Assembly: GCA_017461055.1 (NCBI GenBank) | Contig: JAFTZI010000061.1 | Location: 1 to 55,775 of the forward strand | Length of the DNA: 55,775 nt | DNA from: Clostridia bacterium | GTDB taxonomy: Bacteria > Bacillota > Clostridia > Oscillospirales > CAG-272 | Direction: 5' to 3' | Part shown: piece by piece, positions 1 through 55,775 of the stretch | How positions within the stretch are numbered: position 1 is the first letter of the stretch | How the letters are laid out: each line of letters opens with the position of its first letter | Notes under the pieces: generated by a model | The model's input: the letters and a program-made list of their open reading frames with translations, nothing else | Told to the model about the DNA's origin: nothing | Database searches by the model: none | Program-made: the position numbers and the translations under genes

Positions 1-5
1 AGAAA

Positions 6-237
6 GCCTTCTCTTGTGAGAGAAGGGGGACCGCTTTAGCGGTGGATGAGTAGTTGTTTAACTATAAAACACCTCATCCGTCACGCTTTGCGTGCCACCT
101 TTCTCGCTGCGGCTCGGTCACATTGTGGCTCTAACACTCACTGAGTGTTATTCACTACCACAATGCCGCTCCGCTACCCACTGGAGAAGGCTATTTGTTT
201 ATATTGTACAATTGATTTTCTTAATGCAACAGCCCCT
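6..237. repeat. Palindromic intergenic repeat, CCTTCTC/GAGAAGG family (family B), carrying a 72-bp nested insert
   Basis: Hairpins GCCTTCTCTTGTGAGAGAAGG and CCTTTCTC..CACTGGAGAAGG plus pairing GGTGGATGAG/CTCATCC..CCACC; colinear copy at 51740-51890, partial copies at 55611 and 13094. Confidence 0.8.
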
Positions 238-324
238 TGTCACAATACGGGAGAAGCAAAGAGACCCTCAAAGCGAAAAATGAGCCTTGGAGTTCGCGTG
301 GAAAGTCCCTCCCTACCATTAAAT

Positions 325-398
325 ATTTCACGTTGCGTTTGCAACATTTCACTCGACTTTGGTCAAATTTCACCGAGCCTTGCTCGATATCACTGCAA
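325..398 (-). repeat. GTGAAAT-linker/hairpin array (family D), copy 1
   Basis: ATTTCAC at 325, 346, 367 and ATATCAC at 387, separated by short hairpins; reverse-complement homolog at 12738-12836. Confidence 0.8.
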
Positions 399-414
399 AT
401 TAACGAATGTTAAT

Positions 415-640
415 TTGCTACCCACCGAGCCGTGTAAGGCGAAAATTTGAACCTTGTGTTAACAAGGGTGGTGTCCTCATAATATCTTTACTGCTTCCAA
501 CATCTATCATCGCCTGTCCGGCAAAAGCCTCGTTAAGAGAGGGAAGATAGGAGGCCTGCAAACCAATATTGGATATTGGACTCCATTTTTAAAAGTGTAG
601 CTCGAATACATCACCTTATCACGCACTAAGCAGGAATACA
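415..640 (-). ncRNA. ssrS: 6S RNA (probable)
   Basis: On the minus strand the 5' segment GCGTGATAAGGTGA..TTCGAGCT pairs with the 3' segment GGTTCAAA..TCGCCTTACACG; 3' bubble motif CACCACC-CTTG..CAAGGTTCAAA resembles Clostridial 6S; TATAAT about 7 nt upstream (646-651); no credible ORF. Confidence 0.7.
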
Positions 641-684
641 ATTATATTATATTCAGTATTTCGTAAAATATAGCAGTATGACGT

Positions 685-951
685 TTATTTTTTGTCGTGG
701 TCAACTATATTGATACGCGAGTCAAATATTGGGCAAACCTTGTCAAGCTCAGCCCCTTCAACAGGCACATAGGTGTCCTCTTTTTTGTCAGCCTTGACTC
801 TTTTGAGCACATAGTATTCTGTGGGAGCAATAGCAACATATGCGCTACCGTCAATTTCACATTCATCTATAAGCTCATAAACGCTTTCGCTTCCGTCATC
901 ATTTGTAAATGTAAGAAAGCGCTTATTTTCACCCTTCATATTGTAACTCAT
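685..951 (-). CDS. DUF1292 family small acidic protein
   Basis: 88 aa, LTFTNDDGSE..YELIDE..IDG..YVAI pattern; AAGGAG RBS. Confidence 0.7.
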   Translation of the reverse strand: MSYNMKGENKRFLTFTNDDGSESVYELIDECEIDGSAYVAIAPTEYYVLKRVKADKKEDTYVPVEGAELDKVCPIFDSRINIVDHDKK

Positions 952-997
952 CTCCTTATTTATATAATACCATTTTTCAAGCTAATTGTCAATAACC

Positions 998-2215
998 TTA
1001 TATTTCCTCATTTTTGTTGTCGCCAAAATGCTTAACCACAACAATTTGACGGGTGCTGTAAGCCTCCTCAACAAGAGCATCAAAGTCAAGCTTGTTTTCC
1101 TCAGCCAAAACAGATTCAAGCTCAGGTCTTGTTCTCGGATGGCGAGGAGTAAATACAGTACAGCAGTCCTCATATGGAAGAACAGAGGTTTCAAAAGCGC
1201 CGATTTTTCTTGAAACAGAAATAATTTCTTCCTTGTCCATACCAATCAAGGGACGGTAAATCGGAATATCGGAAAGCACGTTAGTCACATTAATAGCCTT
1301 CATAGTCTGGCTTGCAACCTGACCTAAGCTCTCTCCTGTAATAATAGCCTCGCAATCGTACTGATGGGCAAGCTTAACCGAAATTGCCATCATATATCTT
1401 CTTAAAAGCAAGGTAAAGTAGTCCTCATCGCAGTTATCGCGAATAAGCTCTTGAATTTTAGTAAGAGAAACGATGTGAACTCTGATTCTCAAGGTATAAT
1501 CCGTTAAAATCTTTGCAAGCTCCAAAACCTTTTCGCGAGCACGCTCCGAGGTATAAGGAAAGCTTTCAAAGTGAATAGCCTCAAGCTGAACACCGCGCTT
1601 AGCCATCATAAAGCCCGCAACAGGGGAATCAATTCCGCCGGAGAGCAAAAGCAGACCGCGACCGCTTGAGCCGTAAGGAATACCGCCTGCGCCCTTTTCC
1701 TGTCCTGCGTGAATAAAGGCTTCCTTTTCTCTTATCTCAACACGCAAAACAACCTCGGGATTGTGAACATCTACCTTAATTCCGCGTACACTTGAAAGCA
1801 CACAGCCGCCAACCTCATTCGATATTTCGGGAGAGGTTAAAGGAAAACGCTTGTCCGATCTTTTTGCCTCAACCTTAAAGGTCTTATACGGTCTTAATCT
1901 TTCGGGCATAAGTGTTCTTACAACCTCTAAAATTTCAGCCATATCCTTTTTACAGGTGTAGGCGCGAGAAACACCTACAAAGCCAAAAACGTGCTTTGCG
2001 TGCCAGTACATTTCATCAATTCTCTCGATTGCCTCATCGTCCATCGGCTCAATATAAATTGTGCTTTGAGAATAGAAAACATTGAAATTACCGATACGTC
2101 TTGACCTTAATCTTAATTCCTTAAGCATTTTCTTTTCAAAATCGCCGCGGTTAGCGCCCTTAAGCACAACCTCGCCGTATTTACATAAAATTACTTCCTT
2201 GATATTTTCAATCAT
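998..2215 (-). CDS. thiI: tRNA 4-thiouridine synthase ThiI
   Basis: KYGEVVLKGANR start, THUMP domain, PP-loop LLSGGIDSPVA, GESLGQVASQT, PYEDCC. Confidence 0.95.
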   Translation of the reverse strand: MIENIKEVILCKYGEVVLKGANRGDFEKKMLKELRLRSRRIGNFNVFYSQSTIYIEPMDDEAIERIDEMYWHAKHVFGFVGVSRAYTCKKDMAEILEVVRTLMPERLRPYKTFKVEAKRSDKRFPLTSPEISNEVGGCVLSSVRGIKVDVHNPEVVLRVEIREKEAFIHAGQEKGAGGIPYGSSGRGLLLLSGGIDSPVAGFMMAKRGVQLEAIHFESFPYTSERAREKVLELAKILTDYTLRIRVHIVSLTKIQELIRDNCDEDYFTLLLRRYMMAISVKLAHQYDCEAIITGESLGQVASQTMKAINVTNVLSDIPIYRPLIGMDKEEIISVSRKIGAFETSVLPYEDCCTVFTPRHPRTRPELESVLAEENKLDFDALVEEAYSTRQIVVVKHFGDNKNEEI

Positions 2216-3462
2216 CTTATGTGTCCGTCACCCTTTATAATATATTTTTGCGTAGTAAGCGCACTCAGTCCCATAGGGCCTCTTGCGTGTAGCTTTTGTG
2301 TGGAAATACCGATTTCAGCACCTAAGCCGAATTCACCGCCGTCGGTAAATCTTGTAGAAGCATTTACATAAAGCGCGCAGGAGTCAATGCTGTTAACGAA
2401 ATAATCAGCGTTTCTGTGGTTTTCGGTAATAATACTTTCACTGTGTCCTGTTGAGTATTTTCTTATGTGTTCAACAGCCTCATAAACGTCATTTACCACC
2501 TTACAGCTAATGATATAATCATCATATTCTGTATCAAAATCAACCTCGGTTGCTAGGTCAATTTGCGGCAAAATCGTACACGTGTCGCCACATCCTCTGA
2601 ATTCAAGGCTGTATTTTCTTGTTTCCTCATAGAACCTGTTTAAAAATTCCGAGGCTACGCTTTTGTGCACAAGAACGGTTTCGATAGCATTGCAAACGGA
2701 AGGACGTGAGCATTTTGCATTAACGGCAACCTTAACTGCCATATCAATGCAAGCGCTTTCATCTACATATAAATGGCAATTTCCCGCCCCCGTTTCAATA
2801 ACAGGAACACGGGCATTGTTAACCACGTTTTGAATAAGACCCTTGCCGCCGCGAGGAATTAAAACGTCCACGTAGCCGCGCATTTCCATAAGGATGGACG
2901 CGCTTTCTCTTGTGGTATTTTCAATTAAGCAAACGCAATTTTCATCAAAGCCGCAGTCCTTAAGCGCCTGTCTTATTATTTTAACAATTTGCTTGTTTGT
3001 GTTAATTGCTTCCTTTCCGCCACGCAGAACAACCGCATTTCCGCTCTTTAAGCAAAGCGCGGCTGCATCGGGAGTTACGTTGGGGCGCGCCTCATATATC
3101 ATTGCAACAACGCCGAGAGGAACACTGACGCACTCAATTTTAAGTCCGTTTGGACGTGTAAAGGTGTTACCTGCGCCAATTGGGTCAGGCAAGGACACAA
3201 CGTGTAAAATAGCATCGGACAAGGATTTAACCCTTGCTTCATTAAGCATAAGACGGTCAAGCATAGCCTGAGCTATGCCGTTGTCCTTAGCATTTTTTAA
3301 ATCTATGTCATTTGCCTTAATTATTTCATCGCTACCAAGGCTTATTGCTTCCGCAATTTTAACAAGAGCATTGTTTCGCTCGCTTGTGCTTTTTTTACCA
3401 AGGCTATATGACGCAGTCTTTGCCCCTTGGCAAAGCTCCTTTATTTCATTATAAAGCTCCAT
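2212..3462 (-). CDS. proA: Gamma-glutamyl phosphate reductase
   Basis: PLGVVAMIYEARPNVT, RPSVCNAIE, NASTRFTDGGEFGLGAEIGISTQKLHARGP; adjacent to proB. Confidence 0.97.
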   Translation of the reverse strand: MELYNEIKELCQGAKTASYSLGKKSTSERNNALVKIAEAISLGSDEIIKANDIDLKNAKDNGIAQAMLDRLMLNEARVKSLSDAILHVVSLPDPIGAGNTFTRPNGLKIECVSVPLGVVAMIYEARPNVTPDAAALCLKSGNAVVLRGGKEAINTNKQIVKIIRQALKDCGFDENCVCLIENTTRESASILMEMRGYVDVLIPRGGKGLIQNVVNNARVPVIETGAGNCHLYVDESACIDMAVKVAVNAKCSRPSVCNAIETVLVHKSVASEFLNRFYEETRKYSLEFRGCGDTCTILPQIDLATEVDFDTEYDDYIISCKVVNDVYEAVEHIRKYSTGHSESIITENHRNADYFVNSIDSCALYVNASTRFTDGGEFGLGAEIGISTQKLHARGPMGLSALTTQKYIIKGDGHIR

Positions 3463-3475
3463 TTAAATTACCTCG

Positions 3476-4261
3476 TTAATTCTTTTTAGCCGCAAAGTAT
3501 GTGCCGATATGCTTACCGTCTAAAATGTCGTAAAGCTTATAAGGATTTTCACCGTTTATTATAAGCATAGGAATACCGTTTTCGGTAGCAATTTTAGCAG
3601 CCTCAATCTTAGTTGACATACCTCCCGTACCGCGCTTGGAGCCTGCGCCGCCTGCGTAAGCTCTTATTTCATCGTTGATTTCTTCAACTCTGTCAATAAG
3701 CACAGCATCGTCAAATTTTCTCGGGTCCTTATTGTAAAGACCGTCAATATCACTCATATTAATAATGAAATCAGCATCACAGGCAATACCAACATAGGCA
3801 GAAAGAGTATCGTTTCCGCCAAAGCGAATACCGTCACAGGAAACAGAGTCGTTTTCGTTAACAATGGGCACACAGCCCATAGACATTAGGGCATTAAAGG
3901 TGTTTTTAACAAGCTCAAGTCTGTGGCTGTCATCAACAACGTCCTTAGTCATAAGAATTTGCGCAACGGTTTGACCGTAATTGCCGAAAAAGTTCTCGTA
4001 AATCTTCATTAGCTGACTCTGACCAACAGCGGCGCAAGCCTGCTTCTTTTCAAGAGTATCCGGGTATTCGGTAAGACCCAGGCGGGCATAGCCTGCGCTG
4101 ACAGCACCCGAGCTTACAAGAGCAACCTCGTACCCTGCGTTCTTGAAATCGCAAAGAGTACGCACCAATGCCTCAATCCTTCTGAAATTAAGTGAGCCGT
4201 TGGGATATGTTAAGGTAGATGTGCCTATTTTAACAACAATTCTTTTGTAATTCCTGATCAT
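3476..4261 (-). CDS. proB: Glutamate 5-kinase (short form without PUA domain)
   Basis: VVKIGTSTLT, AAVGQ, PIVNENDSV, GDND-like GGNDTLSA, GTGGMSTKIEAA. Confidence 0.95.
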   Translation of the reverse strand: MIRNYKRIVVKIGTSTLTYPNGSLNFRRIEALVRTLCDFKNAGYEVALVSSGAVSAGYARLGLTEYPDTLEKKQACAAVGQSQLMKIYENFFGNYGQTVAQILMTKDVVDDSHRLELVKNTFNALMSMGCVPIVNENDSVSCDGIRFGGNDTLSAYVGIACDADFIINMSDIDGLYNKDPRKFDDAVLIDRVEEINDEIRAYAGGAGSKRGTGGMSTKIEAAKIATENGIPMLIINGENPYKLYDILDGKHIGTYFAAKKN

Positions 4262-4388
4262 AATATATAAAACCTCAAAATTAGTAAAATTCGCTTGAAT
4301 AAACTCTGCAAATATAGTATAATAAGACTGTTAGTAATATTATATATGGTAAAGCACAAAATTTCAAGTGTTTTGAAAGGAAAAGAGT

Positions 4389-4694
4389 ATGAAAGAAAAA
4401 ATTTATGTAGAAATAAAGGGAATTAAGCTTGGTATTGTTACCGAGGACGGAGCCGAATATGTAGAAAGAATTGCAAATCAGCTTCAGACCCAGCTTGATT
4501 CTATGATGAAGGCGCAAAGGAATTGCACACTTGTTGAGGCTGCTCTCTTTACAGCTATGAGCCTTCACAGTCAATGCGAGGAAAACGAAAAGAAGCTTAA
4601 GAATGTTGAGACTCAGTTAGCTATTTACCAGGCAAACGTAAACAGACTAAGAGTTGAAAACGAAGAATTAAGAACAAGACTTGCGCAAAAATGA
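4389..4694 (+). CDS. zapA: Cell division protein ZapA
   Basis: 101 aa, N-terminal beta hairpin, EYVERIA, C-terminal coiled coil; typical zapA-U32 synteny. Confidence 0.75.
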   Translation: MKEKIYVEIKGIKLGIVTEDGAEYVERIANQLQTQLDSMMKAQRNCTLVEAALFTAMSLHSQCEENEKKLKNVETQLAIYQANVNRLRVENEELRTRLAQK

Positions 4695-6682
4695 GAAAAA
4701 CAGAGCTTTTAGCTCCGGCAGGAGATAAGGACGCCCTTGTGTCCGCCATTGCAAGCGGTGCCAATGCGGTATATTTTGGCTTAGATATATTCAATGCAAG
4801 AATAAGAGCCGAAAACTTTACCCTTGATACAGTGGAGGAATCGGTCAAGCTTTGCCATGCTCACGGTGTTAAGGCATACGTAACCCTTAATACCCAGCTA
4901 TACAATAAGGAGTTACCCTTAATGCTTGAATACGTGGGTCAGCTTTACGAAAAGGGAGTAGATGCTCTGATTGTGGCTGATTTCGGTGTTGCGTCACTAA
5001 TTAAGAGCTATTATCCCGATTTTGAAATTCACGCAAGCACACAGGCAAGCGTTCACAATAAAAACGGAGCAGAGCTTCTTTGTGAGAGGCTGGGCTTTGC
5101 GCGTGTTGTACTTGCAAGAGAGCTTGACAGGGAAAGCATAGAATATATATCAAAATCCGATAAATACGAAACCGAAATATTTGTTCACGGCGCTCACTGT
5201 ATGTCTGTGTCGGGTCAGTGCCTTGCCAGCTTTTGTATGGGCGGACGTAGCGGCAACAGGGGAGAGTGCGCTCAGCCCTGTCGCTTGCCATATACAATAG
5301 GCAAGGAAAAGGGCTATCCCTTAAGCCTGAAGGATATGACCCTGTCAAGTCACATAGAGGACATTTTAAACAGCGGCGCAGCCTCTTTAAAAATAGAGGG
5401 CAGAATGAAAAACAGCGATTATGTAGGCGGCACGGTTGGCATTTGGAGAAGGCTCATAGACCAAAAAAGAAACGCAAATAAGCAGGAAGCATCAACCCTT
5501 AGCGCCCTGTTTTCACGCGGAGGCTTTACAGATGGGTACTTTACAGGCAAAATAGACAAGTCAATGCTTGGCATACGCTCAGATAAGGACAAGGAAACAA
5601 GTCTTTTGCAAAAGACCGAAAAAGTCGAGCTTGAAAGGGTGGGTATTTCCCTTAACGCCGAGCTTTATATCGGCAAGGAGAGTAAGCTGACCTTAACTCA
5701 TATGGGCAGAGCTGTTACCGTTTTTGGTGACATAGTAGAGAGAGCTGCCAATGCTCCTATGTCCTATGATGACGTTAAGAAAAATCTTGTAAAATTCGGC
5801 TCAACTCCGTTTTATGTGAAGAATATTGACATTAAAATGGACGAGGGTATTATGATAAGAAACTCATCTCTTAATGCCTTGCGCAGAATGGGAGTTGAAA
5901 AGCTGTTTGATATGGGCAGAAAAGCTAAGGGAATTACCCTTGAAGCTGAAAAAACAAACACGTCCCTTGATAAAATCAAAACCGCGCTGTTTAACAGCAT
6001 AGAGCAAATACCGCAAAACCACAGCTATTTTGACATAGTGTTTTTGCCCCTTGAGGTGTACTTTAATTCCAAATCGGACAAGTCCCTTGTAAATGGAATT
6101 AAGCTCCCACCTGTTGTTCTTGATAAGGAATGGGACCAGGTTGAAAAAATGCTATCCTATGCCAAGGCGCAGGGAGTAATTTATGCGCTTGTTTCCAACA
6201 TAGGACAGATAGAAAGAGTAAAAGCATATGGCTTTGAGCTAATGGCTGATTTTAGATTTAATGTGTTTAATAGCTATACCCTTGAATTTATAAATAGCCT
6301 TGGTATAAAAAGAGCCATTGTGTCACCCGAGCTGACCTTGGCGCAGCTGAGAGATTTTAAAAACCAAAGCATTATTGCCTACGGTAAATTGCCCACAATG
6401 GTAACCCATAAGTGCGTTTTAAAGGACACGGTGGGCTGTGATAAGTGCAAGGGCTATATAAAGGACAGGCAGGGAGCTATGCTTTACGCACAGGGCATTT
6501 ACGGGCATAGGTGCGTAATTTATAACAGCGTGCCTGTTTATATGGCGGACAAGCCAAAGGACATAGAATGGTATTCTTGCCACTTTATTTTCAGCGATGA
6601 AACAAGAGATGAAGCATACAAAGTAATAGAAGCATACAAAAAAGGACTACCCACGAATAGAGGTATGAAGAGGATAAAATGA
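4691..6682 (+). CDS. U32 family protein with DUF3656-type C-terminal extension (RlhA/TrhP-like RNA hydroxylation protein)
   Basis: ELLAPAG, HASTQ, EIFVHGAHCMSVSGQC, RSGNRGECAQPCR, LKIEGRMK. Confidence 0.85.
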   Translation: MRKTELLAPAGDKDALVSAIASGANAVYFGLDIFNARIRAENFTLDTVEESVKLCHAHGVKAYVTLNTQLYNKELPLMLEYVGQLYEKGVDALIVADFGVASLIKSYYPDFEIHASTQASVHNKNGAELLCERLGFARVVLARELDRESIEYISKSDKYETEIFVHGAHCMSVSGQCLASFCMGGRSGNRGECAQPCRLPYTIGKEKGYPLSLKDMTLSSHIEDILNSGAASLKIEGRMKNSDYVGGTVGIWRRLIDQKRNANKQEASTLSALFSRGGFTDGYFTGKIDKSMLGIRSDKDKETSLLQKTEKVELERVGISLNAELYIGKESKLTLTHMGRAVTVFGDIVERAANAPMSYDDVKKNLVKFGSTPFYVKNIDIKMDEGIMIRNSSLNALRRMGVEKLFDMGRKAKGITLEAEKTNTSLDKIKTALFNSIEQIPQNHSYFDIVFLPLEVYFNSKSDKSLVNGIKLPPVVLDKEWDQVEKMLSYAKAQGVIYALVSNIGQIERVKAYGFELMADFRFNVFNSYTLEFINSLGIKRAIVSPELTLAQLRDFKNQSIIAYGKLPTMVTHKCVLKDTVGCDKCKGYIKDRQGAMLYAQGIYGHRCVIYNSVPVYMADKPKDIEWYSCHFIFSDETRDEAYKVIEAYKKGLPTNRGMKRIK

Positions 6683-7257
6683 AGCTTGTTTTAGCATCAA
6701 AATCACCAAGAAGAAAAGAAATTTTAGAAATGGTGACAACTGATTTTACAGTGCGTACTCAGGACGCAGACGAAAGCTACGGTGAAAGCACACCGCTTGC
6801 TTGCGTGCCGGAGCTTTTGGCAAAGAGAAAGGCTATGGCAACCCCGATTTATGAAGACGAAATTATAATCGGCTGCGATACGGTTGTTGTTTACGAAAAT
6901 AATCTTTTGGGCAAGCCAAGGGACAAGGCAGAGGCAGTTGAAATGCTTCGCCTTTTAAACGGTACAACCCATCAGGTTATAAGCGGCATTTGTGTGCGCA
7001 CAAGGGAAAAAATTTACTCCGAGGCTGTAACCACATATGTTACCTTTAGAAGCTTGGAGGATGAGGAAATTATTTCATATGTTGAGGCATGCTGCCCCTT
7101 AGACAAGGCAGGCGCATACGGAATACAGGAAAGAGCAGGAGCCTTTGTGTCAAAAATCGACGGTGATTTTTACAACGTTGTGGGCTTGCCTCTTTGCAGG
7201 CTTTGCCAGGTTTTAAAAAACGAGCTTGGCTTTAACATACTTAACTTAAACGGTTAG
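6679..7257 (+). CDS. maf: Maf nucleoside triphosphate pyrophosphatase
   Basis: LVLASKSPRR, GCDTVV, GKP, DKAGAYGIQ, NVVGLPL. Confidence 0.93.
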   Translation: MKLVLASKSPRRKEILEMVTTDFTVRTQDADESYGESTPLACVPELLAKRKAMATPIYEDEIIIGCDTVVVYENNLLGKPRDKAEAVEMLRLLNGTTHQVISGICVRTREKIYSEAVTTYVTFRSLEDEEIISYVEACCPLDKAGAYGIQERAGAFVSKIDGDFYNVVGLPLCRLCQVLKNELGFNILNLNG

Positions 7258-7282
7258 TTCCATACTGAAAAGGAGATAGGAC

Positions 7283-7933
7283 TTGACTAAAAAGCAAAAA
7301 AGAGAAAAAATAGCCAAGGTTGTCCTGGCTTTAAAGGAGCTTTACCCAAATGCTGTCTGCTCCCTTGAATATGAGGGGGACCCTTGGAGGCTGTTAATTA
7401 TGGGTCGCTTAAGCGCCCAATGCACAGATGAAAGGGTAAATATTGTATGTAAGGAGCTTTTTTCCAAGCTTCCAACACCAGAGGCTATGGCAAATGCCCC
7501 TTTAAGTGAAATTGAAAGCATTATAAAGCCTTGCGGACTTTTCAGAATGAAGGCTAAAAACATCAAAGACGCGTCTTTTCGCTTAGTAAACGAGTATAAT
7601 GGCAACATGCCGAGTACAATGGAGGAGCTTTTAAGGTTCGAGGGCGTTGGCAGAAAAATTGCCAATTTGCTTTTAGGAGATTTGTTTGGCTTGCCTGCCA
7701 TTGTAGCGGATACCCATTGCATGCGTATTTGCGGAAGGCTGGGAATGTATAAGGAAGGAATGAAGGACCCTTATAAAACGGAAATGATTTTAAGCGAGCT
7801 TGTAGAGCCAAGCGAACAAAGCGACCTGTGTCACCGTCTTGTGCTTTTTGGCAGAGAATACTGCAAGGCGCAAAGCCCAAAATGCGACACGTGTCCCATA
7901 AAAAACATATGTAAGGATGAAAATAATGATTGA
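7283..7933 (+). CDS. nth: Endonuclease III
   Basis: LSAQCTDERVN, HhH GVGRKIAN, ADTH, C-terminal C-x6-C-x2-C-x5-C Fe-S motif; TTG start after AGGAG. Confidence 0.92.
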   Translation: MTKKQKREKIAKVVLALKELYPNAVCSLEYEGDPWRLLIMGRLSAQCTDERVNIVCKELFSKLPTPEAMANAPLSEIESIIKPCGLFRMKAKNIKDASFRLVNEYNGNMPSTMEELLRFEGVGRKIANLLLGDLFGLPAIVADTHCMRICGRLGMYKEGMKDPYKTEMILSELVEPSEQSDLCHRLVLFGREYCKAQSPKCDTCPIKNICKDENND

Positions 7934-10346
7934 ATTTAAAAAGCTACCCATAGAGAAAAATAATGAATGTCTTGACCTTGTGTGGCAGGTTTTTTGCGAG
8001 GCTGAGGCTTCTGTTTTTACAAGCGAGGGCATTTTAGAATATAAGAAAACAATAGACGAAACAAGAGAGCTGAATAACATTACCTTTTACGGTGCTATGG
8101 ATGGCGAGAGAGTTGTTGGCGTTCTCGGAATGAGAGAAAATAATCATATCGGTTATTTCTACATATCATCAAGCTATCAAAGACAGGGAATCGGCAAAGC
8201 TCTTTTTAAGCTGATGAAGAGCGACTATGAAAATAAGGTATTTACAGTAAATGCAATGCCAACAGGTGTTAATGCTTACTCCCGCTTGGGCTTTGAGCAA
8301 ACAGGGGCACTCGTTAATAACAACGGAGTAATTTCCACACCTATGAAATACAGGGAAAAAAGCATACTTAAAAGAAACGGAAATGCTCTTGAAAGGCACT
8401 ATAACTCCGAGCTTTTAAGAATAGAGCCTTGGGGAGAAAACGGATTAAGAGTCCGCGCCACTCCCGATTCGGTCTTGACAGGCAAGAACAGAGCCTTAAT
8501 CGAGCAAGCGCAAACAGAGCCCGTAATTTACATAGATGAAAACGAGGGCTACATTGTAAACGGTAACGCAAAGGCAACCGTTGACCGAAACGGTAAGGTT
8601 ACAATATATAACCAAATGGGCAAAATTATGCTTGAGGAGTCTTTAGAGCTTCAGCCCTTAAAGCGCCCTGCAAGATTTTTTAAGCCTCGCTTGTGCGGCT
8701 CATATGAATTAACAATGACCTTTAAATCAGCACCTAACGAAAGAATATTCGGTATGGGTCAATATCAACAGCCGTTTTTGAATGTAAAGGGCTGTACCCT
8801 TGAGCTATCTCACAGAAACTCACAGGCAAGCGTGCCCTTTTATATTTCGGATTTGGGCTATGGCTTCCTTTGGAATTTGCCTGCCATCGGTGAGGTTATG
8901 TTTGGCAAAAACCTTACAAAATGGAAGGCTATGGCATCAAGCGAGCTTGACTATTTAATTATTGTCGACGATACTCCCAAGCTTATTGAGGAAAAGTATA
9001 TGGAGTGTGTCGGTAAAGCGCCTAAAATGCCCGAATTTGCCCTTGGCTTTTGGCAGTCTAAGCTTCGCTATCGCACCCAAGAGGAGCTTTTAAGCGTCGC
9101 AAGAAAGTATAAGGAATTAAATATTCCCGTGTCAGTTATAGTGTGCGACTTTTTCCATTGGCCGCACCAGGGAGATTTCCGTTTTGACTATGACTATTTC
9201 CCCAGCCCCGAGGAAATGACAAGGGAGCTTAAGGAAATGGGCACAGAGCTTATGGTATCCGTTTGGCCAACAATTGAGTTCGGCAGCGAGAATTATGGGG
9301 AAATGCTTGAAAAGGGTCTGCTTATAAGAAATGACAGAGGCCCGTCTAACCACACCGAATTTGTTCACCCATCGGTATATTATGATGCAACAAATCCCGA
9401 GGCAAGAAAATTTGTGTGGGACACAGTTAAAAAGAATTATTACGACAAGGGTATACGCCTTTTCTGGCTTGACGAGGCAGAGCCCGAATACCTTCTTTAC
9501 GACTACGACAACCATAGATATTATGCGGGTATGTGCGCAGAGGTAGGAAATGTTTACCCTGTGGACTATGCAAGAGGCTTTTATGAGGGCCTTAAGGAAG
9601 TGGGAGAAGAGGAAATAATCAGCCTGGTAAGATGTGCTTGGGCAGGAAGTGCAAAATATGGCGCGCTTGTTTGGTCAGGCGATATTATGCCAACCTTTGA
9701 TGCGCTAAAATCTCAGGTAAGAGCAGGACTTAATATGGCAATTGCGGGTATTCCCTGGTGGACTACCGATATTGGCGGCTTTGATTATGGGGACCCGAGC
9801 AGTGATGAATACAGAGAGCTTGTAATGCGTTGGTTTGAGTATGCAACCTTCTGTCCTGTTTTGCGTCTGCACGGTTATCGCGCGCCTTATATTCCTGCTG
9901 AGCCAAATGCCACAGGCGGCGGTCAATGCTACACAGGCGGAGATAATGAAATTTGGAGCTACGGTGAAAAGGCATTTGAAATATGCAAGGACCACATTTT
10001 CCTTCGTGAAAGGCTAAAGCCATACATTATGGAGCAAATGGACATAGCGCACAAGGATGGCACACCCCCTATGCGCCCACTGTTCTATGATTATTCATAC
10101 GATAAGGCAGTATGGGATATAGAGGATGAATTTATGTTCGGTCCCGACCTTTTGGTTTGTCCTGTTACCGAGCTTGGACAAAGAGAAAGAGAGGTATATT
10201 TCCCTGAAGGCGAAATTTGGGTTGACCCATATACCTTTAAGGAATATATTGGCGGAGTTTCGTTAATTGTTGATGCTCCATTGGAAAGAATACCCGTCTT
10301 TGTACGTAAGGACAAGGGCTTTGATATGAAGGTGTTTAAAAAATAA
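7917..10346 (+). CDS. Fusion: N-terminal GNAT acetyltransferase plus GH31 alpha-xylosidase-like glycoside hydrolase (start may be 7926)
   Basis: First ~145 aa have the acetyl-CoA motif YQRQGIGKALF and AYSRLGFE; remainder has FWQSKLRY, nucleophile WLDEAEPE, acid/base WSGDI, TDIGGF, LRLHG. Confidence 0.85.
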   Translation: MKIMIEFKKLPIEKNNECLDLVWQVFCEAEASVFTSEGILEYKKTIDETRELNNITFYGAMDGERVVGVLGMRENNHIGYFYISSSYQRQGIGKALFKLMKSDYENKVFTVNAMPTGVNAYSRLGFEQTGALVNNNGVISTPMKYREKSILKRNGNALERHYNSELLRIEPWGENGLRVRATPDSVLTGKNRALIEQAQTEPVIYIDENEGYIVNGNAKATVDRNGKVTIYNQMGKIMLEESLELQPLKRPARFFKPRLCGSYELTMTFKSAPNERIFGMGQYQQPFLNVKGCTLELSHRNSQASVPFYISDLGYGFLWNLPAIGEVMFGKNLTKWKAMASSELDYLIIVDDTPKLIEEKYMECVGKAPKMPEFALGFWQSKLRYRTQEELLSVARKYKELNIPVSVIVCDFFHWPHQGDFRFDYDYFPSPEEMTRELKEMGTELMVSVWPTIEFGSENYGEMLEKGLLIRNDRGPSNHTEFVHPSVYYDATNPEARKFVWDTVKKNYYDKGIRLFWLDEAEPEYLLYDYDNHRYYAGMCAEVGNVYPVDYARGFYEGLKEVGEEEIISLVRCAWAGSAKYGALVWSGDIMPTFDALKSQVRAGLNMAIAGIPWWTTDIGGFDYGDPSSDEYRELVMRWFEYATFCPVLRLHGYRAPYIPAEPNATGGGQCYTGGDNEIWSYGEKAFEICKDHIFLRERLKPYIMEQMDIAHKDGTPPMRPLFYDYSYDKAVWDIEDEFMFGPDLLVCPVTELGQREREVYFPEGEIWVDPYTFKEYIGGVSLIVDAPLERIPVFVRKDKGFDMKVFKK

Positions 10347-11860
10347 TGGAGTATGCAGTAGTAGTTGTAGCGTCCATTTTGGCAGGCGTTGGCACAGGAC
10401 TTGTGGGTCTTAGCGCCGCTACTGCAATGGTACCGCTTATGATAGTTTTGTGCCCAACCTTTATGGGTGAGCACGGTGTTTATATGGCAACGGCAATAGC
10501 CTTGGCAAGTGATATTCTTGCCTCTGCTGTTACCTCTGCCACCTATGCAAAAAACAAAAATATTGATTTAAAGCGCGGTGGCATCTTCTTCGGCTGTATT
10601 GTGGTTATGAGTATTGTAGGCTCGGTAGTTGCTTACTTTACACACCCCGCAGTTCTTAGCGGATATTCACTTATTATGTGCGTTCTTATCGGTCTTAGAT
10701 TTGTGGTAATGCCGGAATCTAAGGAGAGGGTAAGAAAAACAAAGGATGCAGGACTTACAGGCTGGGAGCTGGCAGTTTCCATAGGCTTCGGTATTGGTGT
10801 TGGCTTCTGCACCGCCTTTTTCGGCTCGGGCGGAGGACTTATGATGCTTGTTGTTTTAACATCGCTTATGTCCTTTGAAAGAAAGGTTGCAGTAGGTACA
10901 TCAACCTTTATTATGACCTTTACAGCCTTGATAGCCGCAGTCAGCCACATTATCGTTGAGCCTAAGATAATTTTGGAATGCTGGGACTTTATGATAGTCG
11001 GCATTGTAACAACCACAGTATTTGCTCTTATAAGCGCAAGATTTGCAAACAGAGTAAGCGGTGAGGTAACAGGCTATGTAACGGGAGTTACCCTTTTCTT
11101 GCTCGGTCTTATACTTATAGTTCTTAACAATACAGATAAAATAGATGCTACATATTTCCTTGATTTTATAACTGTATTAATAGTGCTGGGAGCATATATA
11201 GGAGCTCTTTCCCTTATTTTCATTGTGCTTCGATACACAACAAAAATACCCGATTATATTTTCAGAAAGCTGATTCACGCAGTGGTATATACATCTATAA
11301 TACCAATGGCAATACTAACGGACAAGTGGATTGTTACAATTTTAGTTGCCCTTGTATTTTATGTGCTTGCTGTTTTTGGCTTTATGATAATAGAAAGATA
11401 CAATTTCTATAAAACGCTTTTTGTAGAAAAAACAAGGCAAAAGGTCGCCTTTGATTTTGCGCTTCTATATGGAATTATTGTAATTCTTTTGTTCATTTTC
11501 TGGGGACTTTTGGGAGATTCCTATAAGTATATTGCCATAACCTCAATTCTTGCTTGGGGCCCGGGAGATGCAATGGCAACCGTAATCGGCAAAAAATACG
11601 GTAAGCATAAGCTAAGAAGTAAGCTTATAGACGGAGAAAAAACAGTTGAGGGTACAACAGCTATGGCAATTGTATCATTTATATGCACCCTTGTGTGCTT
11701 GCTTGTATTTTCAAGCATAAGCTGGTACGTGTGCATAATGCTTGCCTTAATGGTTGCGCCTGTTGTGGCAGTAGCCGAGCTATATACACCCAAGGGCTTT
11801 GATGCCATAAGTGTTCCCGTAGCGGCGTGCCTGACCCTTTGTGTTTCAATATTTGTATAG
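10346..11860 (+). CDS. Fusion membrane protein: TauE/SafE-family exporter plus phytol/dolichol-kinase-like (CTP-dependent) domain
   Basis: N-half: AGVGTGLVGLSAA, GSGGGLMM, AVGTS (TauE-type repeats); C-half: RKLIH, GDAMATVIGKKYG, KTVEG, ELYTPKGFD. Confidence 0.75.
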   Translation: MEYAVVVVASILAGVGTGLVGLSAATAMVPLMIVLCPTFMGEHGVYMATAIALASDILASAVTSATYAKNKNIDLKRGGIFFGCIVVMSIVGSVVAYFTHPAVLSGYSLIMCVLIGLRFVVMPESKERVRKTKDAGLTGWELAVSIGFGIGVGFCTAFFGSGGGLMMLVVLTSLMSFERKVAVGTSTFIMTFTALIAAVSHIIVEPKIILECWDFMIVGIVTTTVFALISARFANRVSGEVTGYVTGVTLFLLGLILIVLNNTDKIDATYFLDFITVLIVLGAYIGALSLIFIVLRYTTKIPDYIFRKLIHAVVYTSIIPMAILTDKWIVTILVALVFYVLAVFGFMIIERYNFYKTLFVEKTRQKVAFDFALLYGIIVILLFIFWGLLGDSYKYIAITSILAWGPGDAMATVIGKKYGKHKLRSKLIDGEKTVEGTTAMAIVSFICTLVCLLVFSSISWYVCIMLALMVAPVVAVAELYTPKGFDAISVPVAACLTLCVSIFV

Positions 11861-11870
11861 TCTTTAAACT

Positions 11871-11904
11871 AACGGTTGGGAAAAATCACCTTTTCCCAAC
11901 CGTT
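11871..11904 (+). terminator. Inverted repeat: operon terminator and/or operator of the downstream XRE regulator
   Basis: AACGGTTGGGAAAA-atcacc-TTTTCCCAACCGTT, 14-bp stem, weak U-tract. Confidence 0.55.
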
Positions 11905-11910
11905 AATATG

Positions 11911-11939
11911 TAGACAAATTGTTAAAAATATGGTTTAAT
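11911..11939 (+). promoter_or_regulatory. sigmaA promoter of the XRE gene
   Basis: TAGACA-17 nt-TTTAAT with extended TGn. Confidence 0.55.
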
Positions 11940-11972
11940 ATAATTGCAAGGACTAAGCCGAAAGGAGAAAAA

Positions 11973-12716
11973 ATGAGAAATATATTTGCCGCTCAATTTA
12001 AGGAATACAGAAAAAAGCTGGATATTTCACAGGAGGAAATAGCTGAAAGGCTGAATGTAACCTCTCAGGCAGTATCTAAGTGGGAGTGCGAAAGATCCTA
12101 TCCCGATGTGGAAATGCTTGTAAACATTGCAAGCCTGTTTCAAATAAGCTTAGACGAGCTTATTTTGGGGAAAGCGGACTCTTGTGTTTCCAATATTCCT
12201 AATGATAATAAGCTAAGATTGGTGCTTTGCAGAGGCACAGAGGTAATAGATTCTAAGGAGACCGATGTCACTATGAGAATTATGCTTGATACAGAGTTCG
12301 AAAATATGGAAGTCCTTGGTAATGCTAACATTTATGGCGAGGTGAAAGGTAATATAAGTGCAGATGGCAGTGTAAATTGCGACTCTGTGCGTGGCAATGT
12401 AAGCGCGGGCACAAGCGTAAACTGTGACGAGGTTTTAGGAAACGTTACTGCGGGCGCAGGAGTTAACTGTGACGGAGTAGACGGTGATGTTAACGCCGGC
12501 ACAAATATAGTTTGTGATGATATAGGCGGAAATGTAAACTGCGGACTTACCATTCAATGTGATAACATTTCGGGCAGCGTTACCTGCGGAATGACTATCA
12601 CCTGCGACACCATTGACGGTGACATTTTAGAATGCAACGGAGATATTCACGTAAAAACCTTAAATGGCAAGGTTAACAAATGCGAAAAGACAGTTTATTT
12701 AAAGGACGACAAGTAG
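11973..12716 (+). CDS. XRE-family HTH regulator with a C-terminal Cys-containing 16-aa tandem repeat (beta-solenoid-like)
   Basis: ISQEEIAERLNVTSQAVSKWE..YPD HTH; repeats G(N/D)V-x-AG-x2-VNCD; AAGGAG RBS supports ATG 11973 rather than 11919. Confidence 0.85.
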   Translation: MRNIFAAQFKEYRKKLDISQEEIAERLNVTSQAVSKWECERSYPDVEMLVNIASLFQISLDELILGKADSCVSNIPNDNKLRLVLCRGTEVIDSKETDVTMRIMLDTEFENMEVLGNANIYGEVKGNISADGSVNCDSVRGNVSAGTSVNCDEVLGNVTAGAGVNCDGVDGDVNAGTNIVCDDIGGNVNCGLTIQCDNISGSVTCGMTITCDTIDGDILECNGDIHVKTLNGKVNKCEKTVYLKDDK

Positions 12717-12737
12717 CAAGACAACACAAGGTTGCCT

Positions 12738-12836
12738 TGCAGTGAAATCGAGGCTGTGCCTCGGTGAAATTCGCCCAAGGTCGAGTGAAATGTTGCAGAG
12801 ACGCAACGTGAAATTTTTGCTAAAGCAAAAGTGATA
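12738..12836 (+). repeat. GTGAAAT-linker/hairpin array (family D), copy 2
   Basis: GTGAAAT at 12742, 12764, 12785, 12808 and GTGATAA at 12831, each separated by a hairpin. Confidence 0.8.
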
Positions 12837-12854
12837 AGTAACAAACACAAAATT

Positions 12855-13276
12855 GTAGGGGTCGACGTCCCCGACGACCCGTTATTAATCACGAATTTAT
12901 TCGTGCATATCATCACGCAATTTTGCGTGTATATCATCAATGGGTTAAGCATTGTATATCATCAACACGTATGTGTTGTATATTCCTGTAGGGGTCAGAC
13001 CTTAGACGACCCGTTATCGATCACGCATTTTTGCGTGTATGGAATCACACTTTTGTGTGTATGGGCAAGTACCCGGAGACCCGTAAATGCTCTCTCCCTC
13101 CGTCTTGCTTACGCAATCCACCTCCCTCGTCAGATGGAGGCTTATGTAGGGGTCGACGTCCTCGACGACCCGTTATTAATCACGAATAAATTCGTGATTG
13201 ATTTTCGGGCGATTCGTGAATCGCCCCTACAAATTGGGTAACATTCACATCGTAGGGCGGTGGCTTGCTGCCGCCG
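12855..13276. repeat. Cluster of GTAG-type REP palindromes (family A)
   Basis: GTAGGGGTCGACGTCCCCGACGACCCG at 12855 with variants at 12988 and 13146, an inverted GTAG palindrome at 13206-13230, and GTAGGGCGGTGGC..GCCGCCG at 13252. Confidence 0.8.
12888..13064 (+). repeat. GTATATCATC-linker/hairpin arrays (family E)
   Basis: Linkers at 12905, 12929, 12954, 12978 (period 24-25) and 13037, 13059; every spacer is self-complementary. Confidence 0.75.
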
Positions 13277-13314
13277 AAATAACAAGGTACTACAAATTAA
13301 GTTTAACACATCAA

Positions 13315-13511
13315 TCAAGCCTTGCGCAAGACAAAGCAGATTCTTGCACAAGGCATACTGCGTAATCGGCAAGCCTCGGAATGACAGATTCGTTTTGCGT
13401 TTTCTCTATTGTTAAAAAGACGGACTCATTTTACATTTTCCCTGTTGTCATCCTGAGCGAAGCGAATGGATCTTTGTTAAGCTTGTCGTATGGGCGAGCA
13501 TTGGTCGTCCG
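13315..13511. repeat. GTCAT(C/T)CTGAG..GATCT palindromic repeat pair (family C) plus a degenerate GTAG REP
   Basis: Reverse-complement homolog of 48290-48385 with two insertions; GTATGGGCGAGCATTGGTCGTCCG at 13488. Confidence 0.75.
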
Positions 13512-13527
13512 TTTTTCTATGTACAAC

Positions 13528-13557
13528 AAAAAAGACCGTTTTGAAACGGTCTTTTTT
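13528..13557 (-). terminator. Intrinsic terminator of rplJL (bidirectional)
   Basis: AAAAAAGACCGTTT-tg-AAACGGTCTTTTTT. Confidence 0.85.
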
Positions 13558-13578
13558 ATATGTTGGCTTAAATTTAAA

Positions 13579-13950
13579 TTACTTAACCTCTGCCTTAGCG
13601 CCAGCGTCTGTAAGCTGCTTAGCGATATCGTTAGCCACATCCTTAGATACAGCCTCCTTGAGTGTCTTTGGAGCGCTCTCAACGAGTTCCTTTGCTTCCT
13701 TAAGACCAAGGCCTGTGATCTCACGAACAACCTTGATAACGTTGAGCTTAGAAGCGCCTGCCTCAACAAGTACAACGTCAAACTCTGTCTTCTCCTCAAC
13801 AGGAGCAGCTGCAACAGCAGCACCAGCAACTGCAACAGGAGCAGCGCTTACGCCAAATTCTTCTTCAACTGCCTTTACAAGGTCAGCAAGCTCAAGGATT
13901 GTAAGAGCTTTGATTTCTTCAACAATATTTGTAATCTTTTCGTTAGCCAT
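13579..13950 (-). CDS. rplL: 50S ribosomal protein L7/L12
   Basis: [39 protein letters not shown]. Confidence 0.98.
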
Positions 13951-14045
13951 GATTAGTTATCCTCCGTATTAAAATAAATATAACTTTTTAAAATTTAGTG
14001 TTTACATTTTATAAGGCAATGTAATAGCCGTAAAATGCAGAATAA

Positions 14046-14555
14046 TTATTCTGCCTGAGCTTCGCCACCCTTGTCGATAACAGCCTGCAATGCACGAGCA
14101 AAGCCGGAGATAGGACCTTGGATAGAGCCCAAGAATCTTGCAAGAAGAACTTCTCTTGAAGGAATATCAGCAAGAGCCTTAACTGTATCTGCGTCAACAA
14201 CTGCGTTTTCAAGAAAACCGCCCTTGATTTCAAAGCTTTCAACCTTGTCAGCATATTCCTTAGCTATCTTAGCAGGAGCAACAGGATCATCATAACCGAT
14301 AGCGATAGCGGTCATACCGTTAAGCTCACTCTTCATAGCCTCGTAGCCAACCTCATCACAAGCACGACCGATAAGAGTATTCTTAATTACCATATAGTCG
14401 ACACCTGCTTTTCTGAAAGCAGCACGCATCTTTGTATCATTTTCAACTGTGATACCTTGATATTGAACAAGAACACCGCTCTGAGCCTTTTTGATTTTTT
14501 CAACAAGGTCAGCAACAATGGCTTTCTTTTGTTCGAGAACTGAATTACTTGGCAT
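14046..14555 (-). CDS. rplJ: 50S ribosomal protein L10
   Basis: YQGITV, VIKNTL, IKGG, LADIPSREVLLA; directly upstream of rplL. Confidence 0.97.
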   Translation of the reverse strand: MPSNSVLEQKKAIVADLVEKIKKAQSGVLVQYQGITVENDTKMRAAFRKAGVDYMVIKNTLIGRACDEVGYEAMKSELNGMTAIAIGYDDPVAPAKIAKEYADKVESFEIKGGFLENAVVDADTVKALADIPSREVLLARFLGSIQGPISGFARALQAVIDKGGEAQAE

Positions 14556-14579
14556 AAAACAACCTCCTTAGATATTTCC

Positions 14580-14712
14580 GTAAAACAAAAAGTCTTTTTT
14601 CGAATTTGCAAAAATGCGCGCCGAAAAAAGACTTAATTATCATATAAATAATATTAATTCTTCCTCGGCAGGGAGCATAAAGCAATTACTGAGACCTGCT
14701 GTCTTTGGATTT
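14580..14712 (-). promoter_or_regulatory. L10 leader (autoregulatory attenuator)
   Basis: Minus strand CCAAAGACAGCAGG..CCTGCCGAGG followed by terminator AAGTCTTTTTTCG..CGAAAAAAGACTT-TTTG upstream of rplJ. Confidence 0.85.
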
Positions 14713-14720
14713 GCCTTGAC

Positions 14721-14749
14721 ATTATAGCACACTAAATATGCCTTGTCAA
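14721..14749 (-). promoter_or_regulatory. sigmaA promoter of rplJL
   Basis: Perfect TTGACA-17 nt-TATAAT with extended TGn. Confidence 0.85.
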
Positions 14750-14808
14750 GTGTTTTTTTGAAAAAATAAAATAAAATTCACTCAACAATCCTATGCCATT
14801 CATAGCTA

Positions 14809-14838
14809 TTGACATTTTTGTTAAAGCTGTGATATAAT
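14809..14838 (+). promoter_or_regulatory. sigmaA promoter with no downstream annotated gene
   Basis: TTGACA (14809)-18 nt-TATAAT (14833) with extended TGn. Confidence 0.7.
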
Positions 14839-14844
14839 TATACC

Positions 14845-15006
14845 ATATTAAATATTTTGTGTTTATGTAAAGACAGATGAAGCAGTATATTACCTTGATA
14901 ATAATACCTCAGGTAAAACCTTAACAGGTATTAGCTACAAGGAATTAAACCCAAGCGTTGAATAATATTAAAAGCTATCGCAAGGCTTTCCAAGCGATAG
15001 CTTTTT
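14845..15006 (+). ncRNA. Candidate ~160-nt small RNA (unclassified)
   Basis: Bounded by a consensus promoter and its own terminator (AAAAGCTATCGC..GCGATAGCTTTTT, 14970-15006); nested stems CCTTG/CAAGG and TAATACCT/AGGTATTA. Confidence 0.5.
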
Positions 15007-15022
15007 ATATGCTCTGAATTAA

Positions 15023-15044
15023 AAGGGACTGCCAGCAGTCCCTT
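15023..15044 (-). terminator. Intrinsic terminator after the dnaC-like gene
   Basis: AAGGGACTGC..GCAGTCCCTT with T-run on the minus strand. Confidence 0.7.
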
Positions 15045-15047
15045 AAT

Positions 15048-16001
15048 TTATTTTCCTCTGTTATCCGTACCCTTGAACAGCTTAATTTCAAAGTCGCCGA
15101 ATAGTCTGCTTGTTATTCTGTCATTGTAGGATTTGCGTATTTCTGCCGAGCCTAAGTTGGTGCTTAATATAATAGGAAGCTTTTTGTTAAGACGAGTGTT
15201 AATAAGGTTATAAAGGCAGGAAACGGTAAAGTTTGTAATTACCTCTGTGCCAAGGTCGTCAATAATCAAAAGGTCGCACTCCATATACTTGCTTGAAACA
15301 GGCTCCTCGCCGTTATAACGGTCACGGAAGCGGTCATTTTCAAAATCCGCAAAAATATTGGTTGCGGTTTCGTAAATAACGCTTTGTCCCTTTTCAATAA
15401 GCGCCTTTGCAATAGCGGTTGACAAATGTGTTTTTCCAATGCCTGTGCCGCCTACAAAAAGCAAATTCGCCTTTTTTTCGGGAAATTCGTTTACGTATTC
15501 CTTTAAATCCTCAACTAAGGACTCCATAATTTCCCTGTCCGCGCCCTTATAAAAGTCAAGAGAAAAATTCTCAAAGCCTTGGCTTGAAATAAGCTCACCC
15601 ACACCCGAGGACTCAAGCTGCTTTGTAATCAAAGCGCGCTTTAAGCATTGACACATTTTACCGTTTATGTAGCCTTGGTCACGGCAAGATTCACACTCGA
15701 ATTTCATATCTGTGTAGTCTGCGCTGAATCCGTTTTCCAAAAGCAAAGCGCTTCTTTTGTCGTTAAGAGATTTGTTTTCTTCCTTTAATTTATTAATTCT
15801 TTCTTCAAGCCCGTCCTTGCCTTGAAGACTTGCCCCTAAAATTTGAAGACCTGTTAAGGAAAGGGCGCGGTCAATCTCTTTTAATTCGGGAATCTTTGCA
15901 TATGCGGCTACAAGACGGGAATCTCGCAATTCCTCATTGCGCTTGCGCTTATCATTAAATTCATTAAAAACCTGAGAAACGGTATCCTTTGAATAGCTCA
16001 T
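15048..16001 (-). CDS. DnaC/DnaI-like helicase loader ATPase (IstB-like AAA+)
   Basis: CESCRDQG..MCQC Zn site, Walker A GGTGIGKT, LLIIDDLGTE, STNL, RITSRL; coupled to the DnaD gene. Confidence 0.85.
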   Translation of the reverse strand: MSYSKDTVSQVFNEFNDKRKRNEELRDSRLVAAYAKIPELKEIDRALSLTGLQILGASLQGKDGLEERINKLKEENKSLNDKRSALLLENGFSADYTDMKFECESCRDQGYINGKMCQCLKRALITKQLESSGVGELISSQGFENFSLDFYKGADREIMESLVEDLKEYVNEFPEKKANLLFVGGTGIGKTHLSTAIAKALIEKGQSVIYETATNIFADFENDRFRDRYNGEEPVSSKYMECDLLIIDDLGTEVITNFTVSCLYNLINTRLNKKLPIILSTNLGSAEIRKSYNDRITSRLFGDFEIKLFKGTDNRGK

Positions 16002-16957
16002 TTTTTCTTCCTTTCCAGCATTTTTTCGTTAGAACGCTTAAGGGCAGCCTCAAAAAATTCATCTGTATCAAAGGTTGACATTTGAATTTTCTGCTTGCTT
16101 TTATAATTTTCAAGAGATTTCTCGGCATCCTCTACGGTTTTAATACCGCTGTTGTGCCAGTTTTCGAGGATTTTCGCCATATAGGCATAGGAAAGCTTTC
16201 CTTGACATTTTTCAATGGTAATTTCATATGCCTTGCAAATTAGGTTAAAATCGGTCTTTAAGCCAATCCACTTTTCAATAATATTTCTTTCGCTTTTTGT
16301 AAACTCACGCTCGCCAATGCCCAAAAGCTTTCTTATCTTATACTCCAAGCTCCTCTTGTTGCGTCGCGCGGAAAAATGCTCCTCTAATTTTGAATAGGAG
16401 GAAATTCCCTCGTCGTAAAGATTAGAAGCGGTTTTTCTTATGTATGCCCAGCTTGCCTTGTCAATTTCAACACAATGCGCAAGGAGCAAAAGTATAAATT
16501 CATCACTAAGCTTGAAATAGGACTTTAGCTGCATTATATTATTATAATCGTGGGCAGTAAAGCTCTTTGACATAATAGCCTGACATTCGTTACAAAGAGA
16601 ACGGAAGGATTTGTTGCTTTCCACATAGGAAAGAATTTGCTTGCCTGTATATGCAGGAGAACGGTTGTTAGCATAACCGTCTGCGGCTACGGCATCACTG
16701 AAAGTCACATCCAAGCCCTCAACGCTGATTATACCCTTGCTCATCCAAAAGGCAAGAGCATCCTTTATTTCATTTACATTTAAGTTAAGTCTTTGAGAAA
16801 GGGTGGTTAAATAGGGCTCAAAATCCCATAGGTGCTGTGGCGCGCCCGCTAAGCTTAAAAGCACCTTTAATTGCTCCTCGCTTGCCATGGGCACAAGCTC
16901 CGTAACCCCCAGCGGTAAATTAAGAATACCACCCGTATATTTCATTTCGATTTTCAT
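15998..16957 (-). CDS. DnaD/DnaB-domain replication protein
   Basis: Two DnaD-like repeats (WAYIRKTA; YAYMAKILENWHNSGIKT); GGAG RBS supports ATG 16957. Confidence 0.85.
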   Translation of the reverse strand: MKIEMKYTGGILNLPLGVTELVPMASEEQLKVLLSLAGAPQHLWDFEPYLTTLSQRLNLNVNEIKDALAFWMSKGIISVEGLDVTFSDAVAADGYANNRSPAYTGKQILSYVESNKSFRSLCNECQAIMSKSFTAHDYNNIMQLKSYFKLSDEFILLLLAHCVEIDKASWAYIRKTASNLYDEGISSYSKLEEHFSARRNKRSLEYKIRKLLGIGEREFTKSERNIIEKWIGLKTDFNLICKAYEITIEKCQGKLSYAYMAKILENWHNSGIKTVEDAEKSLENYKSKQKIQMSTFDTDEFFEAALKRSNEKMLERKKK

Positions 16958-16970
16958 TATTTTCTCCAAA

Positions 16971-17972
16971 TCAGGACGGATAAGCATTTAAGCTCTCGTC
17001 AGCTATGCTTCCGTTAAGATATTCATAATAGCCCTGCGCGCCAATCATTGCAGCATTGTCGCCGCACAGGAACAGGTCGGGAGCATAAAACTCAGCTCCG
17101 CATTTTTTGCAAACCCTGTCAATGCCTGCGCGTATATGGGAATTTGCGCTGACTCCGCCGGCTAAAACAATTTTCTTGTAGCCTGTTTTTTCAAGCGCCA
17201 TTTGTACCTTAGATGAAACAGCCTCCACAATTGAGCGTGTACAGCTTGCGGCTACGTCTGCGCGTGGAATTTCCTCGCCCTTCTGATTTTTGGTGTTAAG
17301 GTAATTTACGCAAGCGGTTTTAAGTCCGCTAAAGGAAAAGTCAAGTGTGTCCTTGGAAATTGCGGGAGAAGGAAATGCAATAGCATCCTTGTTGCCCTCT
17401 TTGGCAAGCTTGTCCATAGCGGCGCCGCCCGGATAGGGAAGCCCCATAACTCTGCCTATTTTATCAAAGCATTCGCCAACAGCATCATCACGGGTAGATG
17501 CAATTTCCTCGTACTCCGTGTATGATTTTACATCAAAAAACGATGTATGCCCACCCGAAACAACGAGAGCCAAAAAGGGTGGCTCAAGCTCCTTGTGAGT
17601 TAAGTAATTTGAAGCTACGTGACCCTTAATATGGTCAACCGGCACAAGAGGAATGTTGTTTGCAAAGGCAAGTGATTTTGCAAAGTTAACGCAAACAAGC
17701 AAGGCTCCGATTAAGCCGGGACCGTTTGTTACACAAATAGCATCTACCGCATCAAGAGTAATGCCTGCTTTTTCAAGCGCCTCGTAGGTGATTTTAGAAA
17801 CAGCCTCAATGTGAGCTCTTGATGCAATCTCAGGCACAACACCGCCGTAAAGCGCGTGTATATCTACCTGGGAGGCAATAATATTGGATTTTAAAATTCG
17901 TTTGTCCGTGTCCATTTCCAAAACCGCGCAGGCAGTTTCGTCACAGGAGGACTCAAAGGCTAAAATATACAT
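16971..17972 (-). CDS. tsaD: tRNA t6A threonylcarbamoyltransferase TsaD
   Basis: ESSCDET, YGGVVPEIASRAH, GPGLIGAL, HIKGH, VSGGHT, DDAVGECFDK, FSFSGLKT, DNAAMIG. Confidence 0.96.
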   Translation of the reverse strand: MYILAFESSCDETACAVLEMDTDKRILKSNIIASQVDIHALYGGVVPEIASRAHIEAVSKITYEALEKAGITLDAVDAICVTNGPGLIGALLVCVNFAKSLAFANNIPLVPVDHIKGHVASNYLTHKELEPPFLALVVSGGHTSFFDVKSYTEYEEIASTRDDAVGECFDKIGRVMGLPYPGGAAMDKLAKEGNKDAIAFPSPAISKDTLDFSFSGLKTACVNYLNTKNQKGEEIPRADVAASCTRSIVEAVSSKVQMALEKTGYKKIVLAGGVSANSHIRAGIDRVCKKCGAEFYAPDLFLCGDNAAMIGAQGYYEYLNGSIADESLNAYPS

Positions 17973-18425
17973 TTATAACTCCAAATTCATAAGAAGCGCA
18001 TCCTCTAAGGGAGCCTTGAAATGACCCCTTGAGGTGCCAACAGCATAAAAGCCAAAGCCCTCATAAAGAGCAATAGCGCTTTTGTTTGACACACGCACCT
18101 CTAAAAAGTACTTTGTTATGCCCTTTTCACGTCCGTGCAGTAAAAGAGCATCCATAATTTTTCTTCCGATTCCCCTTCGTCTGTAAGGGGAGCTAACCGC
18201 AAAATTAATAATCTGACATTCGTCAATAATAAGAGTAAAGCTGACATAACCAACTATGTCCTTGCCGATTTTTGCAACCAAAACGTTTGATATTTCGCTT
18301 TCGTATAAATCTAAAAAGTCCTTTTCCTTAAAGGGATAAGAAAAGCATTCGTTTTCAATTTTTGCAAGCCCCTCTATATCGGCTTTGTCAAACAGTGTAA
18401 TATTCAAATCTTCCATATATGTCAC
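17973..18425 (-). CDS. rimI: Ribosomal protein alanine acetyltransferase RimI (GNAT)
   Basis: YRRRGIG, LEVRVSN..AIALYE..GF, EDALLM; next to tsaD. Confidence 0.85.
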   Translation of the reverse strand: MTYMEDLNITLFDKADIEGLAKIENECFSYPFKEKDFLDLYESEISNVLVAKIGKDIVGYVSFTLIIDECQIINFAVSSPYRRRGIGRKIMDALLLHGREKGITKYFLEVRVSNKSAIALYEGFGFYAVGTSRGHFKAPLEDALLMNLEL

Positions 18426-18427
18426 CG

Positions 18428-20521
18428 TTAACTAAAATCAAAAACAACAACCGAGTTTTCATCAAGCTTCAGGCAAGCGTCAAAGGATTTGTTGTTTTTG
18501 GAAATAAAGCCGCTGATTTTTCCTGTTTTGCCTGAGGCTAACAGAGCCTTTGCGTGGTAAACGGAAATGCTTTTTTGACAAATGCGCTTCCATATAACAA
18601 ACTTACAACCGTTTTTGTAATTTGAACAGCCATAGCCCTTTCGTCCGTTTATAATTTCGCTTCCGCAAAGAGGACAAATGCCAATATGCTCGCCAACAAC
18701 GCCAATGTTGGTTTCTACGTCCTTGCCCACGTCAAAAACAGCTTGAATTTCACCCTCGGCTAAATGGACACTGTCGAAAATCGTACACTCCCCTCGGTAA
18801 ACTCGCTTAAGTGACTGACCTAACTGTGAGGTTTTGTACTTGTCCATATTAATACCAAGCTGTGAAAGCGACTCAATAAGATACTCACCGTCGGGCTGAA
18901 TATGGTAAACGTCCTTTTTAAGCGCAATATAGGCGCTCTTGCAGGCATTGTCTATAATTCCTGTTCTTGTAGCCTCAGTGCCAAGCTCCAAGCCCTCGAA
19001 AATCGCCTTATAATCCTCATCGTCATTTTCGTCGGCGTTTTGCTTGTCCTCTTTAAAAGGGTTTTTAAGGTAATTGTTCAAGGTTTCAATTGTGTAATGC
19101 TTTGGCGGAGTAGTTTCCTTTTCCACAGGCTTAAACAGGGTATTTACCTTGTCCCCCTTAGTAAGCTTTGGCAAAATTTTGTCCTTAGGCGTGTAATCAT
19201 CAAACTTAGTCCAGCCCTTTTGGGTAATAACCGTACCCTTTAAGGTAAAGGTTTCATAGTCCCCTACGCTGATTTTGATTTCGCTCTTTTCGCAAAGACA
19301 GTCCTCGTCACAAAATACAGCAACAAAACGTCTTAAAATAGTAGAGTAAACCTGCTTTTCCTTTTCGGAAAGTGCGCTTGGCGAAGGAATTTTATAGGTA
19401 GGGGTAAGAGCAGAGTGGCTCTCAATTTTAGAGTCGTCAAAAATGCTCTTGCCAAGCTTAAACTTTATTGGGTATCCAAGCTTTTGTACGCTTGAAATAA
19501 TTGTCTTGACTTTTCCCTGCTCAGCAGTAGCCAAATACTCTGAGTTGGTACGGGGGTATGTTACATAGCCGTCCTCGTAAAGCTTTTGAACAATGCTTAA
19601 GGAATCGTCCATTGACATCTTGTATTTCTTTCCGAGATAGCCCTGTAATTTTGATAGAGAAAACAATTTTGGCGGGGGGAGTGTGCTTTTTTTGGTGGTG
19701 ACAGAGGTAACAATGGCATCTACACCGTTGTATTTCTCGCACATCAGCTTAGCATCCTCTAATTGCTCCTTGGTGAATTTGTTTTTAGAGGTTAACTCAA
19801 CAAATTCATCATTTGTTTTCTCGTTTGAGGAAATAACGTAATACTTTTGCGGAACAAAATTACGTATTTCCAGGTCTCTGTCATAAATAGCCTTTACAAT
19901 AGGCACAATAACACGTCCTACGCGAAGCAGCTTGCCTGTTTTAAGTGTGGCAAAGCGAGTAAGATTTACACCGTAAAGCCAGTCAATATATGTTCTTGCA
20001 AAGCCCTCGTTGGCAAGATTTTCATACTCACTCTCGTCCTTCATATCTTGAAGCCCTGCCGATATGGTTTCAGGCGTTTGGTCGGGCAGCCACAAGCGGA
20101 CAAAGCTCTTGCTTCCGCTTAATGCGTGAGAAACGCAAAGACGAACAATAATTTCACCCTCGCGGTCAGAGTCACCTGCGTTAACTATGGTATCAACGTC
20201 ACCTCTGTTGCAAAGCCTTTTGATAATGTTAAACTGCTTTTCAACACCGCTGTCAACCTGCTTTTTGTCGTTTTTTCTTAAATTAAACTTAAATTCCTTA
20301 GGAAAGCATGGAAGATTGTCCATAGTCCATCTGCCGCTTTCCGAGGGAGTATAATCCTCAATATCAGCCAAGGAGAAAAGATGACCGAAAACCCAAGTAA
20401 CAATATAAGAGCCACCCTCATAGTATCCGTTATATTTTTTCATTTCGTCCTTTTGCAGCTTGGCAATACCGGATAAAATATTCCTTGCAAGGGACGGCTT
20501 TTCCGCAATAATAAGATACAT
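18428..20521 (-). CDS. topB: Type IA DNA topoisomerase III
   Basis: IIAEKPS, NAGDSDREGE, catalytic TYPRT, HSALTPT, LGTEATR, C-terminal Zn ribbon CPLCG..GCSNY..C. Confidence 0.88.
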   Translation of the reverse strand: MYLIIAEKPSLARNILSGIAKLQKDEMKKYNGYYEGGSYIVTWVFGHLFSLADIEDYTPSESGRWTMDNLPCFPKEFKFNLRKNDKKQVDSGVEKQFNIIKRLCNRGDVDTIVNAGDSDREGEIIVRLCVSHALSGSKSFVRLWLPDQTPETISAGLQDMKDESEYENLANEGFARTYIDWLYGVNLTRFATLKTGKLLRVGRVIVPIVKAIYDRDLEIRNFVPQKYYVISSNEKTNDEFVELTSKNKFTKEQLEDAKLMCEKYNGVDAIVTSVTTKKSTLPPPKLFSLSKLQGYLGKKYKMSMDDSLSIVQKLYEDGYVTYPRTNSEYLATAEQGKVKTIISSVQKLGYPIKFKLGKSIFDDSKIESHSALTPTYKIPSPSALSEKEKQVYSTILRRFVAVFCDEDCLCEKSEIKISVGDYETFTLKGTVITQKGWTKFDDYTPKDKILPKLTKGDKVNTLFKPVEKETTPPKHYTIETLNNYLKNPFKEDKQNADENDDEDYKAIFEGLELGTEATRTGIIDNACKSAYIALKKDVYHIQPDGEYLIESLSQLGINMDKYKTSQLGQSLKRVYRGECTIFDSVHLAEGEIQAVFDVGKDVETNIGVVGEHIGICPLCGSEIINGRKGYGCSNYKNGCKFVIWKRICQKSISVYHAKALLASGKTGKISGFISKNNKSFDACLKLDENSVVVFDFS

Positions 20522-20565
20522 AAATTCTCCTTTCGTAATATTTAAAAAATAAGCGCATTAAAAAT

Positions 20566-20594
20566 ATTGTACCATAAAACCGAGTACAATTCAA
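20566..20594 (-). promoter_or_regulatory. sigmaA promoter of the topB-rimI-tsaD-dnaD-dnaC unit
   Basis: TTGAAT-17 nt-TACAAT with extended TGn. Confidence 0.55.
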
Positions 20595-20629
20595 GTATTA
20601 TAAAATAACTGTTTGTAAAATCGTAAGAT

Positions 20630-20998
20630 TTACTGCTCCCGTCTGCACACCTGACAAATCATTCCGCCACCGATCCTTTCAACCCAGGTATGCTCCTTTT
20701 TGTTAGTGGTTACGTTACAATCGTCATAATCGCAAATAAACCAGTGAAAGTCCGCGTCTCCTCCCCAAATCAGCTTGGAGTATGTATGCTCGATGTGGGA
20801 AAGCTTGGGAATTTCCTCGCTTTTCATTTCTCCGCAATCAACACAGGTGTAAATGTAATAGCCCTTTTCCTCGGTGGTGGGCTCCTTTGCGGTGTAGCCC
20901 CTGTCCCATACATGCTCACACTCCCCGCAGGAGCAAAAAGCAAGGGGGAGTGTGGCTAAAATGCAAATAAGAGCCAAAATCAAGCTACTTCTTTTCAC
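20630..20998 (-). CDS. Small Cys/His-rich putative lipoprotein
   Basis: GTG start gives MKRSSLILALICILATLPLAFCSC signal peptide, then EHVW..CVDCG..HTY..HWFICDYDDC..HTW..CQVC motifs. Confidence 0.65.
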   Translation of the reverse strand: MKRSSLILALICILATLPLAFCSCGECEHVWDRGYTAKEPTTEEKGYYIYTCVDCGEMKSEEIPKLSHIEHTYSKLIWGGDADFHWFICDYDDCNVTTNKKEHTWVERIGGGMICQVCRREQ

Positions 20999-21197
20999 CT
21001 TTATTTTCCACCTTTTTCTTTGTTCCGTCGGGGTATTGAATATATGTGTTATCAAGTATGCCGCGCATTGAGGCGCGGAACGCCTTAATATACGCTTCAC
21101 GCAGCCTTTTTTGCTCAGCCGCTTCCTCTTCTGTCAAGCCCTCTTCTCGTTGCTTTTTAGCAAGGGCATTAATTTTATCTAAGCTTGCCTTGTCCAT
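20985..21197 (-). CDS. DUF896 (YnzC-like) protein
   Basis: KINALAKKQREEGLTEEE..EQKRLREAYIKAFR. Confidence 0.9.
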   Translation of the reverse strand: MDKASLDKINALAKKQREEGLTEEEAAEQKRLREAYIKAFRASMRGILDNTYIQYPDGTKKKVENKGEKK

Positions 21198-21231
21198 TTT
21201 TAGCTCCTTATATTTATTTGACGGAATATTC

Positions 21232-22284
21232 CTAACATATAATTCCGCCGCCGATTACTGTATCACCGTCGTAAAGCACAACGCTTTGACCCTTGCAGAT
21301 TGCTCTTTGCGGCTCGTCAAAGGTCACGCGCAAAAGTCCGTTTTCCATAACGGCATAGGCGTCCCTTTCCTCTTGCTTGTAACGGATTTTTGCCTTAACG
21401 CGCATAGGCTTATCAATCTTGTCAACAGCCAACAGGTTAACGTCCCTTGCAAAAAGCTCTTTTTTCATAAGATGCTCCGTATCTCCGATAATAACCTGAT
21501 TTTTGCTTAAATCCTTATCAATCACATACATAGAGTGGTCAAGGGCAAGTCCAAGCCCCTTTCTTTGACCTATGGTGTACCTTATAATTCCCTTGTGCTT
21601 GCCAAGAATTTTACCGTCATATCTTATAAAATCGCCCTGGGGGTATTTTTTGCCTGTGTACTCCTCAATAAACTTAGCATAGTCACCGTCAGGCACAAAG
21701 CAAATGTCCTGACTATCCTTTTTAAGCGACACGTCCAAGCCTATTTTTGATGCAATTTCTCTCGTTTTGGATTTTGCTTCAATATTGCCAAGGGGAAAAA
21801 TAACGCTTTCAAGCCTGTCCCTTGACAGCCTGTAAAGAACATAGCTTTGGTCCTTACTTAAGTCCCTTGACTTCTTTAGCACAACCCGACCGTATTTTTC
21901 ACTGTATTCGGTTATGGCATAATGTCCTGTGGCAATATGGTCATATCCGTTTTTCTCGCCATACTCAAACAGCTTATCAAACTTTAAATGAAAATTGCAC
22001 TCAATGCAAGGGTTGGGGGTTGCGCCGTTTTCGTATGACTCAATAAAATTATTAATTACGTATTTATCAAAATCTGAGGAAAAATCAAGGACCCTGTGTT
22101 CAATATTTAATGAGTCACAAACCGATTTTGCATCCTCAATGTCCCCATCCTTAACACAGCCCTGCTTGTCCTTGGCGTGCAAAAGCATTGTAGCGCCCAA
22201 GCAAGCATAGCCCTGCTTCTTTATTAAATATGCAACAGCAGAGCTGTCAACTCCGCCGCTCATAGCTATTAAAACCCTTTTCAA
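21232..22284 (-). CDS. mnmA: tRNA 2-thiouridylase MnmA
   Basis: AMSGGVDSS, TPNPCIECN, ATGHYA, KDQSYVL, DSQDICF, YTIGQRKGLG, GQSVVLY. Confidence 0.96.
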   Translation of the reverse strand: MKRVLIAMSGGVDSSAVAYLIKKQGYACLGATMLLHAKDKQGCVKDGDIEDAKSVCDSLNIEHRVLDFSSDFDKYVINNFIESYENGATPNPCIECNFHLKFDKLFEYGEKNGYDHIATGHYAITEYSEKYGRVVLKKSRDLSKDQSYVLYRLSRDRLESVIFPLGNIEAKSKTREIASKIGLDVSLKKDSQDICFVPDGDYAKFIEEYTGKKYPQGDFIRYDGKILGKHKGIIRYTIGQRKGLGLALDHSMYVIDKDLSKNQVIIGDTEHLMKKELFARDVNLLAVDKIDKPMRVKAKIRYKQEERDAYAVMENGLLRVTFDEPQRAICKGQSVVLYDGDTVIGGGIIC

Positions 22285-24420
22285 TTAAAAAACGTAGCTT
22301 CCTTTCTCAACATTATATGTAACTCCGTCAATTATTACAGTCGCCTTAACAGGAGTTGTGATTTCGTATCTGAAGCCATTTTCCTCCTTGTACCAAGCAC
22401 TTGTAATTTCGCCGTGTCTTGTTTCAAGCTTAGCGCTTAAATAGTCAAGCTTTTTAGTTGGGGTAGGCGCAATTATAATCTCCTCAAAGCCGGGCTTTTC
22501 GTCAACGGTCTTAATACCGCAGGCAACACCGTAAACCCAGTCCGCAACGCTACCGTAAGCGTAGTGGTTAAAGGAGTTCATATCCTTTGACCAAAACTCG
22601 CCCTTGTCGTTAACTCCGTCCCAATGCTCCCAAATGGTAGTAGCGCCCTGCTTAACTGAATATAGCCAGGAAGGATAGCTTTCCTGTAAAAGCAGGTCAT
22701 AGGCTAATTCGACATAACCGTTTTGGCTGAGCGCGTGCAAAAGATACGGAGTGCCAACAAAGCCTGTTTGCAGTCTTGTACCGTTTTCCTTAATCATTTT
22801 TGCAAGCCCGTCAGCAGTAGCTCTTTTATCCTCGGCAATGCCAAAGTACAATGCCAAAACATACTCTGTTTGTGTCTTGTATTCCTTAAAGGTCTTTCTT
22901 ATTGTCTTAAGAATGTTTTCGGCAAGCCTTTCGTATTTCTCCACATTTTTGCCTAAAGCTCTGCCTGTCTTTATAGTTAAGACAGTAGAGTAGTAGTAGA
23001 ATACAGAGGCAATAAAGTCATCACGTGTTGAGCCCTTGTAGCTTCCTGCGGGAGCGTCTAGTCCAAGCCAGTCGCCAAAATGATGCACACCGCCTGTCCA
23101 CAAATATTTCTTTGTGGAGTCCTTGCCCATAAATGCAACATATTTGCACATACAAGGGTACATTTCCTTAAGTATTTTTTTGTTACCGTAGGTTAAGTAA
23201 ATTTGATAAGGGCAAACAGTTACAGCATCTCCCCAAGCGGCGCTTGACTTTTCATTGCTCCAATATTGGGGAACAACGTGAGGCAGAGCGCCGTTTTCAA
23301 ATTGGTCAAGCTTCATATCTCTTAACCACTTTTCAAAAAACCTCTCAACGTCGTAGTTGTATGTAGCGGTTTTTACAAATACCTGCGCATCACCTGTCCA
23401 GCCCATTCTCTCATCTCTTTGCGGGCAGTCTGTCGGAATGTCAAGGAAGTTGCCCTTTTGTCCCCAGATAATGTTTGAAAACAGCTTGTTAAGTAACGGA
23501 CTTGAGGAATTAAGATAGCCTGTCCTCTTAATGTCGGAGTGTACAACAATAGCCTTTATGTGCTCAGGGGTGATTTCGCAGGGGAAGGAGTTAACTCTTA
23601 TGTACCTGAAGCCATAGAAGGTAAGTCTTGGCTTGTAGGTGTTTTCGCCCTCGGCGCAAATATATTCAAATTCACTCTTTGCAGTACGGTAGTTTTCTGT
23701 GTAGAAATTACCGTCACTGTCAAGAACCTCAGCAAAGGAAAATGAAATCCTATCTCCCTTATGAGCATTAACCTTAAATTCAAAGTAGCCGGTTAAATTT
23801 TGGTTAAAGTCAATTACGGTTTCGCCCTTGGGAGTTACAAAAATTTTGTGTGGGGCTAAAATTTCATTTTCAACAATCTTTTCGCCCTGCTGATTTACAA
23901 TCATTTCCTTCGGGTAGTCAAATTCCTTACAGGGCACATACTTTTCCTCAAATAAAGAATCATAATGCTCACCGTCGTAAATGTCAGCAAAGGTAACCTT
24001 ACTCATTGATGCAAGCCAGCTCTTGTCGGAATAAATGTATTCCTTCTGACCGTTTTCAAGGGTTAACTCAAGCTCGCAAATAAGAGCCTGATACCAGTCG
24101 GGATGCTCCTGTGAATTCCTCCAGTTAATCCTGCCCTTAAACCAGTCAAGAGCCAAGGTAACCTTAATTGTGTTTGTTGTATCTAAAAGCTCTGTTACAT
24201 CATAGGTCTGCATTTGTACACGCTTAACCGATGTGCATCCGGGAGCAAGAATGAAATCTCCTACGCGCCTGCCGTTAATTTCGGCATAGTAACAGCCAAG
24301 AGAAGTGATTTTAAGAGTTGCCCTTTTTACGTTATGCACATTAAAATCCCTTTTTAAGTTAATTGCCTCAAAGCCGTTTGGTTGCGTGGGATAGGATATC
24401 CATTTTGAATTATTAAGCAT
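22285..24420 (-). CDS. GH78 alpha-L-rhamnosidase (cytoplasmic)
   Basis: DFNQNLTG, TFYGFRY, PTDCPQRDERMGWTGD, TGFVGT, GATTIWEHW, SFNHYAYG; no signal peptide. Confidence 0.92.
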   Translation of the reverse strand: MLNNSKWISYPTQPNGFEAINLKRDFNVHNVKRATLKITSLGCYYAEINGRRVGDFILAPGCTSVKRVQMQTYDVTELLDTTNTIKVTLALDWFKGRINWRNSQEHPDWYQALICELELTLENGQKEYIYSDKSWLASMSKVTFADIYDGEHYDSLFEEKYVPCKEFDYPKEMIVNQQGEKIVENEILAPHKIFVTPKGETVIDFNQNLTGYFEFKVNAHKGDRISFSFAEVLDSDGNFYTENYRTAKSEFEYICAEGENTYKPRLTFYGFRYIRVNSFPCEITPEHIKAIVVHSDIKRTGYLNSSSPLLNKLFSNIIWGQKGNFLDIPTDCPQRDERMGWTGDAQVFVKTATYNYDVERFFEKWLRDMKLDQFENGALPHVVPQYWSNEKSSAAWGDAVTVCPYQIYLTYGNKKILKEMYPCMCKYVAFMGKDSTKKYLWTGGVHHFGDWLGLDAPAGSYKGSTRDDFIASVFYYYSTVLTIKTGRALGKNVEKYERLAENILKTIRKTFKEYKTQTEYVLALYFGIAEDKRATADGLAKMIKENGTRLQTGFVGTPYLLHALSQNGYVELAYDLLLQESYPSWLYSVKQGATTIWEHWDGVNDKGEFWSKDMNSFNHYAYGSVADWVYGVACGIKTVDEKPGFEEIIIAPTPTKKLDYLSAKLETRHGEITSAWYKEENGFRYEITTPVKATVIIDGVTYNVEKGSYVF

Positions 24421-24508
24421 AGTATGAGTTCCTTCTGAAATATATAATATAGTACTAACACTATTTTAGCATATTTGTAAAAAAAATCAATAAGTTTATA
24501 CAAAACTA

Positions 24509-24561
24509 TTGACAAAAGTATTTCGTTGTGTTACAATGAACATATGAACAATTGCTCATAT
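24509..24561 (+). promoter_or_regulatory. sigmaA promoter plus ArsR/SmtB operator
   Basis: TTGACA-17 nt-TACAAT (TGn); near-perfect palindrome ATATGAACAA/TTGCTCATAT at 24542-24561 over the predicted start site. Confidence 0.8.
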
Positions 24562-24588
24562 TTGAGCAAGCAAGAAAAGGAGATAATT

Positions 24589-24915
24589 ATGGACAACTCA
24601 TTGGCACTTACAAGAATTAAGGAAACTATTACAAGAAACGGAGAGCTTTTTGACAGTCTTGCTCAGCTTTACAAGATTTTTGCTGACAGCAGCCGTGTTA
24701 AAATACTTGTAGCTCTTACACAAAGCGAAATGTGTGTAAGCGAAATTTCCGAATTTTTATCTATTACTCAGTCAGCTGTTTCGCATCAGCTTAGAATTTT
24801 AAAGTCAAGCAATCTTGTTAAAACAAGACGTGACGGTAAAAACATTGTATATTCATTGACAGATAATCACGTAAGAACAATTATTGACTGTGGTATGGAG
24901 CACGTAACAGAATAA
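24589..24915 (+). CDS. ArsR/SmtB family metal-sensing repressor
   Basis: KIFADSSRVKIL, CVSEIS, QSAVSHQLRILK, alpha5 site DNH-x10-HVTE; AAGGAG RBS supports ATG 24589. Confidence 0.9.
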   Translation: MDNSLALTRIKETITRNGELFDSLAQLYKIFADSSRVKILVALTQSEMCVSEISEFLSITQSAVSHQLRILKSSNLVKTRRDGKNIVYSLTDNHVRTIIDCGMEHVTE

Positions 24916-24917
24916 TA

Positions 24918-26747
24918 ATGAGGGAATTTTTTAAGGAAAACAAATTAACTCTTGCAAGACTTTTCTTAGCAGTCGGTATTCTGATTACTGCCGCTGTGCT
25001 GGGTGGCTATAACCAAACTGCCTCGGTTGTGCTTTACCTTCTTTCATATGCTCTTGGTGCTTGCCTAATTGTATTTAAGGGCTTTGTGGATTTGTTCAAG
25101 GATAGAAGAATTGGCGAAAAAATGCTCATGACCGTAGCCTCGGTTGGAGCCATTGTAATCGGCGAATATTTTGAGGCTGCCTTAATAGCCATTCTTTTTG
25201 AAATAGGTGAGCTTATTGAGGATATGGCAGTTACCTCCTCCCGTAATTCCTTGGAAACTCTTTCAGCTATTCGTCCTGATAAGGCAAGAATAAAGGATAC
25301 AGGCGAAACAGTTATGAGTGAGTGCGTTGAGGTTGGCGCTGTTTTAGAGGTGTTGGCGGGCGAGCGTATTCCTCTTGACGGAATAGTGGTTGACAGTATA
25401 GGCTCGGTTGATACCTCGGTTATTACAGGCGAAAGCGCTCCTCGGTCTGTTCGAACAGGGGACGAAGTATTTTCGGGCTGCCTTAACCTAAGTAGTGTTT
25501 TGTACGTTCAGGTAACAAGAGGCTATAAGCAAAGCGCCGCTCAAAGAATAATTGACTTAAGCGTAAATGCTCTTGACAAAAAAACAAGAAACGAAAAATT
25601 TATAAGAAAATTTGCAAACATCTATACACCGATAGTGATTTTACTTGCAATAATTGTTGCAGCAATTCCGCCACTCATTGACAATATGAACTTTTCATTG
25701 TGGATTTACAGAGCTTGCTCACTTCTTGCAATTTCCTGTCCCTGCGCACTTGTTATTTCTGTACCCCTTGCATATTTCTGCGCAATCGGTTATGCATCCA
25801 AAAAGGGAGTGCTTATTAAAAGCTCATCGGTAATTGAAGCACTTCAAGGCATTAATACGGTTGCCTTTGATAAAACAGGAACTCTTACAAAGTCCGACCT
25901 TCACGTAACTAAGGTTGAAGCTGTTGGAAACAGGTCCAAAATTGACGTGTTAAAATACATTGGTATTGCAGAGCTGAAGTCTAATCACCCAATTGCCTCG
26001 GCAGTTGCGTATGAGGCTAAAAAGCTAAAGCTGACAATTGAGGAAGGCTCAAATTACATGGAGTATGCAGGCAAGGGTGTTGAGTGTGACTCTCCTTACG
26101 GTCATATTAAGGCAGGCACACGTACCTTTGTAGATGCCACAACGGGAATTAACTCAGGTACAGTATTCGTGTCTGTTGACGGTGAGTATGTTGGCTACAT
26201 AGGAATAGGCGATGAGCTTAAGGAAAACAGCAAAATTGCCTTTGAACGCTTGCACAAGCTAAAGGTTAATAAGAAAATCATTTTAAGCGGCGACAAAAAG
26301 TCCAAGGTTGATATAGTTGCAAAAACACTGTCAGCAGACGGCGCATATTCAAATTTGTTGCCTGAGAATAAGCTTGAAGCAATTGAGGACATTATAGATA
26401 CAACGCCGGGCTGTAAAATTGCATATTGCGGTGACGGTATAAATGACCTACCGTCCCTTGCAAGAGCCGATGTCGGAATTGCAATGGGAGCTATAGGCTC
26501 GGATGCGGCTGTGGAAAAGAGCGATGTTGTTATAATGGATGATGACGTAAGCAAAATCCCCCTTGCCATTAAAATTGCCAAGCGCACAAGACGCGTAGTT
26601 CTTGAAAACATTATCTTTGCCATCGGCGCAAAGGTAGCCCTGCTTGTTTTAAGCATAATCGGAATTCTTCCGTTGTTTATAGCGGTAATAGGCGACGTTG
26701 GCTTGCTTATTCTGACTGTTATAAATGCCATAAGAGCCGGTAGATAA
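24918..26747 (+). CDS. Heavy-metal (Zn/Cd/Co-type) P1B ATPase without an N-terminal HMA domain
   Basis: TGES, SCPCAL, DKTGTLT, SNHP, GDGINDLP. Confidence 0.9.
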   Translation: MREFFKENKLTLARLFLAVGILITAAVLGGYNQTASVVLYLLSYALGACLIVFKGFVDLFKDRRIGEKMLMTVASVGAIVIGEYFEAALIAILFEIGELIEDMAVTSSRNSLETLSAIRPDKARIKDTGETVMSECVEVGAVLEVLAGERIPLDGIVVDSIGSVDTSVITGESAPRSVRTGDEVFSGCLNLSSVLYVQVTRGYKQSAAQRIIDLSVNALDKKTRNEKFIRKFANIYTPIVILLAIIVAAIPPLIDNMNFSLWIYRACSLLAISCPCALVISVPLAYFCAIGYASKKGVLIKSSSVIEALQGINTVAFDKTGTLTKSDLHVTKVEAVGNRSKIDVLKYIGIAELKSNHPIASAVAYEAKKLKLTIEEGSNYMEYAGKGVECDSPYGHIKAGTRTFVDATTGINSGTVFVSVDGEYVGYIGIGDELKENSKIAFERLHKLKVNKKIILSGDKKSKVDIVAKTLSADGAYSNLLPENKLEAIEDIIDTTPGCKIAYCGDGINDLPSLARADVGIAMGAIGSDAAVEKSDVVIMDDDVSKIPLAIKIAKRTRRVVLENIIFAIGAKVALLVLSIIGILPLFIAVIGDVGLLILTVINAIRAGR

Positions 26748-26750
26748 AAT

Positions 26751-26794
26751 AAAAAACACTTATGAAATGCTTTTGCAAATCGTAAGTGTTTTTT
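26751..26794 (+). terminator. Intrinsic terminator
   Basis: AAAAAACACTTATGA..TCGTAAGTGTTTTTT. Confidence 0.75.
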
Positions 26795-26803
26795 GTATAA
26801 ACG

Positions 26804-26858
26804 AAAAAGAGCTGACAGCTTTTAACTAACTGTTTCCAATTAGCCTTCGTGTCAGCCC
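26804..26858 (-). terminator. Extended terminator hairpin of the epimerase gene
   Basis: Minus strand GGGCTGACA..GGCTAATTG-GAAA-CAGTTAGTT..TGTCAGCTC-TTTTT. Confidence 0.65.
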
Positions 26859-26865
26859 GATTTTA

Positions 26866-27741
26866 CTATTTAATTGTAATAGAATAACCGTTTTTGTAGG
26901 TATAACCGCTTGGCAAATGAATCATTTCTTCCTTAGTCGTCAAATCGTCAACCTTGTCCTGCGTTGCGGGAACAGATGTCCAAGGCTCAATGCAAACGTA
27001 AGGCGCATCGGTCTTTACTGCGTGCCAAAGACCGATATACTTCATTCCGTTAAAGGAAAGGGTCACGCTTCTTGTTGTCTTGTCAGAGCCTAACTTGATT
27101 TCCTTTGCAACGTTGTATAGGAAAATAGCATCGTTATCAAAAAGGTCGTGAGTCAAATCAATTCTCTTAGTGCCGTTTTCACGGTATACCTTGTCGTTAT
27201 GGGTTAAGAAGCAAGCAGGAGAAAAATCAACCCTTACAGCGTCACAGCTCTTGTTAAACTCCACATAGCAGTCCTCAAAGCTAAGGCCCTTGTCCAAAGG
27301 AGCATTAAATGCAGGGTGTCCGCCAACAGAGAAAATAAGCTCCTTTGTATCCTTGTTTTTAACCTCATACTTTACGTCTAAGGTGTTACTGTTAAGAGCA
27401 AATGTAACATCAAAAATAAATTCAAATGGGTAAATCTCTCTTGTTTCCTCATTTGCGCAAAGCTCAAGAGTAATAAAATCACGCGCGGCAGATTTGAGAG
27501 AAAACACGCTTTTTCTTGCAAAGCCGTGGTTAGGTAATGTATAGGTTTTGCCAAGATATGTATACTCGCCATTAAAGAGACGTCCGCAAATAGGGAACAT
27601 AATAGGAGCTCTGCCACTCCAATATTTTTCATCTCCCTGCCACAAATATTCGTGACCGCCACTGTCCTTAACAGACATTATTTCTGCACCTAAATCAGAA
27701 ATTACAACAGTTAAAAATTCATTTTGAATAGTATATTTCAT
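26866..27741 (-). CDS. Aldose 1-epimerase family protein (LacX-like)
   Basis: GAEIMS, YLWQGD..W, APIMFPICG, HGFAR, GGHPAF, YVCIEPW. Confidence 0.9.
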   Translation of the reverse strand: MKYTIQNEFLTVVISDLGAEIMSVKDSGGHEYLWQGDEKYWSGRAPIMFPICGRLFNGEYTYLGKTYTLPNHGFARKSVFSLKSAARDFITLELCANEETREIYPFEFIFDVTFALNSNTLDVKYEVKNKDTKELIFSVGGHPAFNAPLDKGLSFEDCYVEFNKSCDAVRVDFSPACFLTHNDKVYRENGTKRIDLTHDLFDNDAIFLYNVAKEIKLGSDKTTRSVTLSFNGMKYIGLWHAVKTDAPYVCIEPWTSVPATQDKVDDLTTKEEMIHLPSGYTYKNGYSITIK

Positions 27742-27858
27742 TAAAAAGCCTCACTTTTCTGTATTTCCTATACATTTTACCACAATTAAACAAAAAAATC
27801 AATATTGAAAATATTTATAATATATGATAGAATAAATTAGATTATAAGGGGGGGCAAA

Positions 27859-28812
27859 ATGGCAAATATAGCGCTTTTAAACAGATGCAATCTTAGGTGT
27901 CCCTATTGCTTTGCAAATGAATATATTGATAACGAGGGACAGGACATAACAATAGAAGATTTCAGGCAGCTTCTTGACTTTGCAGCCCTTGATTCAAGCC
28001 TTGGCATAATAGGCGGCGAGCCGCTTTTACATAAGGACTTTGACGAATTAATGCGCCAAGCTCAGGACGATTTTCGCTTTCATAAAATAACCGTGTTTAC
28101 TAACGGAATTTTTATTGACAAGCACTTGACTGCTTTGAATGACAGAAAAACAACCGTATTAATAAACGTAAATTCAAGTCAGGACATAGGAAAATCCAAT
28201 TTTGAAAAGCTTGATAATAACATATCGTTACTTATGCAAATGGGCTGCGGCTCAAATGTAAGCATAGGCATAAATGTCTATAAGCAGGGTCAAGACTTTT
28301 CCGACCTTTTATACATAATCAAGAAATACGGCTTTAGAAGGGTACGCGTAAGCGTTGTAATTCCGCGTGACAAAAGCACAGGCGGAATTAAATATTTTAT
28401 GGAAATGAAGCCCACGCTTTTGGGGCTTTACAAGGAGCTGTTAAAATTAAATGTCTGTCCTTGCTATGACTGTAACGCAATACCCGAGTGCGTATATACC
28501 AAAGAGGAAAGGGAGCTTCTTTCAAGCCTTCCCTTCGCAAACGATTTTGAGAGGGAAATTTTCCTTGGCAAGCGCAGTGTTTGCTCACCTGTAATTGACA
28601 TATACCCCGATTATACAGCTACAAGATGCTTTGGCTGCTACGATATGGAAAGAGTGAGCATAAGGGATTTTAAAAATATAGCTGATTTAAGAAATTACTT
28701 TTTTATGAAAATAGATGCAAGGCTTGTGCACAGCTATTCATGGGACAGATGCAAGGATTGCTATAAGCACAAGGTGTTCGGTTGCTTTGGCGGATGCCTT
28801 TGCTACAAATAG
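27859..28812 (+). CDS. Radical SAM protein with a C-terminal SPASM-like Cys cluster
   Basis: CNLRCPYC, GGEPLLH, FTNG, C-terminal CSP..RCFG..CKDC..CFGGCLC; own promoter TTGAAA-17 nt-TAGAAT. Confidence 0.85.
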   Translation: MANIALLNRCNLRCPYCFANEYIDNEGQDITIEDFRQLLDFAALDSSLGIIGGEPLLHKDFDELMRQAQDDFRFHKITVFTNGIFIDKHLTALNDRKTTVLINVNSSQDIGKSNFEKLDNNISLLMQMGCGSNVSIGINVYKQGQDFSDLLYIIKKYGFRRVRVSVVIPRDKSTGGIKYFMEMKPTLLGLYKELLKLNVCPCYDCNAIPECVYTKEERELLSSLPFANDFEREIFLGKRSVCSPVIDIYPDYTATRCFGCYDMERVSIRDFKNIADLRNYFFMKIDARLVHSYSWDRCKDCYKHKVFGCFGGCLCYK

Positions 28813-28824
28813 GGTGGTGATTTT

Positions 28825-30309
28825 ATGAAGCAGGTTGTCAGCGTTTCAAATATGCGCAAAAGCGACCGTCATACAATAGAAAATAAAGCTTCCTCTCTTG
28901 AGCTAATGTACAAAGCGGGAGAGGGAATATTTAAAAGCGTAGATTGGCACGGGAAAATTCTTGTTGTGTGTGGCTATGGAAACAACGCAGGGGACGGATA
29001 TGTTGTAGCGGAGCTGCTTCAAAAGGCAGGCTGCTACGTGAAAATCTTGCTGTTGGAGGAGCGCTTTTCAGAGGACGGAAAACACTATTTTGATGCTTGC
29101 GTAAATGAAAAAGTGCCGTACAGTGTCTATAAAGGCGAAGATTTTAAGGAATACGATATAATTTTAGATTGTATTCTCGGCACAGGCTTTAAGGGGGATG
29201 TAACAGGAATTACCAAGGAGGTAATTGAAAAAATCAACTCAAGCGGAGCATACGTTGTTTCCGCCGATATCAACAGCGGCTTAAACGGAGATAGCGGTCT
29301 TGGCTCTACCTGCGTTAAAAGCGATTTAACTGTTTCCGTAGGAACTCTTAAAAGCGGACACCTTTTAGGTCAGGCAAAGGACAAAATAGGCAAGCTAATT
29401 AATGTGGAGATAGGTATTGACCTTGTGGAAAAGCCATATGGCTTGCTTGAAAAAGCAGATGCTGCTAAGCTTTTGAAAAAAAGAGAGAATTATTCCAACA
29501 AGGGCACATACGGTTATGTAGCCTTAATAGGCGGCTGTACGGAATACAGTGGCGCTGTCAAGCTTGCCAATCTTTCCGCGTGTGCCTTAAGGAGCGGCTG
29601 CGGTGTTTGCAAAATCTTAGCTCCGAAATCAGTATGTCACGGTATAATGCCATATCTTTTGGAAAGCACCCTTTACCCACTTTCAGAGTGCGACGGAGCT
29701 ATCAAATTTGACGAAAAAGAGATACAGGGTGCCTTAAATAACGTAAAATGCGTTGCGATCGGTATGGGCTTAGGACAAAGAGGAGATAACGAAAAAGTAA
29801 TTAAATACATTTTGGAAAATTATAAAATCCCCGTAATCATAGATGCAGACGGACTGAATACGCTTTCTAAAATGGATGCTGATATTATAAAACATACCTC
29901 GTGCCGAGTGGTTTTGACCCCGCATTTAAAGGAGCTTGAAAGGTTAATAGGTGTCCCCCTTGAAGAAATTCAAAGGGCCCCGGTTACCTATGCCAAAGGC
30001 TATGCGCAAAAAACAGGCGCAATAGTATTACTAAAGGGACCGACAACAATTATAACCGACGGAGAAGAGGTAATTTTAACAAATACAGGCTGCGCAGGAA
30101 TGGCAAGCGCAGGAAGCGGAGACGTTTTAAGCGGAATACTTTGCGCACTTTGCGCCGGCCAAGATGATTTGCTTACCTATGTAAGCTTAGGCGCATACAT
30201 AAACGGCTACGCTGGGGAAATTGCACAGCAAAAGCTATGCGACATTTCAATGCTGGCATCGGACACAGCTCTTAGTATTGGTATAGCTATAAAGGAGCTT
30301 CAGGGCTAA
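28825..30309 (+). CDS. nnr: Bifunctional NAD(P)HX epimerase/dehydratase
   Basis: GNNAGDG, DCILGTG, DINSG (YjeF-N); NKGTYG, IDADGL, LTPHLKE, GMASAGSGDVLSG. Confidence 0.93.
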   Translation: MKQVVSVSNMRKSDRHTIENKASSLELMYKAGEGIFKSVDWHGKILVVCGYGNNAGDGYVVAELLQKAGCYVKILLLEERFSEDGKHYFDACVNEKVPYSVYKGEDFKEYDIILDCILGTGFKGDVTGITKEVIEKINSSGAYVVSADINSGLNGDSGLGSTCVKSDLTVSVGTLKSGHLLGQAKDKIGKLINVEIGIDLVEKPYGLLEKADAAKLLKKRENYSNKGTYGYVALIGGCTEYSGAVKLANLSACALRSGCGVCKILAPKSVCHGIMPYLLESTLYPLSECDGAIKFDEKEIQGALNNVKCVAIGMGLGQRGDNEKVIKYILENYKIPVIIDADGLNTLSKMDADIIKHTSCRVVLTPHLKELERLIGVPLEEIQRAPVTYAKGYAQKTGAIVLLKGPTTIITDGEEVILTNTGCAGMASAGSGDVLSGILCALCAGQDDLLTYVSLGAYINGYAGEIAQQKLCDISMLASDTALSIGIAIKELQG

Positions 30310-30320
30310 TATTTGGATTA

Positions 30321-30361
30321 AAAAACACAGACTATTGCAAAACGCAATAGTCTGTGTTTTT
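30321..30361. terminator. Bidirectional intrinsic terminator
   Basis: AAAAACACAGACTATTGC..GCAATAGTCTGTGTTTTT between convergent genes. Confidence 0.85.
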
Positions 30362-30372
30362 ATCGTTAGTTA

Positions 30373-31098
30373 TTAACGTATAAAGCTAAGAATTTCATCA
30401 AAATACCGTTGCTTCATTTCTTCATCTAAATCGCAGTGGTCACGGTCTTTAACAATATAAAACCTAACGTCCCTTGTCTTTGCAAGCTCGTTTACAAACC
30501 TTTCACTGTGCATATTAATGTTAACTGCGCTGTCCTTATCACAGTGGAAAATAATATAATCGGTTTTCTTAGGGAGAGTGTCGATTAAATGCAGGGGAGA
30601 AGCGGATTTTAAGGCTGAATCAAAATCCCCCTCATAGCCATAAAAGGCGCTGTAAATAGTCCTTGGTAAATCAACTCTTTCGGTAAAGTGGTACGGAAGA
30701 TCACAAACAGGGCAGTTAGCCACACAACCGAGAGGAGTTCTTTTTGCATATTTTGTGTACACTATGCAGGCAAGACCGCCCATACTGCCACCCGATGATA
30801 CAATAGAAATATTATCGCTTAGCTTGTATTTTTCAAAAAGCACATCTAAAATCTCATCGGTTAAATTAACCTCGTCCATATTCATCCAGCCCCAAGGGTT
30901 AGTATATGGAATGACAAACAATACATTATGCTCAGCAAAAGCGTGTCCCATGCTTGTTCCTTCAGGGTACATACTCATTCCGCCAAGACCGAAAAATTCA
31001 AGAACAACACCCTTTATCTCGCCCTTGATTTCCTTATCGTTTGAATAAGCAAAATAGCTTAAATTTTCATAATTAATAATCTTTTCCATAAAATTCAC
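30373..31098 (-). CDS. Alpha/beta hydrolase (S9 peptidase/esterase-like)
   Basis: Nucleophile GGSMGG, HCDKDSAV, C-terminal DHC. Confidence 0.8.
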   Translation of the reverse strand: MNFMEKIINYENLSYFAYSNDKEIKGEIKGVVLEFFGLGGMSMYPEGTSMGHAFAEHNVLFVIPYTNPWGWMNMDEVNLTDEILDVLFEKYKLSDNISIVSSGGSMGGLACIVYTKYAKRTPLGCVANCPVCDLPYHFTERVDLPRTIYSAFYGYEGDFDSALKSASPLHLIDTLPKKTDYIIFHCDKDSAVNINMHSERFVNELAKTRDVRFYIVKDRDHCDLDEEMKQRYFDEILSFIR

Positions 31099-32102
31099 CT
31101 GTTGAAAATAGTGTTGTCGAAGGTATAGCCTGTTTTGTGCTTGTTAATTCCGTAAGAGGTACGCTTTACGAGGTTAAATAGCTTATCTCCGTCAATGCCA
31201 ACCAAATCACCGATTGCATCCATAAAGTTTTCAGCGCTTTCGTGGAAGGTGGTTGTAGTAACATAAATTCCCCTTGAAGCGCCCTTAGCGTTCATAGCGC
31301 CGTAAAACTCACGCACCTCTTTTTCGGTAACGTGTGCGCGGTCGCGGCATTTTGTTTGGGCAACTATTGTTTCAACAAAGCCAAGATAATCTACAATTTC
31401 AAGCTCAACATCAATTCCGCCGTCGTCGCTTCCGCCTGTAATGTCACAGTACACAACCATTTTGCCGCTTAAGGTGTAATACTTTTCCAAAAGATTAGCA
31501 ACGAAGCTTTCAAAAAACTTTCCGCCCATTAACCACAGCTTTTTGAAAAACTTAGGCTTGAATTCGTTTTCGGGCAGGGGAGTGTCGCCGTTTTCGTTAA
31601 TATCAGTTGGAGTTATATCTCTGTATTTTCCGTCAATAAACTCGATTTCGTCATTTTGTAAAAGACTGAAAAGCACATTTCCCGCAACGGAGTGCAAGGA
31701 ATAATCATCCTTAAAGGACGAGGTCATATCTGTGCCAAAGCGAGATTCTAACATTCTGAAAATTTCGTTTTTGGTGTACGCGCCGCTTTGGAGAATTTCC
31801 ATTATCTCGGCTTCCACCAAGTCCTCTTTGATTATAACAAGCTCTTCCTTTGCAAGGCTGTACTTTTCACCCTTGCGAAAGATGTCCTTTTTATTAATTA
31901 AATCATTAATTGCTGTCGAAATGTAGCTGCGTATTACACTGTTTTTACTTCTTGGAGAAAAATCCTCAAGCTCACTCTCTGTAAGTCCGTAGCATAAAAG
32001 CGAGCCCTCGATTATTTCATTTCTTGTAGCATTTTCCACATTGGAAAGAAATTTGATAACAGCCTCAGTAGCTCGTCTTTTCATTTTATTGGTAACCTTC
32101 AT
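31095..32102 (-). CDS. Mrr-family (type IV) restriction endonuclease with a long N-terminal region
   Basis: FESFVANLL, GGSDDGGIDV, QTKCR, VREFYGAM, RGIYVTTTTF, IDGDKL. Confidence 0.82.
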   Translation of the reverse strand: MKVTNKMKRRATEAVIKFLSNVENATRNEIIEGSLLCYGLTESELEDFSPRSKNSVIRSYISTAINDLINKKDIFRKGEKYSLAKEELVIIKEDLVEAEIMEILQSGAYTKNEIFRMLESRFGTDMTSSFKDDYSLHSVAGNVLFSLLQNDEIEFIDGKYRDITPTDINENGDTPLPENEFKPKFFKKLWLMGGKFFESFVANLLEKYYTLSGKMVVYCDITGGSDDGGIDVELEIVDYLGFVETIVAQTKCRDRAHVTEKEVREFYGAMNAKGASRGIYVTTTTFHESAENFMDAIGDLVGIDGDKLFNLVKRTSYGINKHKTGYTFDNTIFNR

Positions 32103-32110
32103 AAAATCAC

Positions 32111-33112
32111 CTACGCTTCTAATATTTGCTTTATCACAGGCTCAATTACCTGCGCCATTTTGTAAAAGCCCAAATCGTTTGGATGAACCGTGTCTATAAA
32201 GCATAATTCCTTGTCGGGGTCGTTCTTAAAATAGCTTTCTCCGTCAATGAAATATACGTTTTTATCACCCTGCATAACAGCATTTTTATAGGTAGAATAA
32301 ATTACCTCTTTTCTCGCTAATTCGTCTTTACCGTGATTTGCGCAGGGGCGAGTGAGCATTACAATGGGTAAATTCGGTTTTTTCTCCCTGACTCTTTTGA
32401 AAAATGGCTCGTGTGTGCTTCTTAAATGCTCAACGGTTGGAGCATTGTGGTCATAGTCGTAAACGAAAACCGAAATATCAAGGGAGCTTATAAAATCTGC
32501 AATTTCAATTTCGCCCTTTGCATTTCCCGAAAAGCCTAAATTGTAATAATCAGCATCAAGATGCCTTGAAATTATTGCATTGTAGCCGTTGGTTACATTG
32601 CAGGCAATACCGCCCTCGGTAATTGATGAGCCATAATAGAGAATAGGTGTAGAATATGTATATGGCGTCGGCGGTAAAATCTCCGCATCATCCTCAATAA
32701 AAACGGAAAAGGTCTTTATTATTTCGTTTCTCGGAAGAAAGATTGTAATTTCTTCCATTTCATCACTCTTTGTAAAGGTCTTTTCAAAAACCTTGCTTTC
32801 GTAATTATAGGCATTGCATAAGCCCAAAAGCCTTGATGATTTTCTTTCGCCCACGAAAACAAACGCGCTTTGGCAAGCATAAATTGACATTCCAATATCA
32901 ATCCCGAGAGTTTCAAGCTCAAATTTTAAAGTGAATTTCTTAGAGTTGGTTTTAAAGCCTGCGCGTCCGCCCATTGGACGTCTGCCTAAAAACTCAAGGC
33001 GGGGCACTCTTTCAATTACCTCGTCGGGCAGGCGTGTCAGCTTTTTGTGCGCTTCAAAATTAGGTATTCCGAAAATTTTAATGGGATAGTCCCTGTATGT
33101 ATATTCCTTCAT
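32111..33112 (-). CDS. SGNH/GDSL hydrolase family esterase
   Basis: YGSSITEG, NLGFSGNA, DYDHN, DTVHPNDLG. Confidence 0.85.
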   Translation of the reverse strand: MKEYTYRDYPIKIFGIPNFEAHKKLTRLPDEVIERVPRLEFLGRRPMGGRAGFKTNSKKFTLKFELETLGIDIGMSIYACQSAFVFVGERKSSRLLGLCNAYNYESKVFEKTFTKSDEMEEITIFLPRNEIIKTFSVFIEDDAEILPPTPYTYSTPILYYGSSITEGGIACNVTNGYNAIISRHLDADYYNLGFSGNAKGEIEIADFISSLDISVFVYDYDHNAPTVEHLRSTHEPFFKRVREKKPNLPIVMLTRPCANHGKDELARKEVIYSTYKNAVMQGDKNVYFIDGESYFKNDPDKELCFIDTVHPNDLGFYKMAQVIEPVIKQILEA

Positions 33113-33124
33113 ATTAATATAACC

Positions 33125-34603
33125 TCACATTTTCCGTTTCGCTATTGCCAGTCCCTCATAGCCGAAAAGGAAGGCCTCAGCGGTTTTCCTTGCTAAAATT
33201 GCTGCTTTATTATCATTAAAGCCGAAGATAAGAGAGGTATTTCCCAAATACTCATCAATTATCTGCGCAAAAATCATTATCTTGTTGTCCTGCATCCAAG
33301 CCATTGAAACAGCATCCTTGTATTTGTGTCCGTCGGTTGTTGGCACATTTCCCACATCCTTGGAATAGCCAAGCTCGGGGAAAAGTCCAAAGCGGTTTTT
33401 GTTTACATAAAAATCAAGTCTTAATTCGTTTCCGTCCTTTATGTAAGACAAATAGCCCTTAACAGCACTGTCAAAATGGAAGGAAAACTCACTGATGTTC
33501 ATTGGATTTTCATCGCATACATATACTTGACCGTTTAATTTTTCTCTGAATGGCGAGTCAGGCTGACCCTTAACACAGTATAGCTCAAGAGAGCTTGTCT
33601 GCTCCTTTAATTTTTCAAGCTCAACACTGTTTTCGGGCAGGGGAGTGTCGTTTAAATTATCAATAATATTATCAAATAAGGATGTAAGCAAATACTCTCT
33701 TGAGCTTGGATTTCCTTGGTTATCGGCAGTACAGCAGAAAATAAAATCATATTTCGGCACACAAATGGCAAGCTGGTCTCCCATTCCCAAAAAGGCATAG
33801 CCGCCCTCTTCCGTAATCCAGAATTGATAGCCGTAGCCTAAATTGCAAATTGCTCTGTGTCCGTCCTCTGTATTGTCGACCTGCTTTGTCGTGGCAGCCC
33901 TTAAATAGCTTTCGCTTAAAAGACGTACTCCGTTATGCTCACCGTAGTTTAGAGTAAAGCGGGCAAATGAGGCTAAATCCCTTAGGGTGCAAATCAATGC
34001 AGAGTCCCCCCAGGAATCTCCGTTTGGTGTTTTTAATATCTTGGCATTTTCAAATGTGCCAAGGTGAGTAAAAATTCTTTCCTTTAAAAAGTCAAAAAGA
34101 CTTTTGCCCGTTACTCTTTCCACAAGGCTTGATAAAACCTGTGAGCCTGCGCTGTCATATTCCCAAACAGTGCCTGCGGGACGTCTTTTGTTCTTGTAGT
34201 TAAAATACAGGTGAGTTCTGTCCGGGTCGTTTTCCGAAAACCAACTGCATTCCGGCATTGCAGTGGTCATTGTCAGCATTTGGCGAATTGTCTGGTCCTT
34301 TAGATTTTCGTCGAGGGGAGTGTCTATTTTATCGGGAAAATAGTCAGCTATTTTGTCGTCTAAGCCGATTAGTCCGTCATCACTGCAAAGTCCGATAGCA
34401 CAGGAAACAAAGCTCTTTGTAACAGAGTACATTCTTTGAATTGTGTCCTTGTTATAGGGAGCCCAGTAGCCCTCGTAAAATATATCGCTTCCACGCATCA
34501 TAAGCATACTGTGCATATGGAGCCCGCGCTTGTTTATTAAATCAATAAATCTTTTAACATAACAGGACTGTATGCCTGCCCTCTCCGGTGAAATAATGCT
34601 CAT
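33125..34603 (-). CDS. Serine hydrolase (beta-lactamase/class C-like fold)
   Basis: SxxK in YSVTKS, LTMTTA, YDS, GYGYQFW, GMGDQ. Confidence 0.85.
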   Translation of the reverse strand: MSIISPERAGIQSCYVKRFIDLINKRGLHMHSMLMMRGSDIFYEGYWAPYNKDTIQRMYSVTKSFVSCAIGLCSDDGLIGLDDKIADYFPDKIDTPLDENLKDQTIRQMLTMTTAMPECSWFSENDPDRTHLYFNYKNKRRPAGTVWEYDSAGSQVLSSLVERVTGKSLFDFLKERIFTHLGTFENAKILKTPNGDSWGDSALICTLRDLASFARFTLNYGEHNGVRLLSESYLRAATTKQVDNTEDGHRAICNLGYGYQFWITEEGGYAFLGMGDQLAICVPKYDFIFCCTADNQGNPSSREYLLTSLFDNIIDNLNDTPLPENSVELEKLKEQTSSLELYCVKGQPDSPFREKLNGQVYVCDENPMNISEFSFHFDSAVKGYLSYIKDGNELRLDFYVNKNRFGLFPELGYSKDVGNVPTTDGHKYKDAVSMAWMQDNKIMIFAQIIDEYLGNTSLIFGFNDNKAAILARKTAEAFLFGYEGLAIAKRKM

Positions 34604-34604
34604 T

Positions 34605-36803
34605 TTATTTGTCCCTTACTAAAATTTTGTCCATAGCTTCAAGTCGTCTTCTTGCAAAATCAATAATTTGCTCAAGGTGGTCACGGTTTTGAGTAGGAAC
34701 ACCGGTCCATTTACTCTTTTCCGCATTTCTTACAATGTCGGGTATTTTGTTAAAGAAGGCGGTAAACCTTGCGCTGATATGCTCAACTGTGTAAACGCTT
34801 TCCCTTAACTCCCAATATCTTTCAACAATTTGGTCGTAGAAATTAATGTATAATTTCTTCCAAAGAGTGTTGTAAACAACGATACCTGCATCGGAATAGC
34901 TAAAGTCATTAATCGCCATATCGTTTTCGCTGTATACTATTTGTCCGTCCCATCTCATACCCCAGGTTCCGTCCATATCGTATACGCTTGAAAACCATTT
35001 TGTTCCGTCGTAGGTTACCCACAGTATGTTTTTACTTATATTGTCATCAGCGCACATCAAGAAGGTGTATATCATAGAATCAATGCACTTTTCAACATCG
35101 GCATATTTGGAAATGCCATCAACAAATGCCTGACCGTCATTGTTTAAAACAAAGCTGATAAGATTGTTAAGGCTTTCCACCACCCAAAGAGTGCTGTTGT
35201 CAACATCGCTTTCCTCGTTTGAAGCAAATTCAAGCTCCCAGCCCGATGAGCCGGTCCAAATCTTATTGTTGGCATTGTAGGAGATAAGCTCGTGCATAGC
35301 AACGGAATTGCTCCATTGCTCACCCATTACAATAGCTTGCTTCTTTTCGTCGCTGTCCTCCATATCAAACATCCACTTGTCCTTTGGAATGTTCATTGTG
35401 TAAAGACCTAAGAAATCACCGTTATTGTAAACTAAAACAGGATAACCGTCAATAGCTCCACCGTTTACAAGATTGCTTAATTCATCCTCTGTATCTCTTG
35501 ACCTTATAACATCACCGAAAATCTGAGCGGAAACCACGTTTCTTGCCTGTGAATAGTCAACCCAGTTAGCCTTCAGACAGTACTTGAATTCCTTGCCCCA
35601 GCCGTCATACATTTCAACCTTGTTTTTGCTTCCGTCAGCATTATAAAGCTTAATGGAGTAGTTCTTTTTAGGCTTGGAGGCACTGGACGCGCCCTGTACC
35701 TTAATTTCAACATTACATTCAACGGTATTTTCTCCGTCATTATACACAAACGGTATTGTAACGGAGTATGTCTTTGAAATTTTTGAAATATCACCGTTCA
35801 AGTCAACAACAGGCATACCAATATCATTTGGCATAATCGGCTTATAAACCGTGCCTGCTCTTTCATCGGTTGTAAACACACCGCATCTGTTTGTAAGAGG
35901 ATTGGATGCTATAACAATTGATGTAAGTGTTAGCTTTTCCTTATCAAAGGCAAAATTACAAACAGTACAAACTGCATCCTCGTTACAAAGATGGTAGCTT
36001 ATTGTAGACGGATAGGTTGTTATGTCCTGCTTACCGCAATGGCATTCGTAAACCAAACGGCCGTCAGAGCAGGAGGACGGAATGTCCTCAACAAAAACCA
36101 TAGTGTGCCCAAGGGCTTCTCCCTCAGTGCGTGGGCATCTTGTACAGGACCTTGGATTTTCGCAATTTGCTTCTACCCAGTCGTGACCTAAGGGCTTACC
36201 CTTGCCGCCCTTACATACGCTGCAAACGCTTGGCAATGTGCAGGTGGCATCAGCATAATTGTGTCCGGGAGCGCTTTCCTCTACCAAATCACAGGCTGCG
36301 CAAATACGGGGAGTTATGCAGTCAATAAATCTCCAGCTATGTATAATTCCATCTGTGGTTTCATCACCGCAAAGCGTGCATTTTAAAGGCTCCTTGCAGC
36401 TTGTTTGCACCCAATCGTGTCCTAAAGCAACACCCATAGTCGCTTTGCATACCGTACAGGTCTTGGCATCATTGCAGCTTGCCTCTACCCAATTATGCTC
36501 ATTGGTAGCACCGTAAGAGCCGCATAGAGAGCAAAACGGCATTTCCCCACACATAAGAGTAGACCAATTGTGATTATTGGCTTCTCCCTCAGTATGCCCA
36601 CAGGTATAACAGGTTTTAGGAGCAGTGCAGGTCGCGCTTAACCAGTTATGTCCCAAGGCAACACCCTGTGTCTTGTTACAAAGAGTACAGGTAGAGGGCT
36701 TATCACAGGTGGCAATGCTCCAATCGTGCTCACACTCACCGCAGGAGCATAGAGCAACAAGGAAAAGCAAGGAAAGAGTTATTATCAAAACAAATTTTTT
36801 CAT
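34605..36803 (-). CDS. Lipoprotein with N-terminal His/Cys tandem repeats and a C-terminal CotH kinase domain
   Basis: Signal peptide ending LVALCSC; about nine 25-26 aa H-x-W-x2-A-T-C..P-x-T-C-x2-C repeats; CotH motifs QGASS..KKNYSIK, LKANW, DNISKN, YDMDGTWG; GGAG RBS supports 36803. Confidence 0.82.
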   Translation of the reverse strand: MKKFVLIITLSLLFLVALCSCGECEHDWSIATCDKPSTCTLCNKTQGVALGHNWLSATCTAPKTCYTCGHTEGEANNHNWSTLMCGEMPFCSLCGSYGATNEHNWVEASCNDAKTCTVCKATMGVALGHDWVQTSCKEPLKCTLCGDETTDGIIHSWRFIDCITPRICAACDLVEESAPGHNYADATCTLPSVCSVCKGGKGKPLGHDWVEANCENPRSCTRCPRTEGEALGHTMVFVEDIPSSCSDGRLVYECHCGKQDITTYPSTISYHLCNEDAVCTVCNFAFDKEKLTLTSIVIASNPLTNRCGVFTTDERAGTVYKPIMPNDIGMPVVDLNGDISKISKTYSVTIPFVYNDGENTVECNVEIKVQGASSASKPKKNYSIKLYNADGSKNKVEMYDGWGKEFKYCLKANWVDYSQARNVVSAQIFGDVIRSRDTEDELSNLVNGGAIDGYPVLVYNNGDFLGLYTMNIPKDKWMFDMEDSDEKKQAIVMGEQWSNSVAMHELISYNANNKIWTGSSGWELEFASNEESDVDNSTLWVVESLNNLISFVLNNDGQAFVDGISKYADVEKCIDSMIYTFLMCADDNISKNILWVTYDGTKWFSSVYDMDGTWGMRWDGQIVYSENDMAINDFSYSDAGIVVYNTLWKKLYINFYDQIVERYWELRESVYTVEHISARFTAFFNKIPDIVRNAEKSKWTGVPTQNRDHLEQIIDFARRRLEAMDKILVRDK

Positions 36804-37006
36804 ATCAGGCTCCAACATTTATTTCCATAAGCATTATATTTTGCCATTATTTCAATCTACACCAATTATATCATAAATCTAAGCGCTTTTCAATACTCTT
36901 GCAAAAGTAAATATATATTAAATAAATATTAAATTAAAATAATATATTGATTTTGGAGCTTGATTGTGTTAAAATTAAAAAGATAAAAACAAATCAAGAG
37001 GGATTT

Positions 37007-38608
37007 ATGATTACAGTAAACAATTTAACCTTCAACTTCGGAGGACAGGTCCTTTTTAAGGACGTTAATTTAAAGTTCACCCCCGGCAACTGCTACGGTG
37101 TTATCGGTGCAAACGGTGCAGGCAAAAGTACATTTTTAAGAATACTTTGCAAGGAGCTTGAGCCTACAAAGGGAGATGTTTATATTCCCGATAATATCAG
37201 AATGTCTGTTCTTAAGCAGAACCACTTTGCCTATGATGAATACACGGTTTTAGATACCATAATTATGGGTAATGAGCATCTTTACAGCATTATGAAGGAA
37301 AAGGATGCCATTTATTTAAAGGACGATTTTACCGACGAGGACGGTATTCGCGCATCCGAATTAGAGGGTGAGTTTGCCGAGCTTAACGGTTGGGAGGCAG
37401 AGAGTGACGCATCTAAGCTTATTCAAGGCTTAGGACTTAGCGAGGATATGCTGTACGTTCAAATGTCCGACCTTTTGGAAAGCGAAAAAATCAAGGTGCT
37501 TTTAGCGCAGGCTCTTTTCGGAAACCCCGATATTATTCTTTTGGATGAGCCGACAAACGGTCTTGACATTGATGCAATTACCTGGCTTGAGGACTTTTTA
37601 AGCGACTATTTCGGCACAGTATTGGTTGTTTCCCACGACCGTCACTTCTTAAACGATGTTTGTACAAATATAGTTGATATTGACTATACAGGAATAAAAA
37701 TGTACGTAGGTAACTATGAGTTCTGGTATGAATCAAGCCAGCTCATTCAGCGTATGATAAAGCAGCAAAACAAGAGAAATGAGGAAAAAATCAAGGAGCT
37801 TCAGGGCTTTATTTCCCGCTTCTCCGCAAATAAATCCAAATCACGTCAGGCAACCTCAAGAAGAAAGCTTCTTGACAAGCTTACAATTGAGGAGCTTCCT
37901 GCCTCAAGCAGAAGATATCCGTTTATCGGCTTCGATATGGAACGAGAGGCGGGCAAGGACATTTTAACAGTTAAGGACCTTTGCAAAAATCAGGACGGTG
38001 AGGCTTTATTCTCCGATGTTTCCTTTATGGTTGGCAAGGGTGAAAAAATTGCGCTTTTAGGAAACGAAATGGCTGTTACCTCTTTGCTTAAAATCTTAAT
38101 GGAGGAGGAAGAAGCAGACAGCGGCTCCTTTAAATGGGGAATAAGTATTTCAAAATCCTATTTTCCAAAGGACAATATAGAATACTTTGAGGGCTGTCAC
38201 GACTCTATTCTTGACTGGATGAGAAGATATTCCAAGGACCAGACGGAAACCTATCTTCGCGGCTTCCTTGGCAGAATGCTTTTCTCGGGAGACAGCATAT
38301 TTAAAGAGGTTAGCGTCCTTTCGGGAGGCGAAAAGGCAAGATGTATGTTTTCACGTATGATGCTTTTCGGCTCTAACTTCCTGCTTCTTGACCAGCCCAC
38401 AAACCACTTGGACCTTGAGTCTATTACTGCTGTAAACAACGGACTTCGTGAGTTCAAGGGAAATATACTTTTCTATTCACACGACTATGAAACCGTAAAT
38501 ACGGTTGCAAACCGTATCATTGAGCTTTTGCCAAATGGCGGTATTCTTGACTTCAGCGGCACCTACGAGCAGTTTATAGAGTACAAAAAGGAAAAGGGCT
38601 TAATGTAA
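37007..38608 (+). CDS. ABC-F family ATPase (YbiT/YkpA-like)
   Basis: Two ABC domains, no TM segments; GANGAGKST, DEPTNGLD, FSANKSKSRQATSR linker; RBS supports ATG 37007. Confidence 0.9.
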   Translation: MITVNNLTFNFGGQVLFKDVNLKFTPGNCYGVIGANGAGKSTFLRILCKELEPTKGDVYIPDNIRMSVLKQNHFAYDEYTVLDTIIMGNEHLYSIMKEKDAIYLKDDFTDEDGIRASELEGEFAELNGWEAESDASKLIQGLGLSEDMLYVQMSDLLESEKIKVLLAQALFGNPDIILLDEPTNGLDIDAITWLEDFLSDYFGTVLVVSHDRHFLNDVCTNIVDIDYTGIKMYVGNYEFWYESSQLIQRMIKQQNKRNEEKIKELQGFISRFSANKSKSRQATSRRKLLDKLTIEELPASSRRYPFIGFDMEREAGKDILTVKDLCKNQDGEALFSDVSFMVGKGEKIALLGNEMAVTSLLKILMEEEEADSGSFKWGISISKSYFPKDNIEYFEGCHDSILDWMRRYSKDQTETYLRGFLGRMLFSGDSIFKEVSVLSGGEKARCMFSRMMLFGSNFLLLDQPTNHLDLESITAVNNGLREFKGNILFYSHDYETVNTVANRIIELLPNGGILDFSGTYEQFIEYKKEKGLM

Positions 38609-38611
38609 TTT

Positions 38612-39850
38612 ATGGAAAATTACGAACAAAAAAGAGTAGCTGTAATCGGCGCAGGACCGGCGGGCATGATGAGCGCTATACAGTCTGCCTACAACGGTGC
38701 TTCGGTTACAGTGTTTGAAAAAAATGACCGAGTTGGCAAAAAGCTTGCAATAACAGGCAAGGGCAGATGCAATGTTACAAACGACTGCGATAACGGAGAG
38801 CTTTTAAAAAACATTATTTCTAACCCGAAGTTTCTCTATGCTGCCTTTAGTCATTTTGATACACAAGCAACTAAAGCCTTCTTTGAAAGCCTTGGTGTTA
38901 AGCTGAAAACCGAGAGGGGCAGACGTGTGTTTCCTGAGTCAGATAAGGCAATGGACATAGTTTTTGCTCTTAAAAAATGTATGCTTGACGCAGGCGTTAC
39001 CCTTAAGCACGAAAGGGTAAGAGAAATTACAGTAAAGGACGGTCACGTTACAGGAATTAAAGCGTCAAGGGAATACAGCTTTGATGCGGTAATCGTTGCC
39101 TGTGGCGGCGCATCCTACCCACAAACCGGCTCTGACGGTGATGGCTTTGCCATAGCTAAGAGCATAGGACATACAATTACCCCGTTAGCTCCTTCCTTAG
39201 TTCCCCTTGAAACAACGGAGAATTTAAGCGAAATTATGGGTGTGTCCTTAAAAAATGTAGTCCTTAAAATTAAAAATAACCAAACAGGCAAAATAGTATT
39301 TGAGGAAATGGGTGAAATGCTGTTTACTCATTTTGGCTTAAGCGGACCGCTTGTGCTTTCCGCATCCTGCCATATGGCAAAAATGGAAAAGGGAAAGTAT
39401 TCAGCACTTATAGACTTTAAGCCCGCTCTTGATATAAAAGCCCTTGACACAAGAATTTTAAGCGACTTTTCAAAGCAGTTAAATAAAGATTTTCAAAATT
39501 CCTTAGGTGGCTTGCTGCCTTCAAAAATAATACCGTTTATGGTAAGAAAAAGCGGCATTGAGCCAAACGCCAAGGTAAATACTATTACAAAAGAGCAAAG
39601 AATGTCATTAATAAACACCTTGAAATCGCTAACCCTTGAAATCAAGGGCTTTCGTCCCATAAAGGAAGCAATTGTCACACAGGGCGGCGTCAAGGTCAGC
39701 GAAATCAATCCTTCAACAATGGAGTCAAGAATAGTAAAGGGACTTTACTTTGCGGGAGAGGTAATAGATGTAGATGCTTATACAGGCGGCTACAATTTGC
39801 AAATTGCATTTTCAACCGGCTCCTTAGCGGGTACAAATGCAGCGTGGTAA
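38612..39850 (+). CDS. HI0933/BaiN family NAD(P)/FAD-dependent oxidoreductase
   Basis: [56 protein letters not shown]. Confidence 0.9.
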
Positions 39851-39887
39851 ATAAATTTCAGCGTGAAAGAATAAAGGAGATGCTTTT

Positions 39888-40553
39888 ATGAAAATAGCAC
39901 TTGACGGACCAAGCGGAGCCGGCAAAAGCACAGTTGCCAAGGCTCTTGCAAAAAGACTTGGTATTATATATGTAGATACAGGAGCGCTTTATCGCACAAT
40001 CGGTCTTTACGTAAGAAGAAAGGGCATTGATAAGGATGACAGGGACGGTATTATTTCCTGCCTTGATGAAATTGATTTGAATATGGAGTTTAAAAACTCC
40101 GAGCAAATAATTACCTTAAACGGTGAGGTTGTGGGAGATAGCATTCGCACAGGTGAAATTGCTATGTACGCATCAAAGGTATCTGCAATTCCTGAGGTAA
40201 GAAGCTTTTTGCTTGACACGCAAAGAGATATTGCAAACAAAAACAGCGTTGTAATGGACGGACGCGATATCGGTACAGTTATTTTGCCTGACGCAGAGGT
40301 AAAGGTGTTTATGGTAGCATCCCCCGAGGCAAGAGCCGAAAGAAGATATAAGGAGCTTATAGCCAAGGGCGAAAGCTGCACACTTGAGTCTGTTCTTGCC
40401 GATATTAATTTAAGAGATAAGAACGACTCCACAAGACAAGCTGCCCCTTGCGTGCCTGCTTCCGATGCTGTAATTTTTGATAACTCCGGCTATGACGTTG
40501 AGCAAAGCGTTGATAAGGTTATTGAAATAATTAAATCAAAGGTGAGCCTATGA
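39888..40553 (+). CDS. cmk: Cytidylate kinase
   Basis: IALDGPSGAGKST, DTGALYR, VMDGRDIGTVI. Confidence 0.96.
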   Translation: MKIALDGPSGAGKSTVAKALAKRLGIIYVDTGALYRTIGLYVRRKGIDKDDRDGIISCLDEIDLNMEFKNSEQIITLNGEVVGDSIRTGEIAMYASKVSAIPEVRSFLLDTQRDIANKNSVVMDGRDIGTVILPDAEVKVFMVASPEARAERRYKELIAKGESCTLESVLADINLRDKNDSTRQAAPCVPASDAVIFDNSGYDVEQSVDKVIEIIKSKVSL

Positions 40554-41167
40554 ACAAGTTTTACACACGAGTAAAAAAGCTCTTTGGCTGGATATTCAAA
40601 AAGCTGTATAGGGTAAGAATAGTAAACCCCGAAAACGAGGTAACCGATAAACCGTATATCGTATGCTGTAACCACACAGCCTTGATGGATGTAACAATCA
40701 TTAGCCTATCTATGAAAACACAGGTTCGCTATATGGCAAAAAAAGAGGTATTCAAGGTTCCTGTTTTAAGCAGCTTTGTAAAGGCTATGGGAGCATTTCC
40801 CGTTGACAGAAAGCGCGGAGATGTGGGAGCGGTCAAAAAAACAATAGAGCTTTTAAAGAACGGTGAGTGCGTCGGCATTTTCCCACAGGGAACGAGAATG
40901 CCCTATGTTCACCCAAAGGATACAGAAATTAAAAACGGAATAGGTATGTTTGCCGAGCGCGCAGGAGTTGGTATTGTGCCTGTGTGCATAAGAACTAAAA
41001 AGCACAAGCTGAAGCTATTCAGAAAAACCGAATTTATAATAGGCGACTACATTCCACCAAGCGAGCTTTCCTTTGATGAATACACGGGCAAGGAAAAATA
41101 TCAAAAAATAGCAGACTATGCCTTTTCTAAGGTGATAGAGCTTTACGACGGAGCAAAGGGCGTATGA
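40550..41167 (+). CDS. plsC: 1-acyl-sn-glycerol-3-phosphate acyltransferase
   Basis: NH-x4-D (NHTALMD), MAKKE, FPVDR, FPQGTR. Confidence 0.88.
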   Translation: MNKFYTRVKKLFGWIFKKLYRVRIVNPENEVTDKPYIVCCNHTALMDVTIISLSMKTQVRYMAKKEVFKVPVLSSFVKAMGAFPVDRKRGDVGAVKKTIELLKNGECVGIFPQGTRMPYVHPKDTEIKNGIGMFAERAGVGIVPVCIRTKKHKLKLFRKTEFIIGDYIPPSELSFDEYTGKEKYQKIADYAFSKVIELYDGAKGV

Positions 41168-43200
41168 TAACAGTTGCAAAAAACGCAGGCTTTTGCTTTG
41201 GAGTAAGACGCGCAACCGATAAGGTAGAGGAGCTAATAAGGGAAAAAGCAGATAATGATATAATATGTACCCTTGGTAAGCTTATTCATAACGAGCAGTA
41301 TAACAAATTTTTAGAGGATAACGGTGTTAGTGTACAAAGCGTTGACGGAATTGATGAGCTGTTGGAAAAGGCACAAAACGGAATAAACGTCACAGTAGTT
41401 ATAAGAACACACGGTATTGAGCATGACATACAAAAGAAGCTTGAAGACTGTACGAAGGCATCAGAGAATTTCCACCTCGTTGACTGTACTTGCCCGTACG
41501 TTAAGAAAATACATAAAATTGCGTCTGAAAACTCAGCTAAAGAAGAAATTTTTATCCTGATAGGACAAGAACAGCATCCCGAGGTTAAGTCCATTATGAG
41601 CTATGTAAACCATAACGGACACGTTTTCAGCTCCTCGGATGAGCTTGAAGAGTACTTAAAAGCCAATGATTTATCAAATTTTAAGGTAAATATGGCTGCT
41701 CAAACGACTCAAAAGCTGACAGAATGGGAAAAAAGTGAAAAAATTATCAAAAAATACTGTACAAATGCAAAAATTTTTGGTACAATATGTAGTGTGACTG
41801 AAAAAAGGCAGACAGAAGCAATGGAGTTAAGTCAAAAATGTGACCTTATGCTTGTCATAGGTGGCAGGGACAGCTCCAATACTGCAAAGCTGACACAGGT
41901 TTGCAAATGCTATTGCCCAAATACCCATTGGGTTGAAACAGCAGGCGATGTTATGCTTGACAAAATCGGACACACGAATAATATTGGTATAACTGCAGGG
42001 GCTTCCACTCCTGACAGTATAATACAGGAGGTAAAAGAAATCATGGAAAATCTAAACGAAAACTTTGCGCAAATGCTCGAGGAAGAGTATGCAAAGAAAG
42101 CGAAAATATATGTAGGAGCAACAGTTACCGGTACAGTTATGGCTATTTCCGAAAACGAAATCAGCCTTGACCTTGGCGATAAGCTTACAGGTGTTATCAC
42201 AAGAGACCAGATAACAGATTCCAACGATGTTAAGCTTTCCGCTCTCTTCAAAATCGGTGACGAGGTTGAAGCATCCGTTATGAGCAAGAGCGACGTTGAC
42301 GGTATCGCTATTCTTTCTAAGAAGAAGGTTGACATTATTAAGAATTGGCAAAAAATTGTTGACTATAACGCAAATGGCGATGTGGTAAGCGCAAAGATTA
42401 CAAAGGCTACAAAGGGTGGCTTAATCGCAACAATTGACGGAGTTGAGGTGTTTATTCCTGCTTCAATGACAGGTGTTGAAAAGGACGGCAATATGGAAGA
42501 GCTTGTTAACTCAACACAGGACGTTAAGGTTGTTGAAATCAAAGAGGACAGACGTCGTGCCATCGCATCCATTAAGGCTGTTCTTCGTGAAAGAAAGGCT
42601 GCTGAAAAGGAAGCATTCTGGGCTTCTCTTCAAGAGGGTATGGTATTTGAGGGTCCTGTTAAGAGCTTGACATCCTATGGCGCATTTGTTGACCTTGGCG
42701 GAGTTGACGGTCTTGTACATATTACAGAGCTTTCTTGGAAGAGACTTAAGCATCCAAATGAGGTTGTTAAGGTTGGCGATGTAATTAAGGTGTTTGTTAA
42801 GTCCTTTGATAAGGAAGCTAACAGAATTTCACTCGGTCATAAGACAGATGATGAAAATCCTTGGAACATCTTTATGTCCAAGTACGCAGTTGGTGACGTT
42901 GCATCTGTAAAGATTGTTGGCGTTACAACATTCGGTGCATTTGCAGAAATCGTTGCAGGTGTTGACGGTCTTATTCACATTAGCCAAATTGCAAACAAGA
43001 AGATTGATTCTGTTGCAAACGTATTAAAGGTTGGCGATGTTGTTGATGCTCAGGTAACAGGCATTGACGAGGAAAAGCAAAAGGTTTCACTTTCAATGAG
43101 AGCGCTTCTTGAAGAGGAAGAGGCTTCTGAGGAAGTAGCTGAAGAGGCTGTTGAAGAAGCAGCTGAAAAGGCTACAGAAGAAAACACTGACGCTGAATAA
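41164..43200 (+). CDS. ispH: Bifunctional IspH (HMBPP reductase) / 30S ribosomal protein S1 fusion
   Basis: [37 protein letters not shown], then four S1 domains ([21 protein letters not shown]). Confidence 0.95.
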
Positions 43201-43207
43201 TAAAAAC

Positions 43208-43239
43208 AAAGGACGTTGCATCAAGGCAACGTCCTTTTT
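43208..43239 (+). terminator. Intrinsic terminator
   Basis: AAAGGACGTTGC-atcaag-GCAACGTCCTTTTT. Confidence 0.85.
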
Positions 43240-43248
43240 ATAGGTAAA

Positions 43249-43356
43249 TTAATGACAGCAGCAGGTAAGGACGATAACAGCTAAGATTATCAACCAGATG
43301 CACTCATTGTCGAAAAGACCGCATAAACAGTTATTCATAGTATTACCAAGCTCCAT
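43249..43356 (-). CDS. Small Cys-rich hydrophobic peptide (35 aa, or 29 aa from 43338), probably sporulation-related; absent from the ORF track
   Basis: MELGNTMNNCLCGLFDNECIWLIILAVIVLTCCCH; AAGGA RBS; sigmaK-type promoter upstream. Confidence 0.7.
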   Translation of the reverse strand: MELGNTMNNCLCGLFDNECIWLIILAVIVLTCCCH

Positions 43357-43403
43357 ATGGATTTTTCCTTTTTAAGAATTAGAGAGTGTTGCTCTCTGTT
43401 ATA

Positions 43404-43431
43404 ATACTATGTCGAAAAACAGAAATGGGTT
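43404..43431 (-). promoter_or_regulatory. sigmaK-type sporulation promoter
   Basis: Minus strand AACC-16 nt-CATAGTAT matches mACm-N16-CATA---T. Confidence 0.55.
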
Positions 43432-43464
43432 ACAAAAAATGACGATTATTAAAAAATTTTAAAA

Positions 43465-44097
43465 TTAACTCAATGTCAGCTTATCTGCATTTAAGAAATC
43501 GTGTGCCGCTATTGTGCTATCTGCCGGAACAGTCGCACTTTTTTTACATTTCTTACATTTTACAGTAACATAGTCGCTGTAAACATTACATTCATATTCG
43601 CCCTCACCCTCGTGACAGCCACAGTAAATCTTACCCTCGTCGTTAAGCTCGTGAACAACATAGGTAACAATTTCCACAACCTGTGGATCGGAAAGGTCGT
43701 GCTTTTTGTCGTTTTTTAAGCTTTCAAGAGAGCTATCTCCCAGCGCCCTTAAAATCTCCTCATTGGAATGCTGAACTGCATCCCTTACATTTCCTTCCTT
43801 ACCGATAAAGCAAAGGTCAACACCGCAAAGTGAGCAGGGAATAATAAAAATGTCACTGTTAAAGAAAACATCACGTGAAAGCGTGTAGGTGTGCGGTGAA
43901 GGACAGGCAACGCAAGGCACGCAAAGACGGAGCTTGCCGTCACGTAGCTTTTCAACGGTCATAGTGCTGCCGCCGCAGTCACACTTAAGCTTAAAAAGGT
44001 CACCGCTTAAGGAAAAAGCGCCAACCATACTTGTAGGCACGCCGCCACAAATGGGACATCTATATGCAAGAGTAGTCTTTTTTTGGTCTATAATCAT
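43465..44097 (-). CDS. Hypothetical multi-Cys (zinc-ribbon-like) protein
   Basis: 210 aa with CPICG, CDCG, CVAC, CSLCG, CGC, CKKC; GAGG RBS. Confidence 0.7.
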   Translation of the reverse strand: MIIDQKKTTLAYRCPICGGVPTSMVGAFSLSGDLFKLKCDCGGSTMTVEKLRDGKLRLCVPCVACPSPHTYTLSRDVFFNSDIFIIPCSLCGVDLCFIGKEGNVRDAVQHSNEEILRALGDSSLESLKNDKKHDLSDPQVVEIVTYVVHELNDEGKIYCGCHEGEGEYECNVYSDYVTVKCKKCKKSATVPADSTIAAHDFLNADKLTLS

Positions 44098-44202
44098 TAT
44101 TTTTACCTCATAAATGAAAAATATCTTTAAATCGCTTATTATTTATGCTATACTAAATTATACATTAATTATAATAAAATGTCAAGATAGGAGGAAATCT
44201 GT

Positions 44203-46578
44203 ATGTCAGCAATATACGATAACGATACAAATTCAATATACGTAAGTGCCTATGAGCTATGCTCGTTTGTGTATCGCGGCGGTGACCTTTCCTCCAAAAT
44301 GGTATACGGAAACAAAAACGGTGGCACAATTGCATCCCACCGAGCTTGGAATAAAAAGCCTAATATAGTAGATGCCTACTATTTTACAACAATAGTACAC
44401 GGTACACCTATTGTTGTATATGCTCATCCTGAGGGAGTAAGGACGGAAAACGATAAGCCTGTAATTGAAAGCGTGTATTCCGTGCCCTATTCATTGGACG
44501 ACTTGAAAAACGGAGTCTTGGACTTAGCAATCGCAACCGCCATTTGCACAGCGTATATTGTAAGTGAAAGGTATAAGCTTCCATCAATCGAGGCTCACAT
44601 TACCTTTTATAAGGAAGGCAGCGATGAAAGCCGTGAATTTATGCAGGTGCTTGAAAGAGATGAGCTTGTTTTAGCGTTTGAATCAATCCTTGATCTGTTT
44701 GCTCCGTATGCAAAAATCATTAAGGAAAAAAGCGTAAATACCTTGACTCAGCTAAGTAACCTTCGCTTTCCGTTTGAGGGCGGAGCAAGAGAGGGGCAAA
44801 GGGACTTTATAATTGAAGCCTTCCGTTCAATTAAGTCACATAAAAGATTAGTGGTAGAAGCCCCCACAGGCACAGGTAAAACAATGGCATCCCTGTATCC
44901 TGCCCTTAAAAGCATAGGTAATAATGAGGCTGATAAAATATTTTACTTTACAGGCAAAACCACAACAGCATTATCTGCTCTTAATGCTATTGATATAATG
45001 AGGGAGCAAATCCCTGATCTAAGAGCAATACACATATCCTCAAAGGACAAATGCTGTGTAACCTATCCGCCAAATGCAAGACGCATATGCGACCATAAGC
45101 ATTGCCACGTAACAAGAGGCTACTACGATAAAATAAACGAAGCGATAAAAGAGCTTTTAATAAACTATCGCACATATACAAAGGATATAATCGACACAGT
45201 GTCGGCAAAATATTCAGTTTGCTCCTATGAGCTTTCCTTGGAGCTTTCCGAATGGTGCGAGCTTGTCGTGTGCGACTATAACTATCTTTTTGATTTGCAG
45301 GCGTATTTCAGAAGATATTTTGAATTTGTAGACGCAAGATACATTTTCTTAATAGACGAAAGCCACAACTTGCCCGACAGAGCAAGAGAAATGTATTCGG
45401 CTACCTTGACAAAGGAGCAATTCGTAAAAATTGCAACAAAATACAACGGAAATAAAAATTTAACCCAACCCTGTGTCGATGTTTTAGATAAATTCGAGGA
45501 ATTTCATCACCTTGCAATGACAGAAAAAATGGAGCTTGACGGCGTTATGTGCGGCTTTTACATTAACAATCAGCTGCCCGACGATATTCGTGACATTTTT
45601 GATAGCTTTTTAAAGGGCTGTGTCAAGCTTTTTTCTAAGGACAACGAGGATGACGAGCTTCATCAGCTTTATATGGATGTTAAAAAGCTTGTCAATGTTT
45701 GTGATATTTTCGACAAGCGCTTTACAATGTATATTGAGGCGCAGGGCGAAAATGTAAAGGTGCGCCTTTTATGCCTTGACCCGTCATTTCTCCTTGACAC
45801 GTGTATGAAAAAGGGTATTTCAACAATACTTTTTTCAGCTACCTTGACCCCCTTGGAATACTTTAGTGATGTGCTTGGATGCTCAAAAACTCACACCCTT
45901 AGCCTTAAATCCCCCTTTGACCCTAAAAAGCAATGCTTGATTGCAATTGATAGTGTCAGCACAAGATATGATGACAGGCAAAAGAACGCAGGAACAATAG
46001 CAAATATCATTCGCGCGGCAACTGCGGGCAAGGCAGGAAACTATATCGTTTATTTCCCGTCATATTCCTATCTTACAGAGGTAAAGGACATTTTTGTCAG
46101 CAAATTCCCCCAAATAAACGTAACAGTTCAAAAAAAGAGTATGTCCGAAAAGGCAAAGCGAGAATTTCTTGACTCCTTTGATACCAAAAAGGAAGGAACT
46201 CTTATAGGCTTTTGCGTAATGGGAGGAAGCTTTTCTGAGGGTATTGACCTTCGGGGAGAGAGGCTGATAGGAGCTTTAATTGTAGGTGTCGGCTTGCCCA
46301 CAATTTCAAGTGAATTGAATATCATTAAGGAGTACTTCGACAATACAAGGGAAACAGGCTATGCCTATGCCTATACATACCCGGGAATGAATAAGGTAAT
46401 GCAGGCGGCGGGCAGAGTAATAAGAAGTGAGGACGAAAAGGGAGTGGTTCTTTTAATTGACGACCGCTTTGCCACACCTGAATATAAAATGATAATGCCG
46501 GAATATTGGCGTCATATAAAATACATCGGCAACGCAAGGGACTTGCTCGGTGTAATAACAGAATTTTGGAAAAAATAG
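44203..46578 (+). CDS. DinG/XPD-family Fe-S ATP-dependent DNA helicase
   Basis: Q-motif REGQ, APTGTGKT, Fe-S cysteines, DYNYLFD, DESH, SATL, FSEGID, QAAGRVIR. Confidence 0.9.
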   Translation: MSAIYDNDTNSIYVSAYELCSFVYRGGDLSSKMVYGNKNGGTIASHRAWNKKPNIVDAYYFTTIVHGTPIVVYAHPEGVRTENDKPVIESVYSVPYSLDDLKNGVLDLAIATAICTAYIVSERYKLPSIEAHITFYKEGSDESREFMQVLERDELVLAFESILDLFAPYAKIIKEKSVNTLTQLSNLRFPFEGGAREGQRDFIIEAFRSIKSHKRLVVEAPTGTGKTMASLYPALKSIGNNEADKIFYFTGKTTTALSALNAIDIMREQIPDLRAIHISSKDKCCVTYPPNARRICDHKHCHVTRGYYDKINEAIKELLINYRTYTKDIIDTVSAKYSVCSYELSLELSEWCELVVCDYNYLFDLQAYFRRYFEFVDARYIFLIDESHNLPDRAREMYSATLTKEQFVKIATKYNGNKNLTQPCVDVLDKFEEFHHLAMTEKMELDGVMCGFYINNQLPDDIRDIFDSFLKGCVKLFSKDNEDDELHQLYMDVKKLVNVCDIFDKRFTMYIEAQGENVKVRLLCLDPSFLLDTCMKKGISTILFSATLTPLEYFSDVLGCSKTHTLSLKSPFDPKKQCLIAIDSVSTRYDDRQKNAGTIANIIRAATAGKAGNYIVYFPSYSYLTEVKDIFVSKFPQINVTVQKKSMSEKAKREFLDSFDTKKEGTLIGFCVMGGSFSEGIDLRGERLIGALIVGVGLPTISSELNIIKEYFDNTRETGYAYAYTYPGMNKVMQAAGRVIRSEDEKGVVLLIDDRFATPEYKMIMPEYWRHIKYIGNARDLLGVITEFWKK

Positions 46579-46588
46579 TATAAAACTA

Positions 46589-46617
46589 TTGTAAAATCGT
46601 AAATATAGTGTTATAAT
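46589..46617 (+). promoter_or_regulatory. sigmaA promoter of asnS
   Basis: TTGTAA-17 nt-TATAAT with extended TGn. Confidence 0.6.
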
Positions 46618-46658
46618 TATTCATTATATTTATCTTTTATATTATTGAGGATGGAAAT

Positions 46659-48053
46659 ATGTTAAGAACAGCTATTAAAGAAATTTTTCAAAACCCACAA
46701 AAATTTGCAGATAATGAGGTAACCGTTTGCGGTTGGGCAAGAACCATTCGCGCAAGCAATGCTTTCGGCTTCATTGAGTTAAACGACGGAAGCTATTTCT
46801 CCAATTTGCAGGTAGTTTTTGAGGAGCAATTTTTAGATAATTACAAGGAAATAGCAAAGCAAAATGTAGGCGCTTCCTTAATCGTTAAGGGTACGCTTGT
46901 TTTAACTCCCGAGGCAAAGCAGCCATTTGAGGTTAAGGCTAAGGAAATTTTGGTTGAGGGTGCTTCCACTCCCGACTACCCATTGCAAAAGAAAAGACAT
47001 ACCCTTGAATACCTTCGTACAATAGCGCACCTTCGTCCAAGAACAAATTTGTTCAGCGCGGTTTTCAGAGTTCGCTCTGTTGCAGCCTTTGCAATTCATA
47101 AGTTCTTTAACGAAAGAAACTTTGTGTACGTTCACACACCCATTATAACAGGCAGTGACTGTGAGGGCGCAGGCGAAATGTTCCGCCTTACCACTCTTGA
47201 CCTTGATAACTTACCAAGAACCGAGGACGGAAAAATTGACTTTACAAAGGATTTCTTTGGTAAGAGTGTTAACCTAACCGTTTCAGGTCAGCTAAGCGCT
47301 GAAACCTATGCTATGGCATTTGCAAACGTGTACACCTTCGGCCCTACCTTCCGTGCAGAAAAGTCAAACACAGCCCGTCACGCAGCAGAATTCTGGATGA
47401 TGGAGCCTGAAATTGCCTTTGCAGACCTTAAGGACGATATGGCTCTTGCCGAGGACATGATTAAGTATGTTGTTAAGTACGTAATGCAGGAGTGCCCTGC
47501 GGAAATCGAGTTCTTTAACAAGTTTGTTGATACAACTCTCGTTTCCCGTCTTACAAACCTTGTTGAAAACGAGTTCGGTCACGTAACATATACAGAGGCT
47601 ATTGAGCTTCTTGAAAAGAGCGGAAAGAAGTTTGACTATCCTGTTAAATGGGGTATCGACCTTCAAACCGAGCACGAAAGATACATTACCGAGGAGGTAT
47701 TCGGCAAGCCTGTATTCGTAACCGATTACCCTGCTGAAATCAAGGCGTTCTATATGCGTCTGAACGACGACGGTAAAACCGTTGCGGCAATGGATATGTT
47801 AGTTCCGGGCGTTGGCGAGCTTATCGGTGGCTCACAGCGTGAGGAAAGACTTGATTATCTTCTAAAGGCAATGGAAAAGTTCAATCTTAACGAAGAAGAC
47901 TATTGGTGGTACTTAGAGCTAAGAAAATACGGTGGAACAAAGCACGCAGGCTTCGGCTTAGGCTTTGAAAGACTCATTATGTACATCACAGGCGTTGCTA
48001 ACATCCGTGATGTTGAGGCGTACCCACGTACTACCGGCAATGCCGAGTTCTAA
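46659..48053 (+). CDS. asnS: Asparagine--tRNA ligase
   Basis: [51 protein letters not shown]. Confidence 0.97.
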
Positions 48054-48066
48054 ATTGGAATTAAAT

Positions 48067-48168
48067 AAGCTGCGTATTTCTGTATTGCATCCTCGGCAGT
48101 GACCTCGACGTACACGTAGTACGCCATCGTCCCCTGCCCGCGTCGCGCCTTGAAATACTTGCTTTTTT
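48067..48168 (+). other. Long GC-rich interrupted hairpin ending in a T-run (extended terminator or structured repeat element)
   Basis: Nested stems AAGC/GCTT, GTATTTC/GAAATAC, GGCAG/CTGCC, CGTAC/GTACG. Confidence 0.55.
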
Positions 48169-48442
48169 AATCACAAATCCAAATATAATGTAGGGGCGAC
48201 CATTGGTCGTCCGCAACTCAACCAAAACACGATAAGCAAAGAGTTTTCGTGTATACTTTGTTTCAACCTAAATTTTACGTTTTTGTTTAAAGATCCATTC
48301 GCTACGCTCAGGATGACAATAGAGAAAAAACAACTGTCATTCTGAGGCTTGCCGAAGAATCTGCTTTGCTTATGCAAGGCTTGAATGGCACTTCTTTAAT
48401 CACAAATCCAAACACAACGTAGGGGCGACCATTGGTCGTCCG
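48166..48442. repeat. Two 48-bp direct repeats ending in a GTAG REP, flanking a family C palindrome pair
   Basis: TTTAATCACAAATCCAAA..GTAGGGGCGACCATTGGTCGTCCG at 48166-48213 and 48395-48442; family C at 48290-48385. Confidence 0.82.
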
Positions 48443-48473
48443 TTCGGTAAATCACACAAACAGAAGGTTATTT

Positions 48474-49763
48474 ATGAAAAAATACAGCGAATTAACAAGA
48501 GAAGAGCTTGAGGCTTTACAAAAGGAGCTAAAGGCTAAATATAAGGAATATCAGGCAAAGGATTTGAAGCTTAATATGGCACGCGGTAAGCCATGTGTTG
48601 AGCAGCTTGACTTGTCAATGGGTATGATGGACGTTTTGTCCAGTGCCTCAGACCTTACCTGTGATGACGGAACAGACTGCCGTAACTACGGTGTTTTAGA
48701 CGGCATCAAGGAGGCACAGGAGCTTCTTGCAGATATGATGGAGGTTCCACCCGATAATATTATTATCTACGGTAACTCAAGCTTGAACGTAATGTATGAC
48801 ACCATTGCACGTTCAATGTCACACGGTGTTATGGGCTCAACCCCTTGGTCAAAGCTTGACAAGGTTAAGTTTTTATGCCCCGTTCCCGGCTATGACAGGC
48901 ACTTTGCCATTACTCAGTATTTCGGCATCGAAATGATACCTGTTCCAATGACTCCCGAGGGTCCTGATATGGACTTAATCGAAAAGCTTGTTAGCGAGGA
49001 CGAAAGCATTAAGGGTATTTGGTGCGTGCCAAAGTATTCAAACCCACAGGGCTATTCATACTCTGATTTGACAGTCCGTCGCTTCGCAAGGCTTGAGCCA
49101 AAGGCATCCGATTTTAGAATTTACTGGGACAACGCATACACCATTCATCACCTTTATGATGATAAGCAGGACAATTTAGTAGAAATTCTTGCTGAATGTA
49201 AGCGCGCAGGCAATCCCGACTTAGTTTATAAATTTGCATCAACATCAAAAATCAGCTTCCCCGGCTCGGGTATTGCCGCCCTTGCCTCATCACACAATAA
49301 CCTTGATGAAATCAAGGATCAGCTGGCAATACAGACCATAGGACACGATAAGGTTAATCAGCTCCGTCACGTTCGATTCTTTAAGGACATTCACGGAATG
49401 ATAGAGCATATGAGAAAGCACGCAGACATCCTTCGTCCCAAGTTCGAGGCTGTTTTGGAAATTCTTGAAAGAGAACTTGGCGGACTCGGTATCGGTGAAT
49501 GGACTAAGCCAAAGGGCGGTTATTTTATCTCCTTTGACTCCTTATCGGGATGCGCTAAGGACATTGTTGCCAAGTGCAAAAAGGCAGGCGTTGTAATGAC
49601 AGGAGCAGGCGCTACCTACCCATACGGTAAGGACCCACAGGACTCCAATATAAGAATTGCTCCGTCCTACCCACCCCTTTCCGACCTTGTTATCGCAACA
49701 GAGCTATTCACTCTTTGCGTAAAGCTTTCCAGCATAGAAAAGCTTCTTTCCGAAAAGAAATAA
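48474..49763 (+). CDS. PLP-dependent aminotransferase, class I/II (Corynebacterium AspT / Rv3722c-like aspartate aminotransferase)
   Basis: LNMARGKP, DCRNYG, CPVPGYDRHF, VPKYSNPQG, WDNAY, FASTSKISFPG, NIRIAPS; start set to ATG 48474. Confidence 0.85.
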   Translation: MKKYSELTREELEALQKELKAKYKEYQAKDLKLNMARGKPCVEQLDLSMGMMDVLSSASDLTCDDGTDCRNYGVLDGIKEAQELLADMMEVPPDNIIIYGNSSLNVMYDTIARSMSHGVMGSTPWSKLDKVKFLCPVPGYDRHFAITQYFGIEMIPVPMTPEGPDMDLIEKLVSEDESIKGIWCVPKYSNPQGYSYSDLTVRRFARLEPKASDFRIYWDNAYTIHHLYDDKQDNLVEILAECKRAGNPDLVYKFASTSKISFPGSGIAALASSHNNLDEIKDQLAIQTIGHDKVNQLRHVRFFKDIHGMIEHMRKHADILRPKFEAVLEILERELGGLGIGEWTKPKGGYFISFDSLSGCAKDIVAKCKKAGVVMTGAGATYPYGKDPQDSNIRIAPSYPPLSDLVIATELFTLCVKLSSIEKLLSEKK

Positions 49764-49769
49764 CAATAT

Positions 49770-49801
49770 AAAAGTACCGAGCCAAAAGCTCGGTATTTTT
49801 T
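49770..49801 (+). terminator. Intrinsic terminator
   Basis: AAAAGTACCGAGC-caaaa-GCTCGGTATTTTTT. Confidence 0.8.
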
Positions 49802-49873
49802 AATGTTAACCTTATTGATTTTAAATTACACATATAGTATAATAAAATAAATTATCACTAAGGAGAGTTAGCT

Positions 49874-51610
49874 ATGGAATTTAAAATTGAAGGCAATAAA
49901 TTTATAAAGGACGGAGAGGAGCTTAAGATAATTTCGGGCGCTGTCCATTACTTCAGAAATATGAGGGACACATGGCGAGATATATTCAAAAAAATGAAGG
50001 CTATGGGTCTTAATTGTGTGGAAACCTACTGCGCGTGGAATATGCACGAAAAGAAAATGGGAGAGTTCGATTTTTCGGGCAACCTTGATATTAAGGAATT
50101 TATTAATATTGCAAATGAAGAGGGCTTAATGGCAATTGTCCGCCCGGGACCTTATATTTGTGCAGAATGGGAGTTTGGTGGCTTACCCTGGTGGCTGCAA
50201 ACAATGGACGACATGGAAATTCGTTGCCAAAATAAGACATATATGGAGCGCTTTGAGATATACCTATCTCAAATATTCGACCAAATCCGTCCGCTTCTTT
50301 CAACAAACGGCGGTCCTATCATTATGATGCAATGCGAAAATGAATATGGCTACTATGGTGACGACAAGGAATACCTAAAGAAATTATACGAAATTTACCG
50401 TAAATATAATATAGACGTACCTCTTTTCACATCTGACGGAACAGGTGAGGCTGACCTGTTAGACGGTACAATTGATGGCTGTCTTGCGACACTGAACTTC
50501 GGCTCACGCGTTGAGGAAAACTTTAAGGCGCATGACAAGCTTTTCCCAAATTCCCCCAAAATGTGTATGGAAATGTGGAATGGCTGGTTCGATGCTTGGG
50601 GAGATGGCTTCCATCATACCACAAGCGCCAAGGATTACGCACAGGTGGTAGATGAAATGCTGACTCGCGGCAGCTTGAATATGTATATGCTCATAGGTGG
50701 CACTAACTTTGGCTTTACAAGCGGAGCTAACCATTATGAAAAATTTGCCCCCGACGTTACAAGCTATGATTATGATGCACCCTTAACCGAGTGCGGAGAT
50801 ATTACTCCGAAATATATGGCTTTGCGTGAGGTAATAGCTAAGCACACAGGCAAAGAATTGCCGCCTGTTCCTGCCAACAGAGCAAAAAGAGCATATGGCA
50901 AGGTAGAGCTACCGTTTGCGGCAAGCCTGTTTGATAATATGAATAAGCTATCAGCTCCCACATTTTCAAATGTGCCGAAATGTATGGAAGCATACGGACA
51001 GGGCTATGGCTATATTGCTTATGCAACAAAGCTGAACCGTGATTATGACGATGTGGATATATTCTTTGAGAGCTTAGGCGACAGAGCTCAGATTTACGTA
51101 AACAGAGCTTTACAGGGCATTGTATATGTAAACGATGATGAGCTAAAGGTAAAAATCACAGCTAAGGCAGGAGATACATTAACAATTCTTGTAGAGAATA
51201 TGGGCAGAGCCAACTTCGGACCAAAGATGATGCGCAAAAAGGGTATTGCAGGCAGACTCCTGTTGGGCAGAAGAATCCATTTTAACTGGGATGTTTATAC
51301 CTTGCCAATGGATAACCTTGACTTGCTTGAATATGGCACAGAGGCAAAGGAGCAATCCTGCTTCTATAAAGGCAGCTTCACAGTTGATAAATGCGCTGAT
51401 ACCTTCTTGTATCTTAACAGCTTCAGAAAGGGCTTCGTCCTTATAAATGGCTTTAATATCGGCAGATATTGGGAAATAGGACCGCAAAGGAGCCTATATG
51501 TTCCTGCCTCGCTTTTAAGAGAGGGCGAAAACGAAATAGTAGTTTTTGAATCCGACGGAATCAAGGGCGAAAGAGCAGTTGAGTTTTTGGATTACCCAAC
51601 ACTTCAATGA
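49874..51610 (+). CDS. GH35 beta-galactosidase (cytoplasmic)
   Basis: SGAVHYFR, RPGPYICAEWEFGGLP, ENEYG, MEMWNGWFD, GGTNFG, TSYDYDAP, GRYW..GPQ; promoter TTGATT-17 nt-TATAAT. Confidence 0.93.
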   Translation: MEFKIEGNKFIKDGEELKIISGAVHYFRNMRDTWRDIFKKMKAMGLNCVETYCAWNMHEKKMGEFDFSGNLDIKEFINIANEEGLMAIVRPGPYICAEWEFGGLPWWLQTMDDMEIRCQNKTYMERFEIYLSQIFDQIRPLLSTNGGPIIMMQCENEYGYYGDDKEYLKKLYEIYRKYNIDVPLFTSDGTGEADLLDGTIDGCLATLNFGSRVEENFKAHDKLFPNSPKMCMEMWNGWFDAWGDGFHHTTSAKDYAQVVDEMLTRGSLNMYMLIGGTNFGFTSGANHYEKFAPDVTSYDYDAPLTECGDITPKYMALREVIAKHTGKELPPVPANRAKRAYGKVELPFAASLFDNMNKLSAPTFSNVPKCMEAYGQGYGYIAYATKLNRDYDDVDIFFESLGDRAQIYVNRALQGIVYVNDDELKVKITAKAGDTLTILVENMGRANFGPKMMRKKGIAGRLLLGRRIHFNWDVYTLPMDNLDLLEYGTEAKEQSCFYKGSFTVDKCADTFLYLNSFRKGFVLINGFNIGRYWEIGPQRSLYVPASLLREGENEIVVFESDGIKGERAVEFLDYPTLQ

Positions 51611-51616
51611 AAACAG

Positions 51617-51964
51617 AAGGCTGACACCTTAGGGGGCGCGTGAACCCCCAAAAACTCATACTTCGTTTCGACCCCTACACCCAAAACAAAATGGATAGAT
51701 ATATGGTGCTGTTTCAATTAGGTAAATAGCACAAATCATGCCTTCTCCTGTGGGAGAAGGGGGACCACGCAGTGGTGGATGAGGAGTAAATCCGACTTGG
51801 AAAACACCTCGTCCGTCTGCATTCGGCATCCACCTTCTCCACTGGAGAAGGTTATTTGTTTATATTATCGTACAAAAGCTTTTTTAATGAGCCAACTTGA
51901 CTTTGCCAAGGCTTGACAGATTAGGAGTAGAAATTTTCGGTTTTGCCCCTAAGGTGTCAGCCTT
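51617..51964. mobile_element. About 350-bp non-coding cassette enclosed by a perfect 19-bp inverted repeat (MITE-like element, or insertion into a terminator loop); contains family A and B repeats
   Basis: AAGGCTGACACCTTAGGGG (51617-51635) and CCCCTAAGGTGTCAGCCTT (51946-51964) followed by TTTT; family B copy at 51740-51890. Confidence 0.55.
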
Positions 51965-52032
51965 TTTTATTTAATAAGCTATCATAATTTTAAAAAAGCA
52001 GAATAGACATATATAAAAAGGAGAGTGATAGC

Positions 52033-54627
52033 TTGCAGGACAGAAAAAACGGACTAACAGACAAGGAGGTACTGTTATCAAGAGAAAAATACGGCGCAAA
52101 CAGGCTTAAGGAATATAAAAGAAAAAGCTTCTTTAAATGCTTTTTGTCTAATCTTGGCGACCCTATAATCAAGGTATTGATAGGTGCGCTGTTCATTAAT
52201 ATAATTTTTATGTTTCCTAACATAAATTGGTTTGAAAGCGGTGGAATTTTATCTTCGATTATAATAGCAACCTTGGTGTCTACCATATCGGAATACAGCA
52301 GCGAAAACAGCTTTGAAAAGCTCCGCGAGCAAAGTCAAAGCTCGGTTGCAATTGTAAAAAGAGACGGGGACGTGTGCGAAATTAACGGCGAGGACATAGT
52401 TGTAGGGGATTTGTACATTGCGGGCGCAGGAAACAGTATTTTAGCAGACGGAATTATTAAAAAAGGAGAAATCAGCCTTGACGAAAGCGCCTTGACCGGC
52501 GAAAGCAAGGAAATACATAAAAAAGCAGGAGACAGGGTGTTAAAGGGAAGCCTTGCCTTAAGCGGTGAGTGTGAAATATGCGTTGAAAGCGTTGGCGAGG
52601 GCACATATTACGGTAAGGTGGCAAGAGAATTAAGAGGAGATACAAGACCAAGCCCGCTTAAGAAAAGGTTAAGTCAGCTTGCAAAGTCAATCAGTAAGCT
52701 TGGGTATTTAGCCGCATTTTTAATAGCGCTTGCATATCTTTTTAACACCTTTATAATTGATGCGGGCTTTGAGTGGTCAAGGACACTCGGTATGCTAAGC
52801 GATATAAAATTCTTATTCTCTAAGCTGTTGAATGCACTCACCCTTGCAGTTTCAATAGTAGTTGTAGCTGTGCCTGAGGGACTTCCTATGATGATAACGG
52901 TGGTCCTTTCCTCAAATATGAAAAAAATGATGAAGGACAATGTTCTTGTTAAAAAGCTTGTGGGAATTGAAACCTCGGGAAATATAAATCTTCTCTTTAC
53001 AGATAAAACAGGAACGTTAACAGAGGGCAAGCTGAGAGTAAAGGAAATACATTTAGCAGATGGCAATACATATTCGACCTATGGCGGACTTAAAAAATCT
53101 CCAAATGTTGAAAAATATGTGACCCTGTGTGCAAATTTGTGCAATTTTGCAGCTTTAAGCGGAAAAAGAGCAATAGGCTCGGACGCGCTTGACAGATGCT
53201 TGAAGGAATATTTTATATCAAGCAGATTAGATTATAGAATAGTTAAAAAAATTCCCTTTGACAGCGACAAAAAATATTGTTGTGTAAGCGTGGAGGGTCA
53301 GGGCGAAAAAATGTGGCTCTTTAAGGGGGCGCCCGAAAAAATTATTGAGGCAAGCTGTCAATATTTAACCTCTGACGGTGAGCTGAAGCCATTGGATGCG
53401 GACACAAAAAAGAGCATATACAGTAAGCTTTCCCTCTTGGCAAGCAAGTCCTACCGAATTGTTGCCTTGGCTCAGAAGGAAAAAGGAAGCGACCTTGATT
53501 GCTTGAATTTTGTATCATTAATAGCTATAAGGGACAAAATAAGGAAGGAAGTTCCAAGGGCAATAGAGGAAGTACAAATGGCTGGCGTTGGCGTTGTAAT
53601 GATTACAGGAGATAACCCTGACACCGCCGAGGCAATTGCCAAGGAGTGCGGCATTATTTCCCCGAGGACACAAAGAAGTGAAATTATAACGGGAAAAATG
53701 CTTGAAAAATTAACTGATGAGCAATTGAAGGAGCTTCTTCCAAGGGTTGCGGTAATAGCGCGAGCCTTGCCCTCGGACAAAAGCCGACTTGTGCGCGTAG
53801 CACAGGAAATGGGATGCGTTGTAGGTATGACAGGAGACGGAATTAATGACGCCCCCTCATTAAAGGCGGCAGATGTAGGCTTTGGAATGGGTTCGGGCAC
53901 AGAGGTTGCCAAGGAGGCTTGCGATATTGTAATTTCCGATAACAATTTTGCCTCAATCGTAAAGGCGATACTTTATGGCAGAACAATATTCGAATCAATA
54001 AGAAAATTCATAATCTTTCAGCTTACAATGAACTTAGGAGCAGTCGGAATATCGCTTTTAGGCCCGTTTATCGGTGTAGATAATCCTGTAACAGTAACTC
54101 AAATGCTTTGGGTAAACATCATAATGGATACCCTTGGCGCTCTTGCCTTTGCAAAGGAGCCCTATTTGCAGGAGTATATGAAGAGAAAGCCCAAATCTAT
54201 TGATGAAAAAATTATATCAAAGGGAATGCTAAGAAAAATAGCATTTACGGGAATTTATGTGCTCATTTTGTGCGTTTGGTTCTTAAAGAGCGACACTCTC
54301 CCCCTTCTTTTAACAAAGGGAGATGACAAATACATATTAAGCGCATTCTTTGCTATGTTTATCTTTACAGGTATTTTTGCCTGCTTTACAGCAAGAACGG
54401 ACAGAATGAACATTCTTTACGGAATAGGCAAAAATAAATCCTTTTTGGCAATAATGCTGCTGATATCTGTTATGCAAATGGCTTTTATTTATTTTGGAGG
54501 GGATACCTTTAGATGCGTTCCCTTGTATTTTGGAGATTTGGTAAAGGTAATTTTAATTTCCTTTACCGTTGTAATATTTGATTTTGTAAGAAAGCTTATT
54601 AAATGGAGGAAAAAGAAATGTCAATAA
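52033..54627 (+). CDS. Calcium-translocating P-type (P2) ATPase
   Basis: LTGES, VAVPEGLP, DKTGTLT, KGAPE, MITGDN, TGDGINDAP, QMLWVNIIMD; TTG start after AAGGAG. Confidence 0.9.
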   Translation: MQDRKNGLTDKEVLLSREKYGANRLKEYKRKSFFKCFLSNLGDPIIKVLIGALFINIIFMFPNINWFESGGILSSIIIATLVSTISEYSSENSFEKLREQSQSSVAIVKRDGDVCEINGEDIVVGDLYIAGAGNSILADGIIKKGEISLDESALTGESKEIHKKAGDRVLKGSLALSGECEICVESVGEGTYYGKVARELRGDTRPSPLKKRLSQLAKSISKLGYLAAFLIALAYLFNTFIIDAGFEWSRTLGMLSDIKFLFSKLLNALTLAVSIVVVAVPEGLPMMITVVLSSNMKKMMKDNVLVKKLVGIETSGNINLLFTDKTGTLTEGKLRVKEIHLADGNTYSTYGGLKKSPNVEKYVTLCANLCNFAALSGKRAIGSDALDRCLKEYFISSRLDYRIVKKIPFDSDKKYCCVSVEGQGEKMWLFKGAPEKIIEASCQYLTSDGELKPLDADTKKSIYSKLSLLASKSYRIVALAQKEKGSDLDCLNFVSLIAIRDKIRKEVPRAIEEVQMAGVGVVMITGDNPDTAEAIAKECGIISPRTQRSEIITGKMLEKLTDEQLKELLPRVAVIARALPSDKSRLVRVAQEMGCVVGMTGDGINDAPSLKAADVGFGMGSGTEVAKEACDIVISDNNFASIVKAILYGRTIFESIRKFIIFQLTMNLGAVGISLLGPFIGVDNPVTVTQMLWVNIIMDTLGALAFAKEPYLQEYMKRKPKSIDEKIISKGMLRKIAFTGIYVLILCVWFLKSDTLPLLLTKGDDKYILSAFFAMFIFTGIFACFTARTDRMNILYGIGKNKSFLAIMLLISVMQMAFIYFGGDTFRCVPLYFGDLVKVILISFTVVIFDFVRKLIKWRKKKCQ

Positions 54628-55553
54628 ATAAATATCTCTTTGAGGGGGCTTTGATAGGAACAAGCGAAAACAGGGAATACGTATCCTCTCTTCGAGGCTT
54701 GGAAAAAGCAAGACAAGAGGGCAAAATCCTTGAGGGAGTGGTTAAAATGTGCGATAGCTCCACGCTTGAAATGCACATTGATTTGTGCGGAATTGATGGC
54801 GTAATTCCCAAGGAGGAAAGCGTATATGCTTTTCCGATTAAGGACATTGCCATAATAACAAGAGTTGGCAAGGCAGTAGCCTTTAAGGTTATGCAAATAG
54901 AGAAAAATGAAAAGGGAGAAACAAGAGCTATTTTGTCCCGTAAGGAAGCGCAAAGGGAATGTATGGAAAATTACTTAATGGACTTAATCCCGGGGGACAT
55001 AATTCCTGCAAAAATTACGCATTTTGAAAGCTTTGGCGCGTTTGTAGACGTTGGCTGCGGAATAGCCTCATTAATGTCAGTTGATTCCATATCGGTTTCA
55101 CGAATATCAAGCCCAAGAGACAGATTTTCCATACGTCAGGAAATAAAGGCGGTAGTAAAATCAATTGATTATGAAAGTCAAAGGCTGTATGTTTCCACAA
55201 AGGAGCTTTTCGGCACTTGGGAGGAAAACGCAAGCAGCTTTTCTGTTGGCCAAACCGTTTCAGGTGTTGTAAGAAGCATAGAAAGCTACGGTATATTTGT
55301 TGAGCTGACTCCGAATTTAGCAGGACTTGCAGAATTAAAGGAGGACGTTTCCGTAGGAGATGCCTGTGCTGTGTACATTAAAAGCATAATGCCGGAAAAA
55401 ATGAAAATCAAGCTTGTGATTATTGATACCTATGAAAACAAAAGAGAGGTGCAAGAGGACTCCGCATTCCTTAAGGACATAGAGGAAAAGCATATAGATT
55501 ATTGGAGGTATTCCCCTGACAATTGCGAAAAGCTGATAGAGTCCACCTTTTAA
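54618..55553 (+). CDS. S1 RNA-binding domain protein (three S1-like domains, RpsA paralog)
   Basis: FGAFVDVGCG, YGIFVELTPNLAGL; GGAGG RBS supports ATG 54618. Confidence 0.8.
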   Translation: MSINKYLFEGALIGTSENREYVSSLRGLEKARQEGKILEGVVKMCDSSTLEMHIDLCGIDGVIPKEESVYAFPIKDIAIITRVGKAVAFKVMQIEKNEKGETRAILSRKEAQRECMENYLMDLIPGDIIPAKITHFESFGAFVDVGCGIASLMSVDSISVSRISSPRDRFSIRQEIKAVVKSIDYESQRLYVSTKELFGTWEENASSFSVGQTVSGVVRSIESYGIFVELTPNLAGLAELKEDVSVGDACAVYIKSIMPEKMKIKLVIIDTYENKREVQEDSAFLKDIEEKHIDYWRYSPDNCEKLIESTF

Positions 55554-55644
55554 AATACAAGGCACAATAGCCAACGAGCCGTCGTTTTTAAGTGAAATTG
55601 TATAAATTATGCCTTCTCCCACTGGAGAAGGCAATTTGTTGTAT

Positions 55645-55775
55645 ACCGAAAACCACGCGATAGTCGCGTGAGTTCCAAAGAGGTTAACCGATGAGAAAAA
55701 ATCCTCCGATCGTGATATAATAGAAGCGACCTGCCAGTCAAATCTAAAACACAAACGGAGGATTTATCTATGAAA
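55645..55775 (+). mobile_element. Probable left end and tnpA leader of an IS200/IS605-family element (CDS starts at ATG 55770, truncated by the window)
   Basis: Subterminal hairpin CACGCGA-tag-TCGCGTG; anti-SD AAATCCTCCG (55699-55708) pairs perfectly with RBS CGGAGGATTT (55756-55765); TGaTATAAT; only two codons (MK) are visible. Confidence 0.45.

Follow-up and report, generated by a model that had tools for sequence, protein, structure and literature searches.

Two Gut-1 hairpin-heptamer arrays in a Clostridia genome: dispersed, gene-less repeats that resemble one arm of PF05635 cassettes

The window (the whole stretch of DNA that was analysed, 55,775 nt) carries two arrays of short hairpins joined by a constant heptamer, GTGAAAT. 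The first array lies behind a gene encoding an XRE-family HTH protein (11973..12716, + strand; 247 aa; PF01381, E 7.5e-14), the C-terminal part of which is beta-solenoid-like (weak PF03961 match, under the cut-off). It belongs to a one-armed element (12716..12850, + strand; 3' end approximate) whose ends were set by comparing genomic copies and which consists of a 5' hairpin (12716..12740, +), four linker+hairpin units, a degenerate fifth linker (12831-12837) and an A-rich tail. All four linkers read GTGAAAT (12742..12748, 12764..12770, 12785..12791 and 12808..12814, +), at a spacing of 22, 21 and 23 nt, and they are followed by hairpin 1 (12749-12763), an imperfect hairpin 2 (12771-12784), hairpin 3 (12792-12807) and hairpin 4 (12815-12830) respectively. 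We refer to this subfamily of Gut-1-type elements, which is amplified in this genome, as type A. The convergent rplL gene (L7/L12; 13579..13950, - strand) is the neighbour downstream, and a hairpin with A/T runs on either side lies near it, at about 13528-13560. The second copy (320..418, - strand) lies behind a 6S RNA (415..639, -; RF00013, 63.8 bits). It has three hairpins, a 5' hairpin of its own (418-395) and linkers at 393-387 (GTGATAT) and at 373-367, 352-346 and 331-325 (GTGAAAT), and it runs on into other repeat modules as far as the contig end. The XRE gene and the 6S RNA are host neighbours outside the elements.

A BIME-like mosaic of other hairpin repeats (12853..13530) surrounds the arrays. 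It includes a second kind of hairpin-linker array with an 8-nt linker, TATATCAT, which we call type B (12903..12986, +; degenerate relative near 13020-13065) and which an earlier list of arrays, drawn up from the sequence alone, had overlooked. GTAG-tagged hairpins are found at 12855, 12988, 13146 and 13252 (+) and at 13224-13230 (-), GTCAT-tagged hairpins at 13375 and 13447, and a repeat of the kind flanking the DUF559 genes of this genome at 13092-13140. The four DUF559 (PF04480) genes (C130:728-1024, C157:1886-2194, C15:8916-9209 and C87:4110-4427) are each flanked by their own inverted hairpin repeats, a parallel system of small gene plus repeat. A similar link between a GIY-YIG gene and the GTCAT-tagged hairpins found no support, as the short GIY-YIG gene of the genome has no flanking repeats.

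Runs of at least three linkers at 18-26 nt spacing occurred twice in the window and in none of 200 shuffles. On the GUGAAAU strand, the hairpins of both arrays gave folding z-scores of -4.1 to -5.2, whether taken as RNA or as DNA (equalled by 0 of 200 shuffles), and both copies surpassed their shuffles by far whichever strand and whichever of the two molecules was folded. Linker positions, folds and shuffles bear out the sequence-only reading that GTGAAAT recurs every 21-23 nt with a different hairpin in each spacer. That reading had also left a gap of about 20-25 nt between each array and its upstream gene. The distances hold (about 25 nt from the XRE stop at 12716 and 21 nt from the end of the 6S match at 415), but the gap is not empty: it is occupied by the element's own hairpin (12716-12740 and 418-395), so that one copy starts on the final base of the XRE stop codon (12716) and the other reaches into the 3' end of the 6S RNA. 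The two copies are homologous and share the hairpin order overall, as had been noticed, but hairpin 2 is imperfect in both and the 6S-side copy has no fourth hairpin.

Both window arrays are copies of the Rfam family Gut-1 (RF01706). Positions 12740-12819 (+) matched the model at 53.9 bits (cut-off 50) and positions 320-395 (-) at 49.9 bits, just below the cut-off of 50 (E 9e-9), both by cmscan; both align over all 77 model positions and show the three hairpins parted by conserved GUGAAAU and the covarying stems of the family, with 94.4% of cells paired in an alignment of 29 paralogues. The sequence-only reading had found no named family to assign and had listed an Rfam match among the outcomes that would tell against it; comparison with Rfam gave just such a match. 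Gut-1 was described as a candidate non-coding RNA, known from 43 representatives in gut metagenomes, and its description gives no function (PMC2864571); it also serves as a folding benchmark (PMC13674262). The motif has thus been catalogued since 2010, and the hairpin-array observation as originally written is not new. The window copies agree with Gut-1 in their three short variable hairpins joined by GUGAAAU. By contrast with the account in PMC2864571, the motif here is dispersed in high copy and has further hairpins to its left and right, and it is one arm of a two-armed element that is tied to PF05635 genes and has DNA-like loops.

The array had been described as present twice, which is true of the window but not of the genome. 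At least 65 RF01706 matches were found at E <=1, at least 59 of them at 31 bits or more and at least 42 above the cut-off; these counts are lower bounds, 150 of 313 candidates having been scored. A separate array detector returned 84 arrays in the genome, compared to 4-10 in three shuffles. With gene positions taken from home-made gene calls, none of 59 copies lay inside a called gene; the upstream neighbour was a co-oriented gene or RNA for 41 copies and an opposite one for 7, and 11 had no upstream gene on the contig. Collapsed to 51 loci, the figures were 35, 6 and 10, a sense bias of 35/41 loci (p 5e-6 against one half), and the orientation test proposed at the outset therefore revealed a bias towards the upstream transcript. 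Three contigs, including this one, carry arrays in both orientations, each in line with transcription. The 17 copies with both neighbours known lay between tandem (9) or convergent (8) genes and never between divergent ones, compared to a divergent background of 146/513. A co-oriented gene end lies within 1 kb of 36 copies; 14 of these start at -12 to +4 of the stop codon, and most of the others come after another repeat module. Gut-1-type repeats also lie at many contig ends of this assembly. A codon-skew model (59% leading, split on A/T only) gave no credible replichore separation, and no conclusion on leading- or lagging-strand placement is drawn from it.

Seven copies (contigs C27, C28, C49, C97, C166, C183 and C186) overlap a reading frame by its last 12 nt. 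There the gene enters the element and stops at the TAA/TGA of the first hairpin, which adds four residues. Four of the seven genes look like paralogous gene ends, and such ends running into the element suggest that the native gene end was replaced.

The window arrays are lineage-specific insertions. Behind the XRE gene the array was absent in 3/3 relatives, and behind 6S it was absent in 26/29; the three exceptions were the closest relative (G015), with an array at the same site, and two genomes with a separate array past the terminator. An earlier suggestion tied the arrays to the upstream transcript; a special link to XRE or 6S is not supported, most orthologous sites being empty, and these neighbours are incidental. 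The 6S-site array of G015 has the same 5' hairpin as the window copy, together with TGATAT linkers and different hairpins 2-3. The 6S-site copy of each genome thus resembles the dispersed family of that genome, which suggests gene conversion. In 14 of 16 stretches of G015 an array was present, 13 of these with an alignable flank here; 7 of the 13 comparable sites are empty in this genome and 6 are shared. Among the sites empty here, one junction lies exactly at a stop codon and one inside a terminator hairpin. Target-site duplications were not seen by eye at 10 junctions, where flanks are 10-30% diverged.

The copies vary greatly in their stems. The 41 copies compared carried 34 distinct hairpin combinations, some of them chimeric and with broken stems, although linkers 2-4 were near the consensus heptamer in 41/41. 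Among 29 paralogous copies, 13 of 32 pairs had changed on both sides, and 0/500 shuffles did as well; the early observation that pairing is kept while stems change is borne out, in a set of paralogues in which palindrome repair can yield double changes too. The polarity of stem mismatches was uninformative. An exact 34-nt piece of the array had no match in genome, viral and metagenome collections, from which near-identical genomes are perhaps missing, and thus led to no longer assembly with a cognate gene; the best match in five close relatives was 85%.

The complete form of the element consists of two inverted heptamer+hairpin arms beside a PF05635 gene, and the window copies resemble one arm. 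This genome has a single PF05635 gene, with two inverted heptamer+hairpin arms directly upstream, behind two tRNAs and a terminator. Its linkers are TGAAG-type, unlike GTGAAAT. A tblastn search with 31 PF05635 proteins revealed no second or partial gene in the assembly (90% complete, 195 contigs). Window-type two-armed arrays end at contig breaks on C68, C72 and C126, and the cognate GTGAAAT-type gene may lie beyond these contig ends. Neither window copy has a PF05635 gene nearby, nor a second inverted arm with the gene in cis: full elements have inverted arms and the window copies are single arms. At locus L073 of another genome, the two arms before the gene both score above the Gut-1 cut-off, one on each strand (64.4 and 51.4 bits), and use the linker type of the window; the window arrays share with these cassette arms their four to five hairpin-separated heptamers of the type seen beside PF05635 genes.

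A family-blind detector found inverted heptamer arms at 45/60 PF05635 loci, compared to 9/120 control genes, two of the nine control hits being true arrays. In a second set of 80 named genomes, both arms lay upstream at 58/76 evaluable PF05635 loci; the detector overlooks degenerate arrays, and several loci scored as 'none' in this set show arrays by eye. PF05635 loci of this set lay behind a co-oriented tRNA in 52/80 cases, and these tRNAs were of 14 amino-acid types, which argues against a single integrase site. Approached from the repeat, a PF05635 gene was present within about 1.5 kb of 6/56 top Gut-1 loci (controls 0/58), most Gut-1 copies being gene-less and one- or two-armed. At the level of whole genomes, 26 of 40 relatives had both Gut-1 and PF05635, 3 Gut-1 only, 1 the gene only and 10 neither; with one genome per family the numbers were 6, 2, 0 and 8. 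Among 139 genomes drawn from across the class, with this genome and one limited genome omitted and 30 RNA candidates scored per genome, a PF05635 gene was present in 22/25 Gut-1-positive and 27/114 Gut-1-negative genomes (Fisher 2.5e-9, a value overstated by kinship among genomes). The search for genes co-occurring with the arrays, as initially advised, thus led to PF05635, linked both physically and at the genome level.

Heptamer types, labelled by eye on a tree of 59 of the 60 PF05635 proteins (truncated protein L087 left out), track the protein clade across host families. This match implies that the cassette travels as a unit; it does not imply recognition, since linkage alone suffices. A promoter-like site was found between array and gene in 15/30 cassettes (8% in shuffles) and a terminator ahead of the array in 13/30; the -35 region of the promoter-like site often directly adjoins the last heptamer. 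At distant PF05635 genes the inverted heptamer arms recur as a plain 7-nt tandem with no hairpins. In two groups of such loci (L187-L215 and L344-L368), among them 15 of 25 on viral contigs, the plain 7-nt tandem repeats stand in inverted sets that mostly flank the gene on both sides, and two loci have 11-nt units.

The type-B array is laid out like the first arm in PF05635 cassettes of reversed polarity (L085-L087; see the array ahead of the L087 gene). The genome has 40 type-B arrays, and 13 of them closely follow a type-A arm of the same orientation. Type B as a second arm pairing with type A was not supported: the folds showed no ladder pairing, and the 8-nt linker is different. Closely related genes with 70-76% identity and the same kind of array were seen on contigs of other phyla (L308, L312 and L315, Victivallales; L302, Bacteroidaceae), where binning errors are possible; the Victivallales arms (L308, L312, L315) are in reversed order. 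At L229, L230 and L231 (G187), a tRNA 3' end is duplicated ahead of the arrays, its two copies being separated by about 150-200 nt of a different repeat.

The PF05635 protein of this genome was modelled as a four-helix bundle (pLDDT 95.7) that matches 2RLD (TM 0.94) and also 2GSC. Both of these structures have five chains, and the 2GSC protein is a toroidal homopentamer (PMC4990558). The protein is all-helical, with no ribbon-helix-helix or HTH match. Residues Q35, S42, A45, N46, E49, D58, K62, K68, E69 and E72 (L060 numbering) are invariant in 23 PF05635 proteins, a conserved set unusually polar for a plain bundle. Avd, the accessory protein of diversity-generating retroelements (4DWL, 8UB7), has the same fold at about 12% identity (TM 0.76-0.80; 4DWL 0.80). 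Avd binds nucleic acid. It has been described as guiding the reverse transcriptase to its RNA (10.1101/2024.11.15.621889). A diversity-generating retroelement was rejected here, as no reverse transcriptase was found in the 90%-complete assembly (0 PF00078 matches). In the tables of PMC5524665 and PMC8700078 the protein is merely named.

The hairpin loops differ between the strands. In arrays of other genomes, GNA triloops made up 42/77 on the ATTTCA strand and 0/77 on the GUGAAAU strand; of the tetraloops, 24/41 were GNNA on the ATTTCA strand, just 8 of these GNRA, and none was UUCG. In 23 cassettes of the usual polarity, picked from 30, cGNAg occurred 43 times antisense vs. once sense in the first arm, and 26 times sense vs. 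twice antisense in the second. In the second set, unfiltered for polarity, the ratios were 113:7 (first arm) and 57:24 (second arm). GCGNAGC/GCGNNAGC sequences are DNA mini-hairpins, their RNA counterparts being much less stable (PMC13037366). Motif screens of the kind that yielded Gut-1 also return single-stranded DNA motifs (PMC5737381; this paper has no passage on Gut-1 or the helix bundle). In the subfamily amplified in this genome, T-N-T triloops predominate (18/46, ANA on the other strand), with 7 of the GNA type and non-GNA tetraloops, so the DNA signature is weaker in exactly the window-type copies. ANA triloops are likewise favoured in DNA. With the evidence for either molecule weighed together, the arrays would act as DNA rather than RNA with fair probability. 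Of the two molecules first proposed, an RNA scaffold or a single-stranded DNA substrate, the former is weakened by the DNA-like loops on the non-transcribed strand and the latter fits best, and a multivalent protein-binding element, also proposed then, is the best reading of the putative function here.

The likely reading is that of a REP-like, non-autonomous repeat whose heptamers would be read on folded single-stranded DNA by a pentamer. With moderate confidence, we regard the arrays as dispersed gene-less Gut-1 arms that would fold as single-stranded DNA and have their heptamers bound by the predicted pentameric ring of PF05635. Extruded hairpins would bring the heptamers into line, in the arrangement of the plain tandem, and this would explain the fixed heptamer and the free stem sequence and length, and four to five heptamers on a folded single strand would be presented to a five-subunit ring; on balance, the PF05635 pentamer probably binds them. 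Each DNA strand of the full cassette would present one active arm, comparable to an end of a mobile element, and the cassette would dock behind or within host hairpins and gene ends. That the bound complex aids copying or insertion beside an existing hairpin or gene end is tentative, and such a step might involve host recombination or repair enzymes or another activity of the PF05635 protein. One-armed copies would be homogenised and reshuffled by gene conversion within REP-like mosaics, standing to the cassettes as REPs do to RAYT genes, and the window copies would be sense-orientation first arms, non-autonomous and amplified in this lineage. The main gap in this model is that the linkers beside the sole PF05635 gene of the assembly are of the TGAAG type rather than GTGAAAT. 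The sense orientation and stem-base pairs, which fit RNA, and the non-independence of the genomes also count against it. A bolder version is somewhat unlikely: Gut-1 and PF05635 would be widespread minimal selfish elements in which the pentamer reads inverted heptamer arrays on single-stranded DNA and drives copying into host hairpins without a transposase, recombinase or reverse transcriptase of its own. Copies might then go into terminators, tRNA ends, stop codons and 23S rRNA helices, at the loop or on the 3' side of the hairpin, the invariant Q/R/S/N/E/D/K/E/E residues might form an active or binding site, and the one-armed copies of the window would be REP-like progeny. No transposase, reverse transcriptase or target-site duplication was identified in this genome or at the 10 G015 junctions inspected; PF01797 (HUH) and PF00078 (reverse transcriptase) each gave 0 matches in the 90%-complete assembly.

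Alternatively, Gut-1 might be a structured 3'-region RNA that stabilises or processes transcripts, or that a protein, perhaps the four-helix bundle itself, binds in RNA form. The original authors rated Gut-1 an RNA (PMC2864571), and the related heptamers of 23S rRNA lie within an RNase III-cut RNA stem (PMC4990558). Moreover, 35/41 loci are co-oriented with the upstream transcript, the three contigs with both orientations follow transcription, there is no terminator-like site from the XRE stop to the array, and constant A-U/U-G pairs at the stem bases lengthen each stem on the GUGAAAU strand and fold better as transcribed-strand RNA. We nevertheless consider this RNA unlikely. The loop cUUCGg is nearly absent (a single case in the 23 cassettes and another in the second set), GNA triloops avoid the GUGAAAU strand altogether, many cassette arrays have a terminator on one side and a promoter on the other, the arrays are not conserved behind any particular transcript, and the two-armed elements are strand-symmetric. 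It is quite improbable, too, that the one-armed copies are mere passengers from a PF05635 cassette on which the protein no longer acts, spread in REP-like mosaics by host recombination or by a RAYT- or DUF559-type nuclease, with covariation produced by template-switch palindrome repair. Most copies do lie within mosaics with short junction words common to other repeats, some stems are chimeric or broken, the assembly has no PF05635 gene with the matching heptamer, and one kind of the hairpin repeats of its four DUF559 genes is present in the intergenic region of the window. Against passengers speak linkers 2-4, which stay near the consensus in 41/41 copies while stems vary, Gut-1 presence tracking PF05635 presence across genomes and several insertions behind stop codons that start directly with the Gut-1 arm; a PF01797 gene was not found in the assembly.

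Two further alternatives concern other DNA-binding partners. Omega and ParG are ribbon-helix-helix proteins that bind contiguous heptads on duplex DNA, and the heptamers could likewise form a double-stranded operator or centromere-like array at which the protein represses its own promoter and which dispersed copies titrate. The last cassette heptamer, often abutting the -35 of the promoter-like site, would suit such a role, and the reverse complement of GTGATAT resembles the Omega heptad. The heptamers here, however, are 21-23 nt apart, and across and within arrays their spacing ranges from 7 to >30 bp, which breaks helical phasing; the spacers are hairpins with strand-specific loops, and the partner is all-helical with no ribbon-helix-helix or HTH match, which makes an operator very improbable. 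Scarcely credible is the idea that the arrays are in-trans substrates of a HUH (RAYT/IS200-type) transposase, also put forward in the sequence-only reading. They do sit among GTAG-tagged hairpins, a class hypothesised to be RAYT-mobilised (PMC3733652), and have a REP-like placement behind stop codons, but the 90%-complete assembly has no PF01797 match, the linked gene is PF05635 and the arms have no GTAG tag.

The reading as PF05635-bound, REP-like repeats can be set beside known systems. Gut-1 works like REP/RAYT without being a member. Like REP/REPIN/BIME elements (PMC3733652), Gut-1 copies are small high-copy extragenic hairpin repeats that lie mainly downstream of genes, in mosaics, often touch stop codons, avoid divergent intergenic regions and are linked to a rare single gene. 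By contrast, the Gut-1 arm has no GTAG/CGTC tag (GTAG tags occur in neighbouring modules only), it has several hairpins and a constant linker rather than one palindrome, and its partner is a four-helix bundle without known catalytic activity and not a HUH enzyme; a cognate HUH transposase was not found. This would be a REP-like repeat system whose partner is no HUH transposase. The 23S rRNA intervening sequences encode a protein of the same family as the cassettes (S23p/IVP, PF05635; 2RLD, 2GSC), with tandem heptamers upstream of the S23p gene (PMC4990558). They are also bordered by complementary ends and replace a small hairpin loop, a further likeness to the cassettes (PMC4990558). The differences are that those heptamers are plain tandems in rRNA, whereas here hairpins separate them and both arms are usually upstream, that the sites here are tRNA terminators and gene ends, and that the window copies are gene-less. 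The genomic context links two orphans, an 'RNA' motif and a protein family of solved structure with no assigned function (S23p/IVP), and one binding question could account for both and possibly for the movement of the 23S rRNA intervening sequences. On the DNA reading, what Rfam lists as an sRNA family would be a single-stranded-DNA repeat. We found no paper in open-access PubMed Central or bioRxiv joining Gut-1 or hairpin-heptamer arrays to PF05635.

A possible tandem counterpart has been described in a Beggiatoaceae genome, with 169 sets of dispersed TAACTGA heptamer repeats whose origin is given there as not known (PMC4679880). These may be the tandem form of the Gut-1/PF05635 system; the account of the repeats in that paper makes no mention of four-helix-bundle proteins. 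Three other features of the window lie apart from the arrays. Positions 7917-10346 (+) encode an 809-aa fusion of a GNAT acetyltransferase domain and a glycoside hydrolase family 31 enzyme. Positions 10346-11860 (+) encode a 504-aa protein with TauE/SafE in residues 7-255 only, the C-terminal half having no Pfam match at E 0.001. An ordinary L10 leader (14577-14726, -) lies upstream of rplJ-rplL.

Follow-up and report, generated by a model that had tools for sequence, protein, structure and literature searches.

A one-armed, gene-less hairpin-linker array fused to REP elements in a Clostridia bacterium, and its relation to a PF05635 gene cassette

The window analyzed here is a 55,775-nucleotide stretch of contig JAFTZI010000061.1 of a Clostridia bacterium, whose assembly (GCA_017461055.1; genome of 2.3 Mb, 195 contigs) is 90% complete. 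The array under study lies in the gap between an HTH_3 (PF01381) gene on the plus strand (11919..12716) and a convergent gene on the minus strand (13579-13950), which we take from its sequence to be rplL. The former is a host gene outside the element, and its product carries a fused GDVNAG-type beta-solenoid-like repeat (weak FapA match, E = 2.6e-4). The latter, together with its terminator hairpin (13528-13557; 13528..13950 for both), provides the anchor for comparison of orthologous sites.

Two runs of hairpins alternating with a constant 10-nt linker were found on the plus strand of this gap, and every sequence named in a preceding sequence-only reading was recovered at its position. Run 1 (12888..12982) starts with ATC (12888-12890), continues with three units of a hairpin and the linker G(C/T)ATATCATC, and ends with a fourth hairpin and GTATA. 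Its hairpins occupy 12891-12904, 12915-12928, 12939-12953 and 12964-12977, with three full linkers at 12905, 12929 and 12954 and a period of 24/25. Run 2 (13020..13064) consists of ATC, a hairpin (13023-13036), the linker GTATGGAATC (13037-13046), a second hairpin (13047-13058) and GTATGG. The linker consensus is G(C/T)AT(ATC/GGA)ATC; run 1 has the linker of the MSKNYLL-type sub-clade of PF05635 proteins and run 2 that of the MAKRNLL-type sub-clade. The runs are real. When 12850-13240 is folded as DNA (z = -8.1 vs 100 shuffles), every spacer forms its own hairpin, closed by a linker-derived C-G pair, and 8 unpaired bases separate the stems.

Both runs are headed by GTAG-tagged REPs. The REP of run 1 is of type A (12855..12881, +), which also occurs inside RAYT-like ORFs of two metagenome loci (L227 and L293), and run 2 is headed by a variant (12988..13013, +) and closed by a decayed REP half (13064..13084, +), the usual end of such composites in the source genome. 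An unrelated repeat module follows (13090..13141, +), of the kind that flanks the DUF559 gene of the source genome on contig C130. Next to it is a REPIN-like, head-to-head REP dimer (13146..13230), composed of a type A REP on the plus strand (13146-13172) and a type B REP on the minus strand (13206-13230), which share one copy of a hairpin (13182-13195). This hairpin had been described as following the REP at 13146; it is indeed present, but its sequence is that of hairpin 1 reverse-complemented, and it equally opens the arm of the minus-strand REP. The same gap (13252-13390) also contains, at 13252, a GTAG REP of a third type and, ending near 13388, a TGTC-tagged palindrome on the minus strand. 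Another TGTC-tagged palindromic repeat lies at 13446..13473 (+), and 62 matches of its type are present in the genome; we infer it to be CGTC-like (PMC3733652, in part).

Upstream of run 1, a GTGAAAT linker-hairpin array belonging to a sister family was observed at 12740..12837 (+). The idea that it is a parallel array with a different linker was borne out, with the correction that it represents the Gut-1 motif of Rfam (RF01706; 53.9 bits vs a cut-off of 50), and such linkers precede other PF05635 proteins. Like Gut-1, which is known from gut Clostridia (Weinberg et al. 2010; PMC2864571, in part), the window array places constant short linkers between hairpins of free sequence, and one Gut-1 copy lies 50-150 nt upstream of it; unlike Gut-1, it has a different, 10-nt linker and evidence for DNA and for a gene cassette. 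The Rfam scan detected Gut-1 only at 12740-12819 and not in 12888-13064, the best Rfam match of the array having an E value of 0.34, and the array falls short of the gathering threshold for membership of Gut-1. Most array clusters (25 of 34) are found no more than 500 nt from the end of a contig, and no public contig spanning the window array locus was found, so that the exact order of modules described above is based on a single assembly.

The proposed genome-wide count revealed 47 runs on 26 contigs of the source genome, consistent with the suggested modular, many-copy repeat system. These runs contain 169 spacers (51 distinct) in conserved order, and 43 of them are preceded by a GTAG REP or REP half. 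A two-linker pattern yielded 66 matches in this genome vs 0 for the reversed control. All 38 multi-linker runs with a parseable start begin with ATC, and the parsed ends are mostly G(T/C)AT. The window array is one of ~45 near-identical gene-less copies in the source genome, and the summed contig depth of the array vs a unique gene was ~30-60x in three DNA runs of one study, a value that is not a copy number and may come from the source data themselves. The spacers are not the distinct variable units that they had seemed to be, as five of the six in the window recur 4-18 times in the genome.

Variation among distinct variants is concentrated in the loops (31 of 132 positions) vs the stems (13 of 224). 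A compensatory A-T/C-G swap separates hairpins 1 and 2, and the third hairpin of run 1 carries a private stem-breaking base (1 copy vs 14 of the intact form). Compensatory stem changes, which had been raised as a check on the hairpins, were seen, but only two of the 10 changed stem pairs within the source genome are compensated, the others being G-T (five) or broken (three). The number of units also changes, as had been anticipated: units have been duplicated or skipped at the linker, and tandem duplications of single units are present.

Outside the source genome, the two-linker pattern was detected in 40 of 50 genus genomes (0 to 90 matches per genome; control matches 0). Many of the arrays in these relatives have a mirrored form and follow tRNA genes, and several are found ahead of a gene of the PF05635 family (Pfam match, E = 5e-19). 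The full cassette, which is common in gut Clostridia, begins exactly at the CCA end of a tRNA or tmRNA. A long hairpin comes first, then the left and right arms, which are on opposite strands, then a -10 hexamer and finally the PF05635 gene. Its left end is at CCA in 42 of 44 tRNA-linked loci, which include 11 isotypes and tmRNA, and one hairpin sequence is shared behind 8 tRNA isotypes. The -10 hexamer lies 3' of the right arm in 61 of 63 loci, and 36 of 64 genes overlap the start codon that follows them. Among 50 loci, we found no regular right end and no target duplication of at least 20 nt, and two have a second array at the right end; two loci contain an 18-19-nt copy of the tRNA end. A flipped left arm was seen in 0 of 301 genomes of the order, cassette-bearing or not, so the cassette differs from an invertible DNA switch, in which both orientations would be expected. 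Separately, the left arm is flanked in 45 of 58 loci (L346-L425) by an inverted repeat of 10 nt, with covariation among three sequence classes.

The window copy shares the clade-specific linker and the hairpin spacers with this cassette, and it has no mirrored arms, no upstream tRNA CCA end and no downstream gene. Being one-armed and gene-less, it is a derivative rather than a full cassette. Solo arms begin with (A)ATC and end with GTAT, which is within the linker.

To relate linkers to proteins, we used a tree of 91 PF05635 proteins of the genus (94 rows recovered from ~140 matches, less a duplicate, a false hit and a broken fragment). A single clade of 23 members (support 99) contains every row with this linker, and all of its members carry it, 21 with three or more copies and 2 with two; the label changes 2 times on the tree vs 19.2 in shuffles. 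The clade is divided into 14 proteins with ATATCAT and 9 (support 99) with ATG(G/T)(A/C)AT, unmixed, and both linkers occur in the window. Approximately 10 linker types each track their own protein clade (25 changes vs 64.6 in shuffles), in a sample in which 20 loci had been chosen as expected cognates, some linker labels of other classes are wrong because one pattern was loose. As gene and array are adjacent, shared descent alone would yield such a match. The four-helix-bundle PF05635 family, which was among the partners listed at the outset, is accordingly matched to the linker by clade and is a candidate binding protein. The two sister sub-clades, whose linkers differ in three central bases, constitute a natural specificity pair, for which a direct test of binding can readily be designed.

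Arrays of the Gut-1 type, with GTGAA(A/G)T, lie upstream of other PF05635 clades. We also observed that ~10 other clades of the family (L052-L140) have upstream repeats of their own, some of them hairpin arrays and some plain heptamer tandems without hairpins. A scan of GTDB with the clade alignment confirmed at least 500 relatives among the 600 candidates listed, and those listed belong to Acutalibacteraceae, Oscillospiraceae, Ruminococcus and other Clostridia. Of the best 80 of these at least 500 relatives, 65 had a full flank, with a mirrored array in 55, a partial one in 8 and none in 2; these 80 loci are 88-96% identical to the query and are therefore not independent.

An intact cognate PF05635 gene was not found in the source assembly (90% complete). 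Contig C169 ends within a cassette left arm that is nearly identical to those of gene-bearing cassettes, and one public contig extends 567 nt further; the cognate gene may lie beyond the end of C169. Genome G014 (94% complete, 41 matches) likewise has no intact cognate gene, and arrays are present in 19 of 28 genus genomes without the gene vs 21 of 22 with it. Moreover, G056 has 90 array matches and no match to PF01797, the RAYT family. Blooms of copies hence do not strictly track an intact RAYT or the cognate gene.

The predicted structure of the PF05635 protein (pLDDT 95) matches 2RLD, 2GSC and the Avd protein 4DWL, with TM scores of 0.80-0.87. It shares the Pfam match and the fold with the 'S23 / 23S rRNA intervening sequence' proteins (2RLD, 2GSC) and with Avd of diversity-generating retroelements (DGRs; 4DWL, 8UB7), whereas the cassette genes lie outside rRNA and are preceded by mirrored linker arrays that track the protein clade. 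Avd is a pentamer in which all five protomers contact one RNA stem-loop (bioRxiv 2023.10.23.563531, in part), so that an RNA ligand is conceivable here as well.

The arrays might then act as RNA in the manner of Gut-1, their hairpins in tRNA read-through or 3'-UTR transcripts being bound by the Avd-like protein, which would control termination or stability. We consider this unlikely. It would agree with the RNA stem-loop of Avd, with the same architecture in Gut-1, which is listed as a non-coding RNA candidate (PMC2864571, in part), and with the positions of arrays behind tRNAs and terminators. Stem pairs of the left arm are also suggestive, with 22 G-T vs 7 A-C, as is the covarying inverted repeat that brackets this arm. 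The loops, however, point elsewhere. Hairpins were predicted for 155 of 164 distinct cassette spacers vs 9.1 in shuffles, and GNA triloops outnumber their reverse complements on the linker strand by 17:3 in the left arm and 17:0 in the right arm, though the arms are on opposite strands and the spacers counted are related by descent. The bias of the right arm thus falls on the strand opposite to tRNA transcription. In addition, GNA triloops and GNYA loops outnumber GNRA loops, and UUCG loops are absent from the cassette spacers. GNA mini-hairpins are unusually stable in DNA and far less so in RNA (PMC13037366, in part). Because of this greater stability in DNA and the bias to the linker strand in oppositely oriented arms, the loop sequences appear to favour folding of both DNA strands. 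Furthermore, the gene has its own -10 hexamer downstream of the arrays, which also argues against action as RNA. Speaking against DNA, folding energies from ViennaRNA showed no preference for the linker strand, and the loops in the window are T-rich, not GNA.

The link to REPs had been regarded as intrinsic to the repeat unit, which did not hold beyond the source genome. The pattern of REP plus array, built on the first hairpin of the source genome, matched this genome only among 50 of the genus, and the linker was found behind a type A REP in 0 of 110 metagenome loci. Solo arms of other genomes are attached to repeats of different families, and some have REPs next to them, arranged in another way. 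The window copy is a one-armed derivative fused to a RAYT-type REP. It resembles REP/BIME/REPIN elements associated with RAYT (TnpA-REP) (PMC3733652 and bioRxiv 2022.05.22.493013, both in part) in forming dispersed intergenic mosaics, in the GTAG-tagged REPs at 12855, 12988, 13146 and 13230 (minus strand) with their head-to-head dimer, and in a REP (type A) that recurs inside RAYT-like ORFs. It differs in that the hairpin-linker arm is cargo of foreign origin, associated with a gene of its own and free of REPs in relatives, and in that RAYT is broken here. The window array behaves like a passenger of the REP/BIME kind, and Gut-1 is its sister.

No match to PF01797 was obtained in the source genome. 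Broken RAYT pieces were noticed on two contigs. On C80 (G000:C80:4933-5282), an N-terminal half with a frameshift stands next to an inverted C-terminal piece, and C44 (G000:C44:4396-4668) has a C-terminal half. The broken RAYT on C80 contains an internal type B REP followed by a junction nearly the same as that in 13 composites.

Of 29 relatives compared at the orthologous site, 27 lack this linker in the 520 nt that follow the rplL terminator (two of these loci are short). Two relatives carry a solo arm whose hairpins differ; a mirrored array of the Gut-1 type occurs in one, and a mirrored array with a third linker in one. By this comparison of orthologous loci, which had been proposed, the window mosaic is specific to its lineage, at a site used by several array families. 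The locus shows the capture of such arms into REP mosaics. In different species, three linker-array families occupy this same position (L429, L453, L448 and L450).

These arrays could also be neutral selfish repeats that gene conversion and replication slippage have spread among intergenic hubs rich in hairpins, with the PF05635 gene merely linked to them. Blooms in genomes without the cognate gene or RAYT fit such an account, and so do solo arms that join different repeat families in each genome and the single-unit tandem duplications. It nevertheless seems improbable to us, given that the ~10 linker types follow the protein clades, that linkers stay constant while stems are replaced, and that the left end of the cassette is precise at many different tRNAs.

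It is very unlikely that the array belongs to a retro-element in which the Avd-like protein and a reverse transcriptase acting in trans copy it onto tRNA 3' ends. Insertion exactly at CCA of any isotype and the fold of a DGR accessory protein would suit this explanation, but no PF00078 reverse transcriptase was found in any of five genomes with large blooms (79-94% complete, including the source at 90%), in which the cassette also differs from a diversity-generating retroelement, and the loop bias is DNA-like.

Least credible of all is a mini-CRISPR or guide array with units processed into guides, as the sequence-only reading had compared the locus with CRISPR: the regular alternation of a short constant repeat with variable units is similar, but the spacers are inherited hairpins of 11-15 nt, self-complementary, neither unique nor acquired, and recur in fixed order at dozens of small loci, the linker has 10 nt vs ~24-48 bp for a CRISPR repeat (PMC3733652, in part), and the neighbours are an HTH gene and rplL with no cas gene, which together rule out a CRISPR array. 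The true CRISPR-Cas of the source genome is a separate locus with cas1 and an array of 36-nt repeats (period 66) running to the contig end (G000:C3:41905-44335).

With regard to a partner enzyme, the nuclease that had been postulated was not found. None of the five small GIY-YIG or DUF559 genes of the source genome has the linker in its 300-nt flank, and an array was nearby in 1 of 10 such loci in relatives. Among 30 Y1-transposase loci of the genus, two linkers were present in the flanks of none and one linker in three. IS200/IS605 elements, PATEs and integron attC cassettes have hairpin ends that are likely read as single-stranded DNA, and they lack a regular target duplication. The present cassette resembles them in both its hairpin ends and the absence of a regular target duplication, as well as in accretion at one site (contig C127, see below); it differs in its target, the CCA end of many tRNAs, and in that neither a Y1 transposase nor an integrase gene was seen in it.

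Taken together, we propose, with a probability of about 0.6, that the window array is a gene-less, one-armed copy of the PF05635 cassette repeat, fused to REPs and spread to ~45 places, and likely a folded single-stranded DNA docking site for the matching ring-forming protein. Its identity as a gene-less arm is well supported. In single-stranded DNA, each spacer would fold away and draw the constant linkers together, and the pentamer could then make repeated, sequence-specific contact with the gathered linkers. Since the folded spacer would serve only to bring linkers together, it may be any sequence as long as it is a hairpin. Arrays would gain and lose units through slippage or recombination at the linker. 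For docking of the PF05635 protein on single-stranded DNA, the odds are about even. In the source genome, an arm may have been captured beside the internal REP of a RAYT gene and then copied as a REPIN/BIME-like passenger by the RAYT HUH enzyme, which is now broken; this part of the mechanism is weaker, and whether RAYT drove the spread is close to an even bet. The copy in the window, in a gap between convergent genes, is probably a selfish passenger. The locus is valuable because it links a repeat to one particular clade within a widespread protein family whose function is unknown. In the literature searched, to which subscription journals mostly did not belong, no description of the linker family or of the cassette was found.

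A bolder and more doubtful possibility is that PF05635 proteins and their arrays form an undescribed class of mobile cassettes without an enzyme of their own. Here, a pentameric Avd-like ring would read a clade-specific linker code on folded single-stranded DNA, deliver the cassette and its cargo to any tRNA CCA end, and spawn gene-less arms that hitch-hike on other repeat families. No enzyme gene was found in the cassette. If the proposal is true, a single function would be shared by the Gut-1 motif, an orphan protein family and several repeat families that lack an explanation. The data suggest that Gut-1, rather than being a stand-alone RNA, is the same kind of DNA repeat.

At tRNA-Met/tRNA-Glu(TTC), several relatives have the GTATGGAATC cassette, and the cassette of the source genome at this place has another linker and another protein. 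On contig C127 (L051; G000:C127:955-4248), these tRNA genes are followed by a PF05635 cassette with the ATGAAG linker, another gene (cupin-like by eye) and the remnant of a deleted GTATGGAATC cassette, which lies ~800 nt beyond the ATGAAG-linker cassette and has the same terminator. It looks as if cassettes had accreted here in a polar manner, at the end of a single tRNA. At three further loci (L031, L033 and L034), gene-less mirrored arrays are arranged in tandem with a different cargo gene after each, which resembles a cassette array behind a tRNA. The pattern was also matched 35 times on viral contigs; most of these matches are plain tandem repeats or chance, and four, on contigs L330, L339, L340 and L345, have hairpin spacers and are true hairpin-linker arrays of this family.
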